Program-made: the position numbers and the translations under genes
The notes under the pieces: generated by a model
The model's database searches: none
What the model was told of the DNA's origin: nothing
The model's input: only the letters and a program-made list of their open reading frames with translations
Source: an uncultured Candidatus Saccharibacteria bacterium
GTDB lineage: Bacteria > Patescibacteriota > JAQUNI01
Length of the DNA stretch: 64,000 nt
Reading direction: 5' to 3'
Assembly: GCA_964555185.1 (NCBI GenBank)
Contig: CAZKRD010000001.1
Coordinates: 34,185-98,184 of the forward strand
In this document: positions 1 through 64,000 of the stretch, piece by piece
How the letters are laid out: every line of letters begins with the position of its first letter
Numbering within the stretch: the first letter of the stretch is position 1

Positions 1-1086
1 GATGCCAGCAGGTAATTCTTCTAATTCTCTAATTAATGCTGGTATAGAGATCTTTTTTTCTGATTCTGGGCTTTCTTTTGAGTCTGGCACATTTTCTAGA
101 GGAGCGGCTTCTGGTGTTTCTGGTTTTTTTGGAGGTTCTTCTGCGGAGGTTTTTGGAGTTTCTTTTTCCTTTGAGGTTTTGGTAGGAGGAAGGTGTATTT
201 CAACTTGACCTTGTTTTAAGTAAGGGACTGGAAGGATTACGCCTAGATCGAGACCAATTTTTCTGAGTTGTTCACCAATTGTTTCAAGTTGTGCATCAAT
301 TGTTGATTCTGGCTGTTCGGCGTGATTAAAGTCTTCTTCGCTGATATTAAGATAAATATATTGGTTTTCGGGCCAGCTTTCTGATTTAAGCTCTTTTATT
401 TTTTCCAGTATTTGTTCTTGGGGGAATTTTCCCTTTTTTTTGGATTCAATTCTAGCGGCAGGAAAGGTTAGTTGGAATTCACCTTCTTCGGCATAACTTT
501 TTGTTTCCATAAAAACTGGTGAGCAGTCCACTTGTTCCTGAATTTCGTTCGCTTTTTCCTCCGGCACATCTGTATTGAGCCAGACAATCACGGATTTGCC
601 TTCACCAATTTTTTCTAATTCTTTTACCAATTTTTGATACGGGAACTCTTTTGGTTTTTCTGATTCTGAAGATTTAGTTTCGGGTTTTTCCTCTGTTGAT
701 TTTTTTGATTCTTCCGGGGCTTGTTCTTTTGGGAGTTCTATCCGTCTGGCGCTTCTTGGATTTAACCAAAAGAAGCGTCTTGTTGAGCGATCAGGGAGTT
801 GTATGGTGGCTCTATTGTAGCCCTTGCTTCTGCCGTCCGCATAAAAATTTAGGAATGTTGCTTCTTCTGTTCTTCTGCCGGTCACGGCTATTACTTTGTC
901 TCCTGGTTTAAGGGTTTTTAATTCATCCGGAACCTCTTCTCCAAATTCGGGTGTTTTTTCTTCTGATTTTTTTTCTTCTGGGCTTTCTTCTTCTGCTAAT
1001 TTTGATTCATCTGTCCTTGCAAGCATGTCATCAACTTGAGATATTGTTTCTTCTCTCTTAGCAATCATTTCATCAAGTTCAGACAC
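1..1086 (-). CDS. Hypothetical K/E-rich protein; 3' end runs off the left window edge. Start is uncertain: GTG at 1086 or ATG at 1068.
   Basis: Hand translation of the minus strand from about 1095 down to position 1 gives one stop-free frame (...SELDEMIAKREETISQVDDMLARTDESKLAEE...KPGDKVIAVTGRRTEEATFLNFYADGRSKGYNRATIQLPDRSTRRFFWLNP...). It is missing from the ORF track because it has no in-window stop and no early ATG. No family recognised. Confidence 0.45.
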   Translation of the reverse strand, partial: MSELDEMIAKREETISQVDDMLARTDESKLAEEESPEEKKSEEKTPEFGEEVPDELKTLKPGDKVIAVTGRRTEEATFLNFYADGRSKGYNRATIQLPDRSTRRFFWLNPRSARRIELPKEQAPEESKKSTEEKPETKSSESEKPKEFPYQKLVKELEKIGEGKSVIVWLNTDVPEEKANEIQEQVDCSPVFMETKSYAEEGEFQLTFPAARIESKKKGKFPQEQILEKIKELKSESWPENQYIYLNISEEDFNHAEQPESTIDAQLETIGEQLRKIGLDLGVILPVPYLKQGQVEIHLPPTKTSKEKETPKTSAEEPPKKPETPEAAPLENVPDSKESPESEKKISIPALIRELEELPAGI

Positions 1087-1146
1087 TGCTTCGTCAAATA
1101 TGTTTTTTTTTGCTGGCTTTGCTCTATCATTTTTAGTAGGAGGTTA

Positions 1147-1722
1147 TTATGTCTTTTTTTTTTTTTTTTTTTCTTCTGATTCTTTCGGTGCTTGTTCTTT
1201 TGGTAGTTCTGGCTTTTCTTTTTCCGTTCCTGTATTTGAATCAGGTGTTTGCATTCTTTTTTTTATCCTTTCAAGCCTTTCTTTGTCTCTTTTTCCTTCT
1301 CCATGATCAATAATTGCACTAACACTACAATGGGGTTTTTCTTCTCCGGTATCAGTCTTTGTAATAACTTCTTCTTGGTCATATCGGATGGAGACTTGCA
1401 TTTCTAATTCTTTAATAAATTCTAGAATACCTGAAGGTTCCACAAATTGCACTAAATCTGGGTGAATATTAATAACAGCATTTTTTTGATGATCATCATC
1501 TGATGCTTCCCATCTTTTTAAAATTTCTTTTATTCCTTCAATTTTTTGTTTGGCTTCTTCCGCAGTGATTGTTGGTTTTTTTTCTTTTTCTGGTTTGGAG
1601 GCTTCGTGGTCATCTTCTGGGTTTGGCCTGCTGTCTCTTTTGATTTTTTGCCGCCGCCTTTTTTCTCTGGATTCATCCTTTATTTCCGGGGGCTTATTTT
1701 TTTCTCGTTCTTCTGCTGGCAT
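1147..1722 (-). CDS. Hypothetical acidic/basic K/E-rich protein; C-terminal KKKKKK is encoded by a 19-A homopolymer and ends in tandem TAA TAA.
   Basis: 191-aa ORF. The 19-T run at 1154-1172 on the plus strand encodes a C-terminal lysine tract on the minus strand, followed by TAA TAA. Low-complexity ends with a more globular-looking middle (NAVINIHPDLVQFVEPSGILEFIKELEMQVSIRYDQEEV). Confidence 0.5.
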   Translation of the reverse strand: MPAEEREKNKPPEIKDESREKRRRQKIKRDSRPNPEDDHEASKPEKEKKPTITAEEAKQKIEGIKEILKRWEASDDDHQKNAVINIHPDLVQFVEPSGILEFIKELEMQVSIRYDQEEVITKTDTGEEKPHCSVSAIIDHGEGKRDKERLERIKKRMQTPDSNTGTEKEKPELPKEQAPKESEEKKKKKKT

Positions 1723-1733
1723 TTATTTTAAGT

Positions 1734-2063
1734 TTATTTTTCTTTTTCTATTTTATTCCTAATTTGTTCTGCATCTTGAACAATGTCCTGCTTAAAACGG
1801 AGGATTTCGGCCATTCTAATTTCTTCAAGGTTTTTAACTTTCGCGGTCAGGAACTTGTCTACTTCTTGGGGAGAAGGATTTTTCTTGAGCAGTTGATCAA
1901 ATTTCTTTTTGTCCGCTTCGGTAAGCGCATCTAAGATCTGGAGGTTAATTCGGTCTAAAACGGTTTCTGCCATTTTGGAGATCAGCGCTGTTTTGTCTTT
2001 TTCTGGAAGATTTTCTAAGCCTAAGAGTTTGATGATATCTTTTTCTAATATTCTGATGTCCAT
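1734..2063 (-). CDS. Small hypothetical helical protein, possibly DUF5663-like; start placed at the internal ATG.
   Basis: ORF 1734..2117. The likely start is M19 (MDIRILEKDIIKLLGLENLPEKDKTALISKMAETVLDRINLQILDALTEADKKKFDQLLKK). The similarity to small CPR helical proteins is from memory only. Confidence 0.4.
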   Translation of the reverse strand: MDIRILEKDIIKLLGLENLPEKDKTALISKMAETVLDRINLQILDALTEADKKKFDQLLKKNPSPQEVDKFLTAKVKNLEEIRMAEILRFKQDIVQDAEQIRNKIEKEK

Positions 2064-2180
2064 ATATTTTTTATTTTTAATTTTAGGGCAATAGGACTTG
2101 TTTGTATTATAGCACAAAAAACCCCAGAATAAAAATAACAGCCAGTTTGCAGTGAATAGTTTTTGCCTATAAGGCGGCTG

Positions 2181-2534
2181 TTATTTGTTGTCCTCTTTTT
2201 TTTCCTTCTTTTTCTCTTTTTCTGGCTCTGGTTTTGTTTTGGGCTTTTCTTCTTTTTGTTCCTTTCCCTTCTTTTGAGCAAATTTATTGATTTTAGGGGC
2301 TTTGATTACAGCTTCTGAAACCAAAAGATTATGGACAGTATCAGAAGGTTTGGCGCCTTTTTCCAGCCAATATTTGATCCTTTCTTTTTTAAGGCCGATC
2401 TTTTTCTTGATTGGGTCTAAAAAGCCCAGGATTTCAATAAACCGCCCTTTGATTGGGGCCGAGGCCTCGGCAACTACAATGCGGAAAAAGGGCCGGTTCC
2501 GTTTACCTCTTCTGGTTAAGCGAATTTTTAGCAT
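2181..2534 (-). CDS. rpsP: 30S ribosomal protein S16 with a lysine/glutamate-rich C-terminal tail.
   Basis: N-terminus MLKIRLTRRGKRNRPFFRIVVAEASAPIKGRFIEILGFLDP matches the S16 consensus (MVKIRLAR.G.KKRPFY.IVVAD.R..RDGRFIE..G..NP). The tail is ...KEQKEEKPKTKPEPEKEKKKEKKEDNK. Confidence 0.9.
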   Translation of the reverse strand: MLKIRLTRRGKRNRPFFRIVVAEASAPIKGRFIEILGFLDPIKKKIGLKKERIKYWLEKGAKPSDTVHNLLVSEAVIKAPKINKFAQKKGKEQKEEKPKTKPEPEKEKKKEKKEDNK

Positions 2535-2596
2535 TTTGAGTCAGTTAGTAGATTAAGATTTCTATTACTTTACTTTAAATTAAAGTAAAAAGCAAG

Positions 2597-5083
2597 TTAT
2601 TTTTCCAGTTTCATTGAGAGTAGTTTTGAGACCCCGTCTTTACCCATCGTAACGCCGTACAAGACTCGGGCCTGTTTCATTGTTTCCCGGTTATGGGTGA
2701 TTGCGATTAGTTGGATTTTTCGGGAGAGTTGTTTCAAAATTCTGGCAAAGCGGACAGAGTTGGCTTCATCCAGGGCGGCATCCACTTCGTCTAAGATGCA
2801 GAAAGGAGGCTGGCTTTGTTTTAAGATACTGAAAATTAAAGCAAGGCCGACCAGTGATTTTTCGCCGCCGGAGAGCATAGAGAGATTTTTCAGTCTCTTG
2901 CCGGGCGGCGAGGCGCTGATCACAATGCCTTCTTCTTGGTTTTGCGCCAGAGAGGCGCGGCCGCCAGCAAAAAGCAGGCGGAAGTATTTTTTAAAGGAGA
3001 AGTTGATTTGTTGAAAAGACTGATTAAGGCGGAAAGAGATTGTTTTGTTTAATTTTTTGATCAGTTTGTTTAGGGCCAGCGAAGCTTTTTCCAGATCTTG
3101 GGCCTGTTGGTTTAGGAAATCAAATCTTTTTTGAGTCTTTTCGTATTCTTTGATTGTCTCCGGGTCGATTGATCCGATCAGTTCTAATTCCCGCTTGAGA
3201 CGATTTATTTTTTGTTCACATTTGCCCTCCTGCTCCGGCACTTTGATTCTGTCCAAATCTATTTTGTTCCAAGCGAGGCCTAAAGTCTTTCTTGCTTCGG
3301 ATTCCAGGTTCTGTTTTTGGAAAAGGATTTGAGCGCTTTCAATGTTTAGGCCTTCCAAGGTTTTTTTCTCGACAGCAAGCTCGTCCTCTCTTTTTCTTAA
3401 ATTTCTTTCCAAGCCAAAGACCTTTTCCTTGCTCTGTTCTTGGACTTTTAAAGAATCTTCGATTTGCTTTGTGATTATTCGGCTTTGTCTCTCTAGTTTT
3501 TCCAGTCGCGCCTTTAGGGCTTTTAGCTCAAGGTTTATTTCCTCCACTTCCTTTTTTTGATCCGGGGCTTTGATTTTGCTTTTTTTCGCCAGGAACTCAA
3601 TCTTATTTTCAAAGATTCTTTTTTGGTATGCTAGAAAAGCGGCTTTTTCGCCTTGGATTTGTTTTTCCGCCTGGAGCTTGCTTATTTCAAGCTCCAGATT
3701 CTCTTTCTCGTTGGCTAGATTTTTTAGTTTGAGCAAGATTCTCTTGCCCGAGGGGGAGTCGCTTGGCGCTTTCAGTCTTTCAATTAAACCTTTTAGCTCA
3801 TCATAGATGTTCTGAAGTTTGGTTTTTAGTTTTGCCGCGTCTATCCCGCGCTCAAAGGTTTTCAGAATGGTTTGGTGTTTTGCGAGCAGTTTGTTTAGGT
3901 CGGCTTCTATTGTTTGATCCTCGGGTTTTTGGTGTCTTTTCTGTAAGTCTTCTTTTTGTTCATTTATTTTTAAAAGTTCTTTTTGTCGATTTTTGAGTTT
4001 TTGGGCAAGACGGGTTTTGTTTTTTTCGATTGTCTTTATTTCCTGGTTTAACTTTTGGATTTCTGCTTCCAGCTCCCTGCTTTGAGCAAAAATCTGCTCG
4101 CGCGGTTTAAAATTTTGATTGAGGGCTTCGAGCCGGCCTTCTAGGATAGCGATGTTTTTCTGGATTTCATTTTCCTTCCCGTTGAACTCATTTTTTTTAA
4201 GATAGAGATTTTGCCAGATCTCCTGTGCTTTTTTGCGGCTTCTTTCTTGTTTTTGGAGCAGGGCTTTGAGATTGGAGATTTTGTTTTCCAGGGAGATTGC
4301 TTTTTCTTCCTTGACCCTTTTTCCGCTTTGGACTTTTTGCTGTTTCTTCGCTACGGAATCAATTTTTTGGCTGTACCAGGTTTTTTGGAAGGCTTTTAAT
4401 TTTTTTTCTGTTTTTTCTCGGGCGGCGGCGCGCAAAGCCTGCCTTTTCAATCGTTTTAAGTGCGGCTCGATCTCGGAAGTTAAACCCAAAACCTGGACTA
4501 TGTTTTCTTCTGTGGCTTTAAGCTTATTTTCTGCTTCCCGTTTTTTTAATTCCAGGTGCTTGGCGCCAGAGGCCTCCAAAAAGAGCTCTCTTTTCTCTTG
4601 CGGGCCCAAATCTACGATTTTATCAATCATCCCCTGGCCAATCACGCTGTATGTCTTTTGGCCGGCGCCTGTTTGGGTCAAGAATTGTTCAATGTCTTTT
4701 AAACGGACAGAGGCGCGGTTTAAGAAAAATTCTCCTTCGCCATTGCGGTAGAACCTTCTTTTCAAGGTGATTTCGGGGAAATCCAGGATCCTGTTTTTGG
4801 GAGCCTTCTTGCTTTTGGCTGAAATTCTATCAAGATGCAAAGCAACCTCGGCGCGGCCTAAGCTTTTCTTGGACTGAGAACCGGCAAAGATCACGTCTTC
4901 ACCTTTCTTGCTGCGGAGGGATTTTTTAGACTGTTCCCCTAAAACCCAGCGGATCGCGTCAGCGATATTTGACTTGCCCGAACCATTCGGGCCGACAATC
5001 GCTGTGATCCCTCTGTCAAATTCAAGCACCGTGCGGGAAGCAAAGGATTTAAAGCCGGTTAGAGTTAGTTTCTTGAAAGTCAT
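2597..5083 (-). CDS. smc: Chromosome segregation ATPase SMC, short form (828 aa) with no recognisable hinge.
   Basis: N-terminal Walker A (GPNGSGKSNIADAIRWVLGEQ). C-terminal ABC signature and Walker B (LSGGEKSLVGLALIFSIL...ILDEVDAALD). Long coiled-coil middle. It sits next to rnc, as smc does in Bacillus. Confidence 0.8.
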   Translation of the reverse strand: MTFKKLTLTGFKSFASRTVLEFDRGITAIVGPNGSGKSNIADAIRWVLGEQSKKSLRSKKGEDVIFAGSQSKKSLGRAEVALHLDRISAKSKKAPKNRILDFPEITLKRRFYRNGEGEFFLNRASVRLKDIEQFLTQTGAGQKTYSVIGQGMIDKIVDLGPQEKRELFLEASGAKHLELKKREAENKLKATEENIVQVLGLTSEIEPHLKRLKRQALRAAAREKTEKKLKAFQKTWYSQKIDSVAKKQQKVQSGKRVKEEKAISLENKISNLKALLQKQERSRKKAQEIWQNLYLKKNEFNGKENEIQKNIAILEGRLEALNQNFKPREQIFAQSRELEAEIQKLNQEIKTIEKNKTRLAQKLKNRQKELLKINEQKEDLQKRHQKPEDQTIEADLNKLLAKHQTILKTFERGIDAAKLKTKLQNIYDELKGLIERLKAPSDSPSGKRILLKLKNLANEKENLELEISKLQAEKQIQGEKAAFLAYQKRIFENKIEFLAKKSKIKAPDQKKEVEEINLELKALKARLEKLERQSRIITKQIEDSLKVQEQSKEKVFGLERNLRKREDELAVEKKTLEGLNIESAQILFQKQNLESEARKTLGLAWNKIDLDRIKVPEQEGKCEQKINRLKRELELIGSIDPETIKEYEKTQKRFDFLNQQAQDLEKASLALNKLIKKLNKTISFRLNQSFQQINFSFKKYFRLLFAGGRASLAQNQEEGIVISASPPGKRLKNLSMLSGGEKSLVGLALIFSILKQSQPPFCILDEVDAALDEANSVRFARILKQLSRKIQLIAITHNRETMKQARVLYGVTMGKDGVSKLLSMKLEK

Positions 5084-5213
5084 AAGAAGTAATCACCAAT
5101 AACCAAGAAACAATAACCAGACAAATTCCAATAACCAAGTTCCAATTCGTTAGATAATTTGGTTATTCATTTTTTGCTGGTAGGTAGATTGATTATTAGT
5201 TTGTCCAGTGATT

Positions 5214-6152
5214 CTATTGGATAATCTCTTCCACTTTCACTTGGGCGACGCCCGTGCCCAGGGGTGCGATTTTTTTAAAGGCAGGGACATTGAGATCAAT
5301 AATCCTGCCTGGCACAAAAGGACCATAGTCATTAACCGTCACGATTACCTGTTTGTTGTTTTGGAGGTTGGTGACCCGCAAGATGGCGCCCTTTGGCCAC
5401 TTCGTTGCGGCACAGGTTAACTTGTCGCCGTAGCGGTAAAAGCTGGCAACGCCGCGGTAGGCCTCTCCGACCACAATCTTGGTTCCTTCGAGGATAATCT
5501 TGTCCTGCGGTTTTTCCAGGATCTCTTCTTTTTGGAGAATCCTTTGGTTCTCCTTGCCGTCCCGATAAACAATTTGATAGCTCTCCTCTTTGATTCCTTT
5601 TCTGCCCTCCTGGGCGATTTTGGTTGTGCCCCAATTCAAGGTATTGTCTTTTTTATTGATCGTTTGAAAAGGGATCGGAAGGCTTTTCTTGATTGTGCCG
5701 AATTTGACGCGGGTAACTATGATTTCCATATCGGTAAATAGGAATTTGGAAAGACGATAATTTATTTCATCATCAGGGCCCAAGATTACCCCAGTATCGG
5801 CTAAGACTTCTCCCGTGGTTTTTTGGAAGGTGTTAAAGCTTTTCGCTTTGCCGTCAGCTAAGATCGTGATCGGGGTGGCCCGTTCAATAATAATCCGGTC
5901 GTAAGCTTGCTCTAGAGGATCAGGGTAGATTCGGTCTTCGCGGTTTAGGGAGAGCCCGAGCTCAAGCAGGATTTCGGAGACAAGGGATTTGTTGGTTTTG
6001 ATTTTAAAATAGAGGCCGTTGTCAACAATTGTGATTTCTCTTGAAGTTTCTTTTGCCGATTCTTTTGCTTTTGAATCTCCGGGAATAAAAATAGTAGGTA
6101 TAAAAAAACACAGTAACAAAAATAGACTGATTTTGTTTTGATCTGATTGCAT
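5214..6152 (-). CDS. Secreted cell-wall protein with a C-terminal RlpA-like double-psi beta-barrel (G5/DUF348-type linker; Rpf/lytic-transglycosylase-like).
   Basis: Start taken at the internal M (MQSDQNKISLFLLLCFFIPTIFIPG, a signal or anchor). C-terminal ...GEAYRGVASFYRYGDKLTCAATKWPKGAILRVTNLQNNKQVIVTVNDYGPFVPGRIIDLNVPAFKKIA matches the RlpA/DPBB motif. Confidence 0.65.
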   Translation of the reverse strand: MQSDQNKISLFLLLCFFIPTIFIPGDSKAKESAKETSREITIVDNGLYFKIKTNKSLVSEILLELGLSLNREDRIYPDPLEQAYDRIIIERATPITILADGKAKSFNTFQKTTGEVLADTGVILGPDDEINYRLSKFLFTDMEIIVTRVKFGTIKKSLPIPFQTINKKDNTLNWGTTKIAQEGRKGIKEESYQIVYRDGKENQRILQKEEILEKPQDKIILEGTKIVVGEAYRGVASFYRYGDKLTCAATKWPKGAILRVTNLQNNKQVIVTVNDYGPFVPGRIIDLNVPAFKKIAPLGTGVAQVKVEEIIQ

Positions 6153-6245
6153 TGTTTCCCAAAAACTTGCTTTTTGGCTGCCCGCTGAACTAAGAAGGTG
6201 CCGCGGGCTTTGCCCCCCCCTGGGGGGGCTCCTGTCCAATGAAGA

Positions 6246-6929
6246 TTATTTGTATTGATCAAGGGCCGCCTCGGCTGCTGCTACCTGGGCTGTCTGTTTG
6301 GAGCTGCCTGTTCCTTTAGCAATCAGTTTTTTCTCAAGATAGACGCCGACAATAAAATGCTTGTTATGGTCAGGTCCGCTTTCTTTTAAGACCTGGTATT
6401 CGGGAGTAACCCCTTCTCGTTCCTGGGTTAATTCTTGAAAGTGGGATTTAGGGTCGATATATAGTTTTTCTTTGAGGATCCGAGGCAGTTTGACTAGGAT
6501 ATTTTTTTCAATGAATTTTTGGGCAACCTTGTATCCCTGGTCTAGATAAATCGCGCCAATTAAGGCCTCGAAGGCGTTGCCCAAGATGTATTCCCGCGCC
6601 TTGCCTGTGTCTTTCTTCTCCCCGCGGGAGAGATAGAGGAATCCATCCATCTCTAGGCTTTTGGCCATTTTAGCAAGCATTTTACTGTTGACTAGGCTGG
6701 AGCGCCAGTTTGTCATTTCGCCCTCCGGGTTGTCATAGTGGTGGTAGAGGTAGGCGGTAACCACAAGCTCTAAAACCGCGTCGCCTAAGAATTCCAGTCT
6801 TTCATTGTGGCCTAACTCAAAGTTATGGTTTTCGTTGATATAGGAGCGATGGACCAGGGCCTGTTTTAAGAGTTTCTGGTCCTTGAATGTAAGGCCCAAG
6901 GTTCGTTCAAGTTTAGAGAAGTCTTTCAT
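6246..6929 (-). CDS. rnc: Ribonuclease III.
   Basis: MKDFSKLERTLGLTFKDQKLLKQALVHRSY...ERLEFLGDAVLELVV carries the RNase III signature, and a dsRBD follows at the C-terminus. The ORF-track start at 6977 is a TTG; ATG at 6929 is preferred. Confidence 0.9.
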   Translation of the reverse strand: MKDFSKLERTLGLTFKDQKLLKQALVHRSYINENHNFELGHNERLEFLGDAVLELVVTAYLYHHYDNPEGEMTNWRSSLVNSKMLAKMAKSLEMDGFLYLSRGEKKDTGKAREYILGNAFEALIGAIYLDQGYKVAQKFIEKNILVKLPRILKEKLYIDPKSHFQELTQEREGVTPEYQVLKESGPDHNKHFIVGVYLEKKLIAKGTGSSKQTAQVAAAEAALDQYK

Positions 6930-7065
6930 AGTGTTAAATTCCCTGCCTACGCTCACGAGCTTCGGCAGGCGAGGCAAATTTCAAACACTCGCCTTGCGGC
7001 TTGGCTCGCCTAAGCTAGGCGAAGCGGGTGCCTGTAATTTGACATTTGTAATTTTAGAGGATTAT

Positions 7066-7509
7066 TTAATTTTCACTTTTATCTTCTTTTTTCGCTTCAA
7101 TCATCTTACGGTAAATAGTGCCTAAGACGCCGTTGATGAATTTGCCGGAAGAGGACCCGCCAAAAGCCTTGCCCAGCTCAATCGCTTCGTTGATTGCCAC
7201 TTTAGGCGGGACATCATTGTCTAATTTTAATTCGTAGATCCCGATTCGCAGGATATTGCGGTCAACAGTGGTGATCTGGTCCAAGGGCCATTCCGGGGCG
7301 TACTCTTCGATCATTTTGTCTATTTTCTCGCGGTTTTTTAAGACTCCGCGGACTAGATTTTTGACAAAATCAAAATCAGAAACACCAGGGGCGAATTCTT
7401 CGACATTGTGTTGAATGATTGCGGGGATAATTTGATCTTCTTGTCCTCCAAAGTCCCATTCGTAAAGACATTGCATTGCGATCGTGCGGAGGAGGTGTCG
7501 ATTAGGCAT
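7066..7509 (-). CDS. nusB: Transcription antitermination factor NusB.
   Basis: [20 protein letters not shown]...[32 protein letters not shown] is typical NusB. Confidence 0.85.
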
Positions 7510-7557
7510 ATTTTTGAATCATTTGTGGTTTCTATGATTGAAGAAAGAAGGTGCTTT

Positions 7558-7788
7558 TTAAGAGCCGCTTTTCTGCTTCTTTTTCTTTTTCGCTTTCTTT
7601 TTCCTTTCTTTCGCTTCTAGATCTAAAATTGTCCGCCCGCGGTAAACACCGCAAAAAGGACAGGCAATATGAGGAGGAATGCTTTTTTTGCAGCTTGGAC
7701 AGGGCACGAGCGCTGTTCTTTTGATTTTTTTCGCTGTTCTTCGTTTGTTCCGCCGCGCCCGCGTGGTTTTCTTTTTGGGGACAGCCAT
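7558..7788 (-). CDS. rpmF: 50S ribosomal protein L32 with a K-rich tail.
   Basis: MAVPKKKTTRARRNKRRTAKKIK...CPSCKKSIPPHIACPFCGVYRGR matches the L32 consensus including the zinc-ribbon cysteines. Confidence 0.85.
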   Translation of the reverse strand: MAVPKKKTTRARRNKRRTAKKIKRTALVPCPSCKKSIPPHIACPFCGVYRGRTILDLEAKERKKKAKKKKKQKSGS

Positions 7789-7930
7789 AAGAATTTTATT
7801 TAAGAGATTTTACGGTTTTATCGTAGCCCAGATTTGTCAAAATGTCAAAGTAGGATATGAATCTTGAATCTTGAATCATGCCACCAATTCCGAGTGGTCA
7901 CCCAGTAAGGGTGAAATTATGAAATCTGAT

Positions 7931-7960
7931 TTGCCTTAAGTTCTGATATTGTGTTATACT
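7931..7960 (+). promoter_or_regulatory. Candidate sigma-70 promoter for rny: TTGCCT, 18-nt spacer, extended -10 TGtTATACT.
   Basis: ttgcct at 7931-7936 and tatact at 7955-7960 with a TG two bases upstream. It lies about 120 nt upstream of the rny start. Confidence 0.4.
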
Positions 7961-8077
7961 AGGATTGAAGTATTAACAAGATTAAATAGATGATAATTAT
8001 AAATAGCTCTCAAAATTGGATCTTTTTTTACCGATTTTAAAAAGGGGCTATTTAGATTTATCTTATGAATCAAAACA

Positions 8078-9601
8078 ATGAACAATATAATAATTTCGTC
8101 TTTCGCGGCAATAATTTTTGGTTTTGTTGGCGGTTATTTTTTACGAAGATTTTTAGCTCAAAAAAAACAAGATTCTGTCGAGGCTAAGGCCAAAGCTTTA
8201 TTAGAGGAAGCCAAGACCCAGGCCCGGGAGCTAACTTTGGGCGCCAAAGACAAGGCCTTAAAATACACAGAGGAGGCCAAGCGTGAAGAGACACAGCGAC
8301 GAAAGGAGCTTGTCGCCTCAGAACACAGGTTAGCGAGAAGAGAGCAGTTTTTAGATCAAAGATTAAATGACCTAGAGAAGAAACAAAGGTATCTTGGCAG
8401 AGAGCAAAGTCAAGTAAAAGAGGTAAAGCGCGAGGTGCTTGAAATTAAAAAGAAACAGCTTAGAACCCTAGAGCGGGTGGCCAATCTTTCTCTTGCCGAG
8501 GCAAAGAAGGTTCTTTTGGAGATGACTGAAGATGATATGAAAGAACGTTTGATCAAGAGAATCAGGAAGCTGGAGCAGACAGAACAGGAAGAGGTAGATA
8601 GGAAAGCAAAGGGAATTTTGTCTCTTGCGATTCAGAGGTGCGCTTCTTCCCATGCCTCTGAATCCACGGCCACTACCCTGTCTTTACCGTCGGATGAGAT
8701 GAAAGGTCGGATCATTGGGCGGGAGGGCCGCAACATCAATGCGATTGAGAAGCTGACTGGTGTTGAAATCGTGGTTGATGACACGCCGGAGACAATTGTT
8801 ATTTCCGGTTTCTCGCCGATCCGGCGGCAGGTGGCGAAAAAGGCCCTAGAGAGACTGATTGTTGACGGCCGGATTCATCCAGCCAGGATTGAGGAGGCGA
8901 TTTCGGAAGCGAAAAAGGAGATTGCGCGGGATATGAAAGAGGCAGGCGATAACGCTTGTTATGACACCGGGGTTGCCGGCTTGCCTCCTAAATTAATCCA
9001 GCTTTTAGGGAGACTGAAATACCGGACCAGCTATGGCCAGAATGTTCTTCAGCACTCAATTGAGGTTTCTCATCTCTCAAGACTGTTGGCGGAAGAGCTA
9101 GGCGCTGATTCAGCGCTTGCCAAGAAAGCGGGTCTTTTGCATGATATCGGCAAGGCAGTGGATCATGAAATCAAAGGCACCCATATTGAGATCGGCAAAA
9201 GTATTTTAAACAAATTCGGTGTTCCCGAAGAGATTATCAAAGGGATGCAGTCTCATCATGAGGACACGCCCCATTCTTCTTTGGAATCCTTACTTGTGAC
9301 GACAGCGGACGCAATCTCTGGGGCGCGGGTCGGGGCGCGTAAAGACACTTACGAAGATTATTTGAATCGTTTGGAGGATTTAGAGGCGATTGCTAACAAC
9401 TTCCCCGGGGTAGAGAAGACCTATGCGATTCAGGCGGGTCGGGAGATAAGGGTCTTTGTTACGCCAGAAGAAATTGACGATCTAGCCTCGGCAAAGCTTT
9501 CCCGCAAGATTGCGGACAAAATTGAGGAGGAGCTGAAATACCCAGGTGAAATCAAGGTTTCTGTCGTGCGCGAAACCAGGGCTGTAGAGTTTGCGAGATA
9601 A
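8078..9601 (+). CDS. rny: Ribonuclease Y.
   Basis: N-terminal TM helix, coiled coil, KH domain (GRIIGREGRNINAIEKLTGVEIVVDD) and HD domain (LLHDIGKAVDHE...HHED). 507 aa is typical. Confidence 0.9.
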   Translation: MNNIIISSFAAIIFGFVGGYFLRRFLAQKKQDSVEAKAKALLEEAKTQARELTLGAKDKALKYTEEAKREETQRRKELVASEHRLARREQFLDQRLNDLEKKQRYLGREQSQVKEVKREVLEIKKKQLRTLERVANLSLAEAKKVLLEMTEDDMKERLIKRIRKLEQTEQEEVDRKAKGILSLAIQRCASSHASESTATTLSLPSDEMKGRIIGREGRNINAIEKLTGVEIVVDDTPETIVISGFSPIRRQVAKKALERLIVDGRIHPARIEEAISEAKKEIARDMKEAGDNACYDTGVAGLPPKLIQLLGRLKYRTSYGQNVLQHSIEVSHLSRLLAEELGADSALAKKAGLLHDIGKAVDHEIKGTHIEIGKSILNKFGVPEEIIKGMQSHHEDTPHSSLESLLVTTADAISGARVGARKDTYEDYLNRLEDLEAIANNFPGVEKTYAIQAGREIRVFVTPEEIDDLASAKLSRKIADKIEEELKYPGEIKVSVVRETRAVEFAR

Positions 9602-9735
9602 GTTCAAAGTTCAGAATTGAGTTTAAAGTTAAAAGTTGATTAGAGAGTGTTGTTGAGTGTAAAGCGCTGGGGGCTTGTAACTTTAGACTTTGAATTATAA
9701 TTTTTAACTTTGCACTTTGAATTTTTAACTATATC

Positions 9736-10524
9736 ATGACCATCTTATTCTTTGGCGATATTATGGGCCGGACCGGCCGCGAGGCAATTAAAGAAATTCT
9801 GCCCCGCTTGAAGGAGGAAATAAGGCCGGATTTAATTATCGCCAATTGCGAAAATCTGGCCCACGGCAAAGGGGTTACCGCTAAAGTTGTTCAGGAAATG
9901 GAGAAAGCCGGGATTGAGGTTTTTACTTCCGGCAATCATATCTGGAAGCAAAAACAGGCCCAGGACCTGCTCCAGGCAAAAGACAGCCCTATTTTGCGGC
10001 CGGCTAATTATCCGCCAGACGTGCCGGGTAGAGGATATCTGATTTTAGAAGTAGGGACCAAGAAGGTCGCGGTGATCAATCTTGTCGGCCGGGTCTTTTT
10101 TCAGGAAGACTTTGACTGCCCTTTTCGCAAAGCTGATGAGATTTTAAAGGAATTAGAAGCGGAAAAATTAGCGGCAGTAATTGTTGATTTTCACGCCGAG
10201 GCCTCGTCAGAGAGCGTGGCTTTGGGCTGGTACTTAGACGGCCGGGTTTCGCTGGTGGCAGGCACCCATACCCACATCCAAAGCGCGGATCAGCGGATTT
10301 TGCCCCGCGGCACTGCTTATATTACAGACATTGGCCTGGTTGGCGCCTATAATTCAGTGATCGGCGTGGATAAGGATTTGGCCCTGCAGGGGTTCTTGAC
10401 CCAAATGCCGGTTCAGTTTAAGGTCGCGGAGGGCGAAGCGATCGTGAACGCGATTGTTTGCAAGATTGACACCAAGACCGGGCAGGCACGGAAGATTGAG
10501 CGGGTGCGGGAGCTTGTCGCTTAA
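9736..10524 (+). CDS. ymdB: YmdB-like metallophosphoesterase (2',3'-cyclic-nucleotide phosphodiesterase, TIGR00282 family).
   Basis: MTILFFGDIMGRTGREAIKEILPRLKEE...IANCENLAHGKG...GNHIWKQK. It sits immediately downstream of rny, as in Firmicutes. Confidence 0.8.
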   Translation: MTILFFGDIMGRTGREAIKEILPRLKEEIRPDLIIANCENLAHGKGVTAKVVQEMEKAGIEVFTSGNHIWKQKQAQDLLQAKDSPILRPANYPPDVPGRGYLILEVGTKKVAVINLVGRVFFQEDFDCPFRKADEILKELEAEKLAAVIVDFHAEASSESVALGWYLDGRVSLVAGTHTHIQSADQRILPRGTAYITDIGLVGAYNSVIGVDKDLALQGFLTQMPVQFKVAEGEAIVNAIVCKIDTKTGQARKIERVRELVA

Positions 10525-10539
10525 AAAGTCCTTAAATCC

Positions 10540-10569
10540 TTGACACGGTATTGGCTTTGTGCATAGTTT
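10540..10569 (+). promoter_or_regulatory. Candidate promoter for hup: TTGACA, 18-nt spacer, TAGTTT, with a roughly 110-nt leader.
   Basis: ttgaca at 10540-10545 and tagttt at 10564-10569. A tgcTAAGAT extended -10 alternative follows, but its spacing is poor. Confidence 0.3.
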
Positions 10570-10680
10570 ATGCTAAGATGAGCGTAAAGCAAGTGATAAC
10601 TGTTTATTTCAAATATTAATAATATTAATAAACCTTAAGTGGGGAGATAAGAAATTATCTTTTCAAGAGGCGTTAAAAAA

Positions 10681-10971
10681 ATGAAGAAACAAGAATTCGT
10701 AGAGAAGCTCGCCAAAAAGACGGATATGTCCAAGAGCCGGGCACAGGAAGTGCTTGAAGCTTTTGAGGAAATCATCACAAAGGCCCTGGTTGAAGGCGGC
10801 GAAGTGGCCTTGACTGGGTTTGGCGCTTTCTCGGTCTCTCATCGTAAAGCCCGCACCGGCGTCAATCCGCAACAACCCTCCCAGAAGATTCAGATTCCAG
10901 CGGTTGATGTCCCTAAATTCAAGGCTGGGAAGAGCTTGAAGGACGCAGTGAAGAAGCAAACCTCTCAATAG
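10681..10971 (+). CDS. hup: DNA-binding protein HU.
   Basis: MKKQEFVEKLAKKTDMSKSRAQEVLEAFEEIITKALVEGGEVALTGFGAFSVSHRKARTGVNPQ has the HU/IHF fold signature. Confidence 0.9.
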   Translation: MKKQEFVEKLAKKTDMSKSRAQEVLEAFEEIITKALVEGGEVALTGFGAFSVSHRKARTGVNPQQPSQKIQIPAVDVPKFKAGKSLKDAVKKQTSQ

Positions 10972-10989
10972 AGTTTTTCAGCACACAAT

Positions 10990-11030
10990 AAAACCTCGGA
11001 TTAAAAGCGAGGTTTTATTGTTTTGTTTTT
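10990..11030 (+). terminator. Rho-independent terminator after hup.
   Basis: aaacctcgg-attaaaag-cgaggttt hairpin followed by ttattgttttgttttttt. Confidence 0.7.
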
Positions 11031-11107
11031 TTAACCCCTCTCCGGGGGAGAGGATTTTTCAAATTGACCCCGGGCTTGAAATTTGCTATATTTTACCTGT
11101 GTTTCCG

Positions 11108-11181
11108 CGGGGTATAGTGTAAGGGCAGCACGAGTCCTTTGGGAGGATTTAGTCCCAGTTCGAATCTGGGTACCCCGACCA
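11108..11181 (+). tRNA. tRNA-Pro(TGG), CCA encoded.
   Basis: Hand-folded cloverleaf. Acceptor CGGGGTA/TACCCCG, D-arm GTGT...GCAC, anticodon stem AGTCC/GGATT with loop TTTGGGA (anticodon TGG), T-arm CCCAG-TTCGAAT-CTGGG, discriminator A, then CCA. Confidence 0.8.
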
Positions 11182-11251
11182 GATAGATTTTTCAGAGAAA
11201 GAAGGAAACTCGATCCCTGCCGGCGTTGAGGCTTCGGCAGAGACAGGCGCG

Positions 11252-13048
11252 CTACTTTGTTTTCCTAATAGATCTCGTTACTTTGTATAAAAGCAGAGAA
11301 TCTTGACCATACAGCTTCTTGAATCTCGCATCAAACATATCTTTTTTAGCCTTCCATTCATGTATAGACATCGGATCAAGTAAAATATATTTCACGTTGT
11401 ATTTTTTTAAGATATCCAAATTATCTGGATTTGTATAAAAAGCCTTCGCATCTCTTTCTCTTGGAGCATAATCGATACCTTTTGTCCAAAGCCAACCAGG
11501 ATACCCCACTAATACAGGTCTGCCGGCTAACGAAGAAACCAGATTCAAATGCGTACTACTGGTCATTATTTGTGCATCTTTTTCAACATTTTGACGAATA
11601 TATGCAGCCATATCTATTGCGTCTTTATTGAAAGTCGTTGGAATTTTATCGACAGGAACTGCATATCTGGGAATAATATCGATTATTCCCGAGTGAACCG
11701 CTAGAACAAAAAATACCAACAACGAGATTATCCCTAACTTCCTGTGAAATTTTATCAGATACATAAACAGGAATACCAAAACCGGGGCAACAAAGAATTG
11801 GAAATATACAAGCAGTTTGTTGTTGTCATAATCCCATGGTTGGAATTTAAATAATTGAACGAGAGCAAAAAACATTATACCTGATAATATAAAGAACTTG
11901 AGGTTTTTGTGTTTAATTTTTTTTCTGAAACCCCAAAAAGCGGCAAAAATAAATAGTGGGAGAATTATCCCAAAGTTAACCCAGAGAAATCTTGTATACG
12001 AAATTATTGTTTCCCAGAAGCTTGGATCGCTGTCCGGATACTTCACAGATCCGATTGTTGGATCGGTCATCCAACCCCATCTGGGTTGGATAAATGAATT
12101 CTGCCCGGAAATGATATTTTCCTTTCCTATAACAAGATAAAGAACTGCCGGCATAGAAAGTATTGCCGCGAATATTAAAATCAAAACAGCTTTTTTGAAC
12201 ATTTCGCGGTCTTTTTTGTACAAATGGAATATTGCAAACAAAATCAGAGTAAAGCCCATAGCCATAAACGAATGGTAATGCGCCAAGAGAGAGAAACCCA
12301 ATATGACAATAAGGGAATAAAAAAACTTTTTTTTCTTCGTTTCCTGGAAACGTAAAAGAAGATAGAAGAAAAGCGTAAAAACAAAAAAGCCCAACAAGAA
12401 GGATCTTTGATGAACCAAAGCCAAAGTTAACGGTGCTCCCCAGGCAATATTTTGCTGAGGATATTGGGCATCCCATTTCGTAACAGTTGAAATATTATTA
12501 TCAACCAAATAATCAGAAAATTCCGATAGAGACATTGATTGGCCGATCCATTGATCGGTGATCAATGAATAGGCGCCAAAGCCGGAACCCAAGAAAAATA
12601 TCAGCAAAGCAGCCAATGCTGCCCATTTTTTTTTGAGAAACTTTTTGTAAATCAAAAAAGTTAAAATAGTGCTTGCTATAGCAAAAAGCATGGCAGGAAA
12701 ATGAAAGGCAAATCTTAGATTGCCCACGATTTTAAATAAAAATCCGCTTATCCAATTTATGAAAAAGCTGTATTTTATAGACGTTCCGGTAAATATAGGT
12801 TCATTCAGATCAAAGAGACTGGTATATCCGAATTTGGTTACCTGGGTAAGATGAAACGGGATGTCTCCGTAACCCAATATGGCAGTCTTCATATTCCCAA
12901 CTGCATCGTAAAGCAGTGTTTTTGAAAGCAAAAGTCCGTGCAATAAAATAAAGAGGATTAAAATCCCGTAAACTATCAATTTTTCTAAAATTTTAGAAAT
13001 TCCTCTCATATGAGTCGCATCTAAGGGGGAAGAATTCCCCTTGGCCAA
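11252..13048 (-). CDS. Large polytopic membrane protein, possibly a GT-C-fold glycosyltransferase (PMT/ArnT/YfhO-like). Function not established.
   Basis: 598 aa with more than 12 predicted TM segments. A large extracytoplasmic C-terminal domain (…YIRQNVEKDAQIMTSSTHLNLVSSLAGRPVLVGYPGWLWTKGIDY…) resembles GT-C enzymes. Alternative start at M14 (13009). Confidence 0.35.
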   Translation of the reverse strand: MAKGNSSPLDATHMRGISKILEKLIVYGILILFILLHGLLLSKTLLYDAVGNMKTAILGYGDIPFHLTQVTKFGYTSLFDLNEPIFTGTSIKYSFFINWISGFLFKIVGNLRFAFHFPAMLFAIASTILTFLIYKKFLKKKWAALAALLIFFLGSGFGAYSLITDQWIGQSMSLSEFSDYLVDNNISTVTKWDAQYPQQNIAWGAPLTLALVHQRSFLLGFFVFTLFFYLLLRFQETKKKKFFYSLIVILGFSLLAHYHSFMAMGFTLILFAIFHLYKKDREMFKKAVLILIFAAILSMPAVLYLVIGKENIISGQNSFIQPRWGWMTDPTIGSVKYPDSDPSFWETIISYTRFLWVNFGIILPLFIFAAFWGFRKKIKHKNLKFFILSGIMFFALVQLFKFQPWDYDNNKLLVYFQFFVAPVLVFLFMYLIKFHRKLGIISLLVFFVLAVHSGIIDIIPRYAVPVDKIPTTFNKDAIDMAAYIRQNVEKDAQIMTSSTHLNLVSSLAGRPVLVGYPGWLWTKGIDYAPRERDAKAFYTNPDNLDILKKYNVKYILLDPMSIHEWKAKKDMFDARFKKLYGQDSLLLYKVTRSIRKTK

Positions 13049-13129
13049 TAATGGGGTTCATTTTTATTTTTTAAGCCCTCATTCTTCATCAGTAATTTTC
13101 AGGTCTTTAATTTTGTTCGACCGATTTTG

Positions 13130-13262
13130 CATATATAGAAATAAGTTGTCATTGCCCGTAGGGGTAGGTCTTGCTTGCCTTGCCCCGCTTAGCCTGCGAG
13201 GCGGACGGTAGGCAGATGTCTACCCTGCCCGGGCGACCACGCGGGGTCGCCCCTACATTTAG
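13130..13262. repeat. Family C: GC-rich hairpin element (cccgtagggg ... ggggtcgcccctac), copy 1.
   Basis: Shares termini with the copies at 17011-17160 and 53247-53340. Much higher GC than its surroundings. Confidence 0.6.
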
Positions 13263-13264
13263 TT

Positions 13265-13915
13265 TTATGAGATTTCTTGATTTCTTTTTAAGAAAACAAA
13301 AAGCGCCATTTCTGTGATCAAGTAAGACCTGCCTATCTTTTCAGATTTGATTTGCCCATTGGCAATTAACCGTCGGACTAGAGCAGTACTCACTTTGAGA
13401 ACACGGGCGGCTTCGGATACAGAATAGACTTTTCGCTTTGCCTGCTTTAAGTAGGTTAAGAACGCTTCTTGGGCTATCCGATGCAGTCTGCCAATTTTAA
13501 AAGCCGCTATCCTGCCCGAAGCAATTAGCTTTATGGCAGTCAAACGGCTTATTTCAAGTTCTTTTTGGAGATTCTTAATATCCAGAAGGGGCTTAACTTT
13601 TTTTTGGTTGGTGAATTTGAGGATTTCCTGTTCTGGGATCCGGTAGAGAGCGCCTACTTTGAGGCTTTTAATTCTTTTTGTTTTTAAGAGTTTCCGGACA
13701 GTGATATGACTGACCTTAAATAAGGAAGCGACCCTTTCAATAGTGTAGAACTTTTGCTTTAAGGAATAGTTAAAGGCTGCCTCTTGAGAGAGGTAGAGAA
13801 AGCGGCCTTTTTGGATAGTTTTAATCCGCCCTTTTTTTATTTGGGCGCGAATCGTCATCTCATTGACCTTGAGAATTTTGGCAGCCTTTTTAATTTTTAA
13901 GAGATGACGAATCAT
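13265..13915 (-). CDS. Protein of four tandem excisionase/MerR-type HTH_17 DNA-binding domains.
   Basis: Four roughly 50-aa repeats, each with a helix-turn-helix and a G(R/A)hhhI wing: ...AAKILKVNEMTIRAQIKKGRIKTIQKGRFLYL; ...VASLFKVSHITVRKLLKTKRIKSLKVGALYRI; ...ELEISRLTAIKLIASGRIAAFKIGRLHRI; ...AARVLKVSTALVRRLIANGQIKSEKIGRSYLI. Confidence 0.6.
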   Translation of the reverse strand: MIRHLLKIKKAAKILKVNEMTIRAQIKKGRIKTIQKGRFLYLSQEAAFNYSLKQKFYTIERVASLFKVSHITVRKLLKTKRIKSLKVGALYRIPEQEILKFTNQKKVKPLLDIKNLQKELEISRLTAIKLIASGRIAAFKIGRLHRIAQEAFLTYLKQAKRKVYSVSEAARVLKVSTALVRRLIANGQIKSEKIGRSYLITEMALFVFLKRNQEIS

Positions 13916-14332
13916 TATTGGGAAGTTGTCGAAAATAAAAAATCTATCGCAATATCAATATATACGACCTAAAATAGGATATCCACAAAGATGGAAGTTT
14001 AACTGACATCCAATTTCATCGTTTATTTTCTGCTTATTTTAGCTAAATATCTCGGTATTGAAATTGTTAAATTGTTGACATAAAACTTAAATATAATATA
14101 CATAGATTATAACATCTTATATGAAAATAGACAAAATAAGATTAAACTCTTTCAGATTTTTTTAAGATCAAAATAAAAACCACCTTTTTCTTAGCGGTTT
14201 TTTGAAGGAGAATAATCACTGCTCCCCTAGTTTGGGGATTATTGCATTTTTGAAATTGACCTTAAGCTTAAAATCTGGTAAATTTTATAGTAGTTTCTCT
14301 TTTTTAAAAAATAAAGATCCCAAGTTGTTCTT

Positions 14333-14403
14333 GCGGGATTAGTATAGTGGTAGTACGTCACCCTTCCAAGGTGAAGGCGCCAGTTCAATTCTGGTATCCC
14401 GCT
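14333..14403 (+). tRNA. tRNA-Gly(TCC), no encoded CCA.
   Basis: Acceptor GCGGGAT/ATCCCGC, D-arm AGTATAGTGGTAGTAC, anticodon loop CTTCCAA (anticodon TCC), T-arm CGCCAGTTCAATTCTGG. Confidence 0.75.
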
Positions 14404-14477
14404 CAATCTATTTTGATTAAAACCAAAAAACACCTGCTACTTTCATTTTAAAGAGGTGTTTTTTGTTTTTATAAAAA

Positions 14478-15317
14478 CTATTTTTTGGTAGGCTTTTTAG
14501 ACTTTTCTTTTTTTTTGGGCTTTAAAGCTTTTTTGATTTTTCCAATGATTTCCTCGGTGGTGAAATTAGCTTTGACCAAATAATCCTGGGCGCCTAAAGC
14601 TTCTCCTTTTTGAATATCGGTTTCTTGTCCGAGATTGGTTAAGAGGATGACCGGGATCCTGGCGATCTGTTTTGAAGCGCGCATTTGCTTCAAGACCTCA
14701 AACCCGTCGATTCCGGGCAGAATGATATCAAGGAGGATTAAAGCCGGCTTTTCTTTTTCAATTTTCCGTAATCCCTCTTGCCCGTCAATCGCGGTGGTTA
14801 CGTCAAAACCCTCTTTCCGCAATTTAGTAACACAGAGGTCTCTTAAGATTTCATCATCCTCGATTAAGAGAATCTTGGTGCCACCACTGTTTTTGGTAGG
14901 CTTTGTTTCCCCTTTTTTGGTATCTGGGCCGATGTCATTTAAGTGCGCTTCTATTTTGAGAATAATGTCTTCAGGGGTTAGATCAGATTTAACCATATAG
15001 TCTCGCGCTCCCAGGGAATATATTTTTTCTTCATTGGGTTCGGAGCTGGAAATGACAATCACTGGTATTTTGGAGATGGTTGGATCATTTTGGATCTCCT
15101 CTAGGACCTCGTAACCATTTTTTTCCGGAATCACGATATCCAAAAGGACCAGGTCTGGTTTGGTTGCTCTGATTTTGCGCAGGCCCTCTTTGCCGTCATG
15201 GGCACTGATTGTTTTGTAGCCTTCTTTGGTTAATTTTTTCCCCATCAGCACCAGGAGATCTTTTTCATCTTCAATAATCATAATTTTAGTTTTTTTGGAG
15301 GTATTGTTTTGAGCCAT
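14478..15317 (-). CDS. Response regulator with two tandem receiver (REC) domains and no output domain.
   Basis: Two CheY-like modules: IMIIEDEKDLL...DLVLLDIVIPEKNG...VIVISS and ILLIEDDEILRDL...ALILLDIILPGIDG...VILLTN. K-rich tail. Confidence 0.8.
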   Translation of the reverse strand: MAQNNTSKKTKIMIIEDEKDLLVLMGKKLTKEGYKTISAHDGKEGLRKIRATKPDLVLLDIVIPEKNGYEVLEEIQNDPTISKIPVIVISSSEPNEEKIYSLGARDYMVKSDLTPEDIILKIEAHLNDIGPDTKKGETKPTKNSGGTKILLIEDDEILRDLCVTKLRKEGFDVTTAIDGQEGLRKIEKEKPALILLDIILPGIDGFEVLKQMRASKQIARIPVILLTNLGQETDIQKGEALGAQDYLVKANFTTEEIIGKIKKALKPKKKEKSKKPTKK

Positions 15318-15388
15318 ATGTTTTGATTTAAATTTTTATTATCTTTAAGGTCCCAGGGAAAACCTGATGATTTTTTGGGGTATTTATT

Positions 15389-16801
15389 TTAAGCCAAGGG
15401 AAGGCTGAAGTGGAAGGTTGACCCCTTGTTTTCTTCGCTTTCTGCCCAGATTCGGCCTTTGTGTTTTTCGATGATGTTTTTAGCAATAAAGAGGCCCAAG
15501 CCCGAACCTTCGGTTTGCATCCGGATCGCGTTGTCGGCTCTAAAGAATTTAGTGAAAAGGTGGTGCTGCTGTCTTTTGGGGATGCCCATACCAGTGTCTT
15601 CAATACTTACGATTAGCTGTGATTTTTCCACTCTTAAGGAAATTTTTATTTTTCCTCCCGAAGGAGTGTAGGTTGTCGCATTGTTGATAATGTTCTGAAG
15701 CACGACATGGATTTTAGATGGATCCATCTTGATTTTGGGCAGAGGTTTGGGGGGCTTTTGAAAAGTTAGGGTTGTATTTTTTTCCTCCAGAGAGTAACGG
15801 AATTCGTTGATCGTGCGGGCAACAAGGTCTTCCAGCGAGGCGGAGACAAATTTGTATTGGAACCGGCCTTCTTCAATCCGGGAGATGTTGAGCAGATCGT
15901 TAACCAGGTGAATCATTCTTTCATTGGAGCGGTAGCCTTTGGCTAAGATGCTTTTTTGCTCTCCGGTCATTTTGCCGATATCGCCGTCTAGGAGCATTTT
16001 AATACTCCATTTCACTGCCGACAAAGGCGTCCTTAGTTGGTGGGAGACAATCGAGATCAGTTCAGATTTCATTTTGTCCACTTCTTTTTCCCTGGTGATG
16101 TCGCAGATGATTTTGACCGTGCCTAAAATCTCTTTTTTCTTTTTGATTGGCGCGTTGGTAACCTGCAGAATCATTTTCTGGGGTTTTTGGATTTTGATTT
16201 CTGCTGTGGAGAAGTGCTCTAAATCTTTGCCCGCCTTCAAGATTTCACGCAGATTCTTGTAGGAGGGGTGAGCCAGGCTGCTGATCGTGGCAGTCATGAC
16301 TTTGTTTTCTTTCACGCCCAGTATTTTTTCTGCTTGCTGGTTTAAGAAAATGATTTGATTCTTCTTATCCAGAATAATAATACCGTCAATCAAGCTGTTT
16401 AGGATCCCTTTTGTTTTGTCTTTAGATGCAAAAGTGGAACTGAAAGCGGGTTTTTTTTGGATTTTGAAGACAAGCCAGGAGGTGATCGCGCTCGCTCCTA
16501 AGAAATAGATCAAAAGCATCCATGTTTCTAAGGGATCGGGATAGGCGAGTCCTTTGCGGAAAAGGTGGACGGTGATCAGGCCGTAGCCCAAGATGCTGAT
16601 TGAGGCTGTGAAGATGCAGACCTTGTAATTATAGAGAAGGCTGGTTAGGGCAAGCAAGACAAAGTAGCCCAAGATCGTGGAGGATTGGTGGCCGGTGAAA
16701 TAGACAACGACCGCGATTAAAGAGGCGACAGCCCCGCAGAGGATATAGATCGCAAGCGAGGTTTCGATTTTTTGAGTTTTATTTTTTACCTGCTTAGACA
16801 T
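15389..16801 (-). CDS. Sensor histidine kinase (TM region, PAS, HisKA, HATPase_c).
   Basis: N-terminal TM helices. PAS-like ILNSLIDGIIILDKKNQIIFLN. H-box SHQLRTPLSAV. G-boxes DTGMGIP...GSGLGLFIAKNIIEKHKGRIWAES. Confidence 0.85.
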   Translation of the reverse strand: MSKQVKNKTQKIETSLAIYILCGAVASLIAVVVYFTGHQSSTILGYFVLLALTSLLYNYKVCIFTASISILGYGLITVHLFRKGLAYPDPLETWMLLIYFLGASAITSWLVFKIQKKPAFSSTFASKDKTKGILNSLIDGIIILDKKNQIIFLNQQAEKILGVKENKVMTATISSLAHPSYKNLREILKAGKDLEHFSTAEIKIQKPQKMILQVTNAPIKKKKEILGTVKIICDITREKEVDKMKSELISIVSHQLRTPLSAVKWSIKMLLDGDIGKMTGEQKSILAKGYRSNERMIHLVNDLLNISRIEEGRFQYKFVSASLEDLVARTINEFRYSLEEKNTTLTFQKPPKPLPKIKMDPSKIHVVLQNIINNATTYTPSGGKIKISLRVEKSQLIVSIEDTGMGIPKRQQHHLFTKFFRADNAIRMQTEGSGLGLFIAKNIIEKHKGRIWAESEENKGSTFHFSLPLA

Positions 16802-16896
16802 TTATTTTAATCTGCGCTGGAAAGTTAAGAGATTGCATCCAATTGATTGAATTATAGCATATTTTTTGGTTACAACAAATTTGTGGTATAATTAGA

Positions 16897-17160
16897 AGTG
16901 AGGAGAAAGTGAAATTCCTTTTCACTTTATCCGAGCAAGAATTTCAAGCTTGCTTATAATTAGAAGTGAGGAGAAAGTGAAATTCCTTTTCACTTTATCC
17001 GGGATTATTGCAATGGCCCGTAGGGGCGGACCCATGCTCGCCTCGCTGGCGAAGCGGGTGTCCGCCCGTTGTTGGTAAACCAAGAGTAGGGCGACCACTC
17101 ACCTACGCCAAGGCTCTGGCGGGCGGGCACGGGGTCGCCCCTACGAATTGTTACATCCAA
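16897..17160. repeat. Composite family-C repeat: two 47-bp direct repeats (tataattagaagtgaggagaaagtgaaattccttttcactttatccg) followed by a GC-rich hairpin element with CGTAGGGGCG inverted termini.
   Basis: Direct repeats at 16897-16943 and 16965-17011, separated by the palindrome agcaagaatttcaagcttgct. GC-rich body at 17023-17150 ends in ggggtcgcccctacg. Related copies at 13130-13262 and 53190-53345. Confidence 0.7.
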
Positions 17161-17193
17161 GAGCGACCGTTATTATTTAAACCTTAACTCTTT

Positions 17194-18747
17194 ATGATAT
17201 CAAAAGACCCCAAACCCTTAGTGCTTGTGATTCTTGATGGTTGGGGCATAAATAAAAATAAAGAAGGCAATGCCGTGGCCCTGGCCAAAACCCCGGTTTT
17301 TGATGATTTGTGGTCTCGCTATCCCCACTCGGAGCTCAAAGCTAGTGGTTCTGCCGTGGGTCTGCCGAAAAAGCAGAGCGGTAATTCAGAAGCAGGACAT
17401 ATGAATATCGGCGCGGGCCGGGAGATTAAACAGGACGCAGTGGTGGTTAATGAATCTATTGCTGACCGCACTTTTTTTAAAAACCCCGCCTTTATTCAGA
17501 CGATTAGATCGGTTAAAAAAAACAAGAGCCGGCTGCATTTAATGGGGCTTTTAACCGGCACTCAAAGCGCTCACGCGAATCAGAGCCACCTTTACAGTTT
17601 CCTATCCTTGGCCAAAAAGGAAGGTTTAAACGAGGTCTATTTGCATTTATTTACTGATGGCCGAGATTCCACGCCTACTGCCGGTCTTCACTATTTGAAG
17701 GATTTACTCAAAGAGATTAAAAGGTTAGGTTTGGGCAGGATAGCGACGATTACTGGACGTTATTACGCAATGGATCGGATCAAGAAATGGGAACGGACAC
17801 AAGCCGCATATCAAAATCTCACTTTAGGCAATGGTGAGCAAGTACAGGATGTTGTTCAAGCTGTTAAGAATTATTACGCCCGCGGGATTACGGATGAGTT
17901 TATTCCACCGACCGTAATCAGGAAGTCCCCCCTTATCCTGATTGATGATAAAGATGGAGTGATTTTTTTTAACTTGAGAACAGACAGGGCTAAGCAAATT
18001 ACTCAAGCTTTTGTCCAAGAACGATTTAAGGGCTTTAAGAGAAAGAAAGTCTTAAAGGATTTGTGTTTTAGCATTATGACCGAGTTTGGTCCGGAATTGG
18101 GCGAGGTTTTAACTGCTTACCCGGGCCGGGTGCACGGTCATACCCTGCCGGTCGTGATTGGCAAGTGCAGTGCCTACAAACAGCTTTATATCGCGGAATC
18201 CGAGAAATTCCCCCATGTCACCTATTTTTTAAACGGCGGTTTCAGCAAAGTGGTGGATCGCGAGAGGCGGATGGTCATCCCCTCGCTCGCGGTCAAGAGC
18301 TATGCTCAAAAGCCGGAAATGAGAGCCAAGGAGCTGACCAGCAGGATTGTTAAGTTTTTAAAAAACAATTCTTACAATTTTATTGTGGTCAATTATGCCA
18401 ATCCTGACATGGTCGGGCATACCGGCGATTTGAAAGCGGCGATTGTTGCCCTTGAGTTTCTGGACCAGCGCTTAAAAGAATTAATGCGAGCAGTAAATAA
18501 GCGTCGAGGGACAATGGTTGTGACCGCTGATCACGGCAATGTTGAGGAAATGATTGATCCAAAAACTAAGGAAGTCCTAACCGCCCACACAGCCAATCCG
18601 GTTCCCTTTATTTTGGCTTCAACTTCTGAAGGTTCGCTTCGACTCCAAAAAGAGGGTAAACTTGCCAATATCACGCCAACCATTTTGGATTATTTGGATT
18701 TAGAAAAGCCGAAAGCAATGAAAGAGAAGAGTCTAATTATTGCTTAA
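17194..18747 (+). CDS. gpmI: 2,3-bisphosphoglycerate-independent phosphoglycerate mutase.
   Basis: VLVILDGWGIN...SGNSEAGHMNIGAGR and the C-terminal metal-binding region TADHGNVEEM. 517 aa. Confidence 0.9.
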   Translation: MISKDPKPLVLVILDGWGINKNKEGNAVALAKTPVFDDLWSRYPHSELKASGSAVGLPKKQSGNSEAGHMNIGAGREIKQDAVVVNESIADRTFFKNPAFIQTIRSVKKNKSRLHLMGLLTGTQSAHANQSHLYSFLSLAKKEGLNEVYLHLFTDGRDSTPTAGLHYLKDLLKEIKRLGLGRIATITGRYYAMDRIKKWERTQAAYQNLTLGNGEQVQDVVQAVKNYYARGITDEFIPPTVIRKSPLILIDDKDGVIFFNLRTDRAKQITQAFVQERFKGFKRKKVLKDLCFSIMTEFGPELGEVLTAYPGRVHGHTLPVVIGKCSAYKQLYIAESEKFPHVTYFLNGGFSKVVDRERRMVIPSLAVKSYAQKPEMRAKELTSRIVKFLKNNSYNFIVVNYANPDMVGHTGDLKAAIVALEFLDQRLKELMRAVNKRRGTMVVTADHGNVEEMIDPKTKEVLTAHTANPVPFILASTSEGSLRLQKEGKLANITPTILDYLDLEKPKAMKEKSLIIA

Positions 18748-18805
18748 AGGAAAAAGATAAAAACAAAATTTAAAAATATATAGTTTTGCATTTTGCATTA
18801 ATGTT

Positions 18806-20530
18806 ATGTTCAAAGACAGTGAACTAAAAAAAATCCTTTTAAGGGATAAGGTGGTAAGACCGGATAAGATTCGCAAGGCCGAACAGCAGGCCAAGAAGGA
18901 TAAAATCAACTTGGCTTCGGAATTGGTTAAGCAAGGCGCGGTTTCAGAGCAGGAATTGGTGGAGGTTTTCTCTGAAAATTCGAAGATCCCTTACGTCAGT
19001 CTAAAGAACAAGAGGATCCCTCGCGATGTCCTGCTTTTGATTCCAGAGCCGATCGCCCGCAACCATCAGGTGATTGCTTTTGAAAAAGAACGTAATAAGT
19101 TAAAACTGGCGATGGTTGATCCGAGTGACCTTCAGACTATTGAGTTCATTAAAAAGAAAACGGGTTTTCAGATTGAAGCTTCCCTGGTGACCGCTTCCGA
19201 TGTGGCGGAGGTTTTGAAGCAGTATCGCAAGAGCTTAAAGACAGAATTTTCCGAGATCGTTGAGGAGGTGCCGAAAGCGAAGGGAGAGGAGGAATTAAGA
19301 GAGATGGCGCAGAGACTGCCCGTGGTCAAGATCGTGGATACGTTTTTAGAGTATGCGATTTACGAAAACGCTTCGGATATTCACATCGAACCGTTGGAGA
19401 AAGAGATTATCGTCCGTTATCGGGTGGACGGCATATTGCGGGATGTGATGAATCTGCCCAAGAAAGTGCTGTCCGGGGTGGTAGCGCGGATTAAGGTGCT
19501 TTCTGATCTTAGGATTGATGAGCATCGTCTTCCTCAAGACGGACGTTTTAAGATCGAGACTGATGAATACAAAATTTCCTTTCGGGTATCTGTGATCCCT
19601 GTTTTTGACGGCGAGAAGATAGTGATGCGTTTGCTGTCAGAATCCACGAAACCTTTGAATTTAGAGGAATTGGGCTTACGCAAAAACGCGCTTAAAGTGG
19701 TTCAATTAAACATCAAGAGGCCGCACGGGATGATCCTTGCTACCGGCCCTACCGGTTCGGGTAAGACCACCACCCTTTACAGCATCTTGAATATTCTAAA
19801 TACGGTCAAGGTCAATATTTGTACGATTGAGGATCCGATCGAATATCACCTGTCTCGGATTAATCAGAGCCAAGTAAAACCCAAGATCGGCTATGCTTTT
19901 GCCAATGGTTTGCGGGCGCTCTTGCGCCAGGACCCGGATATTATTATGGTTGGCGAGATTCGCGACCGCGAGACCGCCGAGATGGCTGTTCATTCCGCGC
20001 TTACCGGTCACCTGGTTCTCTCTACTCTGCATACCAACAACGCAGCCGGAGCGATTCCGCGCCTGATTGATATGCACATCGAGCCGTTTTTGGCCGCTTC
20101 AACCCTGAATGTCCTGATCGCCCAGAGACTGGTCCGCCGGATTTGTGCTAATTGTATTGAAAGTTATCACCTGGATAAGAAAATGTGGAAGAATGTGGGC
20201 GGGCAGGTCAATCTCAAAAAACTTTTAGCGATTTTAGCCAAAGAAGGAGTGATTGTTTCTTCTAAGGCCAGGCCCGGTTCTTTGTTGTTTTACCGGGGCC
20301 GTGGTTGTTCGCAATGCAATGACACCGGTTATAAGGGTCGGATTGCCACCCTTGAGGTTTTAGAGGTGAGCGAGGAGATTCAAAAACTGACCGTGCAGAA
20401 GGCGCCGACAGAAGTGATTGAAAGACAGGCGATTGCCGAAGGGATGGTAACGATGCTGGAAGACGGTTTTTACAAAGCTAAGATGGGCATCACTACGATT
20501 GAAGAGGTTTTAAGGGTAACCCAGGAATAA
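18806..20530 (+). CDS. pilB: Type IV pilus assembly ATPase PilB (GspE family).
   Basis: T2SSE_N domain. Walker A GPTGSGKTTTLYSIL, Asp box, His box. C-terminal tetracysteine CANC...CSQCNDTGYKGR. Confidence 0.9.
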   Translation: MFKDSELKKILLRDKVVRPDKIRKAEQQAKKDKINLASELVKQGAVSEQELVEVFSENSKIPYVSLKNKRIPRDVLLLIPEPIARNHQVIAFEKERNKLKLAMVDPSDLQTIEFIKKKTGFQIEASLVTASDVAEVLKQYRKSLKTEFSEIVEEVPKAKGEEELREMAQRLPVVKIVDTFLEYAIYENASDIHIEPLEKEIIVRYRVDGILRDVMNLPKKVLSGVVARIKVLSDLRIDEHRLPQDGRFKIETDEYKISFRVSVIPVFDGEKIVMRLLSESTKPLNLEELGLRKNALKVVQLNIKRPHGMILATGPTGSGKTTTLYSILNILNTVKVNICTIEDPIEYHLSRINQSQVKPKIGYAFANGLRALLRQDPDIIMVGEIRDRETAEMAVHSALTGHLVLSTLHTNNAAGAIPRLIDMHIEPFLAASTLNVLIAQRLVRRICANCIESYHLDKKMWKNVGGQVNLKKLLAILAKEGVIVSSKARPGSLLFYRGRGCSQCNDTGYKGRIATLEVLEVSEEIQKLTVQKAPTEVIERQAIAEGMVTMLEDGFYKAKMGITTIEEVLRVTQE

Positions 20531-20621
20531 GTTAAAAGTTAAAAGTGCAAAGTTGAGTTCAAAGTTCAAAGTTTTAGATTTTTAATTTTGAACTTTGAAC
20601 TTTGAATTTTGAACTAGAAAC
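20531..20621. repeat. Family B dyad spacer (caaagtt words): gttcaaagttcaaagtt...aactttgaactttgaa between pilB and pilC.
   Basis: Imperfect long inverted repeat built from tandem caaagtt-type words. Related spacers at 9600-9735, 29155-29262, 40764-40879 and 49795-49842. Confidence 0.6.
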
Positions 20622-21842
20622 GTGCCTTTATATACTTACACAGCCCGGGATAAGCAGGGCAATATTAAACAAGGCGAAATCAACCTCGGATCCGAGCGCA
20701 AGCTAGCTCACTGGCTTTATGCCCAAGGTTATTTATTGACCAAATTTGAAGAGAAAGGAGGCAGAGGCAAGAGCGCTTTTTGGGACAAAATTCGCTTGCG
20801 ATTAGGCTATATTTCCCTAATTGACAGGGTCCTGTTCACTCGTTATCTAGAGGTGATGTTGAAAGCAGGGCTCTCTCTGGTTAAGGCCCTTCATATTTTA
20901 GCCGAGCAGACCGAGAATCGGAAATTAAAAAAGGTGATCGAAACCCTGGGCAGTGATTTGGAAGCGGGCTCCACCCTTCATCAGGCAATGAAAAAGCACG
21001 ATGATGTTTTTTCCGAGTTGTATGTGAGTGTTATCAAGACAGGAGAGGCTTCAGGGACCTTGGATAAGTCTTTAGATCAATTAGCGACTCAATTGAAAAA
21101 AGACCGCGACTTGGTCAAAAAAGTCACTGGGGCGATGATTTATCCTGCTTTGATCTTTTTAGGGATGGGCGGGCTTGGTTTTGTGATGATGACTTTTGTT
21201 CTCCCTAAATTAACCAGTATTTTCGAGGAGTTTGACACTACCCTCCCCTTGCCGACCAGGATTTTGATTCTGGTCAGCAATTTTATGGCCGTTCACAGCC
21301 TTTGGATTATTGCTGCTCTTGTTATTTTTGGTTTCCTGCTGGTTAGATTTGTCCGTTCAAAGACCGGGCATAAAATTTTTCACTTTCTTTATTTAAGGAT
21401 TCCTGTAATCAGCGGAATCGTAAAGAAGTTTAACATTGCCCGCTTTGTCCGCAATTTAGGTTCTCTTTTGGCTTCCGGCCTGCCGATCTTGAGAGCGCTG
21501 GAGATTGTTGCTGATGCTTTAGGAAATGTTTATTACAAAAAAGCGGTCAAGGTTTCAATCGAAGATGTGGGCAGGGGACTTTCTCTAGGCAAAACTTTAG
21601 CCCAAGATTCCCTCCTTTTCCCTCCTGTGGTCACCCAGGTGATCCAAGTGGGGGAAGAAACCGGTTCGTTAGATGAGATCTTGGGGCGCCTGGCTACGTT
21701 TTATGAAGAGGATATTGATCAGACTATGAAAAATATTTCCACAATCATTGAACCGATCTTGATGTTGATTATGGGCGGAGCAGTGGGAGTAATGGCTGTT
21801 TCGATTATCCTGCCGATCTATTCTTTGACTGGCAGTATGTAG
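20622..21842 (+). CDS. pilC: Type IV pilus platform protein PilC (GspF family).
   Basis: MPLYTYTARDKQGNIKQGEIN... with two T2SSF repeats and three TM segments. 406 aa. Confidence 0.85.
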   Translation: MPLYTYTARDKQGNIKQGEINLGSERKLAHWLYAQGYLLTKFEEKGGRGKSAFWDKIRLRLGYISLIDRVLFTRYLEVMLKAGLSLVKALHILAEQTENRKLKKVIETLGSDLEAGSTLHQAMKKHDDVFSELYVSVIKTGEASGTLDKSLDQLATQLKKDRDLVKKVTGAMIYPALIFLGMGGLGFVMMTFVLPKLTSIFEEFDTTLPLPTRILILVSNFMAVHSLWIIAALVIFGFLLVRFVRSKTGHKIFHFLYLRIPVISGIVKKFNIARFVRNLGSLLASGLPILRALEIVADALGNVYYKKAVKVSIEDVGRGLSLGKTLAQDSLLFPPVVTQVIQVGEETGSLDEILGRLATFYEEDIDQTMKNISTIIEPILMLIMGGAVGVMAVSIILPIYSLTGSM

Positions 21843-21878
21843 TTTTTTAAAAACCTATGATCAAGAGGAGAATTATAT

Positions 21879-22346
21879 ATGTTTAGCTATTATCAAAGAG
21901 GGATCAGTCTGGTTGAGCTTTTAATCGTGATCGCGATTATTGTCGCTGTTTTGGGGGTGAGCATCCCTGCCTGGCGGGCTTTTGCTCCTCGTTTTAAATT
22001 GAACAGTGAAACCGAAAGAGTGGTGGAGGAACTGCGCCTGGCCCAGCAGAAAACGGTTTCGGAGCAGATTGTTTATGTTTTAGAGTTTGACAAGGAAGCA
22101 GAGAGCTATACCCTGATCCGTTTTAATCCAGACCCAGAGAATCCCGGTGAATACATCCCCGAGACATTAAAGACCGAAACCCTGGATCCAGAGATTGAAA
22201 TTAAAGAGCTGTATGATCTCACAGAGCCGGAGATAAGGTTTACGGCAGCGGGCGGGGTGGCAGAAGCGGGCCAGATTGAACTTGTAAATCAGAAGGGAGA
22301 TACAAAACTGATTGATGTCCGGCCGTCAGGGTTTATCAACTATTAG
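21879..22346 (+). CDS. Pseudopilin / minor pilin with a prepilin-type N-terminal cleavage/methylation domain.
   Basis: MFSYYQRG|ISLVELLIVIAIIVAVLG follows the G-[FI]-[ST]-L-[IV]-E prepilin motif. Confidence 0.7.
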   Translation: MFSYYQRGISLVELLIVIAIIVAVLGVSIPAWRAFAPRFKLNSETERVVEELRLAQQKTVSEQIVYVLEFDKEAESYTLIRFNPDPENPGEYIPETLKTETLDPEIEIKELYDLTEPEIRFTAAGGVAEAGQIELVNQKGDTKLIDVRPSGFINY

Positions 22347-22352
22347 AATTAA

Positions 22353-22775
22353 ATGATTTTTACAAAACAAAACAAAAGAGGTTTCACCTTAGTTGAGGCG
22401 ATGATTGCCCTGACCATTTTTGTGATTGGTATTCTGGCTGTTTTGCAGTTTTTGCCAATGAGCACCAAACTGGCTGCCCGAGCGAGGTTGAAAAGCCAAG
22501 CGATTTTCTTGACCCAGGGTAAAATGGAGGAATATCTGGCAAAGTCTTATTTGGAGCTTACGACCGGCGTGGTGGAAATACGCGCCCCTCAAGTTTCTGA
22601 TACGACAAGCCAGCTTTATTATTTTGAGACCGAGGTGGAGATAGATTATGTTGACGAGAACCTGGTTGAGGTTTTCGAGGATCAGGGGATGAAAAAGATC
22701 GAGATTACCACCTACTGGACAGAAAGAGGAACGGAAAAGCAGGATAAATTAGTGACCCTGGTGAGCAGGTATTAA
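22353..22775 (+). CDS. Pseudopilin / minor pilin (PilV/GspI-like).
   Basis: MIFTKQNKRG|FTLVEAMIALTIFVIGILAV is a prepilin motif. Confidence 0.7.
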   Translation: MIFTKQNKRGFTLVEAMIALTIFVIGILAVLQFLPMSTKLAARARLKSQAIFLTQGKMEEYLAKSYLELTTGVVEIRAPQVSDTTSQLYYFETEVEIDYVDENLVEVFEDQGMKKIEITTYWTERGTEKQDKLVTLVSRY

Positions 22776-22805
22776 AAAATTTCGCTTTAGCAGAAATTAA
22801 TTAAA

Positions 22806-23447
22806 ATGTATTTGAATTCAGATCCTAAAACCTCCGCCTTCGCCAAAGGCGGACGAGCGGACAGGCAAATTTCAAACCACACCCGCCAGAGGGGCTTCAC
22901 TTTGATTGAGGTTTTGGTTGCGGTTGCTATTGGCACTTTGATTATTTTGTTGACGTATGTCTCGTATGATCTTGTGATCCGTCTGACCGAAAGAGAGAGC
23001 AGGAAAATTGAACTTGTCCAAAACGGACGGGTGGCTTTGGATCGGATCACTCGGGAAATCCGGCAGTCTGATGATCTGGTAACCATTCTGCCGGAGACAG
23101 CAGACGATCCTCTAGACCCGCCCCCTGCCGAGATTATGTTTCAAGATGGCCATAGTTTGGATCCAATCAGCTATCTCCGTTATTATTTGGACGAAAATTT
23201 TCTTCATCGCGAGGTCTCTCATTATTCTTTTGACAGCGATCCAGAGATATGGGTTTATTGGGGTGCTGAAGATGAATTTGGCACCCCTGCTTCCCAGATG
23301 GTTGATCAGGATGACATTATTGCTGAATACATTGAGGATTTAATCTTCTGGGGCGGAGACCGGTTAGTGAGTATCCGTTTTTCCACTTCTTCCGGTGATG
23401 AGCAGGTAGAGTTTTTGACTAAGGTTTGCGGCAGAAACCTATGGTAG
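22806..23447 (+). CDS. Pilin-like protein with an unusually long 30-aa leader before RG|FTLIEVLVAVAIGTL. The true start is uncertain.
   Basis: The prepilin motif lies at residues 29-45. The leader-coding DNA (22830-22890) is GC-rich and shares the motif ggcaaatttcaaac with the rnc leader at 6976. Confidence 0.55.
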   Translation: MYLNSDPKTSAFAKGGRADRQISNHTRQRGFTLIEVLVAVAIGTLIILLTYVSYDLVIRLTERESRKIELVQNGRVALDRITREIRQSDDLVTILPETADDPLDPPPAEIMFQDGHSLDPISYLRYYLDENFLHREVSHYSFDSDPEIWVYWGAEDEFGTPASQMVDQDDIIAEYIEDLIFWGGDRLVSIRFSTSSGDEQVEFLTKVCGRNLW

Positions 23448-23486
23448 AATTAAAGAATTAGCGAGTTAACGAGTTAAAGAATTATT

Positions 23487-24704
23487 ATGAACAAGGGTTT
23501 TGCCTTAATATCAGTGATTTTAATCCTAGGAGTACTTTTACTCATCGGTACCGCCTTTTTCACTTTGGTCAGTTTTGAGAATAAGATTTCTTTAAGCCAG
23601 GAATCTACTTTCGGCACCTATTACCTCGCCGAAGCTGGTATCAATGAAGTTATTTACAAATTACGAAATGATTCAGTCTGGCAGGATGAATTTGAAGACG
23701 GTACGATTGACCGCGGCTTCACCAGAACAGATGATTTGGTCGAGAGCGGGTCTTATCAAGTCAGGATAGTTTCTACAGACCCTGGCGAGGCGGACATAGT
23801 ATCAATTGGCAGATTAGACCTTCACGGCTCGATTGCCCAGAGAGTGGTTAAAACCAAGGTGATTAAAGCGGTTAACCCCAATCCCCTAGCTGATATGACT
23901 ACCTACACGGATGAGGATACCAATATCAATTTAAGTTTTGTCACAGTGGAGACCGGTAGTATATTTGCTAACGATGATTTAAATTTGTTTGCCTGGAGCA
24001 GAGCGGATATTTTAAACGGCCAAGCAATGGCGGCTGATCAGATTAATCTCCGCGGCACCTCTACTTTAAATGCTTCTGGCGGCTGCTTCGCGACTAATTG
24101 TCCGTCCGATTGTTCTTCTTGCAATCCCGCTCCGGACCATGTTGCTATGCCAATGCTTGATTTTGATTCGGATGACGAGAATTCCTATAAAAGCAAAGCA
24201 GGAGCGGTTTACACCGAGGCCGAATTTAAGGATCTTTTGGATAATAATAATCCTCTGGTTTTAGATCGCGATGTTACTTATGTCGAGGGCGATGTCAGGA
24301 TTAAGCGGGGGCACTCTCTGATCTTGAGCGGGATTTTGGTGGCGGATGGCAACATCACTTTTGGCGAATGGGCCGGAAGCAGTCATATTGAAATTAATCA
24401 CACACCAGGCAAGGGTTCGGGTTTAATTTCCAAAAACTCCATTGAGTTTATGATGCAGCCCTGGGCTGATGACATTAATATTGAGGGAGTGCTCTATGCG
24501 ATGGATCGGGTCCGGATCAGAGACATAGCCTTTATCGGCAATTTTTCTTTAACCGGCGCGATTGTGGCGCGGGAGCTTACTTTTTTTGATCTTTGGGGCA
24601 ACAGCACTCTTAATTATGATGATGATACCCTAGTCAAAACCCTTTTTGGCCCGCCGGCTGACGCGCCCGTGGTCACAATTGAACATTGGGAGGAAGAATA
24701 CTAG
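23487..24704 (+). CDS. PilX-like minor pilin / pilus tip-associated protein (PilX_N-type N-terminus).
   Basis: MNKGFALISVILILGVLLLIGTAFFTLVSFENKISLSQES matches the PilX N-terminal pattern. Large variable C-terminal domain. Confidence 0.5.
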   Translation: MNKGFALISVILILGVLLLIGTAFFTLVSFENKISLSQESTFGTYYLAEAGINEVIYKLRNDSVWQDEFEDGTIDRGFTRTDDLVESGSYQVRIVSTDPGEADIVSIGRLDLHGSIAQRVVKTKVIKAVNPNPLADMTTYTDEDTNINLSFVTVETGSIFANDDLNLFAWSRADILNGQAMAADQINLRGTSTLNASGGCFATNCPSDCSSCNPAPDHVAMPMLDFDSDDENSYKSKAGAVYTEAEFKDLLDNNNPLVLDRDVTYVEGDVRIKRGHSLILSGILVADGNITFGEWAGSSHIEINHTPGKGSGLISKNSIEFMMQPWADDINIEGVLYAMDRVRIRDIAFIGNFSLTGAIVARELTFFDLWGNSTLNYDDDTLVKTLFGPPADAPVVTIEHWEEEY

Positions 24705-24853
24705 GTTAATTTTCAATTTTCAAGTACCAATGTACTAATCAATTTTCAATTTTCAAGTATCAATTTTCAATAACCAATGACTAAATGTTCAAACTGTTTG
24801 AAAATTAAATCTATTCGAACCTTCGGATTTGATTGAAAATTGAGATTTGAAAA
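24705..24853. repeat. Family A intergenic repeat (caattttcaa... aatgttcaaactgtttgaaaattaaatctattcgaa...), copy 1.
   Basis: Near-identical to 29395-29530 and 44407-44550, and in inverted orientation to 42171-42310. Contains the palindrome TTCAAAC-T-GTTTGAA. Confidence 0.75.
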
Positions 24854-25912
24854 TTGAAAATTATATTTATGCGTGCTTTCGGTCTGGATTTATCAGACGC
24901 CAGTTTAAAATTAATTGAATTGAAGAAAGAAGGACAAAACATTGAATTGGCCAATTTTTGTGACTTGCCGCTTGCCGAAGGGGTGATTGTCAAAGGGAGG
25001 ATCGTGAAAGAAGATTTGTTAGCAACCTCGATTAAGGAAGTTTTAAAAAAAGCGCAAAAAGGAAAAGTTAAGAACCGGTTTGTTGTCTCTTGCGTACCTG
25101 AATCTGAATCATTTGTCCGGATTATTAGTCTCCCCAACCTGCCCGAGGAGGAGCTTCCCCAGGGCGTGCGCTGGGAATTTGAACAGCATATCCCTCTTTC
25201 CTTGAACCAGGTTTATTTAGATTGGCAGAAAATTGAATCAGAAGAGGAGGAAACCAAGGTTTTAGTTATCGCTTCGCCTAAGAAGCTGATTGATGCTTAT
25301 ACCAGCGCCCTGAAAAGAGGCGGCTTGATCCCCTGGGCTGTCGAGGCGGAATCAGCCGCCACTGCCCGCAGTTTAATCAAGGAGGGAGATCCGGCTTGTT
25401 TTTTGCTGGTGGATATTGGTTTTAGCCGGACCGGCCTAATTATTTATGATCATGAGACACTGCAGTTTACTTCTGCGGTTGAACCCTTTGGCCAGTCTTT
25501 TACCGATAAATTAACCGAAGATTTAAAAGTGGGCCTGAAAGAGGCAGAGAGCCTCAAGAGAACCTATGGTTTAAGCAGCAGGAAGAAGGGGCCTTCGGAG
25601 AAGGTTCACAAATCCCTCTTGCCCCTGGTTCAATTTTTGGCCAAAGAAATTAGAATCGCGCTCAAGTTTTACTCGGAGCATTTTCCCAGAGGTCAAGCGG
25701 TCAAAAAGATTGTCTTATCCGGCGGCGGATCTAAACTGAAAGGCCTAGTACCTGAACTGAAAGCGATCCTGAAAGCGGACGTTACTTTGGGCAACCCTTG
25801 GGTTAATATTCTGGATCCAGACCATAGATATCTGCCCGAGATCAGCCGTAAGGACTCCTTAAGCTACGCGACAGCGATCGGCTTGGCCTTGCGGGGTGTG
25901 GAAGGAGTGTAA
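24854..25912 (+). CDS. pilM: Type IV pilus assembly protein PilM (actin-like ATPase).
   Basis: FGLDLSDASLKLIELKKEG...VDIGFSRTGLIIY...LSGGGSKLKGL. Alternative start at M6 (24869). Confidence 0.8.
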   Translation: MKIIFMRAFGLDLSDASLKLIELKKEGQNIELANFCDLPLAEGVIVKGRIVKEDLLATSIKEVLKKAQKGKVKNRFVVSCVPESESFVRIISLPNLPEEELPQGVRWEFEQHIPLSLNQVYLDWQKIESEEEETKVLVIASPKKLIDAYTSALKRGGLIPWAVEAESAATARSLIKEGDPACFLLVDIGFSRTGLIIYDHETLQFTSAVEPFGQSFTDKLTEDLKVGLKEAESLKRTYGLSSRKKGPSEKVHKSLLPLVQFLAKEIRIALKFYSEHFPRGQAVKKIVLSGGGSKLKGLVPELKAILKADVTLGNPWVNILDPDHRYLPEISRKDSLSYATAIGLALRGVEGV

Positions 25913-25931
25913 CAATTTTTTAAGATTTTTT

Positions 25932-26474
25932 ATGATTACGATCAATCTTCTGCCTAAAAAAAATATTCGCCAATTGAAATTGGTGAGATTAAGAGGTTTT
26001 ATTTTAAAAAGAGTTATTATCCTCTCTGTTTTTGGTCTTCTGGCGGTTTTGGCGTTAGGGGCCTTGGATTTTATGCTAAGACGGAACTTGGAGGCTTTGA
26101 ACGCTGAATTAGAGGCCAAGATGAGCGAGGCGGATACTTCTCACTCTTTGGCTTTACAAGGAAAAATTGATCGCTTTAACCAAAATCTGGAAAAAGTCGC
26201 CAAATTACAAGAGAATCACGTTCCTCTAAATCCTTTTTTGGTCGAGCTTGCCCGGATCACCCCTGCCAAAGTAAGTTTGACTTCTTTAAAGATTTTTAGA
26301 GCAGAGGCGGGCGGCGAATTGACAGGCAAAGCAGAGAGGAGGGATGATCTGTTGGAGTTCCAAGAGAATCTTAATGAAAGCGATTTTTTTGAGAGCATAG
26401 AGTCTCCCCTTTCTAACCTGACCAGCAGAGAAAATGTTGATTTTCGCTTAAAATTCAAGATCAAGAATAAATAA
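25932..26474 (+). CDS. pilN: PilN-like pilus assembly protein.
   Basis: MITINLLPKK... with a single TM helix and a coiled coil. Follows pilM in the standard pilMNO order. Confidence 0.65.
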   Translation: MITINLLPKKNIRQLKLVRLRGFILKRVIILSVFGLLAVLALGALDFMLRRNLEALNAELEAKMSEADTSHSLALQGKIDRFNQNLEKVAKLQENHVPLNPFLVELARITPAKVSLTSLKIFRAEAGGELTGKAERRDDLLEFQENLNESDFFESIESPLSNLTSRENVDFRLKFKIKNK

Positions 26475-26476
26475 TA

Positions 26477-27049
26477 ATGAATAAACTTTCTCCCAAACAA
26501 AACTTTTTAATCTTTATCCTTGTAACTTTAGCTTTCTGGACGGTTTTTGGTCTGCTGGCGTATTATTTTCTCGCTTCAGACATTAAGAGATTGAGCAAAG
26601 AAGTCTTTTTAAAAAAAGCAGACTTGCTCCAATTGGATTACAATGCGCGCAACATTGATTATTTCCGGGAGGATTATCAAAAGCTGGAGCAGGACGGACT
26701 GCGTCTGGAACATGCAGTTTTGTCAGAAAGCGAGACGATTGTTTTTATTGAAAGGCTGGAGCAGATTGCCGCAGACCATAATGTGACCCAGGAAATTGAG
26801 CTTTTCGAGACAGAAACCAAAAAGGATAAAAAAAGCGAGAAGAAGGGAGAGGCAGAAGAAATTGATTTAGCCGGTCTCAAGCCTCTTACTTACCGCTTGG
26901 GGCTTGCCGGCAATTTTTTTGATTTAGTAAGATACATTCAAGCCTTGGAGAATTTAGATAATTATACTAATTTGAATTTCATCAACTTAACAATCCAGGA
27001 GGAGAGCGGAGTTTTGGGCGTGATTGAGGCCGAGGTCTATGTTGAATAA
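26477..27049 (+). CDS. pilO: PilO-like pilus assembly protein.
   Basis: N-terminal TM helix, coiled coil and a C-terminal PilO-like domain. Position in the pilMNO order. Confidence 0.55.
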   Translation: MNKLSPKQNFLIFILVTLAFWTVFGLLAYYFLASDIKRLSKEVFLKKADLLQLDYNARNIDYFREDYQKLEQDGLRLEHAVLSESETIVFIERLEQIAADHNVTQEIELFETETKKDKKSEKKGEAEEIDLAGLKPLTYRLGLAGNFFDLVRYIQALENLDNYTNLNFINLTIQEESGVLGVIEAEVYVE

Positions 27050-27075
27050 AAGCCAGCCGTAGAGGTTTTAAATTT

Positions 27076-27357
27076 ATGAAAGTTGAGATAAAAATTAAAC
27101 CCCTGGTTTCTTTATTGCGGAAACATCACCGTTTCCTTGCTTTTTGCGGAGTGATGCTTATTATTTTATTTGTTGGTTTGATTGTGGTCCGTTTTGTTAA
27201 TACTATTTTGACGCCGGAAGATTCAGGCGAGCTTGATGATGGAGTCAAAGAATTGCGCGTGGATATGCGTCTCTATCGCGAAGTGATCGGTCGGATGAAC
27301 AAGGATCAGGATGCTTCTGCTGCTAGTATTGATGGTTTGGAAAATCCTTTTAGGTAA
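27076..27357 (+). CDS. Small single-TM protein ending the pilus operon (PilP-like position).
   Basis: 93 aa with one TM helix. RBS aggtttt present. Confidence 0.4.
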   Translation: MKVEIKIKPLVSLLRKHHRFLAFCGVMLIILFVGLIVVRFVNTILTPEDSGELDDGVKELRVDMRLYREVIGRMNKDQDASAASIDGLENPFR

Positions 27358-27364
27358 ATTAGGT

Positions 27365-27418
27365 AAAATAAAAACACCAAAAAGCTTTATTTGTCATTTT
27401 TTGGTGTTTTTTATTTGT
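27365..27418. terminator. Bidirectional terminator between the convergent pilus operon and the anti-sigma gene.
   Basis: aaaaacaccaaaaa-gctttatttgtc-atttttggtgtttttt is a stem flanked by A- and T-runs. Confidence 0.6.
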
Positions 27419-27982
27419 CTAAAAAAGAATACTTTCTATCGTGATTATTTTGGAGCCGTCAATTAATATATATTCTACTAGTTGAAAGCCGTTATCCTCT
27501 TGAAATATTTTATAGTTGCCTTGTTTTTTAAGCTCCGCCACTTCTAAGAGGTTAGAGTTAAAGTCGAGTAGGTCATTGTTTGCCTGGTTTGCTTGCGGGA
27601 CAGAGTTAGGCTGACCATTTAATACCCTGCTCCATGCTTGTTTGAGATTATTGTTAGTGGCCAAGGCGATCAGCAAAAGAAAAGAGGCAGCCAGGGGTAT
27701 GGTTTTCAAGGCCCAGGGCTTGGGGATCGGATTTTGCCTGATTTTTGAGACATTTTCTTTTAGAAGGTTCGCTTCTTTGTTTAGGTTAATGTGGTTGCTA
27801 ACAAGGGCCTTAAAAAGTTTTTGGCCGAAATTTTTTGGCGCTTTGGGCGTGACTGTAATCAGGCGAGCGCAAAAACCCAAAAGAGAGTTTTTGTAAATCA
27901 AAGCCCTGCCCTTTTTCGAGAGCATCTTTTCAATCTGGGAGAGGAGGTCTTTGTTATCCAAATTGCGTTTTTGCATGGTCAT
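27419..27982 (-). CDS. Putative anti-sigma factor (single TM), cognate to the upstream ECF sigma.
   Basis: Cytoplasmic N-terminus, a TM helix (TIPLAASFLLLIALA) and an extracytoplasmic C-terminal domain. It sits immediately downstream of the ECF sigma on the same strand. Confidence 0.5.
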   Translation of the reverse strand: MTMQKRNLDNKDLLSQIEKMLSKKGRALIYKNSLLGFCARLITVTPKAPKNFGQKLFKALVSNHINLNKEANLLKENVSKIRQNPIPKPWALKTIPLAASFLLLIALATNNNLKQAWSRVLNGQPNSVPQANQANNDLLDFNSNLLEVAELKKQGNYKIFQEDNGFQLVEYILIDGSKIITIESILF

Positions 27983-28017
27983 TGTTTTCTATTATTTAAA
28001 ACGAAAGACGGGCAAGA

Positions 28018-28584
28018 TTACTGCAGTTTTCTGTATTTTTTGTGCAGAGCGCGGAGCGCGCGGCAGAGATTAGAAGCCACGGTTTTTTCCGAAGACCCTA
28101 GGGTCTCCGCGATCTCCTTGTTTTTTCTCTCGGCAAAGAAGCGCAGGGTGATTGTTTCCTTTTGGACCCTTGGCAGTTCCTCGACTAGTTTCTGCAGTTT
28201 TTGGAATAATTCCTTGCGCTGTATTTGTTCTTGGGGCAGGATTGCTTGGGATCTGATTTCAGGAATATCCTCTAAATCAATGAACTTCCTTTTCTCACTG
28301 CTTTTATAATAATCGATTATTGTGTTGCGGGCAATCCGAAAGAGCCAGCTGCCAAAGTTTGCCCCTTTCTGCCAGTGGAATCTGGATAAGTTCTTAAGCG
28401 CTTTAAAAAAAACATCGGAAACCAGGTCTTCCGTGTCTATCTTATTTCCCACCCGCCAAACAACAAAGCGGTAGATTTTGGGGAAATAGAAATTATAGAG
28501 CCGAGCAAAGCTTCGAGGATCTTTCTGTGCCTTTTTAACTAACTTTTTTTCTTGGTTTCTGTTGAGCATATTCCTTGTGATCAA
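28018..28584 (-). CDS. ECF-type RNA polymerase sigma factor (sigma-70 regions 2 and 4).
   Basis: Region 2 FARLYNFYFPKIYRFVVWRVGNKIDTEDLVSDVFFKALKNLSRF. Region 4 ETITLRFFAERKNKEIAETLGSSEKTVASNLCRALRAL. Confidence 0.8.
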   Translation of the reverse strand: MITRNMLNRNQEKKLVKKAQKDPRSFARLYNFYFPKIYRFVVWRVGNKIDTEDLVSDVFFKALKNLSRFHWQKGANFGSWLFRIARNTIIDYYKSSEKRKFIDLEDIPEIRSQAILPQEQIQRKELFQKLQKLVEELPRVQKETITLRFFAERKNKEIAETLGSSEKTVASNLCRALRALHKKYRKLQ

Positions 28585-29079
28585 TCTATTCTAGCACAAG
28601 TTTTGCAGAAAATAAAAAACCGCGCAAGAGAAGCTATTTTGCTTTTAGCTTTAGCGCGGTAAAATGAGCATTTCTATTATTAGTAATAGATTTTTTGTGA
28701 GAGTATCATTGACATTCTAGAAAGCGCTCCTTGGCCTGCATTTTCGTCCCATCCCTTCAGAGTTTCAATCTTTTCAAGGGTTGGTATAAGATCAAATGGG
28801 CTAGATTTATGTGGTTTACGCAACAGACTTAGTAGTCTTTTGAATCCCCTAATAAACATCTCTATCACCCCTCATGTCTTGAGTGTTACAAAATACTTCA
28901 ACTCATTAGTAATATCGGTATAAAGCGCAATAAGTACTATCTTTTTTACTTTGTAAGATATAAACGAAATACATGATAAAATTACAACACTTGCTCTTTT
29001 TCGTTTCTAGTTAGGTTATGAATTCTTTATTTAGAGTGCTTGCACTCCGAAGCTCCGAACGAAGTGAGGAGCGAAGGGG

Positions 29080-29152
29080 TGGACCCAGCGAGATTCGAAC
29101 TCGCGACCTCGCGCATGCCATGCGTGCGCTCTACCAACTGAGCTATGGGCCC
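29080..29152 (-). tRNA. tRNA-Ala(GGC), G3:U70 present, no encoded CCA.
   Basis: Reverse complement is GGGCCCATAGCTCAGTTGGTAGAGCGCACGCATGGCATGCGCGAGGTCGCGAGTTCGAATCTCGCTGGGTCCA. Anticodon loop ATGGCAT (GGC). Acceptor carries the G3-T70 wobble identity pair. Confidence 0.75.
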
Positions 29153-29264
29153 AAAATAATTAAAAGTTTAAAGTGCCTGCCTTGCCGGTAGGCAGGCAAA
29201 GTTCAAAATTTTTAACTTTAAATTCAACCTTTAACTTTGAATTTTGCACTTTAAACTAAATTAG

Positions 29265-29336
29265 TGGGTCTGGTAGGATTCGAACCTACGACTGACTCGT
29301 TATGAGCGAGCTGCTCTACCACTGAGCTACAGACCC
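29265..29336 (-). tRNA. tRNA-Met(CAT), elongator or Ile-lysidine type, no encoded CCA.
   Basis: Reverse complement is GGGTCTGTAGCTCAGTGGTAGAGCAGCTCGCTCATAACGAGTCAGTCGTAGGTTCGAATCCTACCAGACCCA. Anticodon loop CTCATAA. It lacks the initiator three-G:C anticodon stem. Confidence 0.75.
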
Positions 29337-29339
29337 GGG

Positions 29340-29640
29340 TTTTCAATTTTTAATGGTTCGACTATACTCACCACCTTGAGCTTGCCGAAGGGTTTACTAA
29401 TCAATTTTCAATTTTCAAGTACCAATTTTCAATCAATTTTCAATAACCAATGACTAAATGTTCAAACTGTTTGAAAATTAAATCTATTTGAAAATTGGGA
29501 TTTGATTGAACATTGGTCCTTGTAAATTGGTAATTCAAACAATATTTTCAAGTACCAATGGTTCGACTATGCTTACCACCCTGCTTACCATCCTGAGCTT
29601 GCCGAAGGGTTTTTAAACAATTTCCAATGTTTTAATGTTT
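29340..29640. repeat. Family A repeat, largest copy: a full A unit (29395-29530) flanked by two ggttcgactat...gagcttgccgaagggttt sub-units (29353-29395 and 29562-29615).
   Basis: Direct sequence identity with 24705-24853 and 44407-44555, and with 42171-42367 in reverse. Confidence 0.75.
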
Positions 29641-29645
29641 AATTT

Positions 29646-30581
29646 TCACTTCAGTTTAAATCTTCTGAATCTTAGTTGTTTATAGGTCAGAGTCCAGGCT
29701 GTGGATTCAAAGGCCGAGATTAGGCCTGCTGTTACAGCCGCGATTGCAAGTGAAGCAGTAATGATCAAAACCAGCATCACCGGTATGGTCAGGTAGTGGA
29801 GAATCAGCCAGAGAATAATGGCAACAAGCGCGAGCGGGATCAGGAGAATCAGGAAGACCAGGATATAGCCGCAGGAAAGGATTAGGCTTGAGATCGCGAG
29901 CAGGATATGGATGATAATCGTGGGGATCAGGTTTTGGGTCAAGAGCTTATAGGATGCGGCAATAGAGGAAGCGAGCCCTTTGTCTTCTAAAACAATTAGG
30001 ATTACTCCGTACCTTAAAACAAAAAGAGCGACCATAATCAGAATAAATGCAATCAGGCCGCCAACAAAAGCCAAGATAATTGAGGTCAAGATTTTTGCTT
30101 TGAAGACAAGCAGGCCGACAGAAGGACCCAGGAAGACAGCGATAATTACTATTATTGCTAAACCAAAGAGGAAATCAATACTTAAAGTCCGCCAGAAAAA
30201 TTTAGAGCCAACTTTAAGACTTTCGCGGACATTGAGTTTCTGCTTCTTTTTGGTTACTACCTGGTTGACCGCGCAGATTAAGCCTGCTTGAGAAAGACAA
30301 CCCAGGATTACAAAAACAAGGATGATCAGAGTTAAAGCGAAAGCTCCGATAGCTATCCGGAGCGGATGTCCTGCAAAGAAATCAAGAACGCTAGACAGAA
30401 ACCCCTTGAGGTCTAGATTGACCAGGGAGGAATCTTGAATATTAATTCTGAAGCGGGGCGAGAGGTTATTCAAGAGCATTATTCCGGCGCTAAAAAAACC
30501 TAAAACCCAGAGATATTTGTGATACCAGACTATTTTAAGGGATTTTAAGACAGTGTTAAGATAATCTATTTTTGTTTGCAT
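29646..30581 (-). CDS. Hypothetical polytopic membrane protein.
   Basis: 311 aa with 8 or more TM helices. No family recognised. Confidence 0.5.
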   Translation of the reverse strand: MQTKIDYLNTVLKSLKIVWYHKYLWVLGFFSAGIMLLNNLSPRFRINIQDSSLVNLDLKGFLSSVLDFFAGHPLRIAIGAFALTLIILVFVILGCLSQAGLICAVNQVVTKKKQKLNVRESLKVGSKFFWRTLSIDFLFGLAIIVIIAVFLGPSVGLLVFKAKILTSIILAFVGGLIAFILIMVALFVLRYGVILIVLEDKGLASSIAASYKLLTQNLIPTIIIHILLAISSLILSCGYILVFLILLIPLALVAIILWLILHYLTIPVMLVLIITASLAIAAVTAGLISAFESTAWTLTYKQLRFRRFKLK

Positions 30582-32478
30582 GAGCAGATAGGGGTTCGAC
30601 TTTGTTTTTTATTTTTTTGGCTGGCTTTTTATCCTTTTTTGTTCTCAAGCGGGCCGGCCCCATTAGCTTTTCAAAGGCTTCCCGTTCAATCGTTTCCTCG
30701 CTGATCAGTTTTTGGGCAATCAGTTCTAATTTGCCGCCTTTTTTCTCAATCACTTCTTTCGCTTTTTTTAGGGCTTCGGCAATAAAACGTTTCACTTCTT
30801 CGTCAATTTCGCTCGCCACTTTTTCGCCATAATTGCGGTGTTCAGAAATAGTCCGGCCTAAAAAAACCAATTCATCTTTTTCACCAAAGGTCATTGGGCC
30901 TAAAGCTTCACTCATCCCGTATTCAGTGACCAGTTTGCGGGCGAGCTGGGTCGCTTCTTGAAGGTCATTGGTCGCGCCGGTTGTTAATTCGTTAAATATC
31001 TTTTTTTCGGCAGCATGGCCGGCTAAAAGCACGGCCAGTTCATCCAAAAATTCTGATTTAGTATGCAGTTTTTTGTCTTCTAAAGGCAACTTCAGGGTAT
31101 AGCCAGCGACGCGGCCGCGGGCGACAATAGAGATTTTGTGTACAGGGTCAGCATGAGGCAGGGTATGGGCAACCAGGGCGTGGCCTGCTTCGTGATAGGC
31201 CGTGATTTTTTTCTCTTTTTTTGATAGCAGATGACTTTTGCGCTCTGGTCCTAAAAGCACCTTTTCAATCGCGGATAAGAAGTCTTTTTGGCCCACTCTT
31301 TTTTTGTTTTTGCGGGCAGCCGCGATTGCCGCTTCATTAACCAGATTAGCGAGATCAGCGCCAGAGAAGCCAGGCGTCCTTTCCGCCATTTCGCGCAGGT
31401 TCACATCAGACAAAAGTGGTTTTCCCTTGATATGAACTTTTAAGATAGCCTGGCGGTCATCAATATCAGGGAGATCCAAAATCACGCGGCGGTCAAAGCG
31501 TCCAGGACGCAGTAGGGCCGGATCTAGGACATCAGGCCGGTTAGTCGCGGCAATGATGATTACGTTGGCGTTCTGTTCAAATCCGTCCATTTCAACCAGG
31601 ATTTGATTCAGGGTTTGTTCGCGCTCATCATGGGACCCGCCCAAGCCTGCGCCGCGCTGTCTTCCGACTGCGTCAATTTCGTCTAAGAAAACGATCGCCG
31701 GCGCGGCCTTTTTCGCTTTTTGGAAAAGTGATCTAACCCGACTAGCTCCGACTCCGACAAACATCTCCACAAACTCGGAGCCGGACATATGAAAAAAGGG
31801 CACATTGGCTTCGCCAGCCACGGCGCGGGCCAAGAGCGTCTTGCCTGTGCCGGGAGGGCCGATCAGCATCGCGCCTTTGGGAATTTTGGCTCCAATTGCT
31901 AAGTATTTGCGCGGGTGGCGCAGGAAGTCCACCACTTCTCGCAGTTCTTCTTTTGCTTCTTTACAGCCAGCAACGTCTAGGAAGGTAGTCCTTTTTTGCT
32001 TGGGGTCTTCGGGTTTAGCTTCGCGGGCGCGATCCTGGCCAAAAGACATTGCGGTCCGGTTGCCGCGCTGGACGCCGCGGAACATAAACCAGATAAAACC
32101 GCCGATCAGGAGAATAGGCAGTAAAAAAGGCAGGATCGTATTGAGCCAGAGTTTGCTTCCAGATAAGTCCTTAACCTTAATATCAACCCTGTCTGTTTTT
32201 TCTTGGGAAACGCCAAGCGAGGCTAAGGAATCAAAAAAGGAGACTCCAATTTCCTTTTGGGCTTCTTGTAAAGAACCGTCATTAAGTTCAATTTTGAGCC
32301 TGTCTTCCTCGATTTCAATCGCTTTGACTCTTTCCTTTTTAATTTCCTGGGCTAGCGTGGTCAGAGAGACGGTTTCTTTCTTTTCTAATTCCGGATTATT
32401 GTAAAGGGAAAAGATGCCGGCAATCGCCAAAAAGACGATAAAGGCAAGGATCAGATTTTTAACTATTTTTTTCATCAT
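30556..32478 (-). CDS. ftsH: ATP-dependent zinc metalloprotease FtsH.
   Basis: AAA module [23 protein letters not shown] with [13 protein letters not shown] zinc motif. N-terminal TM helices. Confidence 0.95.
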
Positions 32479-33422
32479 TGTTTCTTGTTTAAAAACAAGC
32501 GAATTCTACCATCTTTTTTGAGAATTTGCAATCCGCGCGGCAGATTCTTTTTTTTGTTGCCGAAGCTAGTTGCGAGCATATTTACCGTTTCTTCAATATG
32601 GACAGCGTAGATGTCTTGGAGGCTGCCCGAGAGGTTAAAAATCGCTTGGCGCAGGGTTTCCCTTTTTAGCGCGCGGGGCAGGGCTTGCCATGATTTTAAA
32701 GGGAGGTTTGCAGGATTTTTGGCAATGAATTCCCGGGCTCTAGCAGTAAGGTATTGATTTGTTTCTTGGGCAAGCAGAGCCAGATTTAGGATGCTCTTTT
32801 TGAAATTGGGATTATATTCTCGGGTTAAAAGAGGGATCAGTTCATGGCGGATCCGGTTGCGGGTAAAGGCAGGATCTAAATTTGTTTTATCCAGGCAGAA
32901 AGGGAGCTTGTTTTTTTTAAGGTAGGCAAGGATTTTTTGATGTGAGCAGGCAAGAAGCGGCCTGATAATTCTGTTGTTTTGGTAACGGATCCCAGAGAGG
33001 CCAGCAAGCCCCGCTCCCCGCAAAAGGTGTAAAAGAATGGTTTCGATCTGATCATCTTGACTGTGGCCAGTGGCGATTTTTTGTGCCCCTTTTTGTTTCC
33101 TGACTGTTTCTAGAAATTGATAGCGCGCTTTTCGCGCCTCTTCTTCGCTTTTGGGTTTATGGTCAAGTTTTTCATCAACGAGAGACAGGTTGAGCCTGCG
33201 GGCGAACTTTTGAACAAAGCAGTTGTCTTGATCGCTCTCTTTTCCGCGCAAGCCATGGTTTAGGTGGGCCAAGATAATCTCAAACTCCAATTCTTTTTGG
33301 AGAGATTTTAAAAGATGAGCAAGACAAACAGAATCCGGCCCGCCAGAGAGAGCAATGATCACGGTGTTCCCGGGTTTTAGGAGTTTATTTTCTTGGAGAG
33401 TGTCTTTGACTTTACTAAGCAT
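32475..33422 (-). CDS. tilS: tRNA(Ile)-lysidine synthetase.
   Basis: PP-loop SGGPDSVCLAHLL. Overlaps the ftsH start by ATGA. An alternative upstream start at 33476 would absorb the hairpin spacer. Confidence 0.8.
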   Translation of the reverse strand: MLSKVKDTLQENKLLKPGNTVIIALSGGPDSVCLAHLLKSLQKELEFEIILAHLNHGLRGKESDQDNCFVQKFARRLNLSLVDEKLDHKPKSEEEARKARYQFLETVRKQKGAQKIATGHSQDDQIETILLHLLRGAGLAGLSGIRYQNNRIIRPLLACSHQKILAYLKKNKLPFCLDKTNLDPAFTRNRIRHELIPLLTREYNPNFKKSILNLALLAQETNQYLTARAREFIAKNPANLPLKSWQALPRALKRETLRQAIFNLSGSLQDIYAVHIEETVNMLATSFGNKKKNLPRGLQILKKDGRIRLFLNKKQ

Positions 33423-33556
33423 ATTTAAAAAATCCAAATGCCAAAATCCAAATGCCAAATCAATAACCAATGTCAAATTTCAAATGACAAATTAATTTGA
33501 CATTAAGTTATTTGTAATTGATTTGACATTTGATATTTGAAATTTGGAATTAATAA
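33423..33556. repeat. Family B dyad spacer of the ccaaatg/gtcaaat type between rpsA and tilS.
   Basis: ccaaatgccaaaatccaaatgccaaatc ... gatttgacatttgatatttgaaatttgg form imperfectly complementary arms around a palindromic core. Confidence 0.55.
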
Positions 33557-34801
33557 TCAAGACTTTCTGGTTGGTTTCTTGGGTTTAGCTTTAGGCTTGG
33601 CTTTAGATTTAGGCTTGGCTTTAGCTTGAGCTTTAGGTTTAGCTTTAGATTGAGGCTTGGCTTCTTCTTCTTCAAGCGCCTTAATCGACAGACCGAGCCG
33701 GTGTTCCTCTGGTTCAATCGAGAGGATTTTGAATTTTCTCTTTTGCCCCACATTGAGCAGGTCTTCAAGTTTTTTCTTATCTCCTGAAGTGATTTCAGAG
33801 ATATGGGCCAGGCCGTGAATATCGCGATCCAATTGGACAAAGGCGCCAAAGGGCGAGAGTTTAGTAATTTCACCTTCTACTATTTTTCCTATTTTATACT
33901 TCCGCGCTTTTTTCTCCCAAGGGTCTTTTTTTAAGGCTTTTAAGGAGAGAGAGATCCGCGAGGAGTCAATGCTGATAATTTTTGCTTTAACCTTGTCTCC
34001 CATTTTGATTACGTCTTCTGGATTTTCAATCCTTTTCCAGGCCAATTCTGAAATATGGATCAGGCCCTCTAGGCCGTCAAAACGGATAAAAGCGCCAAAA
34101 TCAACAACGCCGGTGATCTCTCCGGAAACGATATTGCCCACTTTTAATTTTTCAATAATCTTCTTTTGCTTTTCCGCCGAGGCCTGTTTTTCGGAAATGA
34201 TCAGACGGTCTTCTTCCTGGTTTGAGTCAATGATTTTTACTTTCAATGTCTCGTTGATTAGGTTATTGAGTTTAGCTAAGATTTTGTTTCTATCTGCGCC
34301 TTCGACTCTAGGATAATGTTTGTGGTGCAGTTGGGAGACCGGGAGGAAGGCGGGGATTCCTTTGATTTGAGTTATTAAGCCCCCTTTATTGGCTTGATTG
34401 ACTTTAACCTCAATCGTTTCTTCTTTTTTGATTATTTCATTGATTTCGCGCCAAGCCGCTTCTCGGTGGGCCTTTTTTGAGGAGAGCTCCATCTTGCCTG
34501 CTTCATTTTCTATTTCTAAAACCGTGGCCGTTATTTTGTCGCCTAATTTGATTTTTTTCTCGGGATCCTCGTAAAGTTCAGGGCCGCGAATTACGCCTAC
34601 GCCAATTCCGGCGATGTCTACTTCGATTTCATTTTTGGAAACAGAAATTGCCTTTCCCTCAATCATGTCGTCTATTTGAGGGATTTTAAAAAGAGCGCCC
34701 TTTTTTTTCAGCAGTTTCTCCATGTCCGTTCCTTGTTTGGTTTTGGCCTCCTCTTGTTTCTTGATTAATTTGCTTAAATTTTTGCTTAAATCTTTATTCA
34801 T
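33557..34801 (-). CDS. rpsA: 30S ribosomal protein S1-like (four S1 domains) with a C-terminal AKPK repeat tail.
   Basis: Repeated S1 motifs (GDKVKAKIISID..., GNIVSGEITGVVDFGAFIRF..., GDKITATVLEIEN...). The tail is KAKPKAQAKAKPKSKAKPKAKPKKP. Confidence 0.8.
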   Translation of the reverse strand: MNKDLSKNLSKLIKKQEEAKTKQGTDMEKLLKKKGALFKIPQIDDMIEGKAISVSKNEIEVDIAGIGVGVIRGPELYEDPEKKIKLGDKITATVLEIENEAGKMELSSKKAHREAAWREINEIIKKEETIEVKVNQANKGGLITQIKGIPAFLPVSQLHHKHYPRVEGADRNKILAKLNNLINETLKVKIIDSNQEEDRLIISEKQASAEKQKKIIEKLKVGNIVSGEITGVVDFGAFIRFDGLEGLIHISELAWKRIENPEDVIKMGDKVKAKIISIDSSRISLSLKALKKDPWEKKARKYKIGKIVEGEITKLSPFGAFVQLDRDIHGLAHISEITSGDKKKLEDLLNVGQKRKFKILSIEPEEHRLGLSIKALEEEEAKPQSKAKPKAQAKAKPKSKAKPKAKPKKPTRKS

Positions 34802-34894
34802 ACAAGGGTATTGTAGTCATAAAGCGGCTTGTTGTCAAATGCTTTATTTCGTGTTAAACTTGTGGTAGTTTCTATCTTACTTAATGTCCAACCT

Positions 34895-35533
34895 ATGATT
34901 ATTACCTGGTTTGGTCAATCCTGCTTCAATATTCAAGACAAAAACTTGACTCTGCTGACCGATCCTTTTGGACTGGCTACAGGCTTAAAGCCGACCAAGG
35001 CCAAGGCGGACGTGGTTACAGTAAGTCACGCGCATAACGACCATAACTACTTAAACGGCGTGATGGGTAACCCGTTTGTAATCAATGAACCCGGAGAATA
35101 CGAGGTGAAGGGTGCATATATCCTCGGCATCCCCTGTTTCCATGATCAAAAAGAGGGCCGAGAGCGCGGGACGAACATTATTTACCGTTATTCGATTGAA
35201 GGGATGACCCTGGTTCATTTAGGGGACTTGGGACACCTGCTTTCGGAGGAGATCATTCACCGTTTGGGTAATGTAGATATCCTTTTCGTGCCGGTGGGTG
35301 GTGTTTACACCTTGGCTGTTGACAAGATCCCAGAGTTGATTAGCCAGATTGAGCCCCGATTAGTGATTCCAATGCATTACAAGCTGCCGGGCTTGAAATT
35401 TTCCTTGGAGCCTCTTTCTAGGTTCTGTGGAGAGATGGGGATTTCCTCTGGATCCAAGCTTCCGAAGTTAAAGATCAAGAAGAAGGACTGTTTGAGCGAG
35501 AAAACCGAAATCAAAATTCTAGAAAAACATTAG
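34895..35533 (+). CDS. UPF0173-type metal-dependent hydrolase (metallo-beta-lactamase fold).
   Basis: MIITWFGQSCFNIQDKNLTLLTDPF...VTVSHAHNDH has the HxHxDH motif. Confidence 0.75.
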   Translation: MIITWFGQSCFNIQDKNLTLLTDPFGLATGLKPTKAKADVVTVSHAHNDHNYLNGVMGNPFVINEPGEYEVKGAYILGIPCFHDQKEGRERGTNIIYRYSIEGMTLVHLGDLGHLLSEEIIHRLGNVDILFVPVGGVYTLAVDKIPELISQIEPRLVIPMHYKLPGLKFSLEPLSRFCGEMGISSGSKLPKLKIKKKDCLSEKTEIKILEKH

Positions 35534-35648
35534 AGATTTAGAGATTTTTTTCAGGATTGATTTTTTATCCGCCGAAGCTTTAGCTTCGAGGAATTTCGCT
35601 TCATCAAAAGAACAAAAGATACCATGGACTTAGAGTTCATAGAGTTTC

Positions 35649-36266
35649 ATGTTGCTTAAAGAAAGTGAATCTTTTAGGAAAAAATTAGCCTTTTTTTTAG
35701 TGGCAGTAAGCGGCTTAGGGGTATTTATTTTTTGGCTTTTAACCGTTGATTTTGAAATTAAGGGGGTGGAGCTGCCTCCCAGCCGGTCAGACTTTGGCCA
35801 GGTTTTAGAATCAAAGAAAGCTTTTCAAAAGGCCCAGAGCAGCCTGGAACAGGCAAAAGAGGAGCTAATACCAGAAGAGTCTGGCAGTCAGATTATTGTC
35901 GAACGGGAAGTGGGGCAAACTCAAGAAAAGATGGGCTTGCGGGTCACTTGCTTTAATTTTGTTTTTAAACAAGAGGAAACTTGGGTTTATTTGGGCTTAG
36001 AGAATCGTAATCAGAATCGTGTGCTTTTGCGTGCTTCTTCGGAAGATCAGATCAAAATTATTCAAGACAACCAGGAATTCTTCGAGCTTAATAAAGAGAA
36101 GTTCCTTGATTATCCCCTCCCTGACATCATTGAAGGCCAAGAAGAAATAACGGGCACTCTGCATTTTAAGGGCCTTAATCCGGAAAAGTCTTTAATGCTG
36201 TTTATTTCCGGCGTGAAAATTGAAGGAGAGCAGGAACATTTTAACTTTTTATTTAAAATTGACTGA
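35649..36266 (+). CDS. Hypothetical membrane-anchored protein.
   Basis: N-terminal TM helix (LAFFLVAVSGLGVFIFWLL) and an extracytoplasmic domain. No family recognised. Confidence 0.45.
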   Translation: MLLKESESFRKKLAFFLVAVSGLGVFIFWLLTVDFEIKGVELPPSRSDFGQVLESKKAFQKAQSSLEQAKEELIPEESGSQIIVEREVGQTQEKMGLRVTCFNFVFKQEETWVYLGLENRNQNRVLLRASSEDQIKIIQDNQEFFELNKEKFLDYPLPDIIEGQEEITGTLHFKGLNPEKSLMLFISGVKIEGEQEHFNFLFKID

Positions 36267-36296
36267 TGATCCTGTCAATTCTTATCATCAATCCAA

Positions 36297-38738
36297 ATGG
36301 AAATCGGCTATATCAAAAAACGTTGTATCACGGAAGAGATGGAGGAGTCTTATTTGGATTACGCGATGAGCGTGATTATTGACCGCGCCCTCCCTGATGT
36401 CCGAGACGGTCTGAAACCAGCCCACCGGCGGATTTTAGTGACCTTGAATGATTTGGGCCTAAAACCAAGGGGTCGTTTTCGCAAGTCAGCCAAAATCTGC
36501 GGCGATGTTTCTGGTAATTATCACCCGCACGGCGAAGCGATTGTTTATCCCTCAATGGTTCATCTGGCCCAGACCTTTAAGATGCGCTATCCGCTGGTTG
36601 ACAGCCAGGGCAACTTTGGCTCGATTGACGGCGATCGGCCGGCGGCGATGCGTTACACGGAAGCGAGAATGAAGGTTTATACCGAGGAGACCCTAAAAGA
36701 CCTCTATAAAGATACGGTTGATTGGCGCGATAATTATGACGGCACCAGACGCGAGCCTGTGGTTCTGCCCGGTCTTTTCCCTGCTTTGATTTTAAACGGT
36801 ACGATCGGGATTGCGGTTGGGATGGCGACAAACATTCCGCCTCATAATTTGGGCGAGGTAATTGATGCCTTGATTTATTTGATTGGTCATCGGGAGAAAG
36901 CAACCGTGGAGGACCTGATGCGCTATATCAAGGGTCCGGACTTTCCGACCGGAGGCCAGATTTACGACCAAAAAGAAATCAAGCAAGCTTATGCTTTAGG
37001 CAAGGGTTCGATTGTGATGCGCGCCCGGACCCAAATCCTGGAATCAAGGCCCGGGGGCTATGAAATTACGGTTACGGAACTCCCCTATCAGGTTAACAAA
37101 GCTACTCTAATCGAGAAGATTGCGGAGTTAGTGAAGAATAAGAAAATCCAGGGGATTCGCGATATCCGCGATGAGTCTGACCGTCAAGGCATCCGTTTGG
37201 TCATTTTTTTGAAAAAAGACGCTTATCCGCAAAAGGTTTTGAATCGCCTTTTTGTCTTAACCCAGTTGCAGTCAACTTTTCACGTTAATATGCTCGCCCT
37301 GGTGGACGGGATTCAACCCCGGGTTCTGCCCCTAGAACAGATGTTGGAGTGTTATTTAGACCATCGTTTTGAGGTTGTCAGCCGGCGCAGCGAGTTTGAA
37401 CTAGCCGAGGCGCGCTCGCGCGAGCATATTTTAGAAGGGTTAAAGAGAGCTTTGGATAAACTTGATCAAGTGATCACCACGATCCGCAAGAGCAGGGATA
37501 AAGAGTTGGCCCAGAATAATTTGATTAAAAAATTTAAATTCACGGACAAACAAGCAGCCGCTATTTTAGAGATGCGCTTGTCCAGCTTAGCCGGCCTGGA
37601 GCGCAAGAAGGTTTTAGATGAACTGAGTGAGAAAAAGTCCTTAATCGCTAAACTTAAAGGCATTCTGGCTTCCAAGAAAAGGATTTGGGGAGTGGTCAAA
37701 AAGGAATTAGAAGGACTGAAGGAAAAGTATGCTGACCCTCGCCGGACCCGTGTTTTTAAGCGCAAGGTCAGTGAATTTTCGGAAGAGGATTTGATTGCGG
37801 ATGAAGAGACGATTATTACTCTAACCCGCGGCGGCTATATCAAAAGGATGCAAACTGATGTCTACCGTGCTCAAAGCCGGGGTGGCAAGGGGGTTAGCAG
37901 TCAGAAGGTCAAAGAAGAAGACGTGGTTGACTACTGCTTTACCACGACCACTCACTCTAATTTGTATTTCTTTACGGACCAAGGCCGGGTTTTCCAGATT
38001 AGGACCTACGAGATTCCAGAATCAAGCCGCACGGCTCGCGGCCAGCTGATCGTGAATTTTATCCAGATCGGGGCAGACGAGAAAGTAACCGCGGTAGTGG
38101 ACATTCCGAAAAAACACAAATTTCGCTATTTGGTAATGGCAACTAGAGGCGGAGTGGTGAAGAAAACCAAATTAGAGGAGTATGCTAACGTGCGTCCTTC
38201 TGGTCTGGTTGCGATCCGTCTGCGGAGAGGAGATGTCTTGGAATGGGTAGAGCCTTCCACTGGTTTTGATGAGGTGATTTTAGCAACCAAGGCCGGTCAG
38301 GCGATTCGTTTTTTGGAAAAAGACGCCCGGCCAATGGGAAGGGCCGCTGCCGGAGTGAAAGGGATTGCTTTGCGTGAAGGCGACCAAATGATTGCGATGG
38401 AAATTATTCCGCGCAAGTATTCGATTATCGGCTTTCAGGTCTTGGTGGTGACAGAGAACGGTTATGGCAAACGGACGCCATTAAAATTTTACAAAGTGCA
38501 GAAACGGGGCGGTAAGGGTTTGAAAACCGCGAAAGTAACCGCCAAAAACGGTAATCTGGTCGCGATGAAGCTATTAGGCAAGGAAGAGAGGGATTTGATC
38601 CTGGTTTCGTCCCGCGGTCAAATCATCCGCATTCCAGCCGGAAGCATTTCCGAGCAATCAAGAGCGACCCAGGGGGTAACCCTGATGCGCTTTAAGGATA
38701 AGGATAAGGATAAGGTAGCGAACGTGACTTGGGTCTAA
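36297..38738 (+). CDS. gyrA: DNA gyrase subunit A.
   Basis: SYLDYAMSVIIDRALPDVRDGLKPAHRRIL...YHPHGEAIVY has the active-site Tyr region. C-terminal beta-pinwheel repeats. 813 aa. Confidence 0.9.
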   Translation: MEIGYIKKRCITEEMEESYLDYAMSVIIDRALPDVRDGLKPAHRRILVTLNDLGLKPRGRFRKSAKICGDVSGNYHPHGEAIVYPSMVHLAQTFKMRYPLVDSQGNFGSIDGDRPAAMRYTEARMKVYTEETLKDLYKDTVDWRDNYDGTRREPVVLPGLFPALILNGTIGIAVGMATNIPPHNLGEVIDALIYLIGHREKATVEDLMRYIKGPDFPTGGQIYDQKEIKQAYALGKGSIVMRARTQILESRPGGYEITVTELPYQVNKATLIEKIAELVKNKKIQGIRDIRDESDRQGIRLVIFLKKDAYPQKVLNRLFVLTQLQSTFHVNMLALVDGIQPRVLPLEQMLECYLDHRFEVVSRRSEFELAEARSREHILEGLKRALDKLDQVITTIRKSRDKELAQNNLIKKFKFTDKQAAAILEMRLSSLAGLERKKVLDELSEKKSLIAKLKGILASKKRIWGVVKKELEGLKEKYADPRRTRVFKRKVSEFSEEDLIADEETIITLTRGGYIKRMQTDVYRAQSRGGKGVSSQKVKEEDVVDYCFTTTTHSNLYFFTDQGRVFQIRTYEIPESSRTARGQLIVNFIQIGADEKVTAVVDIPKKHKFRYLVMATRGGVVKKTKLEEYANVRPSGLVAIRLRRGDVLEWVEPSTGFDEVILATKAGQAIRFLEKDARPMGRAAAGVKGIALREGDQMIAMEIIPRKYSIIGFQVLVVTENGYGKRTPLKFYKVQKRGGKGLKTAKVTAKNGNLVAMKLLGKEERDLILVSSRGQIIRIPAGSISEQSRATQGVTLMRFKDKDKDKVANVTWV

Positions 38739-38793
38739 AGGTAAGTCAAAAATTAAATATCAAAGATACAGATTAAAAGTTAAACATTGGAGA

Positions 38794-38820
38794 ATGCCGG
38801 GCAGGATGCCCGGTTTTTTG
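38794..38820. terminator. GC-hairpin terminator after gyrA.
   Basis: gccgggcaggatgcccggc followed by ttttttg. Confidence 0.7.
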
Positions 38821-38835
38821 AAATAAAAAAGATCT

Positions 38836-39303
38836 CTAGAGAAAAAAGAGATCTTGAGCGCAGTAAAGGGCCGGATTTGCCAGGAATTTAAAAGCATGAA
38901 TAACTACTAGAACTTCAGCCGTCAGACAGATGCCTCCCAGTAGGCCTGTGGGAAATTCGTCTTCCAGTTGATACATCATAGTGAAGAAGGCGAAAGCATA
39001 AGCAGCCATTATCACAATAAATATCCACCCTTCACCTAAGAGATAAAGAAAGTGGATAGAGAGCGCAACCAGTAGTATGTAGAGCGGGCTTAAACAAATT
39101 TTGACCCAGGGCAGAAAATGGCCGATGACAAAGCTCAATCCTATACCACCGAGGGTGAAAATAAGTAGAAAGTTCGCTGTCATAACAAAGCTATAGCGGA
39201 GAGACAATGAAAAGAGCAGACCAAGGCCCAAAGCTGTGATAACAGCAGTAGAAATCACGAATTGCTTCTCGCCTGCTTCCATCCAGTATTCTGAATCTCT
39301 CAT
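38836..39303 (-). CDS. Hypothetical small membrane protein (4 TM).
   Basis: Start at the internal M (MRDSEYWMEAGEKQ...). Hydrophobic. Follows a similar membrane-protein gene. Confidence 0.45.
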   Translation of the reverse strand: MRDSEYWMEAGEKQFVISTAVITALGLGLLFSLSLRYSFVMTANFLLIFTLGGIGLSFVIGHFLPWVKICLSPLYILLVALSIHFLYLLGEGWIFIVIMAAYAFAFFTMMYQLEDEFPTGLLGGICLTAEVLVVIHAFKFLANPALYCAQDLFFL

Positions 39304-39329
39304 CTTCAGTCTCCTTTCAGAATTTTTGG

Positions 39330-39782
39330 TCAGGATATTCGTTTTACCGCCTCTATAATAAGAACGATCAACAAAAACTCGATCCCAACCCCAAATAACC
39401 ATCTGGCTTTTAATGGACTGTCAGGTCCGAGGTAGTAGGTGGGGGAATAGATAGTCAGGAACATGCCACCTAATAAGCAGATTAGGGCCACGCCATCCAG
39501 GACATCTGGCCAGGGCGAAAGGCGGCAGCCAATGATCATAATACAACCACAGGCTAAGATGAAAGCTCCCAAAAAAGTCAGGGCCTTTCTGGAAAATAGA
39601 GAGGCAACCACGGAAACCACGATAGCACCAAGAGTCGTGAAGAGGGCAGCATAGATACAATTCTCCAGTGTGAGAACTTTGGTTATTAAAGGAACAAAGA
39701 ATGTGCCTAGCGCTACAATGGTAGCTAGGCCCGTAGCGATCAGGACTATGTTGTTATCTAATCTTTGCTTTAATCCAGCCAT
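39330..39782 (-). CDS. Hypothetical small membrane protein (4 TM).
   Basis: 150 aa and hydrophobic. Confidence 0.45.
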   Translation of the reverse strand: MAGLKQRLDNNIVLIATGLATIVALGTFFVPLITKVLTLENCIYAALFTTLGAIVVSVVASLFSRKALTFLGAFILACGCIMIIGCRLSPWPDVLDGVALICLLGGMFLTIYSPTYYLGPDSPLKARWLFGVGIEFLLIVLIIEAVKRIS

Positions 39783-39821
39783 TATTAGGTCTCCTTTCCT
39801 TTCTCGGTGTTCGATGTGAGC

Positions 39822-40166
39822 TTAATCTATCCGTTTACAACCTTCAAAATGAACCTTGTTGTCATTAAATACTTTGACAACCTTGTATCTTCCTTTTGTA
39901 TATATTTCCTTGTTTTTAATAAAATGGGTTGCTTCTAAAATAATAATGCTTGCTTTTGGCCGTGAAAGCTGTTGATTGCCTTTGGTTTCGACAAGAGGGA
40001 TTTCACCATGCAGCCAGTAATTGCGCTGTTCTTTTTTTAAGAAAGGGTAGATTCTGCCTGTTTTCAAATTTGCCGGGATGCATTCCGCCCTCTTGCGTCT
40101 GCCTTTTTTGAATTCTGCTATGTTGCGCAGAGCAAGATCTGGATTGAACTCAACTTTAATACCCAT
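39822..40166 (-). CDS. Hypothetical basic 114-aa protein downstream of clpP.
   Basis: MGIKVEFNPDLALRNIAEFKKGRRKRAECIPANLKTGRIYPFLKKEQRNYWLHGEIPLVE... No family recognised. Confidence 0.45.
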   Translation of the reverse strand: MGIKVEFNPDLALRNIAEFKKGRRKRAECIPANLKTGRIYPFLKKEQRNYWLHGEIPLVETKGNQQLSRPKASIIILEATHFIKNKEIYTKGRYKVVKVFNDNKVHFEGCKRID

Positions 40167-40187
40167 GGTTTTAGTGTGGGGTTGATT

Positions 40188-40763
40188 TTACTTCTTAATC
40201 ACTTTGTCTACGATTCCGTATTTTACTGCTTCTTGGGCAGTCATATAAAAGTCGCGGTCTGTGTCTTTTTCGATTTTCTTTAAGGCCTGGCCAGTATGCT
40301 TGGCCAAAATTTTGTTGATCCGGTCTTTAACTTTCAGGATGTGCTCGGCTCGGATCGCAATGTCCGTGGCCTGGCCTTCTGCTCCGCCCATTACTTGGTG
40401 GAGCAGAATTTCGGAATTGGGCAGGGCAAAACGTTTGCCAGGAGTGCCGGAAGTGAGGAGCGCGGCCCCCATCGAGCTAGCCAGACCAATGCAGATTGTG
40501 GAAACATCGGGTTTAATGTATTGAATCGTGTCGTAGATAGCAAAGCCGGATGTGACTGAACCGCCGGCTGTATTGATGTAGAGATGAATCTCTTTATCCT
40601 GATCTTCCGAAGCCAGGAACAGAAGCTGGGCAATCACTGTATTGGCGACAGCATCATTGATTGTGTTGCCCAAGAAAACAATCCGTTCCTTTAAGAGCCG
40701 GGAGTAGATATCAAAAGCTCGCTCTCCGGAGTGTGATTTTTCAATGACAGTTGGAATCAACAT
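40188..40763 (-). CDS. clpP: ATP-dependent Clp protease proteolytic subunit.
   Basis: [20 protein letters not shown]...[11 protein letters not shown]...HQVMGG carries the Ser/His/Asp triad context. Start at the internal ATG (40763). Confidence 0.9.
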
Positions 40764-40879
40764 ATAGTTCAAAGTTAAAAGTGCAAAATTCAAAGTTGAA
40801 TTCAAAGTTCAAAGTTAAGTTTTTTTAATGATTTGGGTCTTAGATTGCAACTTTTAACTTTGCACTTTGAACTTTTAAC
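40764..40879. repeat. Family B dyad spacer between nrnA and clpP (gttcaaagttaaaagtgcaaa ... tttgcactttgaacttttaac).
   Basis: Near-perfect inverted arms of about 21 nt flanking a 60-nt core. Confidence 0.6.
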
Positions 40880-41830
40880 TTATTTTTGGATCACCCACTT
40901 CCCTTTTTTACGCGCTAGGCGCCCTTTGATCGTAAAGCCGGAAGCTAGTGGGTGTCCCCCGCCTCCGTAGCGGGCAGCGATTTTAGCGACATCGACTCCC
41001 CGCCCTTTTTCCGAACGCAAACTTGCTTTGATCTTGTTTTTTTCTTGTTCCGAGAGCAGCATGGCGTATTTAGTGCCTTCAGCGGTATTGATGATGCTGA
41101 CCACGCCGTCCAGGTCCTCTGGTTTGGCCCCGAGTTCTTCAAAATCCTTTTGGGTAATAGCAGACAGAGTGACGCCCTTTTTCTTATCTTGGAGGGTGCG
41201 GGTAAGCGCTCGCCCCCAGATTTTTAAGGCGGGCAGGGATTTATTCTGATAGGTTTGCTGGGCGATTTTGTTCAAGTTTGCTCCTTGCTTCATTAGATCA
41301 GCGGCTACTTCCAGGGTCTGGGGCAGGGTGTTGGCGTGTTGAAAACTGCCTGTGTCCGTAAAAATTCCAGTCAGAAGGCAGTTGGCAATCTTGTGGTCCT
41401 GGATATTTAGTTTTTGAATCAGAAAATAGAGTATTTCGGCCGTAGAAGAAGTTTTGGTTTCAACCAGATTCAGATTACCAAAGGGCTTTTTTTGGGGATG
41501 ATGGTCGATATTGATCAGGGCCCTGTATTGAAGGTGGGACCATTTCAAGCCAATCCTTTTTTTATCCCCGGCATCCAAGGCGATAATAATATCAAATTTT
41601 TTCCCGGGAAGCTCATTCACGATTTTATCAGAAGCAGGCAAGAAAGAGAGATTTTTGGGGACAGGATCAGGAGAAAAACAGACGACCCTCTTCTTCATCT
41701 TTTTTAAAGCCAGAGCCAAAGCGAGCATTGATCCCACGCCGTCGCCGTCAGGATTTTCATGAATAGCAAGCAGAAAAGAGGAAAATTTCTTCAATATTTT
41801 CAAGACAAGGTTAAGGTCTTTTTTTGACAT
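40880..41830 (-). CDS. nrnA: DHH-family phosphoesterase NrnA (nanoRNase / pAp phosphatase).
   Basis: HENPDGDGVGS...INIDHHPQ are DHH motifs, followed by a DHHA1 C-terminal region with GGGH. Confidence 0.8.
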   Translation of the reverse strand: MSKKDLNLVLKILKKFSSFLLAIHENPDGDGVGSMLALALALKKMKKRVVCFSPDPVPKNLSFLPASDKIVNELPGKKFDIIIALDAGDKKRIGLKWSHLQYRALINIDHHPQKKPFGNLNLVETKTSSTAEILYFLIQKLNIQDHKIANCLLTGIFTDTGSFQHANTLPQTLEVAADLMKQGANLNKIAQQTYQNKSLPALKIWGRALTRTLQDKKKGVTLSAITQKDFEELGAKPEDLDGVVSIINTAEGTKYAMLLSEQEKNKIKASLRSEKGRGVDVAKIAARYGGGGHPLASGFTIKGRLARKKGKWVIQK

Positions 41831-42170
41831 TTTGATCTAAGAGTTTATTGATCCTTTCTGCTTTTTCTTGAGAAGTGTCAACACTAAAGTGAAGTTTGGG
41901 GATCTTTCTTAAATGGAGGCGGGAACTAAGGAGGGATTGTAGCTTAATCTTATTTCTTTGTAAAGTTTTCACAATTAAGCTTCTTTTATCTTCAGGTAGA
42001 ACCGAAATCCAAATGCGAGCTTGGGACAGATCTCGAGAAGTGACAACTCGAATTATGGTCGTAAGAGTATTAGGCGGCAGATCGATTTCTGTCAAAATCG
42101 CATTTGCCAGTTCCTTTTTAATCAGGCTGTTAAGTTTTGCAATACGGTAGGACATGGGGTTAATTTTCAA
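41811..42170 (-). CDS. rbfA: Ribosome-binding factor A.
   Basis: RIAKLNSLIKKELANAILTEI...TIIRVVTSRDLSQARIWISVL. Downstream of infB, as in the canonical operon. Confidence 0.8.
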   Translation of the reverse strand: MKINPMSYRIAKLNSLIKKELANAILTEIDLPPNTLTTIIRVVTSRDLSQARIWISVLPEDKRSLIVKTLQRNKIKLQSLLSSRLHLRKIPKLHFSVDTSQEKAERINKLLDQNVKKRP

Positions 42171-42367
42171 TTTTCAAATCTCAATTTTCAATCAAATCCG
42201 AAGGTTCAATGATTTAATTTTCAAACAGTTTGAACATTTCATCATTGGTTATTGGAAATTGATTAGTAAATTGGTACTTGAAAATTGAAAATTGATTGTA
42301 AACCCTTCGGCAAGGTCCAAGCGGTGAGCATAGTCGAACCATTGAAAATCGTCAATTGAAAATTTCC
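42171..42367. repeat. Family A repeat, inverted copy, with an adjacent ggttcgactatgctcaccgcttgg...gccgaagggttt sub-unit.
   Basis: Reverse complement matches 29395-29615. Confidence 0.7.
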
Positions 42368-44128
42368 CTACAGGGTTTGCTTTTCCTTTTCCACCTTATA
42401 GAATTCCAAGATATCCCCTACTTCTATTCTTATTTCACCGATGAATCTAATACCCGCTTCCTGGCCGGCTTTTACTTTTCCTACTTTTTGCTTAGCTGAC
42501 TGCAATTCTCCTAAAACCCCTTCGCCCAAAAGCTCCCCTCCTCTCTTGACTCTGATTTTACTGTTTGTTTCCACTATACCTTGGGTTACCCTGCCGCCGA
42601 CGATCATCCGGTCTTTCTCGGTCCTAAAGATGGCCAAGACTTCCAATTTGGCGATTTCTTTGATTTTGATTTGGGGTTTCAGCATTTCCAGAAGGCCTTT
42701 TTTGATGCTGTCAGTCAACTCATAAATAACCTGATAGGTATGGATCTCAACCCCTAGTTGTTTGGCCAGCTTTGTCGCTACCGTACTTGGCTCGACCCTA
42801 AAGCCGATTAGTTTTGAATTGGTGATGTGGCTTTTGATCACGTCTGATTCAGTGATTCTGCCGGTTCCTTCACTGACAATATAGGCGGCAACCTTTTTAG
42901 ATTTCAATTTGGCTAGATTCTCAAGGATTGCTTCTCTCGAGCCGTGGGTGTCTGTCTTAATGATTAAATTCAATTTTTTAATTTTGGGATTTAGGGCTTT
43001 TTTGTTGATTTGATTCAAGACCTCCCTCTCTTTCTGATTCCTTGTTTTGTTTGTTTTTTTAGAATGTTTAGCTGTAGTCTGGACTAGACTGCCGACCGGC
43101 GGGATTTCGGAGAAGCCGATGATTTTGACTGGGGTGGAGGGGCCGGCCCGCTTGATCATTTTGTCTTGATAGTCCTCCATTCTTTTAATCTTACCGTTAA
43201 TGCTAGCGGCTGTGACCAGATCCCCTATTCGTAGAGTACCTGATTGGATTAGGATCGTCGCTTCCGGTCCTCTTTGCGAAGAAAGGTGGGATTCAATCAC
43301 CGTGCCGAATACGGGCTGTTTGAGCGGGGCCTTTAACTTTTCCATTTCAGCAATGAGCAGAATGAGATCAAGAAGCTCATCTACCCCCTGTCCTGTTTTA
43401 GCCGAGATTTCCTGGAGCGGCGTCTTCCCTCCCCATTCTTCGATCTGAATGTTTACAGAAGCGAGTTCTTGTTTGACTTTATCTGGTTTTGCCTCTGGCT
43501 TGTCTATTTTGTTAAGCGCGACGATCAGCGGAATTTTTGCTTTGTGAATATGTTTGATTGCTTCCTTGGTTTGGGGCTGGACCCCGTCATCAGCGGCAAT
43601 AACCAGGATCGCGATATCAGTGAGGTGCGCTCCTCGCTCGCGCATTGCTTTAAAGGCCTCGTGGCCGGGCGTATCAATAAAAGTAATGACTTGACCATTG
43701 TGCTTTACTTGATAGGCGCCGATGTGTTGAGTGATGCCGCCGGATTCTTGGCTGATTGTGTCTGTTTTACGCAGATAATCAAGAAAGGTTGTTTTGCCAT
43801 GATCAACGTGGCCCATCACGGTTACTACCGGGGGCCGTGGTCCTAATTTCCCGGAGACTTTTTCGCCTTTTTCCTTCTTTTTTTTCGGGATCGGAGCTTT
43901 GGCCTCGGAGTTTGTCTTCTGTTTTGATTGAAAGACCGCCTCGTAACCTAGATCCTCGGCAATCACCGCCGCGGTTTCCTGGTCGATTTCTTCATTGATC
44001 GTGACATAAATGTCATTTTGGATCAACTCTTTAATCACCCGGGGCGTTGGCAAATCTAAAATTTGGGCCAAGTCTTTGACCCTGATCGTAGCGGGAATTA
44101 CTATTTTTTGGGGAGTCTGGTTAATCAT
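42368..44128 (-). CDS. infB: Translation initiation factor IF-2.
   Basis: G domain [16 protein letters not shown]...DTPGHEAF...NKID and a C-terminal beta-barrel. Confidence 0.95.
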
Positions 44129-44160
44129 TATTCAAAATTTATGGTTCAAGATTCATTTCC

Positions 44161-44406
44161 CTATTTTTTCTTAATAATTTGATAGACAAGGGCAACGATC
44201 AAAAAAACAGCGCCGACCCAGAAACAGCCCAGGATGAATTTCACTAGTCCACCCAAGCCCGCGAAAACCAGAATAAGAGCGAGGATAATCAGGCCTAAAA
44301 GCCAGCGCAGGGGGACGGGTAGATAGTCGGCGAAAATACCCGAAACATTATAGACGGGTTCTTTAAGGTATTTTTTCACTCCTTTTTTAATTTGCCTTCT
44401 GGGCAT
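44161..44406 (-). CDS. Small hypothetical two-TM membrane protein.
   Basis: 81 aa with hydrophobic segments. Confidence 0.4.
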   Translation of the reverse strand: MPRRQIKKGVKKYLKEPVYNVSGIFADYLPVPLRWLLGLIILALILVFAGLGGLVKFILGCFWVGAVFLIVALVYQIIKKK

Positions 44407-44555
44407 GGGAGGGGGTTAATTTTCAATTTTCAAGTACCAATTTTCAATCAATTTTCAATAACCAATGACTAAATGTTCAAACTGTTTGAAAATTAAATCT
44501 ATTCGAAAATTGGGATTTGATTGTAAATTGAAAATTGTAAATTGAAAAATTTTCT
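44407..44555. repeat. Family A repeat, copy 4.
   Basis: Identical core to 24705-24853. Confidence 0.75.
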
Positions 44556-45425
44556 TCAGAATGTTCTCGTTTTCCCTACGATCACCCTTAATTTTTGGGG
44601 GACAGCCTGGATTATAACCGGGGTGCGGCCTGCGTTTTGGTTGTCAGCGATAATCGAGAACGGCTTTTTCCCGACCGAGTTTACTTCCACTTTTTTGGCT
44701 TTAAAGATCGATGTTCTAGGCAGGGAGTGATAGGCCTCGCTGCTGGCCAGCTTCAGGTTTTTAGTCAGAGAAAATTTGTGATATTTGCTAGTAATAAATA
44801 TGTTCAAGAGTCCGTCTTCCGGGTTCGCGCGCGGTGATGTTTCAGGATGGGAGGATAGATTGACAAAAGCCGCTTGGAAGAGATCCAATCGGATTTGAAA
44901 TTTCTGATCCAGGTTCAAGACAACCTCGCGGGGGTGATAGTGGAGGGCGCGGAAAAGCGAGGGGTTGCCATTTTTATCTAAATCCTGTTTCCGTCCGCCA
45001 AAGCCGATTAGGGCGCGGGTCAAGAAATACTGACGGTTGACTTTGCCCAAGTCAATCAATTTGACGATTCTTGAAGAGATGGTGTCGCAAGCCGCCTCGC
45101 CGATTTGGGCGCCTAATGCTTGGCCGATTGAGTTAGGTTTGGAGATGGGGATCAGCCCCAAAGTAATTTCAGAAAGCGGCTTTTTATTTTGGGTCAGGAT
45201 TGTATTTGAGATTTTTTTAAAGGTGTGATCATTGCCCACCGCGACGATTGTAACTTTTTCTTCTTTTAATCCTTCTAAAACAATTTCCTCCATATTGCGC
45301 AGGAGCCGTACTCTATTGGTTTCTCCGGCGATGTCAAGGTCAGCCAGTTTGATTTCAATCCGGTCAAGGATTTTGCGGTATTTTGGCTTTTCCAGGAATG
45401 AGTCGTAAATATAATAATACATCAT
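44556..45425 (-). CDS. Diacylglycerol-kinase-catalytic-domain (YegS/BmrU-like) lipid kinase family protein, with a degenerate glycine motif.
   Basis: TIVAVGNDHTF stands in place of the GGDGT nucleotide loop. The overall size and layout of about 290 aa fit the DAGK_cat family. Confidence 0.4.
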   Translation of the reverse strand: MMYYYIYDSFLEKPKYRKILDRIEIKLADLDIAGETNRVRLLRNMEEIVLEGLKEEKVTIVAVGNDHTFKKISNTILTQNKKPLSEITLGLIPISKPNSIGQALGAQIGEAACDTISSRIVKLIDLGKVNRQYFLTRALIGFGGRKQDLDKNGNPSLFRALHYHPREVVLNLDQKFQIRLDLFQAAFVNLSSHPETSPRANPEDGLLNIFITSKYHKFSLTKNLKLASSEAYHSLPRTSIFKAKKVEVNSVGKKPFSIIADNQNAGRTPVIIQAVPQKLRVIVGKTRTF

Positions 45426-45519
45426 TAAAAGTCAAAAATTAAAAGTGGTCTTGTTTCTTTTTTAGAAATTAAGCCTTGGGTCTAAATTGAGGAGTTTGAT
45501 TTGATCTCCGGCGTTTGTT

Positions 45520-45906
45520 TTAATTTTCCGCTTCTTCTACTTTGATTTCGGTTTCTTGGCCTTCTTGGCTTGGCATCTGACATTGACCACGCAAGATCGC
45601 GCCGGGCGAGATCGAAATGATTTTGGCTGCGATATCGCCTTCCACCTGTCCGGTTTCGGTAATTTCCAGTGCTTCTTCTGCGGTTACATTCCCCTTGACC
45701 TTGCCGGCAATAACGATGTTTAAGGCCTTAATATTGGCGGAAATCATTGCCTGTTCGCCCACAGCCAGGTTTTGGGTCGTTTGGATGTTGCCGGCAACCT
45801 GGCCGTCAATCCGGACATTGCCTTGAGAAGAGAGCTCCCCTTCTACTTTGACGGACGGCCCGACAATAGTTTCTGCTTGATTTTCTTCTTGTTTTTTGTC
45901 GCTCAT
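45520..45906 (-). CDS. Bactofilin (polymer-forming cytoskeletal protein).
   Basis: Repeating beta-helix motif: GNVRIDGQVAGNI...IAGKVKGNV...GQVEGDIAA. Confidence 0.7.
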   Translation of the reverse strand: MSDKKQEENQAETIVGPSVKVEGELSSQGNVRIDGQVAGNIQTTQNLAVGEQAMISANIKALNIVIAGKVKGNVTAEEALEITETGQVEGDIAAKIISISPGAILRGQCQMPSQEGQETEIKVEEAEN

Positions 45907-45962
45907 AGAGTTTTTAAATAGAGATTTAATGTAGGGGGTTTTTGGATCGCCTAAGAAACCTG

Positions 45963-46418
45963 CTACCCCCTTTTGTTAATTGCTTCTAATTCTTCTTTGG
46001 TTAGTTGATATTTCGATTGACCGCCGAAAACAGGCTTGGCATAGATGCGGTCGCCTGTGCTACTGTGGAGATTAGATATTACCACGCCGCTTTTATGTCG
46101 ATCAAGAAGAGCGATTGAAAAGCTTTGATCTCCGCCCTCGTCGGCAAAAGGATTAAACCGGACAATGTTGACCTTCTGGACAGTGAAGTCTAATTTTTCT
46201 TCTAGTTTTTTTACCGAATCTTTTAGGGCTCGAATTTTATCTTGAACTGTTTTTAAGTTCTTGTTTTGGGAATTCAAAATTTCCTCCAGATTGCTCCCCT
46301 GCGCTTGGCCTAAGAGCTCTTTGTTTGCCCGGTGGGTTTTATAAAGCGTATAATGCAGGTAAGAAACCCAAGCCAAAAGGACAACTGTGATTCCAACCAG
46401 GATCAAGGTAAAAATCAT
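45963..46418 (-). CDS. DUF4446-like membrane-anchored protein.
   Basis: N-terminal TM helix followed by ...VNIVRFNPFADEGGDQSFSIALLDRHKSGVVISNLHSSTGDRIYAKPV. Family assignment from memory. Confidence 0.4.
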   Translation of the reverse strand: MIFTLILVGITVVLLAWVSYLHYTLYKTHRANKELLGQAQGSNLEEILNSQNKNLKTVQDKIRALKDSVKKLEEKLDFTVQKVNIVRFNPFADEGGDQSFSIALLDRHKSGVVISNLHSSTGDRIYAKPVFGGQSKYQLTKEELEAINKRG

Positions 46419-46576
46419 TTAAAGGATTTGAGTTCATTAGATAATTCATTATATCCTTTGTTTGGCCTGTTTGTCAATTTTGGTTTGTTTGACATTTAGA
46501 GTGATTTGTGATATGTTTAGAAGCTGTGAAGTTTGGTAATGTTTGGAATATAGGTAACCAGGAGGAGGTGTGATTG

Positions 46577-47005
46577 ATGAGAAGAATAGTATCTGCTGTT
46601 GGTGTTCTACTCTGCTGCTGGATTGTTCTTAGTTGTGATTGCCCCAGTCCTGTTGTTGGCAATCCAAGGGGCCATAGATTTGAATTTATCAACAAGACCT
46701 ATGGCGTTGGAGCTATTAATGTTCACGTTATTGCTATGGGTGATGGCAAAAGTTTCTGGATACGCGGGTTGAAATATGGCTATATGGATAGTGTAGAAGT
46801 TCAGGCCGATCTCTTTGAGACTTATGATATAATTTACATTATCCCGGCATACCAGAATGGCCATCAATGGTTTGAACTTCGCCACTATGACTGGGATAAT
46901 TATATTGTTCCTGAGAGTGGTGAGTATGGGATCATCGAAATGATCAGCCCAGAAGGTGTCAATAGGTATGATTGGGAGGAATGGACAGAGATTGATCCTC
47001 CTTAG
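46577..47005 (+). CDS. Small secreted lipoprotein, hypothetical.
   Basis: Signal peptide with a lipobox-like LSC (MRRIVSAVGVLLCCWIVLSC|D). RBS aggagg is present. The G+T-rich codon usage is atypical for this window. Confidence 0.5.
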   Translation: MRRIVSAVGVLLCCWIVLSCDCPSPVVGNPRGHRFEFINKTYGVGAINVHVIAMGDGKSFWIRGLKYGYMDSVEVQADLFETYDIIYIIPAYQNGHQWFELRHYDWDNYIVPESGEYGIIEMISPEGVNRYDWEEWTEIDPP

Positions 47006-47089
47006 GCGCTAGCCAGATTGGTTAGCGTTTTTTTATTTTGAATAAAAAGTATGTTATAATGATTTTGTGCAACCAGTATCTAATAATTT

Positions 47090-47446
47090 ATGAGCAGTAA
47101 AAATCATTTTAAAAAACACAAAAGCCGCAAGTTCCGCAAGGCCAAAATAAAATCCCCTCAAAAGAATTATTGGGAGGGTGTGGCCAGTGATCCGGAAGAG
47201 AAAGGTGAACTTGATCGAGTTCCCGAAAGACAGAAACAAAACAGAGAGAAGATTATTAAAGCCCCCCTGTCCAAAGAAGAGCCAGAGGCAAAGACAGAAA
47301 ACAAAGATATTGCTTCAGATTGCAAAAAGGTCTTGACAACTTTTTTGGGGTTTGCTATACTATTATTAGTACTGTGGATAATTAAAATCAAAACTTCTCT
47401 TTTCGATATCGCAGTAGATTACTTTTACAAAATTTTTGCTCTTTGA
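47090..47446 (+). CDS. Hypothetical basic protein with a C-terminal TM anchor.
   Basis: 118 aa with a K-rich N-terminus and a C-terminal hydrophobic helix. Confidence 0.35.
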   Translation: MSSKNHFKKHKSRKFRKAKIKSPQKNYWEGVASDPEEKGELDRVPERQKQNREKIIKAPLSKEEPEAKTENKDIASDCKKVLTTFLGFAILLLVLWIIKIKTSLFDIAVDYFYKIFAL

Positions 47447-48332
47447 TCTTTGAGTGATAATTAGAGTGTCACTCAAACCCTAAAAACAAAAAAGAAAAAA
47501 ACAAAAAGACACGGACGAGTAATGGAAGATAAAACAAAAAGAAAAACAAAAATTATAAAAAACAATTTGCATTTATCCTATTAGGTGTTTGACTTAATAG
47601 GAGGAAGGGCCCTTCCAAGGTTTCGTTTTATGACTGGGCATTTTAGGGGCTAATGGTCGGAAGTTTTTTGTTTATCCAGAATATTTTTTGATTTTAAATA
47701 ATTTAGCCAGTAATCGTAATTTTCCTGTTTCAGGTTCAACCTGAACTGTCACCCCTTGGAATAACCACCCCTTGGAATAATTGAGTCCCCTCTTCTTCAT
47801 TTAAATAATTAAACGTTCTGGGTAAATCATTTTTTGGTTTCAGTTGGTCTTTATTAATCTTGATGTTTTCAAGTTGATCAGGGAATATATTTTTTATTTT
47901 TAAGCCTCCTATAAAATTAAAAATAAAGACACTCCTGATTGGTTAATGCAAATCTCGTTCGGTTTGCAACTCGCCTCAAATTTTGGGTCAATTTCGAGTT
48001 GTCGTGAAATTTGAAAACTGTTTCAGTATTTTTGTGAGGAGATTTTATTTTTTTACTTGTTTGTCGCGAGAAGAAAAAGAATTCTTAAATCCACTATTTT
48101 TATTTACTCGCCGCTCACTGTTAAGACCATGGGTCTTGCCGTGTGATCCCACCGTGAATTCGGAAATACCCTCTGTCCGGTAGGCAGGCTTTGATCGTCC
48201 CTCGACAAGCTCTGGACTCGCTCGTAATGACATTTTGTGAGTTTCCAGATTCACGGATTCCACTTTTGACAATTCATTTGTTTTTTGTTTTTATTTTCAA
48301 GAACCCCTTTAGAACAATTGAGGTAATGGATG

Positions 48333-49757
48333 TTATACATTATATTGACTGTCTTGTAAAGAGGTTAAGGTCCAGATAAAGCCCAAGACAAGCCAAAAGA
48401 TCAATATACCCTGTTGAAGATCATAAAAGTAATGATCAAAAAGCCCGATCAAGCAATAGGCAATAAGAACCGCAGATAAAGTCAAACTTTCAAGTTTGTT
48501 CTTGGAGATTTTAAATCTAAGATAAAAGGTTAAGTAAAGAAAGGTGAGGAAAATTAACAGTCCGGGCAGGCCTATCTCCGCGGCATAAGCAAGGTAGATG
48601 TTATGGACTGGTTGAAAGCGCCAGCCGGGGAAATCAAAACCAAGATAAGAAGAGAGCGCGGGGACAAAGTTTCCGATTCCAATCCCCAAGAGAGGATTTT
48701 TAGAAATGATCAGCAAGCCAAGCTTGTTAAGCAGGATGCGGTTAGAGAGAGCAAAATCTGAATCAGGGGAATCAGTAACTCGCGACCGGGCGGCCAGTTC
48801 AGGCCAAAACAAAACTGATAAAATAATTATCGTGATCATTAAACTTACTATAAGAGGGAAGTAATTTTTTAAAAGAGAATTTTTGAAAATATAAATCAGA
48901 AGCAATCCCAAGATGATTGCGAAACCGAACCAGGCGGTGCGTGAAAAGGTAAGGATCAAGACAAAAACAAAAAATAGGACAGTAAGGATCAATCCACTTT
49001 TCAAAAATAATTTTTGCAGAGACGATTTCTGGCTCGGGCGGAAAATTTTTTGATAGAGCAAAAAGCAAAGCGGAATAACAAAGATCAAGAATCCAGCCAG
49101 AAGGTTGGGGTGGGGAAGCGTGCCATAGCCGCGGATTATTTTTTGACCCTGGACTACGATCTTCGCCACGCCGACAAGTTCTGGCGAGAGATCAGTCTCG
49201 CCGAAGATTTTTAAACCCAGCGAGTGTTGCTTCCAGTATTGGGAAGCAGCAATTACACCTTGAATCAGGCCGCTGAAAATTAGGCTCAAATAAGCCAAAA
49301 AACGGGGTCTTTGTTTTGAAAAATTTTTAACCACAAAAACAAAAAGCAGAATTGCTTCTGAAAGTTTTAAGAGGCGATAGAGGCCAACCTTCAGGTTTGG
49401 GCTTTGGGGCACAGAGAGCAGAGACCAGAGGACGAGGCCAGCTAATAACCAATAACCTACAATCTTCAATCCGCAGTCCCTGGTCCTTGATTTTCTTTGT
49501 TCGGTTTTTTTAAGAAGGGACAATTCTCCAAGCCAAAAGAGAAGAGCAATTCCAAAAATAATATCAGAGAGATATAAACTGATTGCGGTCCATTCATTAA
49601 ATTGCCCCGCGATCGGATCAAAAGAAAAAATATGCCGCTTCTGCCAGGGGAGGACAACGAGGAAGATAAAAAAAGAAAGATATTTTAATTTGGCGAGAAT
49701 GATTTTAATTTTTTCTTTTGACATATGGTGAAAGTAAAATTCTTTAAATTCTACCAC
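48333..49757 (-). CDS. O-antigen ligase / Wzy-like polytopic membrane protein.
   Basis: About 12 TM helices with a large periplasmic loop, the pattern typical of the Wzy_C/O-antigen ligase family. Confidence 0.45.
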   Translation of the reverse strand: MVEFKEFYFHHMSKEKIKIILAKLKYLSFFIFLVVLPWQKRHIFSFDPIAGQFNEWTAISLYLSDIIFGIALLFWLGELSLLKKTEQRKSRTRDCGLKIVGYWLLAGLVLWSLLSVPQSPNLKVGLYRLLKLSEAILLFVFVVKNFSKQRPRFLAYLSLIFSGLIQGVIAASQYWKQHSLGLKIFGETDLSPELVGVAKIVVQGQKIIRGYGTLPHPNLLAGFLIFVIPLCFLLYQKIFRPSQKSSLQKLFLKSGLILTVLFFVFVLILTFSRTAWFGFAIILGLLLIYIFKNSLLKNYFPLIVSLMITIIILSVLFWPELAARSRVTDSPDSDFALSNRILLNKLGLLIISKNPLLGIGIGNFVPALSSYLGFDFPGWRFQPVHNIYLAYAAEIGLPGLLIFLTFLYLTFYLRFKISKNKLESLTLSAVLIAYCLIGLFDHYFYDLQQGILIFWLVLGFIWTLTSLQDSQYNV

Positions 49758-49845
49758 GCCAGCAATTTACAAGCAATGGAGTTTTATAATATACTGAATA
49801 CAAACAAACTTTAAACTTTGCACTTTGAATTTTGAACTGAATCCC

Positions 49846-49919
49846 GCCCCTGTAGCTCAGCTGGATAGAGCAGCGCACTCCTAACGCGCAGGTCACACGT
49901 TCGAATCGTGTCAGGGGCA
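49846..49919 (+). tRNA. tRNA-Arg(CCT), no encoded CCA.
   Basis: GCCCCTGTAGCTCAGCTGGATAGAGCAGCGCACTCCTAACGCGCAGGTCACACGTTCGAATCGTGTCAGGGGCA. Anticodon loop CTCCTAA, with one A:C mismatch in the anticodon stem. Confidence 0.7.
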
Positions 49920-50071
49920 CAAGGTACATAATCTAGATTTTTTATTTGGGTTTTGATATAATAATTACAAAACAAAAAGCCAAATCTGAATCAGGAGGGA
50001 TTTGGCTTTGTTTGGTCCTTTTCAAACTTACTTATCTAATCCTGTAACTGGCAACACAAGGAGGAATGGTT

Positions 50072-51556
50072 ATGATTGAGCGATATACAGACGGGAAGAT
50101 TGTTGAAATCTGGTCCGATTCACACAAACTGTCTCTTTGGCAAAAGACAGAACTGGCAGTGATTGAGGCGATGGCCAATTTGGGGCGGATTGAAAGAGGG
50201 GTCTACAGCCGCATCCGTGAGGCCTTGGATGGTAATCCCATAGATATAGAATGGTGGAAACAAAGAGATCAAGAAATTCATCATGATCTTAATGCTTTCC
50301 TTGATGAGCGTGCGCGTTTCTTGGGCGCTGATCTAGAGCAATATTGGCATCAGGGACTCACTTCTTATGATACAGAAGAGCCTGCTTTTGCCAGAATGCT
50401 TCGATCATCACTGCACAGGGTCGAAGCCCATTACGGCAATTTAGTAGAAGCTTTAAAAGAGAAGGCGTGGCAGTATCGTTATGTGATTATGATCGGTCGC
50501 ACCCATGGCCAGGCCGCTCAATTGCAAAGCGCTGGCAAGAGGTTCTTGTGCTGGCTTCAAGATCTTGCTGTAGATGAGGTGAGTTTATTGAAAGCAGGGA
50601 GGAACCTCAAATATTCTAAACTCTCTGGCGCAATTGGCAATTATGGAGGCCTTGATCCTGATTTAGAGAAAGAGGCTTTGCGTGTCTTAGGATTCGAGCC
50701 TTTCTATGGTGCAACTCAAATTATGCCTCGTGAGATGTGCGCACCTTTGGCTCAAGTGCTTTGCCAGCTGGTTTGTACTTTAGACAAAATTGCAGTTGCA
50801 ATACGGTTAGGCGCGAGAAGTCCGCATCCGATCTATCAGGAGCCGTTTGGCCAAAAACACAAAGGCTCTTCTGTTATGCCTCAGAAGAAGAACCCGATCC
50901 GTAGCGAGCAAGTTGAAGGTATGGCTAATATGGCTAAGGCGTATTTGCGGATGATCATGGATAACATCCGCACCTGGGAAGAAAGAGCAATTGAACAGTC
51001 TTGCGTAGAAAGGGTTGCTTGGCCTGATCTTTTCCATATTGTTGTCCATGTGCTCAAAAGAATGGAAAAGGTGCTTCAGGGCTTAGTGATTTATCCTGAC
51101 AATATGCTCTGGGAGATCCATGAAAGCCGAGGATGTTATGCTTCTTCCGAGGCCAAGGAGTTTCTGAAGCGAGAGGGAGTAGAATATGGTCTTAGCGCTG
51201 AAGACGCCTACCGGATTGTGCAGCTTGCTGCTTTTATTGCTTTCGAACCAGGTGATCGTTTGCGAGATTTGCGCACAGACCTGCCTATTTCTCTAGTGGA
51301 AGCAGACCATCTACTTTTAGCTTTCCCGCAGATGCCCAAATCCCCTGATGTTTCTCTATGTTATATTATCAGGGAGGGCCTCTTGAGTATTTCAGAAGAG
51401 CTTGCCGCCACAGAGGAGGAAATAAAAAGGTGGGTAGAGATTTTAGAGAAGATTTTCACTGAACAGGAAAAACGTGATGATTGGAATCGGCTTTTTTTGC
51501 CCTCTTATCTCTTGCGTAATGAGGAAAAACTCTACCAAGAGATTTTGAGTCTATAA
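50072..51556 (+). CDS. purB: Adenylosuccinate lyase.
   Basis: Fumarate-lyase signature GSSVMPQKKNP and a PurB-like N-terminus ERYTDGKIVEIWSD. RBS aaggagg at 7 nt. Confidence 0.8.
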   Translation: MIERYTDGKIVEIWSDSHKLSLWQKTELAVIEAMANLGRIERGVYSRIREALDGNPIDIEWWKQRDQEIHHDLNAFLDERARFLGADLEQYWHQGLTSYDTEEPAFARMLRSSLHRVEAHYGNLVEALKEKAWQYRYVIMIGRTHGQAAQLQSAGKRFLCWLQDLAVDEVSLLKAGRNLKYSKLSGAIGNYGGLDPDLEKEALRVLGFEPFYGATQIMPREMCAPLAQVLCQLVCTLDKIAVAIRLGARSPHPIYQEPFGQKHKGSSVMPQKKNPIRSEQVEGMANMAKAYLRMIMDNIRTWEERAIEQSCVERVAWPDLFHIVVHVLKRMEKVLQGLVIYPDNMLWEIHESRGCYASSEAKEFLKREGVEYGLSAEDAYRIVQLAAFIAFEPGDRLRDLRTDLPISLVEADHLLLAFPQMPKSPDVSLCYIIREGLLSISEELAATEEEIKRWVEILEKIFTEQEKRDDWNRLFLPSYLLRNEEKLYQEILSL

Positions 51557-51573
51557 TTAAGGAGGAATGGATT

Positions 51574-52086
51574 ATGGCTAAAGTTGCGGTTGTTGTAGGT
51601 AGTAAGAGTGACCTTGAGATAGTAAAAGAGTCTGGAATGTTAGAGGTGTTTAACGAAATGGGCGTGCCTATAGAGGTATCGATCATTTCCGCGCACCGTA
51701 ACCCAGATACACTACCGAACTATTGCCAGAAGGTTCTTAAGAGAAATGATGGCCGGGTGATTTTCATTGCCATTGCTGGAATGGCTGCTGCCCTGGCAGG
51801 CGCGATTGCCGCCCATGCCCGGAAAACGTCAGTGATTGGCGTACCTTTGCCTTCCCGAGAAAAACCAGAAGCGGAAGATGCTTTGTACGCTATGCTTCAA
51901 ATGCCCAAAGATGTTCCGGTGGCTGTGCCTGGAATAGGGAAGTCTGGATTATACAAGGCCGCCATCTTGGCTTGCCAGATTTTGGCCCTGACGGATTCAG
52001 ACTATTGGCTCGCACTAGATGGTTTTATTAAAGATCATCATAAAGAGCCCCAGATTGATATTTCGTTATCAGAAGAGGAGGAGTGA
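51574..52086 (+). CDS. purE: Phosphoribosylaminoimidazole carboxylase catalytic subunit / N5-CAIR mutase.
   Basis: MAKVAVVVGSKSDLEIVKE...SAHRNPD...GMAAALAG is the PurE fold signature. RBS aaggagg. Confidence 0.85.
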   Translation: MAKVAVVVGSKSDLEIVKESGMLEVFNEMGVPIEVSIISAHRNPDTLPNYCQKVLKRNDGRVIFIAIAGMAAALAGAIAAHARKTSVIGVPLPSREKPEAEDALYAMLQMPKDVPVAVPGIGKSGLYKAAILACQILALTDSDYWLALDGFIKDHHKEPQIDISLSEEEE

Positions 52087-52089
52087 ACA

Positions 52090-53115
52090 ATGGGAGCAAA
52101 GATTCCAGAAGCAATTCAGGAAACAGCGTTAAGCCGTAAGCTTGCTGCTGCCGGTCTTAATCGAGTTTATCAAGGTAAGGTCCGGGATACTTGTGCCGTA
52201 CCAAGTAATGACAAACTTCTACTGGTTGTTGCTTCAGGTCGTTTGAGTATTTTTGACTTTGTGTTGAATTGCCAGGTGAAAGATAAAGGTCAAATCTTGA
52301 CTGCTCTAACCATCTTCTGGCTGACCACTGTATTGAAAGATACAATACATCACTTGATCGCTTTCGGTGCAGGCATTGATGCGTATTTACCTCCTGACTT
52401 GAGAGGAAATCCAGAGTTGCAAGCCAGAGCCGTGGTGGTCAGAAAACTTGAGATAATATCAGTTGAATGCGTGGTCAGAGGTTGTCTTACGGGTTCGGGT
52501 TGGCGATCCTATCGAATGGATGGCACTGTTTGTGGTCAGAGCTTGCCACCTGGTTTGCATGATGGATCAAGACTAGATAAGCCTATTTTTACACCAACGA
52601 GCAAGGCAGTATTTGGTCATGATCAGCCCATGACTAGGGAGCAGGTAAGGCAGAGACATACAGAAGAGCTAGAAGATTTTAGTTTGGCATACTATAACAC
52701 AGCACGTAGTTATGCTGAAGAACACGATGTCATCATCGCTGATACTAAATTTGAGTTTGGCCGTTTAGACGACGGATCACTCTCTGTTCTTGCTGATGAG
52801 GTAATTACCCCTGATTCATCGCGTTTCTGGGACCGAGAAGAATGGGAAATAGCCCAAAAAGAACAGAGAGCACCTCAAGGTTATGATAAAGAGCCTGTGC
52901 GTCAAGAGGGCAAGGGAGTTGAAACGCCTTTTTCCGGTTTAACTGGTATTCATAGTCTTGATGCGCAGGATGAAGAGCATATCATATTTGTACATCAATG
53001 GAGGGTTCCAAAAGAGGTTCTTTCCGCCACTAGAAAACGTTACCGCACGATCTTTGAACGTTTAACTGGGAGGTCTCTTGAAAGCTTCCAGAGAGATGTG
53101 ATGCACATTGGCTAG
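52090..53115 (+). CDS. purC: Phosphoribosylaminoimidazole-succinocarboxamide (SAICAR) synthase, long form.
   Basis: YQGKVRDTCAV...LLLVVASGRLSIFDFVL...IADTKFEFG are PurC motifs. Confidence 0.8.
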   Translation: MGAKIPEAIQETALSRKLAAAGLNRVYQGKVRDTCAVPSNDKLLLVVASGRLSIFDFVLNCQVKDKGQILTALTIFWLTTVLKDTIHHLIAFGAGIDAYLPPDLRGNPELQARAVVVRKLEIISVECVVRGCLTGSGWRSYRMDGTVCGQSLPPGLHDGSRLDKPIFTPTSKAVFGHDQPMTREQVRQRHTEELEDFSLAYYNTARSYAEEHDVIIADTKFEFGRLDDGSLSVLADEVITPDSSRFWDREEWEIAQKEQRAPQGYDKEPVRQEGKGVETPFSGLTGIHSLDAQDEEHIIFVHQWRVPKEVLSATRKRYRTIFERLTGRSLESFQRDVMHIG

Positions 53116-53189
53116 ATATCGCCACAGAGCATTTTAGACACACATAGGCACCAATTTATCTTTGAACGGTGCCTTTTTTATAATTCGCA

Positions 53190-53345
53190 GTGAGCCTGCC
53201 TGCCGGTAGGCAGGGTAGGCAGGGAGAAAGTGAAATTCCTTTTCACTTTATTCGGGATTATTGTCATTACCCGTAGGGGCAACCCTTGTGGTTGCCCGTC
53301 TGTGGCATTTGTTTAGCCGACAATGGGCAACCACAAGGGTTGCCC
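53190..53345. repeat. Family C element, copy 3: cctgcc/ggcagg hairpin, agaaagtgaaattccttttcacttt hairpin, then a 25-bp perfect inverted repeat (gtaggggcaacccttgtggttgccc) around a 27-nt loop.
   Basis: The perfect inverted repeat is visible directly at 53268-53344. Confidence 0.7.
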
Positions 53346-53494
53346 CTACAAAACCGTCCCAGACTAGGTGATATTATTGGCGCATTTAAATCAATGACAA
53401 CCTGTAGTTACATCCAAAATTAAGAATTTCGAGCTTGCTTGATTTGTCTGAATTTTGCTATATTTAAAGAATGAGAATAAGATACTAGAAACAA

Positions 53495-54148
53495 ATGACC
53501 CTGCCTTCAGAAATTGAAAAAAAATTAAAACAAAAAAGTCACAAAACAATCATTGGCGTGGATGAGGCCGGGCGCGGGCCTTGGGCCGGTCCTGTGGTCG
53601 CGGCTGCTGTTTTTTTGCCGGATCGTGCTCAAAATCGCGTTTCCGATATTCTTTTGGACAGGATTACTGATTCCAAAAAAATAAGCGAAAAGCTGCGGGA
53701 GGAACTTTTTGATTTAATCTGTGAACAAGGGGAGTATGGGATTGGAATTGTAAGTCCTTTTCTTGTTGATAGATTAAATGTTTTGGGCGCTACTTTTCGG
53801 GCGATGCAAAAAGCGGTTTTGGAATTGTCTCGAGTTCTTCCTGTAGAGATTAGTTATGTTTTGGTTGATGGTAATTTAGAAATTCCCAGACTCTCTTATT
53901 TCCAGAGTCCCGTAGTCCACGGCGATTCTCTGGAGCGACTAATCGCGGCCGCTTCGATTGTCGCTAAAGTAACCCGCGATCGCTTGATGCTGAAATTAGA
54001 CAAGAAATATCCCCAGTACGGTTTTGCCCAGCACAAAGGGTATGGTACAATGGGACATAGAGAAGCATTATTACAGTATGGGGTATGTCCGGTGCACAGA
54101 ATGAGCTTTAGGCCAATTCGGGAGATTGATCAAATTTATAATTCTTAA
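53495..54148 (+). CDS. rnhB: Ribonuclease HII.
   Basis: IGVDEAGRGPWAGPVVAAAVFL is the DEAGRG active site. VDGN..., ASIVAKVTRD. Confidence 0.9.
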   Translation: MTLPSEIEKKLKQKSHKTIIGVDEAGRGPWAGPVVAAAVFLPDRAQNRVSDILLDRITDSKKISEKLREELFDLICEQGEYGIGIVSPFLVDRLNVLGATFRAMQKAVLELSRVLPVEISYVLVDGNLEIPRLSYFQSPVVHGDSLERLIAAASIVAKVTRDRLMLKLDKKYPQYGFAQHKGYGTMGHREALLQYGVCPVHRMSFRPIREIDQIYNS

Positions 54149-54284
54149 TTTCTAATTTTTAATTAATGCTTAATTTGTAATGATTTAATTTTCAAAAAAT
54201 CAAAACGCGTGATAGGTTTGAAAATTAAAAATTAGGTTATTAAAAATTGATTAAAAACTAAAAATTAAAAATTTATTCAAATTC

Positions 54285-54827
54285 ATGCCAAGAATAGAGG
54301 GTTTTATCAAACCAGAAAAAGTTTTAGACCGCGTGGAGCTTTCAGAGAGAGCCCAGGTCGCTGACTTGGGCTGCGGCGCGGGGTTCTTTAGCTTAACCGC
54401 GGCTACCTTTGTCGGCGAGACCGGCAAGGTCTATGCGGTTGACATCCAGCAATCAGCTCTGTCCGCAGTAGACGACAGGGCTCATTTGCAGGGGTTAGAA
54501 GATGTGATCAAACTGGTCTGGGCTGATCTAGAGGTTTTGGGGAGCACTAAAATCAAAAAGAACTCCATTGATCTCGCGATTGTCGTCGATGTCTTGTTTC
54601 AAAATGAAGGACCAGAGAAGATTTTACGAGAAGCCCAAAGGATGGTTAAACCAGGCGGCAAGATTCTAATTATTGACTGGAAGACAAAAAAACTGCCCTT
54701 GGGACCATTGCCGGATAATAGGATTTCAGAGCACAAAGTAAAACAGCTCGCCGAGGGTTTAGACTTGAAGCTAGTTGATTCCTGGGATCCCAGCCCCTAT
54801 CATTATTCTCTGGTCTATAAAAAGTAA
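54285..54827 (+). CDS. Class I SAM-dependent methyltransferase.
   Basis: VADLGCGAGFFS motif I and KPGGKILIID. Confidence 0.7.
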   Translation: MPRIEGFIKPEKVLDRVELSERAQVADLGCGAGFFSLTAATFVGETGKVYAVDIQQSALSAVDDRAHLQGLEDVIKLVWADLEVLGSTKIKKNSIDLAIVVDVLFQNEGPEKILREAQRMVKPGGKILIIDWKTKKLPLGPLPDNRISEHKVKQLAEGLDLKLVDSWDPSPYHYSLVYKK

Positions 54828-54874
54828 CCTCTTGATTTTTTAAATCAAGAGGTCATTGCGAGCGATTTCGTTCC

Positions 54875-55255
54875 ATGATTATTAGAGACAAAAGGAAAAT
54901 TGGCGAGCTGGGTGAAAATTTGGCTTGCCAGTATTTAAAGAGAAAAGGTTACAAAATCATTGGCCGTAATTTCAGGAAAACAGGGGGAGAGATTGACATT
55001 ATTGCCCGCGATCAGAAGAATGGAATTTTGGTTTTCGTTGAAGTTAAAACAAGAACCGGCAATGCCTTTGGTCAGCCGCAGGAAGCGGTTGATTTTTTTA
55101 AACAAAGGAAACTTAAAAAAGCCGTTTTTGCTTATCTCAATCAAAAGAGGAGTGATTGCGATTTCCAGATTGATGTTATTGCCATTCTTTTAAATTACAA
55201 GATAAGAAAGGCGCGGATTAAACACTATCAGAATGTTGTGGAAGAGAGTTGGTGA
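54875..55255 (+). CDS. yraN: YraN-family (UPF0102) endonuclease.
   Basis: GELGENLACQYLKRKGYKIIGRNFRKTGGEIDIIARD...VFVEVKTR. The rnhB-yraN neighbourhood is common. Confidence 0.8.
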   Translation: MIIRDKRKIGELGENLACQYLKRKGYKIIGRNFRKTGGEIDIIARDQKNGILVFVEVKTRTGNAFGQPQEAVDFFKQRKLKKAVFAYLNQKRSDCDFQIDVIAILLNYKIRKARIKHYQNVVEESW

Positions 55256-55425
55256 TTTTGCTTTACTTGATTTTTTTTATATGCTATTCTAAAAGAGTGA
55301 ATAATGGTGGTTAAGATTAGAGCCTTTCCTGTCCGGAAAGGTATTTTTGTAAAAATAGGAACGAGCGAGTCACGAGTAGGCCTCTTATCTAGGGGTGATC
55401 CCGCGTGCTCGCCCGAAATAAATCC

Positions 55426-56745
55426 ATGTTAACCAAAGAATTTGACGCGGCAATTAATCAAATCTGTGATGAGAAAAGTATTGATCGCGAGGTCGTGATC
55501 AAAACAATTGAGGCGGCATTGGCCGCGGCTTATCGTAAGGATTACGGCAAGCCTGATCAGAATATTAAGACTCAATTCAATCCCAAAACAGGCAATTTTG
55601 ATATTTTTGATGTTAAGGAGGTTGTGGCCGAGGAAGAGGAGATTACTGATTCGCGCAAGCAGATTGTGCTCTCGGAGGCAAAAAAGAAAAAGAAGAGCGT
55701 CAAGGTGGGAGAAGAAATAAAAGCCAAGATTAAGCCCCCGGGAGACTACGGCCGGGTCGCGGCCCAGACCGCAAAACAGGTGATCGTCCAAAGGATCAGG
55801 GAGGCGGAAAGAAATGCCCTATTCCAGACCTTCAAGAAGCGCGAGGGCGAACTGGTTATCGGCGTGATCCAGCGGATTGAGGGCAATACCATCTTTGTTG
55901 ACTTGGGCCAGACCACTGGTTTTATTCCGATTTCCGAACAGGTATCAGGCGAGAATTATCAGATCAACCAAAGACTAAAAGTCTATATCAGCGAAGTGCG
56001 CGAGGGGTCTAAGGGTCCGGAAGTGGTATTATCCCGCACCCATCCAGAGATGATTAAAATCCTTTTCAGTTTGGAAGTGCCGGAGGTGAACGCGGGCACG
56101 GTGGAGATTAAGACCGTAGCTCGAGAGCCGGGATTAAGGAGTAAGATCGCGGTCAAAAGCAGTGATCCAGAAGTTGATCCGATCGGGGCTTGCGTGGGCC
56201 AGCGCGGCTCCCGGGTCCAGGCCGTGATCAATGAGATCGACGGCGAAAAGATTGACATTATTGAGTGGGCGAAAGACCCGGCTAAATTTATTAGCAACGC
56301 TTTAGCGCCCGCCAAAGTGGTTAACGTGGAAGTTGGTAAAGAAGATAATACAGCCAGGGTATTGGTCGAGCCGGATCAACTCTCTTTGGCGATCGGCAAG
56401 GAGGGACAGAATGTCCGTTTGGCTGCTAAATTGACAACTTGGAAGATAGATGTTAAACCAGTGCCCGTAAAGGAAGAAGAAAAGGTTGAAGTAAAGAAGG
56501 TCAAAGAGGAGAAGGAAGCAAGGAAGGAGACGGTGCAAAAAGTCAAAAATCAACCTTCGAGTCCTGAGCCTCAGGTCGAGGGAAAATCAAAAGTCAAAAA
56601 TGCCTCGCCTACCGGGAGGCAGGCAAATAAAAAATCAAAAATAAAGAAAGTAGAGAAAAAGACAGTAAAGAAGGAGAAGAAAAAGGATAAGAGGATTAAA
56701 AAAGGACCTTCTAAAGAAAAAAAGGAAAAGGAGAACAAGAAGTAA
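55426..56745 (+). CDS. nusA: Transcription termination/antitermination factor NusA with a long K/E-rich tail.
   Basis: N-terminal domain MLTKEFDAAINQICDEKSID..., S1 and KH domains (GACVGQRGSRVQAV). The tail is about 100 aa of KE repeats. Confidence 0.85.
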   Translation: MLTKEFDAAINQICDEKSIDREVVIKTIEAALAAAYRKDYGKPDQNIKTQFNPKTGNFDIFDVKEVVAEEEEITDSRKQIVLSEAKKKKKSVKVGEEIKAKIKPPGDYGRVAAQTAKQVIVQRIREAERNALFQTFKKREGELVIGVIQRIEGNTIFVDLGQTTGFIPISEQVSGENYQINQRLKVYISEVREGSKGPEVVLSRTHPEMIKILFSLEVPEVNAGTVEIKTVAREPGLRSKIAVKSSDPEVDPIGACVGQRGSRVQAVINEIDGEKIDIIEWAKDPAKFISNALAPAKVVNVEVGKEDNTARVLVEPDQLSLAIGKEGQNVRLAAKLTTWKIDVKPVPVKEEEKVEVKKVKEEKEARKETVQKVKNQPSSPEPQVEGKSKVKNASPTGRQANKKSKIKKVEKKTVKKEKKKDKRIKKGPSKEKKEKENKK

Positions 56746-56901
56746 AATGATTTTTGATTTTTTCAGCTAGTCAGAGTATATTTTTAAGATAAGAATTAAC
56801 CACGAAAGTACAAATTTCAAGAGACTAAAAGGCATTTTTGACTTTTGATTTTTGCCTGCCCGCCAAAGCCTTGGCGAAGGCGGGACTTTTGATTTTCTAT
56901 T

Positions 56902-58878
56902 ATGCTGCCTGTAATTGTTTCTGGCTTGGTTGCCGTGCTTGCTTTGCTTTTTGCTCTGCTTTTTGCTTTGCGAATCGGACGGCAAAAAACGGGCAATAAA
57001 AAAATGCGCGAAATCGCGCGCGCGATTCATGACGGCGCGATGGCCTTTTTGCACAAGGAGTATAAGATTTTAATTATTTTCGTGATTGTTTTTGGTTTTG
57101 TTCTTTACATCACTTTGGGTTTGGAAACTACGATCGCTTTTCTCTTGGGCGCGTTTTTTTCCGCGCTCGCGGGCAATATTGGGATGCGGATTGCGACCAA
57201 AGCCAATGTCCGGACAGCAAGAGCCCTGAAAAAAGGGATCAAGGAGGGATTGATTTTAGCCTTTTCTTCCGGTTCGGTGATGGGGCTTTCGGTTGTAGGT
57301 TTAGGTTTAGCCGGGATTAGCGTACTTTATTTAATTGTCCGCGATCCGAATATTATTTACGGTTTTGGTTTTGGCGCTTCTTCAATTGCCTTATTCGCGC
57401 GGGTGGGCGGCGGCATCTACACGAAAGCGGCTGATGTGGGCGCGGATTTAGTCGGCAAGGTAGAAAAAGGGATTCCAGAGGATGACCCGCGCAACCCGGC
57501 GGTGATCGCGGATAATGTCGGAGACAATGTCGGAGACGTGGCGGGCATGGGCGCGGATCTTTTCGAGTCTTATGTTGATTCGATCATCGCAGCGATGGTG
57601 ATTGGTGTTTTTGCTTTTTCCAGTTTCCTGCAGGCAGACGCGGTGGTTTTACCCTTGCTTTTGGCGTCGGTTGGGATTATTGCCGCTATCTTGGGAAATC
57701 TGGTTGTGTTTTTAAGTCGGGGCGCGCGCAACCTGCATAGCGTTTTAAACCGCGGTATTTACGCGGCCGCTGTTTTTATGATCATCGGTTCTTATCTTGT
57801 GATTAAGGTTTTCCATTATTTTGACGACATCAGAGTATTCTACGCTTCTTTGGTTGGCGTGATCGGCGGCGTGGTGATCGGCTGTATTACTGAATACTAT
57901 ACTTCAGACAAACACAAACCAACCCGAAGACTGGCCCAGATTTCCAAGACCGGTCCGGCACCGAACATTATTCGGGGTTTGTCTTTGGGGATGATCAGCA
58001 CGATTGTGCCGGTTCTGGTCGTAGCGGCGGCGATCTGGCTCAGCTTTTGGCTGGCCGGGCTTTACGGTATCGCGATCGCGGCCGTAGGAGTGCTTTCGAC
58101 CTTAGGAATCACACTGGCCGCTGACACCTATGGTCCGGTTGCGGACAATGCGGCAGGGATTGCGCAAATGGCGGGAATGGGCAAGAAAGTGCGGGAACGG
58201 GCAGAGAACTTGGACGCTGTCGGCAATACGACCGCGGCGATCGGCAAGGGTTTCGCGATTGGCTCGGCCGCTCTAACCGCGCTCGCCCTTTTTGCCAGCT
58301 TCACGGGCATTGTTGGTTTGAAATATATTAATATTGCCGAGCCCAAGGTGATCGCGGGGATGTTTATTGGCGGCTGTTTGCCTTTCCTTTTCTCCGCTTT
58401 GACGATGAAAGCAGTGGGAGAAGCGGCTTACGATATGGTTTCAGAGGTGCGGCGTCAGTTTAAGGAAATCACTGGTTTGCTTTCTGGACGCGCAAAGCCT
58501 GATTATCAACGTTGTATCTCAATTTCAACCGCGGCCGCTCTTCGCAAGATGATTTTGCCTGGGATCACGGCGATCGGTGTTCCGGTTGCGGTTGGTTTCT
58601 TAATGGGGCCGGCGGCCTTGGGCGGACTTTTGGCTGGTTCGGTAGTTACCGGTTTCCTGCTTGCGGTGATGATGGCGAATGCCGGCGGCGCTTGGGATAA
58701 TGCCAAAAAATACATCGAAAAAGGCAATCTCGGCGGTAAGGGCTCTTTCGCCCATCGGGCGGCAGTCGTTGGAGACACGGTCGGTGATCCGTTTAAAGAC
58801 ACCTCTGGCCCTTCGCTTAATATTTTGATTAAACTAATGGCAATCGTGGCGATTCTTTTAGCTCCTCTGATTGTTTAG
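56902..58878 (+). CDS. hppA: Membrane-bound proton/sodium-translocating pyrophosphatase.
   Basis: GGIYTKAADVGADLVGKVE...DNVGDNVGDVAGMGADLFESY and the C-terminal VGDTVGDPFKDTSGPSLN. About 16 TM helices. Confidence 0.9.
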   Translation: MLPVIVSGLVAVLALLFALLFALRIGRQKTGNKKMREIARAIHDGAMAFLHKEYKILIIFVIVFGFVLYITLGLETTIAFLLGAFFSALAGNIGMRIATKANVRTARALKKGIKEGLILAFSSGSVMGLSVVGLGLAGISVLYLIVRDPNIIYGFGFGASSIALFARVGGGIYTKAADVGADLVGKVEKGIPEDDPRNPAVIADNVGDNVGDVAGMGADLFESYVDSIIAAMVIGVFAFSSFLQADAVVLPLLLASVGIIAAILGNLVVFLSRGARNLHSVLNRGIYAAAVFMIIGSYLVIKVFHYFDDIRVFYASLVGVIGGVVIGCITEYYTSDKHKPTRRLAQISKTGPAPNIIRGLSLGMISTIVPVLVVAAAIWLSFWLAGLYGIAIAAVGVLSTLGITLAADTYGPVADNAAGIAQMAGMGKKVRERAENLDAVGNTTAAIGKGFAIGSAALTALALFASFTGIVGLKYINIAEPKVIAGMFIGGCLPFLFSALTMKAVGEAAYDMVSEVRRQFKEITGLLSGRAKPDYQRCISISTAAALRKMILPGITAIGVPVAVGFLMGPAALGGLLAGSVVTGFLLAVMMANAGGAWDNAKKYIEKGNLGGKGSFAHRAAVVGDTVGDPFKDTSGPSLNILIKLMAIVAILLAPLIV

Positions 58879-58889
58879 ATTTTTTAAGT

Positions 58890-60164
58890 ATGGAAATTAA
58901 AATCAAAAAACTCCCCCGTTCACAAATTGAGCTTTTGATTGAAGTTGAACTTCGCGAAATTAAGCCTTATTTGGATAAGGCGGCTTCAGTGATTTCAGAG
59001 AGAATTAAAATCGCTGGCTTTCGGCCGGGCAAGGCCCCGTTAGCGGTTGTGGAGAAGCGGGTAGGTAAAACTCAAGTTTGGGAAGAGGCGGCGAAACAGG
59101 GTCTGCCTCGCTTTTTAGAAAAGGCGCTGGAGCAGCATAAAATTGAGGTTTTAGGCCGGCCCCAGATCAGTGTTATAAAGCTGGCCCCTGATAATCCTTT
59201 AATTTTCAAGGCAATGGTTGCTGTGATCCCGCCGGTTGATTTGGGTGATTACAAAAAGATCAAAGTTAAAAAACCATTGGTCAAGAAACTCAAACCAAGG
59301 GAGGTCGATAAAGTCTTAAAGCGGCTGCAGAAGATGCGCGCCAAGGCAGTAACCGTTTCCCGAGGAGCACAAAAAGGAGACCGCGTCGAGATTGATTTTA
59401 AGACGTATTTGAAGAATAATTTGATTGCCGGCGGCGTAAGCCGCAACCACCCCTTTATTTTAGGCGAGGGTCAGTTTGTGCCCGGGTTTGAGGATAAGCT
59501 TGTTTCAATGCGGGCAAAGGAAGAGAAAGAGTTCCAAATCAAGTTTCCGCGCGATTATTTTAAGAAGAATCTGGCCGGCCGTCTGGTCCGTTTTAAGGTC
59601 AAGGTGAATCTGGTCCAAAAACTGGAGTTGCCGGAAATCAATAACCAGTTTGCCAAGACTTTGGGTCCCAAATTTGGTTCGCTAGGCGAGCTCAAAAGGA
59701 AGCTAGAAATAAATTTAAAAACGGAAGCAGAGGCGCGGGTTCGTGAGAAGTATGAGCTGGCTGTTTTAAACCAAGTTGCCTCTCGGGCGAGAGTAGAAAT
59801 CCCGGCTGTTTTAATCAAGTCGGAACAGGATAAAATGTTGAAGGAAATTCAAGAGAGCATTGAAAAACAGGGAGGCAGGTTTGAAGATTATTTAAAGAGT
59901 ATTCAGAAGACGGCTGACGAGCTGAAAGGTTCTTTTGAGCAACAGGCCCGTAAAAGGATGAAGACCAGTCTGGTCTTAAGGGAGATCGCGCGTAAAGAAA
60001 AGGTCAAGGTGCCGGCAAAACAAATCGAATTAGAGATCAATAAAGCCCTGAAATTATACCCCGATCTGCCGGAGGCCAAGAAGCGCTCCCGCAGTCCAGA
60101 GTACAGGGAATACATCAGAGGGATGTTGAGGAACAGGAAAGTGATTAAGATGCTTTGTGATTAA
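58890..60164 (+). CDS. tig: Trigger factor.
   Basis: MEIKIKKLPRSQIELLIEV...GFRPGKAP, an FKBP-like middle and a C-terminal arm domain. Confidence 0.85.
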   Translation: MEIKIKKLPRSQIELLIEVELREIKPYLDKAASVISERIKIAGFRPGKAPLAVVEKRVGKTQVWEEAAKQGLPRFLEKALEQHKIEVLGRPQISVIKLAPDNPLIFKAMVAVIPPVDLGDYKKIKVKKPLVKKLKPREVDKVLKRLQKMRAKAVTVSRGAQKGDRVEIDFKTYLKNNLIAGGVSRNHPFILGEGQFVPGFEDKLVSMRAKEEKEFQIKFPRDYFKKNLAGRLVRFKVKVNLVQKLELPEINNQFAKTLGPKFGSLGELKRKLEINLKTEAEARVREKYELAVLNQVASRARVEIPAVLIKSEQDKMLKEIQESIEKQGGRFEDYLKSIQKTADELKGSFEQQARKRMKTSLVLREIARKEKVKVPAKQIELEINKALKLYPDLPEAKKRSRSPEYREYIRGMLRNRKVIKMLCD

Positions 60165-60244
60165 ATCTTCAAATTCTGATTAGGGATTTGACATTTTTAG
60201 CTTTGGAATTTGAAATTTGGGGTTCAGCTCTTGGGGATAATTTT

Positions 60245-60273
60245 CTTGACAGCACCAAGACCCCATGCTAAGC
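60245..60273 (+). promoter_or_regulatory. Candidate promoter: TTGACA, 17-nt spacer, extended -10 tgcTAAGCT.
   Basis: ttgaca at 60245-60250 and taagct at 60268-60273 with tgc upstream. Confidence 0.4.
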
Positions 60274-60450
60274 TCTTAATTAGTTTTTCCAGGATTTAAA
60301 GATATTTGATGAGGCCCGAAGAAGCTTTGTTTCAAGAAGCTCAAAAAGGGCTCTATTTACTCGTTTAAAGAGGAGTGAATTATCAGAGTATCCGTTAAAA
60401 CGTTTACTGAAAATCAGTCAGAGGAGCTTGGGGATTCTTTAGAGCCGCCA

Positions 60451-61743
60451 TTGGCAGAAACCGGCGGGAAAAGGGTTTTTCTTGAGAATAAACAATTGAA
60501 TAATCCGAAGAAAAAATTCCTTTCTTTTTTCGCACCCGCTCGCCTGAAGAAATCCATTCTTTTTTTAGGAAGAGCGGCAAAAAAGGTAGAAAGGGGTTTT
60601 ATTTTTATCAAAAATATTGTTGAGAAATTTTTTCCTTTGATCCCTCGTTATGCTATGCATTTGGCGATTTTGATTGTCGCTTTACTGGTGATTTTTAACA
60701 ACCTAAGCGGCAGAACGGATCAGAATAAAGGGGAAGAAAGAGAAGGGACGAGCATTTTATTTGCCGGTGTTTTGAGCAGCGGCAATTTTCGTTTAGTTGA
60801 AGGCCGCGCTAATCCCGCTGATTTACCGCAGGGCATTGGCGGGTTCAGATCGCAGGTTTTAAATACGGTTTTAGCGAGCGACGATAACACCGATTCAGCG
60901 GAAGGAATAGAAGAGGGGCCGGCTTTGGCTACGATTTCCGGGGTCGCTCTGATCCCTTTGGCAATTTTAGAGCAGGAGATAGAGGCCGGCCCGCTTGAAG
61001 AAGAGCGGAAGGAGACAATAGAGCATGTTGTCAGCGCGGGCGAGTCAATCAGCACGATCGCGGCTTCTTATGGGGTGACCGCGGCTACTGTGCTTTCGGC
61101 CAATGATCTGTCCGAAACAACCTATATCAAACCCGGAGACAAATTGGAGATTCCGCCTGTATCCGGTGTGCTATACACGGTCAAACCGGGAGATACCTTG
61201 GGTGTAATTGCCAAGACCTACAAAGGGGATTTGGATCAGATTATGGAGTATAATGATCTGGACAGTGAGGATAGTATTCAGATCGGTCAGGTCCTAATGA
61301 TCCCGGGAGGCAAAATTCCGCCGCTGCCGGCTAAAACCCCTTCCAAGTATGCTGTCCAGTATCCGAACAATCAAACTTCGGTCGGAAAGGCAGGGTGGAG
61401 ATGGCCGGCCGCTTCCCGTAAAATCAATCAATATTACAGTTACCGCCACCACGGCGTGGACATCGGCGCCGCCACTGGTTCGCCGATTTACGCGGCGCGA
61501 GGAGGAACAGTTGTCTTTGCCGGCTGGCGCTCTGGTTATGGAAAAACCATTATCATCAGCCATCCCAATGGGACCCAGACCCTCTATGCTCACCTTTCCG
61601 GCTACAAAAGAACATCAGGCAGTGTAGCTTCGGGGGAGCTTGTTGGTTATGTCGGTTCTACTGGCTGGTCTACTGGCTCCCACCTGCATTTTGAGATCCG
61701 GACATCAAGGGGTACGGTTAACCCCTTAAATTACATTAGATAG
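60451..61743 (+). CDS. LysM-domain M23 family metallopeptidase (start uncertain; the TM anchor begins near 60652).
   Basis: Two LysM repeats (VSAGESISTIAASYGV..., VKPGDTLGVIAKTY...). M23 motifs HHGVDIGAATGSPIYAA...GYGKTIIISHPNGTQTLYAHL and the C-terminal HLHFE. Confidence 0.8.
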   Translation: MAETGGKRVFLENKQLNNPKKKFLSFFAPARLKKSILFLGRAAKKVERGFIFIKNIVEKFFPLIPRYAMHLAILIVALLVIFNNLSGRTDQNKGEEREGTSILFAGVLSSGNFRLVEGRANPADLPQGIGGFRSQVLNTVLASDDNTDSAEGIEEGPALATISGVALIPLAILEQEIEAGPLEEERKETIEHVVSAGESISTIAASYGVTAATVLSANDLSETTYIKPGDKLEIPPVSGVLYTVKPGDTLGVIAKTYKGDLDQIMEYNDLDSEDSIQIGQVLMIPGGKIPPLPAKTPSKYAVQYPNNQTSVGKAGWRWPAASRKINQYYSYRHHGVDIGAATGSPIYAARGGTVVFAGWRSGYGKTIIISHPNGTQTLYAHLSGYKRTSGSVASGELVGYVGSTGWSTGSHLHFEIRTSRGTVNPLNYIR

Positions 61744-61873
61744 TTTTCATTGACAATTTAGTAAAAATAGTATATAATATGAATCTTAGTAAATAAAGTG
61801 GGAGTACTTTTAGGTCGACCTTTACTTTATTTGCTTTTTCAAGATTTTTAAGTAACGCTAAGTTTGACAAAGT

Positions 61874-62200
61874 ATGGCAAAAGAACAGGACTTGGAGTTC
61901 CTCGAATTCGTGGTCAAGGCGCTTGTGGACAATCCTTCTAAAGTAAAAGCCGTTCGTTCAGTTGATGAAATGGGCGTGCTGATTACTCTAGAGGTAGACC
62001 CTGCTGATATGGGTCAAGTTATCGGACGCAACGGCCAAACCGCTTCTTCGATCAGAACTCTGTTGCGAGTTGTCGGGGCGAAAAACAATGCCCGGGTTAA
62101 CCTTAAGATTCTAGAGCCGGAAGGTTCAGAAAGAGGTCCAGGCAGAGAACGCGCTCCTCGCAGTCAATCTACTGATGTAGTTGACGATTTGAAACTGTAA
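61874..62200 (+). CDS. KH-domain RNA-binding protein (UPF0109/YlqC-like).
   Basis: ...GVLITLEVDPADMGQVIGRNGQTASSIRTLLRVVG carries the GxxG KH motif. It sits upstream of trmD as YlqC does in the rpsP-ylqC-rimM-trmD layout. Confidence 0.75.
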   Translation: MAKEQDLEFLEFVVKALVDNPSKVKAVRSVDEMGVLITLEVDPADMGQVIGRNGQTASSIRTLLRVVGAKNNARVNLKILEPEGSERGPGRERAPRSQSTDVVDDLKL

Positions 62201-62230
62201 GGCTTTTCTTTAAGGAAGCTTTCAGAAGAC

Positions 62231-62267
62231 AACCAAAGCCGCTTGAATTTTCGGGCGGTTTTTGGTT
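62231..62267 (+). terminator. Candidate Rho-independent terminator after the KH gene.
   Basis: aaccaaagccgcttgaattttcgggcggtttttggttt is a short GC stem followed by a T-run. Confidence 0.45.
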
Positions 62268-62270
62268 TAA

Positions 62271-62400
62271 TAGTCTTGTAACCTATAACGTATAACCTAT
62301 AACCTATAACATAATAACCTATAACCTGTAACTTGTAACCCAAGAATGATATTCTTTGTTTTTCAAAAAACTTGCGTTACAGGTTACAAGTTACACGCTA
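62271..62400. repeat. Family B dyad spacer of the taacctat type, with the nested palindrome aagaatGATattctt, upstream of trmD.
   Basis: About 8 tandem taacctat-like words, then an inverted arm gttacaggttacaagttac. Confidence 0.6.
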
Positions 62401-62406
62401 CAAGAT

Positions 62407-63081
62407 ATGACTTTTGACATTTTGACAATTTTTCCTAAGATATTTAACTCATATTTTAATGAGGGTATTTTAGGTCGAGCAAGAAAAAAAGGCTTAATTA
62501 AAATGAATATTCATAATCTTCGTGATTTTACTCGTGACAAGCATAAGACCACAGACGATCTGCCTTATGGCGGCGGTCCGGGCATGGTGATGAAAGTGGA
62601 GCCAATCTTCCGGGCGCTAAAGGCGATCATTCCAGAGAGGATCGGTCCTCGCGGTTTAAAGGGCGGCCGCAGGGTAAAGTCTAAAATCATCCTTCTTTCT
62701 GCCCGGGGCAAAACCTTTGATCAAAAAAAAGCGCGAGAATTATCACGGATTGATAGGTTGGTTTTAATTTGCGGCAGATACGAAGGCGTGGACCAGAGAG
62801 TAGGGGATTTTTTAGTTGATAACGAGCTGTCAATCGGCAGCTTTGTTTTAAGCGGGGGAGAGCTGCCCGCGATGCTTATCGTGGACACTGTGTCTCGATT
62901 GGTCCCCGGCGTTTTAGGGAACAAAGAATCTTTAGGCGAAGAATCTTTTTCTGTTGGCTTTAATAAAGAATATCCGCATTATACTAGGCCGCGTGAATTC
63001 CATGGTTTTAAGGTGCCTAAAGTTCTTTTTTCCGGCGATCACGAGAAGATAAAGAAGTGGCGCAAAAAACATCAGAAATAA
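62407..63081 (+). CDS. trmD: tRNA (guanine37-N1)-methyltransferase.
   Basis: MTFDILTIFPKIF...LPYGGGPGMVMK...ICGRYEGVDQR...SIGSFVLSGGE. Confidence 0.9.
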   Translation: MTFDILTIFPKIFNSYFNEGILGRARKKGLIKMNIHNLRDFTRDKHKTTDDLPYGGGPGMVMKVEPIFRALKAIIPERIGPRGLKGGRRVKSKIILLSARGKTFDQKKARELSRIDRLVLICGRYEGVDQRVGDFLVDNELSIGSFVLSGGELPAMLIVDTVSRLVPGVLGNKESLGEESFSVGFNKEYPHYTRPREFHGFKVPKVLFSGDHEKIKKWRKKHQK

Positions 63082-63134
63082 AAAGGCCGCCTTTTATGTT
63101 AACAAGGCGGCAAGGGCTGGCTCGAGAAAGTAAT

Positions 63135-63410
63135 TCAGTATCTCTGTTCCCTTTGGCGAGCCTTTTTGTCCTTTCGGTGGTAAAAATACCACACAAAGAA
63201 TATTATCAAAGGGACAATAGGCGCTTCAATTATGAGCGCTTTTTTGAATGCCTTTCCCTGTGGGTCCGGCCTTCCGCGGTAGCGCGGATCCTGATCCTCG
63301 CGAGATACAGCGATCATAACCAGTATCCCTGATATGAGTATCATAGTGATGCTCCAGCCAAAAACTCGGCCGAAGTAATCCTGACTTGTGTATGATTTTT
63401 TTCGTGCCAT
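63135..63410 (-). CDS. Small hypothetical two-TM membrane protein.
   Basis: 91 aa and hydrophobic. Confidence 0.35.
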   Translation of the reverse strand: MARKKSYTSQDYFGRVFGWSITMILISGILVMIAVSREDQDPRYRGRPDPQGKAFKKALIIEAPIVPLIIFFVWYFYHRKDKKARQREQRY

Positions 63411-63601
63411 TTTTCCCTCCTCCTTGATATCATGCCCTATGTCATAGCTATTATTCCACTTCAGTTTTCGGATTTTACATTATATCACAATAAATCTATT
63501 TTGTCAATTCTTTGCATAAACTAATATAATCTGGACAAGTATTTGAAAGGGTAGTAGAATATAATTAGCTTTTACAAATTAAATAAAAACAAACAAAAAT
63601 T

Positions 63602-64000
63602 ATGTCCAAAAAAGCAAAAATTATTCTAGGGATTGTTTTGGGTCTAGTCGGCCTGTTTATCCTCCTCTTTATTGGCGCTGTTGTTTTGAGCCTGGCTTAT
63701 AGGAGTGCGGGCGTAGACACGGAATCCTATGGCAGAGACAAGAGTTACGCGCCCACGTCAAGCGAGAGTCTTTTTGAAGCAGACGATTTGGGCGCTTCGC
63801 CTGAATTAGCAATGGAAGCCCCAGTTTCAGCTGTTGATAAGAGTTTAGGGTCTGAACCAAATTCTTCTACAACAGTAGATGTTTCCGAAAAGAAGATTAT
63901 CCGCACTGGAGAATTAGATATGATGGTTGAGGGCGTGGATCAGACGGTTTCAGATCTAACTTCTATGGCCGAACGGGCCCAAGGCTTTATTCAGAGCGCT
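63602..64000 (+). CDS. DUF4349-like secreted/membrane-anchored protein, partial (continues past the window end).
   Basis: MSKKAKIILGIVLGLVGLFILLFIGAVVL anchor, then ...KIIRTGELDMMVEGVDQTVSDLTSMAERAQGFIQSA resembles the DUF4349 pattern. The open frame runs to the window edge. Confidence 0.4.
   Translation, partial: MSKKAKIILGIVLGLVGLFILLFIGAVVLSLAYRSAGVDTESYGRDKSYAPTSSESLFEADDLGASPELAMEAPVSAVDKSLGSEPNSSTTVDVSEKKIIRTGELDMMVEGVDQTVSDLTSMAERAQGFIQSA

What the first reader, a model, noticed from the sequence alone, without database searches (positions are those of the whole stretch)
49846..53345. Isolated purB-purE-purC module (AIR to AICAR) flanked by tRNA-Arg and a family-C repeat: candidate acquired island
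The three genes encode consecutive de novo purine steps (PurE, PurC, PurB) and are tightly packed with strong aaggagg RBSs. The rest of the pathway is absent from the window. tRNA-Arg(CCT) and a hairpin terminator lie upstream; a family-C repeat lies directly downstream. Reduced CPR-like genomes usually lack de novo purine synthesis, so a three-step module bounded by a tRNA and a repeat suggests horizontal acquisition or a salvage-like partial pathway.
Basis: partly seen in the sequence, partly recalled or inferred. Interest (0 to 1): 0.65.

Follow-up and report, generated by a model that had tools for sequence, protein, structure and literature searches.

The report
Acquired purB-purE-purC purine operon
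A small-genome Patescibacteria (CPR) bacterium carries an intact three-gene operon for three middle steps of purine synthesis, and its DNA composition, codon use and ribosome-binding sites mark it as a foreign insert next to a tRNA gene; this is a clear but fairly ordinary case of gene transfer, and whether the rest of the pathway exists in the genome could not be checked.

Summary
Downstream of tRNA-Arg(CCT) lies a tight purB-purE-purC operon (50072-53115). It has three strong Shine-Dalgarno sites and its own terminator, followed by a dispersed host repeat. No other pur gene is in the 64-kb window.

The three-gene block is the sharpest compositional outlier in the window:
- Dinucleotide distance is 150, against 57±23 for comparable segments.
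- Codon-usage chi-square is 132, against 25-66 for same-strand controls.
- The edges fall at about 49.8 kb and about 53.2 kb.

The host genome is almost free of Shine-Dalgarno sites (41 of 57 genes have none), yet all three pur genes carry AAGGAGG-type sites. Related pur cassettes in other Patescibacteria vary in content (purBECH, purBEH, purEC). They sit in different contexts, are also atypical against their flanks, and usually adjoin a tRNA gene.

There is no integrase, no att-like direct repeat and no phage or plasmid relative. PurB and PurE are closest to Patescibacteria proteins; PurC falls in a mixed clade.

Verdict: a laterally acquired metabolic cassette, probably exchanged within the radiation, not a classical tRNA island. 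I could not test whether the pathway is truncated, because only 9% of the 707-kb scaffold was readable. Interest is moderate.

The parts
49797..49839 (+). Host-type intergenic repeat (AACTTTGCACTTTGAATTTTGAACT family) directly upstream of tRNA-Arg. It marks the tRNA as part of the native backbone.
   Evidence: Family D5 has copies at 9689, 20574, 29216, 40839 and 49797.
49846..49920 (+). tRNA-Arg(CCT), the left boundary of the compositional island.
   Evidence: ARAGORN; Rfam RF00005 at 63.6 bits. The 1-kb composition profile rises directly downstream of it.
49954..49962 (+). Candidate extended -10 promoter element TGATATAAT for the pur operon. This is inferred only.
   Evidence: Read from the sequence. 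The sigma-70 scan did not list it because there is no -35 match. Low confidence.
49976..50023 (+). 12-bp hairpin followed by a U-rich tail. It is either the terminator of the tRNA transcript or a leader hairpin of the pur operon.
   Evidence: Fold energy -19.7 kcal/mol, z = -3.35. No Rfam riboswitch hit. The leader is not conserved in relatives.
50072..51556 (+). purB: adenylosuccinate/SAICAR lyase of the long Patescibacteria type (494 aa). Ribosome-binding site AAGGAGG at 50058-50064.
   Evidence: PF00206 E=1.5e-34; TIGR00928 299.7 bits, below its cutoff of 326.2. Best PDB match is Thermotoga maritima ASL 1c3u at 204.8 bits. The HHDLNAF, GRTHGQ and GSSVMPQKKNP motifs are kept. 64% identity to L008 and 46-55% to Paceibacterota and Giovannonibacteria proteins.
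51574..52086 (+). purE: class-I-like N5-CAIR mutase (170 aa). Ribosome-binding site AAGGAGG at 51559-51565.
   Evidence: PF00731 E=6.5e-39; TIGR01162 122.4 bits, below its cutoff of 149.6. E. coli class I PurE scores 89.5 bits; class II PurE from T. denticola scores 27.3 and human PAICS 20.7. GSKSD and SAHR are kept; the 70s loop reads AGMAAALAG, with His replaced by Ala.
52090..53115 (+). purC: SAICAR synthetase of the long type (341 aa). Ribosome-binding site GAGGAGGAG at 52075-52083.
   Evidence: PF01259 E=8.1e-55; NF010568 271.3 bits, above its cutoff of 251. PDB 3r9r scores 170.7 bits. Closest relatives are 57-61% identical.
53146..53180 (+). Intrinsic terminator of the pur operon (AGGCACC...GGTGCCT followed by T6).
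   Evidence: Sequence; fold energy -16.5 kcal/mol, z = -3.13.
53194..53349 (.). Composite dispersed repeat. It consists of a GC hairpin (53194-53220), a shared module at 53223-53280, and a perfect 25-nt inverted repeat at 53273-53297 / 53325-53349. This is a host element, not a cassette end.
   Evidence: Family D8 has copies at 16902, 16970 and 53223; inverted repeat I24. Exact motif matches. Fold energy -64.9 kcal/mol, z = -9.9. Independent contigs break at 53223.

Best explanation
This is a functional three-gene operon, purB-purE-purC, with one ribosome-binding site per gene and one terminator. It encodes three consecutive purine steps: (N5-)CAIR formation from AIR by a class-I-type PurE, CAIR to SAICAR by PurC, and SAICAR to AICAR by PurB. 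PurB can also convert adenylosuccinate to AMP.

The operon is a laterally acquired metabolic cassette that sits just downstream of a native tRNA-Arg(CCT) gene in a small Patescibacteria genome that hardly uses Shine-Dalgarno sites. It belongs to a loose set of small pur cassettes (purB, purE, purC and purH in various combinations) that are patchily spread among Patescibacteria, usually next to tRNA genes. The donor was therefore probably another member of the radiation or an unsampled lineage.

Shown here: gene identities, operon anatomy, the compositional, codon-usage and Shine-Dalgarno discontinuity, and the patchy, variable contexts in relatives.

Inferred: the transfer itself and its direction; PurE working without PurK by using spontaneously formed N5-CAIR at high CO2; and the supply of AIR and the conversion of AICAR to IMP by genes elsewhere in the genome.
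For: Gene identity and intact catalytic motifs.

Composition:
- Karlin delta* (x1000) is 150, against 57±23 for all 3-kb windows; none of 122 is larger. TETRA correlation is 0.28, against 0.55±0.10.
- In the 1-kb profile the signal rises at about 49.8 kb and falls at 53.0-53.3 kb. rho(CG) is about 0.7 inside and about 1.0 outside.
- Synonymous codon chi-square against same-strand genes is 131.9 (41 df), against 25-66 for 22 control blocks.
- When the Pur proteins are recoded with host codon usage, delta* is 106±10, against 151 observed. Every native block shows observed ≤ recoded.

Shine-Dalgarno sites:
- 41 of 57 called genes have none. All three pur genes have a 6-7-nt site (Fisher p=0.0012).
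- Strong-site genes are the compositional outliers of the window (Mann-Whitney p=3.8e-5).
- The same contrast (pur genes with strong sites, housekeeping neighbours without) holds in L005, L008 and L092.

Patchiness and variable content:
- L005-L007 carry purB-E-C-H, L008 purB-E-H plus a phosphoribosyltransferase, L015 purH-B-E-C, L092 purE-C, L091 purE alone, and L011, L012 and L014 purB alone.
- The L005 cassette is also a codon-usage outlier (131.9 against 39-54), but in the opposite GC3 direction. This argues against a bias intrinsic to the genes.

tRNA adjacency: a tRNA gene lies within 800 nt of the cassette in 5 of the 6 PurE-containing loci, and it is a different tRNA in each. Random placement gives p=0.10 per locus, so the chance of at least 5 of 6 is about 6e-5. 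The 800-nt threshold was chosen after seeing the data.

Mosaic history: PurC is 57-61% identical to a clade that includes Doudnabacteria and large non-CPR genomes, but only 38-42% identical to the PurC of the other cassettes.

Not an assembly artefact: two independent assemblies confirm the linkage to the left-hand host genes.
Against: - No integrase, transposase or att-like repeat is present.
- No relative on phages, plasmids or viral contigs.
- No close donor exists. The best PurB match is 64% identical, and PurE reaches at most 60% identity among 1.84 billion cluster representatives. The transfer therefore cannot be dated or given a direction.
- L005 shares neighbours with the window (a YegS/DAGK-like gene, bactofilin and RNase HII). 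This could mean the locus is ancestral. However, the cassette lies on the opposite side of RNase HII in the two genomes.
- Strong ribosome-binding sites could reflect selective use for particular genes rather than foreign origin.
- Only 64 kb of 707 kb served as the compositional reference.
Confidence: 0.6

Rival explanations
1. The operon is vertically inherited. It would be an old Patescibacteria purB-purE-purC(-purH) cluster kept in a few lineages and lost in most. Its odd composition and strong ribosome-binding sites would then reflect gene-specific selection, such as expression level or translational needs, rather than transfer.
For: - The closest PurB and PurE relatives are all Patescibacteria.
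- Gene order purB-purE-purC is shared with L005-L007.
- The neighbourhood is partly shared with L005: a YegS/DAGK-like gene, bactofilin and RNase HII.
- Pur protein identities (40-64%) are in line with those of housekeeping proteins between these distant genomes: ClpP 69%, RNase Y 51%, trigger factor 34-38%.
- No mobility genes are present.
Against: - The synonymous-site and codon-context deviation is not explained by the protein sequences.
- The deviation runs in opposite GC3 directions in the window and in L005.
- Genes expected to be highly expressed in the window (rpsP, HU, IF2, NusA, trigger factor) lack strong ribosome-binding sites, so selection for high expression is an unlikely cause.
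- The cassette lies on opposite sides of RNase HII in the two genomes.
- PurC's nearest relatives differ from those of PurE and PurB.
Confidence: 0.28
2. The pathway is truncated and works as a salvage route. The genome would lack purF/D/N/L/M, and the cassette (with a purH elsewhere) would turn an imported imidazole intermediate, such as AIR riboside after phosphorylation, into AICAR and IMP. Purine synthesis would then be split between host and episymbiont. This concerns function and is compatible with either origin.
For: - No upper-pathway gene lies in the 64-kb window, nor within ±10 kb of any of the Patescibacteria pur loci inspected.
- Most Patescibacteria lack de novo nucleotide synthesis: 93% in bioRxiv 10.64898/2026.06.21.733656.
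- Relatives extend the cassette only downstream, with purH and a phosphoribosyltransferase.
- From my own knowledge: AIR-riboside kinase salvage is known in Salmonella (stm4066).
Against: - Pur genes in these genomes are scattered (purH stands alone in L093 and L094), so their absence nearby says little.
- One survey found complete PRPP-to-IMP modules in 32% of 399 CPR genomes (PMC11608272).
- No transporter or kinase gene sits in or next to the cassette.
- 91% of the scaffold is unread.
Confidence: 0.25
3. The block is an assembly or binning chimera, in which a pur block from another organism was joined into the scaffold at the repeat.
For: - The block is compositionally foreign.
- Independent contigs stop at the repeat at 53223, so the right junction is supported only by the scaffold.
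Against: - Two independent assemblies from other runs join the pur genes, at 100% identity, to the tRNA, Wzy, bactofilin and YegS genes on the left.
- The same arrangement is recorded in both the ENA and NCBI copies.
Confidence: 0.02

Closest known systems
Gram-positive-type pur operon (Bacillus subtilis purEKBCSQLFMNHD)
   Same: The same three enzymes are encoded side by side and co-transcribed. Firmicute and actinobacterial loci fetched here show purE-purB-purC adjacency followed later by purH (L047, L057, L080, L084).
   Different: The order here is purB-purE-purC. There is no purK, and no purS/Q/L/F/M/N/H/D follows. No purine or ZTP riboswitch and no PurR-type leader was detected. Sequence identity to those PurB proteins is only 30-35%.
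Patescibacteria purB-purE-purC-purH cluster (Hainich groundwater MAG GCA_964358205.1, loci L005-L007) and purB-purE-purH cluster (GCA_030616605.1, locus L008)
   Same: Same long PurB type, same PurE clade (70s loop AGMAAAL), same gene order, strong ribosome-binding sites, atypical composition against the flanks, and a tRNA gene at one end.
   Different: The window's cassette lacks purH. Its PurC is only 40% identical to the L005 PurC and belongs to a different subclade. Protein identities are only 48-64%.
tRNA-associated genomic islands
   Same: The block lies directly downstream of a tRNA 3' end, has a sharp compositional discontinuity, carries accessory metabolic cargo and is patchily distributed.
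   Different: There is no integrase, no duplicated tRNA 3' segment or att repeat, and it is only 3 kb long.
PurK-less class I PurE systems (methanogens and some other archaea)
   Same: A class-I-like PurE with no purK nearby. The published explanation is non-enzymatic N5-CAIR formation at high CO2 (PMC3261824).
   Different: This is a bacterial Patescibacteria protein. The non-catalytic 70s-loop His is replaced by Ala. [quoted passage not shown]

Membership tests
Adenylosuccinate lyase PurB (TIGR00928; fumarase/aspartase superfamily) | Lyase_1 fold with the SSxMPxKxN signature loop | tested here: met
   PF00206 E=1.5e-34. GSSVMPQKKNP aligns to GSSAMPHKKNP of T. maritima ASL.
Adenylosuccinate lyase PurB (TIGR00928; fumarase/aspartase superfamily) | Catalytic His residues (T. 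maritima His68 and His141 equivalents) and the TS(x)D motif | tested here: met
   HHDLNAF, GRTHGQ and TSYD align with NHDVVAF, GRTHGV and TSSD of 1c3u. The residue roles come from my own knowledge.
Adenylosuccinate lyase PurB (TIGR00928; fumarase/aspartase superfamily) | Score above the curated equivalog cutoff | tested here: not met
   299.7 bits against a cutoff of 326.2. The next-best family scores far lower, at 122 bits.
Adenylosuccinate lyase PurB (TIGR00928; fumarase/aspartase superfamily) | Canonical C-terminal ADSL_C domain | tested here: inconclusive
   No PF10397 hit. The alignment to ASL structures stops at residue 388-420. The last roughly 100 residues are conserved only among the long Patescibacteria PurBs. 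No structure model could be made with an alignment.
Class I PurE, N5-CAIR mutase (TIGR01162) | AIRC fold, GSxSD loop and SAHR 40s loop (catalytic His, class I Arg) | tested here: met
   PF00731 E=6.5e-39. GSKSD and SAHR are invariant in the alignment with E. coli PurE.
Class I PurE, N5-CAIR mutase (TIGR01162) | Closer to class I than to class II (AIR carboxylase) proteins | tested here: met
   E. coli 89.5 bits and Coxiella 92.8 bits, against T. denticola class II 27.3 bits and human PAICS 20.7 bits.
Class I PurE, N5-CAIR mutase (TIGR01162) | 70s loop AGGAAHLPG with His75 (E. coli numbering) | tested here: not met
   The loop reads AGMAAALAG. The same Ala occurs in most Patescibacteria, PVC and Omnitrophota relatives. 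From memory, this His is not essential in Acetobacter aceti PurE.
Class I PurE, N5-CAIR mutase (TIGR01162) | Score above the curated cutoff, and a partner PurK | tested here: not met
   122.4 bits against a cutoff of 149.6. No ATP-grasp or PurK gene lies in the window or beside any related cassette. The whole genome was not searched.
SAICAR synthetase PurC (NF010568 / PF01259) | Full-length match above the curated cutoff | tested here: met
   271.3 bits against a cutoff of 251, over residues 19-329. PDB 3r9r and 6yvq score 170.7 bits.
tRNA-integrated genomic island | Insertion at the 3' side of a tRNA gene, with atypical composition | tested here: met
   purB starts 151 nt after tRNA-Arg. delta* is 150 against 57±23, with sharp edges.
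tRNA-integrated genomic island | Integrase or recombinase gene | tested here: not met
   None among the called genes from 41.5 to 62 kb. The small atypical ORFs have no Pfam or PHROG hits.
tRNA-integrated genomic island | Direct repeat of the tRNA 3' end at the far boundary | tested here: not met
   No tRNA-derived match of 11 nt or more between 40000 and 58000. No flanking direct repeats.
Complete de novo purine pathway | purF, D, N/T, L, M (K) and H in the same genome | not testable with these tools
   Only 64 kb of the 706,972-bp scaffold could be read. A PurH search listed no protein from that scaffold among its best 120 of 2,675 hits, which is inconclusive.

The most novel reading that the evidence does not exclude
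The cassette is one of a family of mobile 'lower purine pathway' modules (purB, purE, purC and purH in varying sets) that move between Patescibacteria genomes and land beside tRNA genes. In this 0.7-Mb genome, which would lack the PRPP-to-AIR half of the pathway, it completes purine synthesis from an imidazole intermediate obtained from the host. That would be a biosynthetic pathway split between host and episymbiont.
Probability: 0.15. Interest if true: 0.75.

Novelty: new member of a known kind. Interest (0 to 1): 0.4.

Why it matters
Patescibacteria are usually described as nucleotide auxotrophs. A recent preprint already notes that nucleotide-synthesis genes have a scattered distribution in the phylum.

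This locus gives a concrete, well-bounded example of how such genes may arrive. A 3-kb operon still carries a foreign codon and dinucleotide signature and foreign-style ribosome-binding sites in a host that hardly uses them.

If the remaining pur genes are missing from the genome, it would also be a candidate for a purine pathway shared between symbiont and host. If they are present, it is an ordinary, laterally patched biosynthetic pathway.

Tried and rejected
- PurH elsewhere in the genome: I searched with the L005 PurH and looked for hits on a 706,972-bp contig. None appeared in the best 120 of 2,675 hits. This is inconclusive, not evidence of absence.
- Phage or plasmid origin: there were no relatives on IMG/VR viral contigs for PurB or PurC. 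The only plasmid match was to the tRNA. Phage PurBs are at most 32% identical. Rejected.
- Regulatory RNA upstream of purB: there is no Rfam riboswitch and no conserved leader among seven long-PurB loci. Rejected.
- att-type repeats: no tRNA-derived repeat and no flanking direct repeat. Rejected.
- Link between tRNA-Arg(CCT) and AGG codon use in the pur genes: AGG makes up 15% of Arg codons in the pur genes and 16-18% in the host. Rejected.
- First codon-usage comparison: it was confounded by strand bias. T3/(T3+C3) differs between strands. I redid it against same-strand genes.
- Metagenome scan with a PurE alignment: it returned only generic PurE loci at 49% identity or less, none with the long PurB. 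Uninformative.
- Literature search for the sample and MAG identifiers: it found only a marine-microbiome survey.
- Structure prediction of the PurB C-terminal extension: not attempted, because the homologues available came from loci and could not be submitted as an alignment.

Full report
**What is there**

The window is part of a 706,972-bp scaffold of an uncultured small-genome bacterium. Its genes are typical Patescibacteria housekeeping genes. They include type IV pilus genes, FtsH, GyrA, IF2, NusA, trigger factor and an H+-pyrophosphatase, and there is no other pur gene.

At 49846-49920 lies tRNA-Arg(CCT), preceded by a host-type intergenic repeat (family D5). A 12-bp hairpin follows at 49976-50009.

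Three same-strand genes come next:
- purB, 50072-51556
- purE, 51574-52086
- purC, 52090-53115

They are separated by 17 and 3 nt, and each has an AAGGAGG-type ribosome-binding site. A canonical terminator (53146-53180) closes the unit.

The 'family-C repeat' (53194-53349) has a second copy at 16902-17150, between unrelated genes. Two independent short-read assemblies are identical to the window up to 53223, the first base of the repeat, and both end there. The repeat is therefore a dispersed host element. The left junction of the pur block is independently confirmed.

**Are they real pur genes?**

All three match the expected Pfam families. PurC passes its NCBIfam cutoff. PurB and PurE fall a little below theirs, with no competing family close.

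PurB aligns over residues 1-388 with Thermotoga adenylosuccinate lyase and keeps the catalytic His positions and the GSSxMPxKKNP loop. Its last roughly 100 residues are conserved only among a long (494-496 aa) PurB type. In the GTDB species-representative genomes scanned, that type turned up only in Paceibacterota and Giovannonibacteria MAGs and one short contig labelled Gammaproteobacteria, at 46-55% identity. The next hits drop to 40% or less.

PurE scores as class I: E. coli PurE gives 89.5 bits and class II proteins give 21-27 bits. It keeps GSKSD and SAHR but has Ala in place of the 70s-loop His, as do most of its relatives.

No purK is nearby. PurK-less class I PurE is known from archaea and is explained by spontaneous N5-CAIR formation at high CO2 (PMC3261824).

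An exhaustive search of 1.84 billion cluster representatives found only 20 PurE relatives at E≤1e-30, and none above 60% identity.

**Is it foreign?**

GC content alone is unremarkable, but several other measures single the block out.

- The block has the largest dinucleotide distance of all 3-kb segments: delta* of 150 against 57±23, with none of 122 larger. It also has nearly the lowest tetranucleotide correlation.
- In a 1-kb profile the anomaly begins at about 49.8 kb and ends at 53.0-53.3 kb.
- A first codon comparison was confounded by strand bias. Against same-strand genes the pur block gives chi-square 131.9, whereas 22 control blocks give 25-66. The pur genes avoid GCG, CCG, CGC, CGG and ACC.
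- Recoding the Pur proteins with host codon usage gives delta* of 106±10, against 151 observed. Every native block shows the reverse relation. So the signal lies partly at synonymous and codon-context level, not only in protein composition.

The ribosome-binding sites add independent evidence. 41 of 57 called genes have no Shine-Dalgarno motif at all, including rpsP, IF2 and trigger factor. Only seven genes have a motif of 6 nt or more, and three of those are the pur genes (Fisher p=0.0012). Strong-site genes are the compositional outliers of the window (Mann-Whitney p=3.8e-5). The ORF pair at 38836-39782 even shares the pur block's dinucleotide signature (delta* of 77 between them).

**Relatives**

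PurE's nearest relatives (46-58% identity) are labelled Patescibacteria or Parcubacteria. Their contexts differ:
- RNase HII followed by purB-purE-purC-purH in Hainich groundwater MAGs (L005-L007)
- purB-purE-purH plus a phosphoribosyltransferase (L008)
- purH-purB-purE-purC (L015)
- purE-purC (L092) and purE alone (L091)

The long PurB stands alone in L011, L012 and L014, where it presumably serves IMP-to-AMP conversion. PurH often stands alone as well.

The L005 and L008 cassettes are also dinucleotide outliers against their flanks. The L005 cassette is a codon-usage outlier too, but in the opposite GC3 direction. Pur genes in L005, L008 and L092 carry strong ribosome-binding sites while neighbouring housekeeping genes do not.

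A tRNA gene lies within 800 nt of the cassette in five of the six PurE-containing loci, and it is a different tRNA each time. The chance expectation is about 0.10 per locus, giving about 6e-5 for at least 5 of 6. The threshold was chosen after seeing the data.

PurC tells a different story from PurB and PurE. Its best matches (57-61%) include Doudnabacteria, a Myxococcales-labelled MAG, a 5.98-Mb genome and a contig where purC is followed by a large purL. It is only 38-42% identical to the PurC of the other cassettes. The cassettes therefore look mosaic.

**Evidence against a simple island**

No integrase or transposase is present, there is no att-like repeat, and there is no phage, plasmid or viral relative.

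L005 shares a YegS/DAGK-like gene, bactofilin and RNase HII near its cassette, which hints at an old shared locus. The cassette lies upstream of RNase HII in the window and downstream of it in L005.

Pur protein identities to other Patescibacteria are no higher than expected from housekeeping proteins, so nothing points to a recent, identifiable donor.

**Function and open question**

The operon should convert AIR (via N5-CAIR) to AICAR, and PurB can also make AMP from adenylosuccinate. It needs an AIR source upstream and PurH downstream, and neither is in the window.

The literature is divided on how common complete pathways are in this radiation. One study reports that 93% of genomes lack de novo nucleotide synthesis, with scattered gene distributions (bioRxiv 10.64898/2026.06.21.733656). 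Another reports 32% of 399 CPR MAGs with a complete PRPP-to-IMP module (PMC11608272).

I could not read the other 91% of the scaffold. My one indirect test for PurH was inconclusive. The 'partial pathway' reading is therefore neither supported nor refuted.

**Verdict**

It sits beside a tRNA gene but lacks the machinery of a classical island.

It is a new member of known kinds (pur operons and transferred metabolic cassettes). Interest is moderate. The contrast in Shine-Dalgarno sites and the recurrent tRNA adjacency are the most useful new leads.

Noticed in passing
whole window; strong sites upstream of the genes at 7688-7867, 38836-39303, 39330-39782, 46577-47005 and the three pur genes: The genome is almost free of Shine-Dalgarno sites: 41 of 57 called genes have no motif, including rpsP, IF2, trigger factor and FtsH. 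The few genes with a motif of 6 nt or more are mostly compositional outliers of unknown function (no Pfam or PHROG hits). They look like a class of acquired accessory genes.
   Followed up: partly
window 38836-39782 (- strand) and 46000-47500: There are two further compositionally atypical patches (rho(CG) 0.4-0.6). The ORF pair at 38836-39782 has a dinucleotide signature close to that of the pur block (delta* of 77), which hints at a shared donor pool.
   Followed up: partly
window 16902-17150 and 53194-53349: A composite dispersed repeat: a conserved module GGAGAAAGTGAAATTCCTTTTCACTTTAT...CCCGTAGGGGC followed by long GC-rich palindromes (fold energy -65 kcal/mol at 53273-53349). Short-read assemblies break exactly at its first base (53223).
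   Followed up: partly
window 24704-24863, 29346-29535, 42156-42349, 44412-44550; also 9689, 20574, 29216, 40839, 49797: Two families of AT-rich intergenic repeats: AATTTTCAATTTTCAAGTACCAAT-type and AACTTTGCACTTTGAATTTTGAACT-type. The second family ends a few bases before start codons or tRNA genes, so it may be a promoter or leader element of this genome.
   Followed up: no
proteins P0314, P0319, P0324, P0325, P0326, P0332, P0343, P0346, P0348 (relatives of the window's PurC): Patescibacteria, including a Buchananbacteria MAG, encode fused PurC-PurE proteins of about 485-497 aa. The domain order matches animal PAICS, but the PurE domain carries an SCHR motif in place of SAHR.
   Followed up: partly
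L008 13192-15893: Downstream of the purB-purE-purH-phosphoribosyltransferase cluster lie five tandem small ORFs (111-179 aa, no Pfam hit). Their upstream regions are nearly identical (acaataataaaggag...), so this looks like a paralogous gene array.
   Followed up: no
window 1-20524 versus L009: The ENA copy of the scaffold differs from the window by 18 substitutions in this stretch, while 19646-62086 is 100% identical. There are two versions of the assembly, or local strain variation.
   Followed up: no
window 47447-48332: An 890-nt AT-rich stretch (GC about 0.34-0.35) with no called gene and no Rfam match, between a small K-rich ORF and the Wzy_C gene.
   Followed up: no
PurB residues about 395-494 (window 51254-51553): The long Patescibacteria PurB type has a conserved C-terminal extension (…RW.E.L.KIF…WN.LF.PSYLLRNE…). 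It has no Pfam ADSL_C hit and is not covered by alignments to solved ASL structures.
   Followed up: partly
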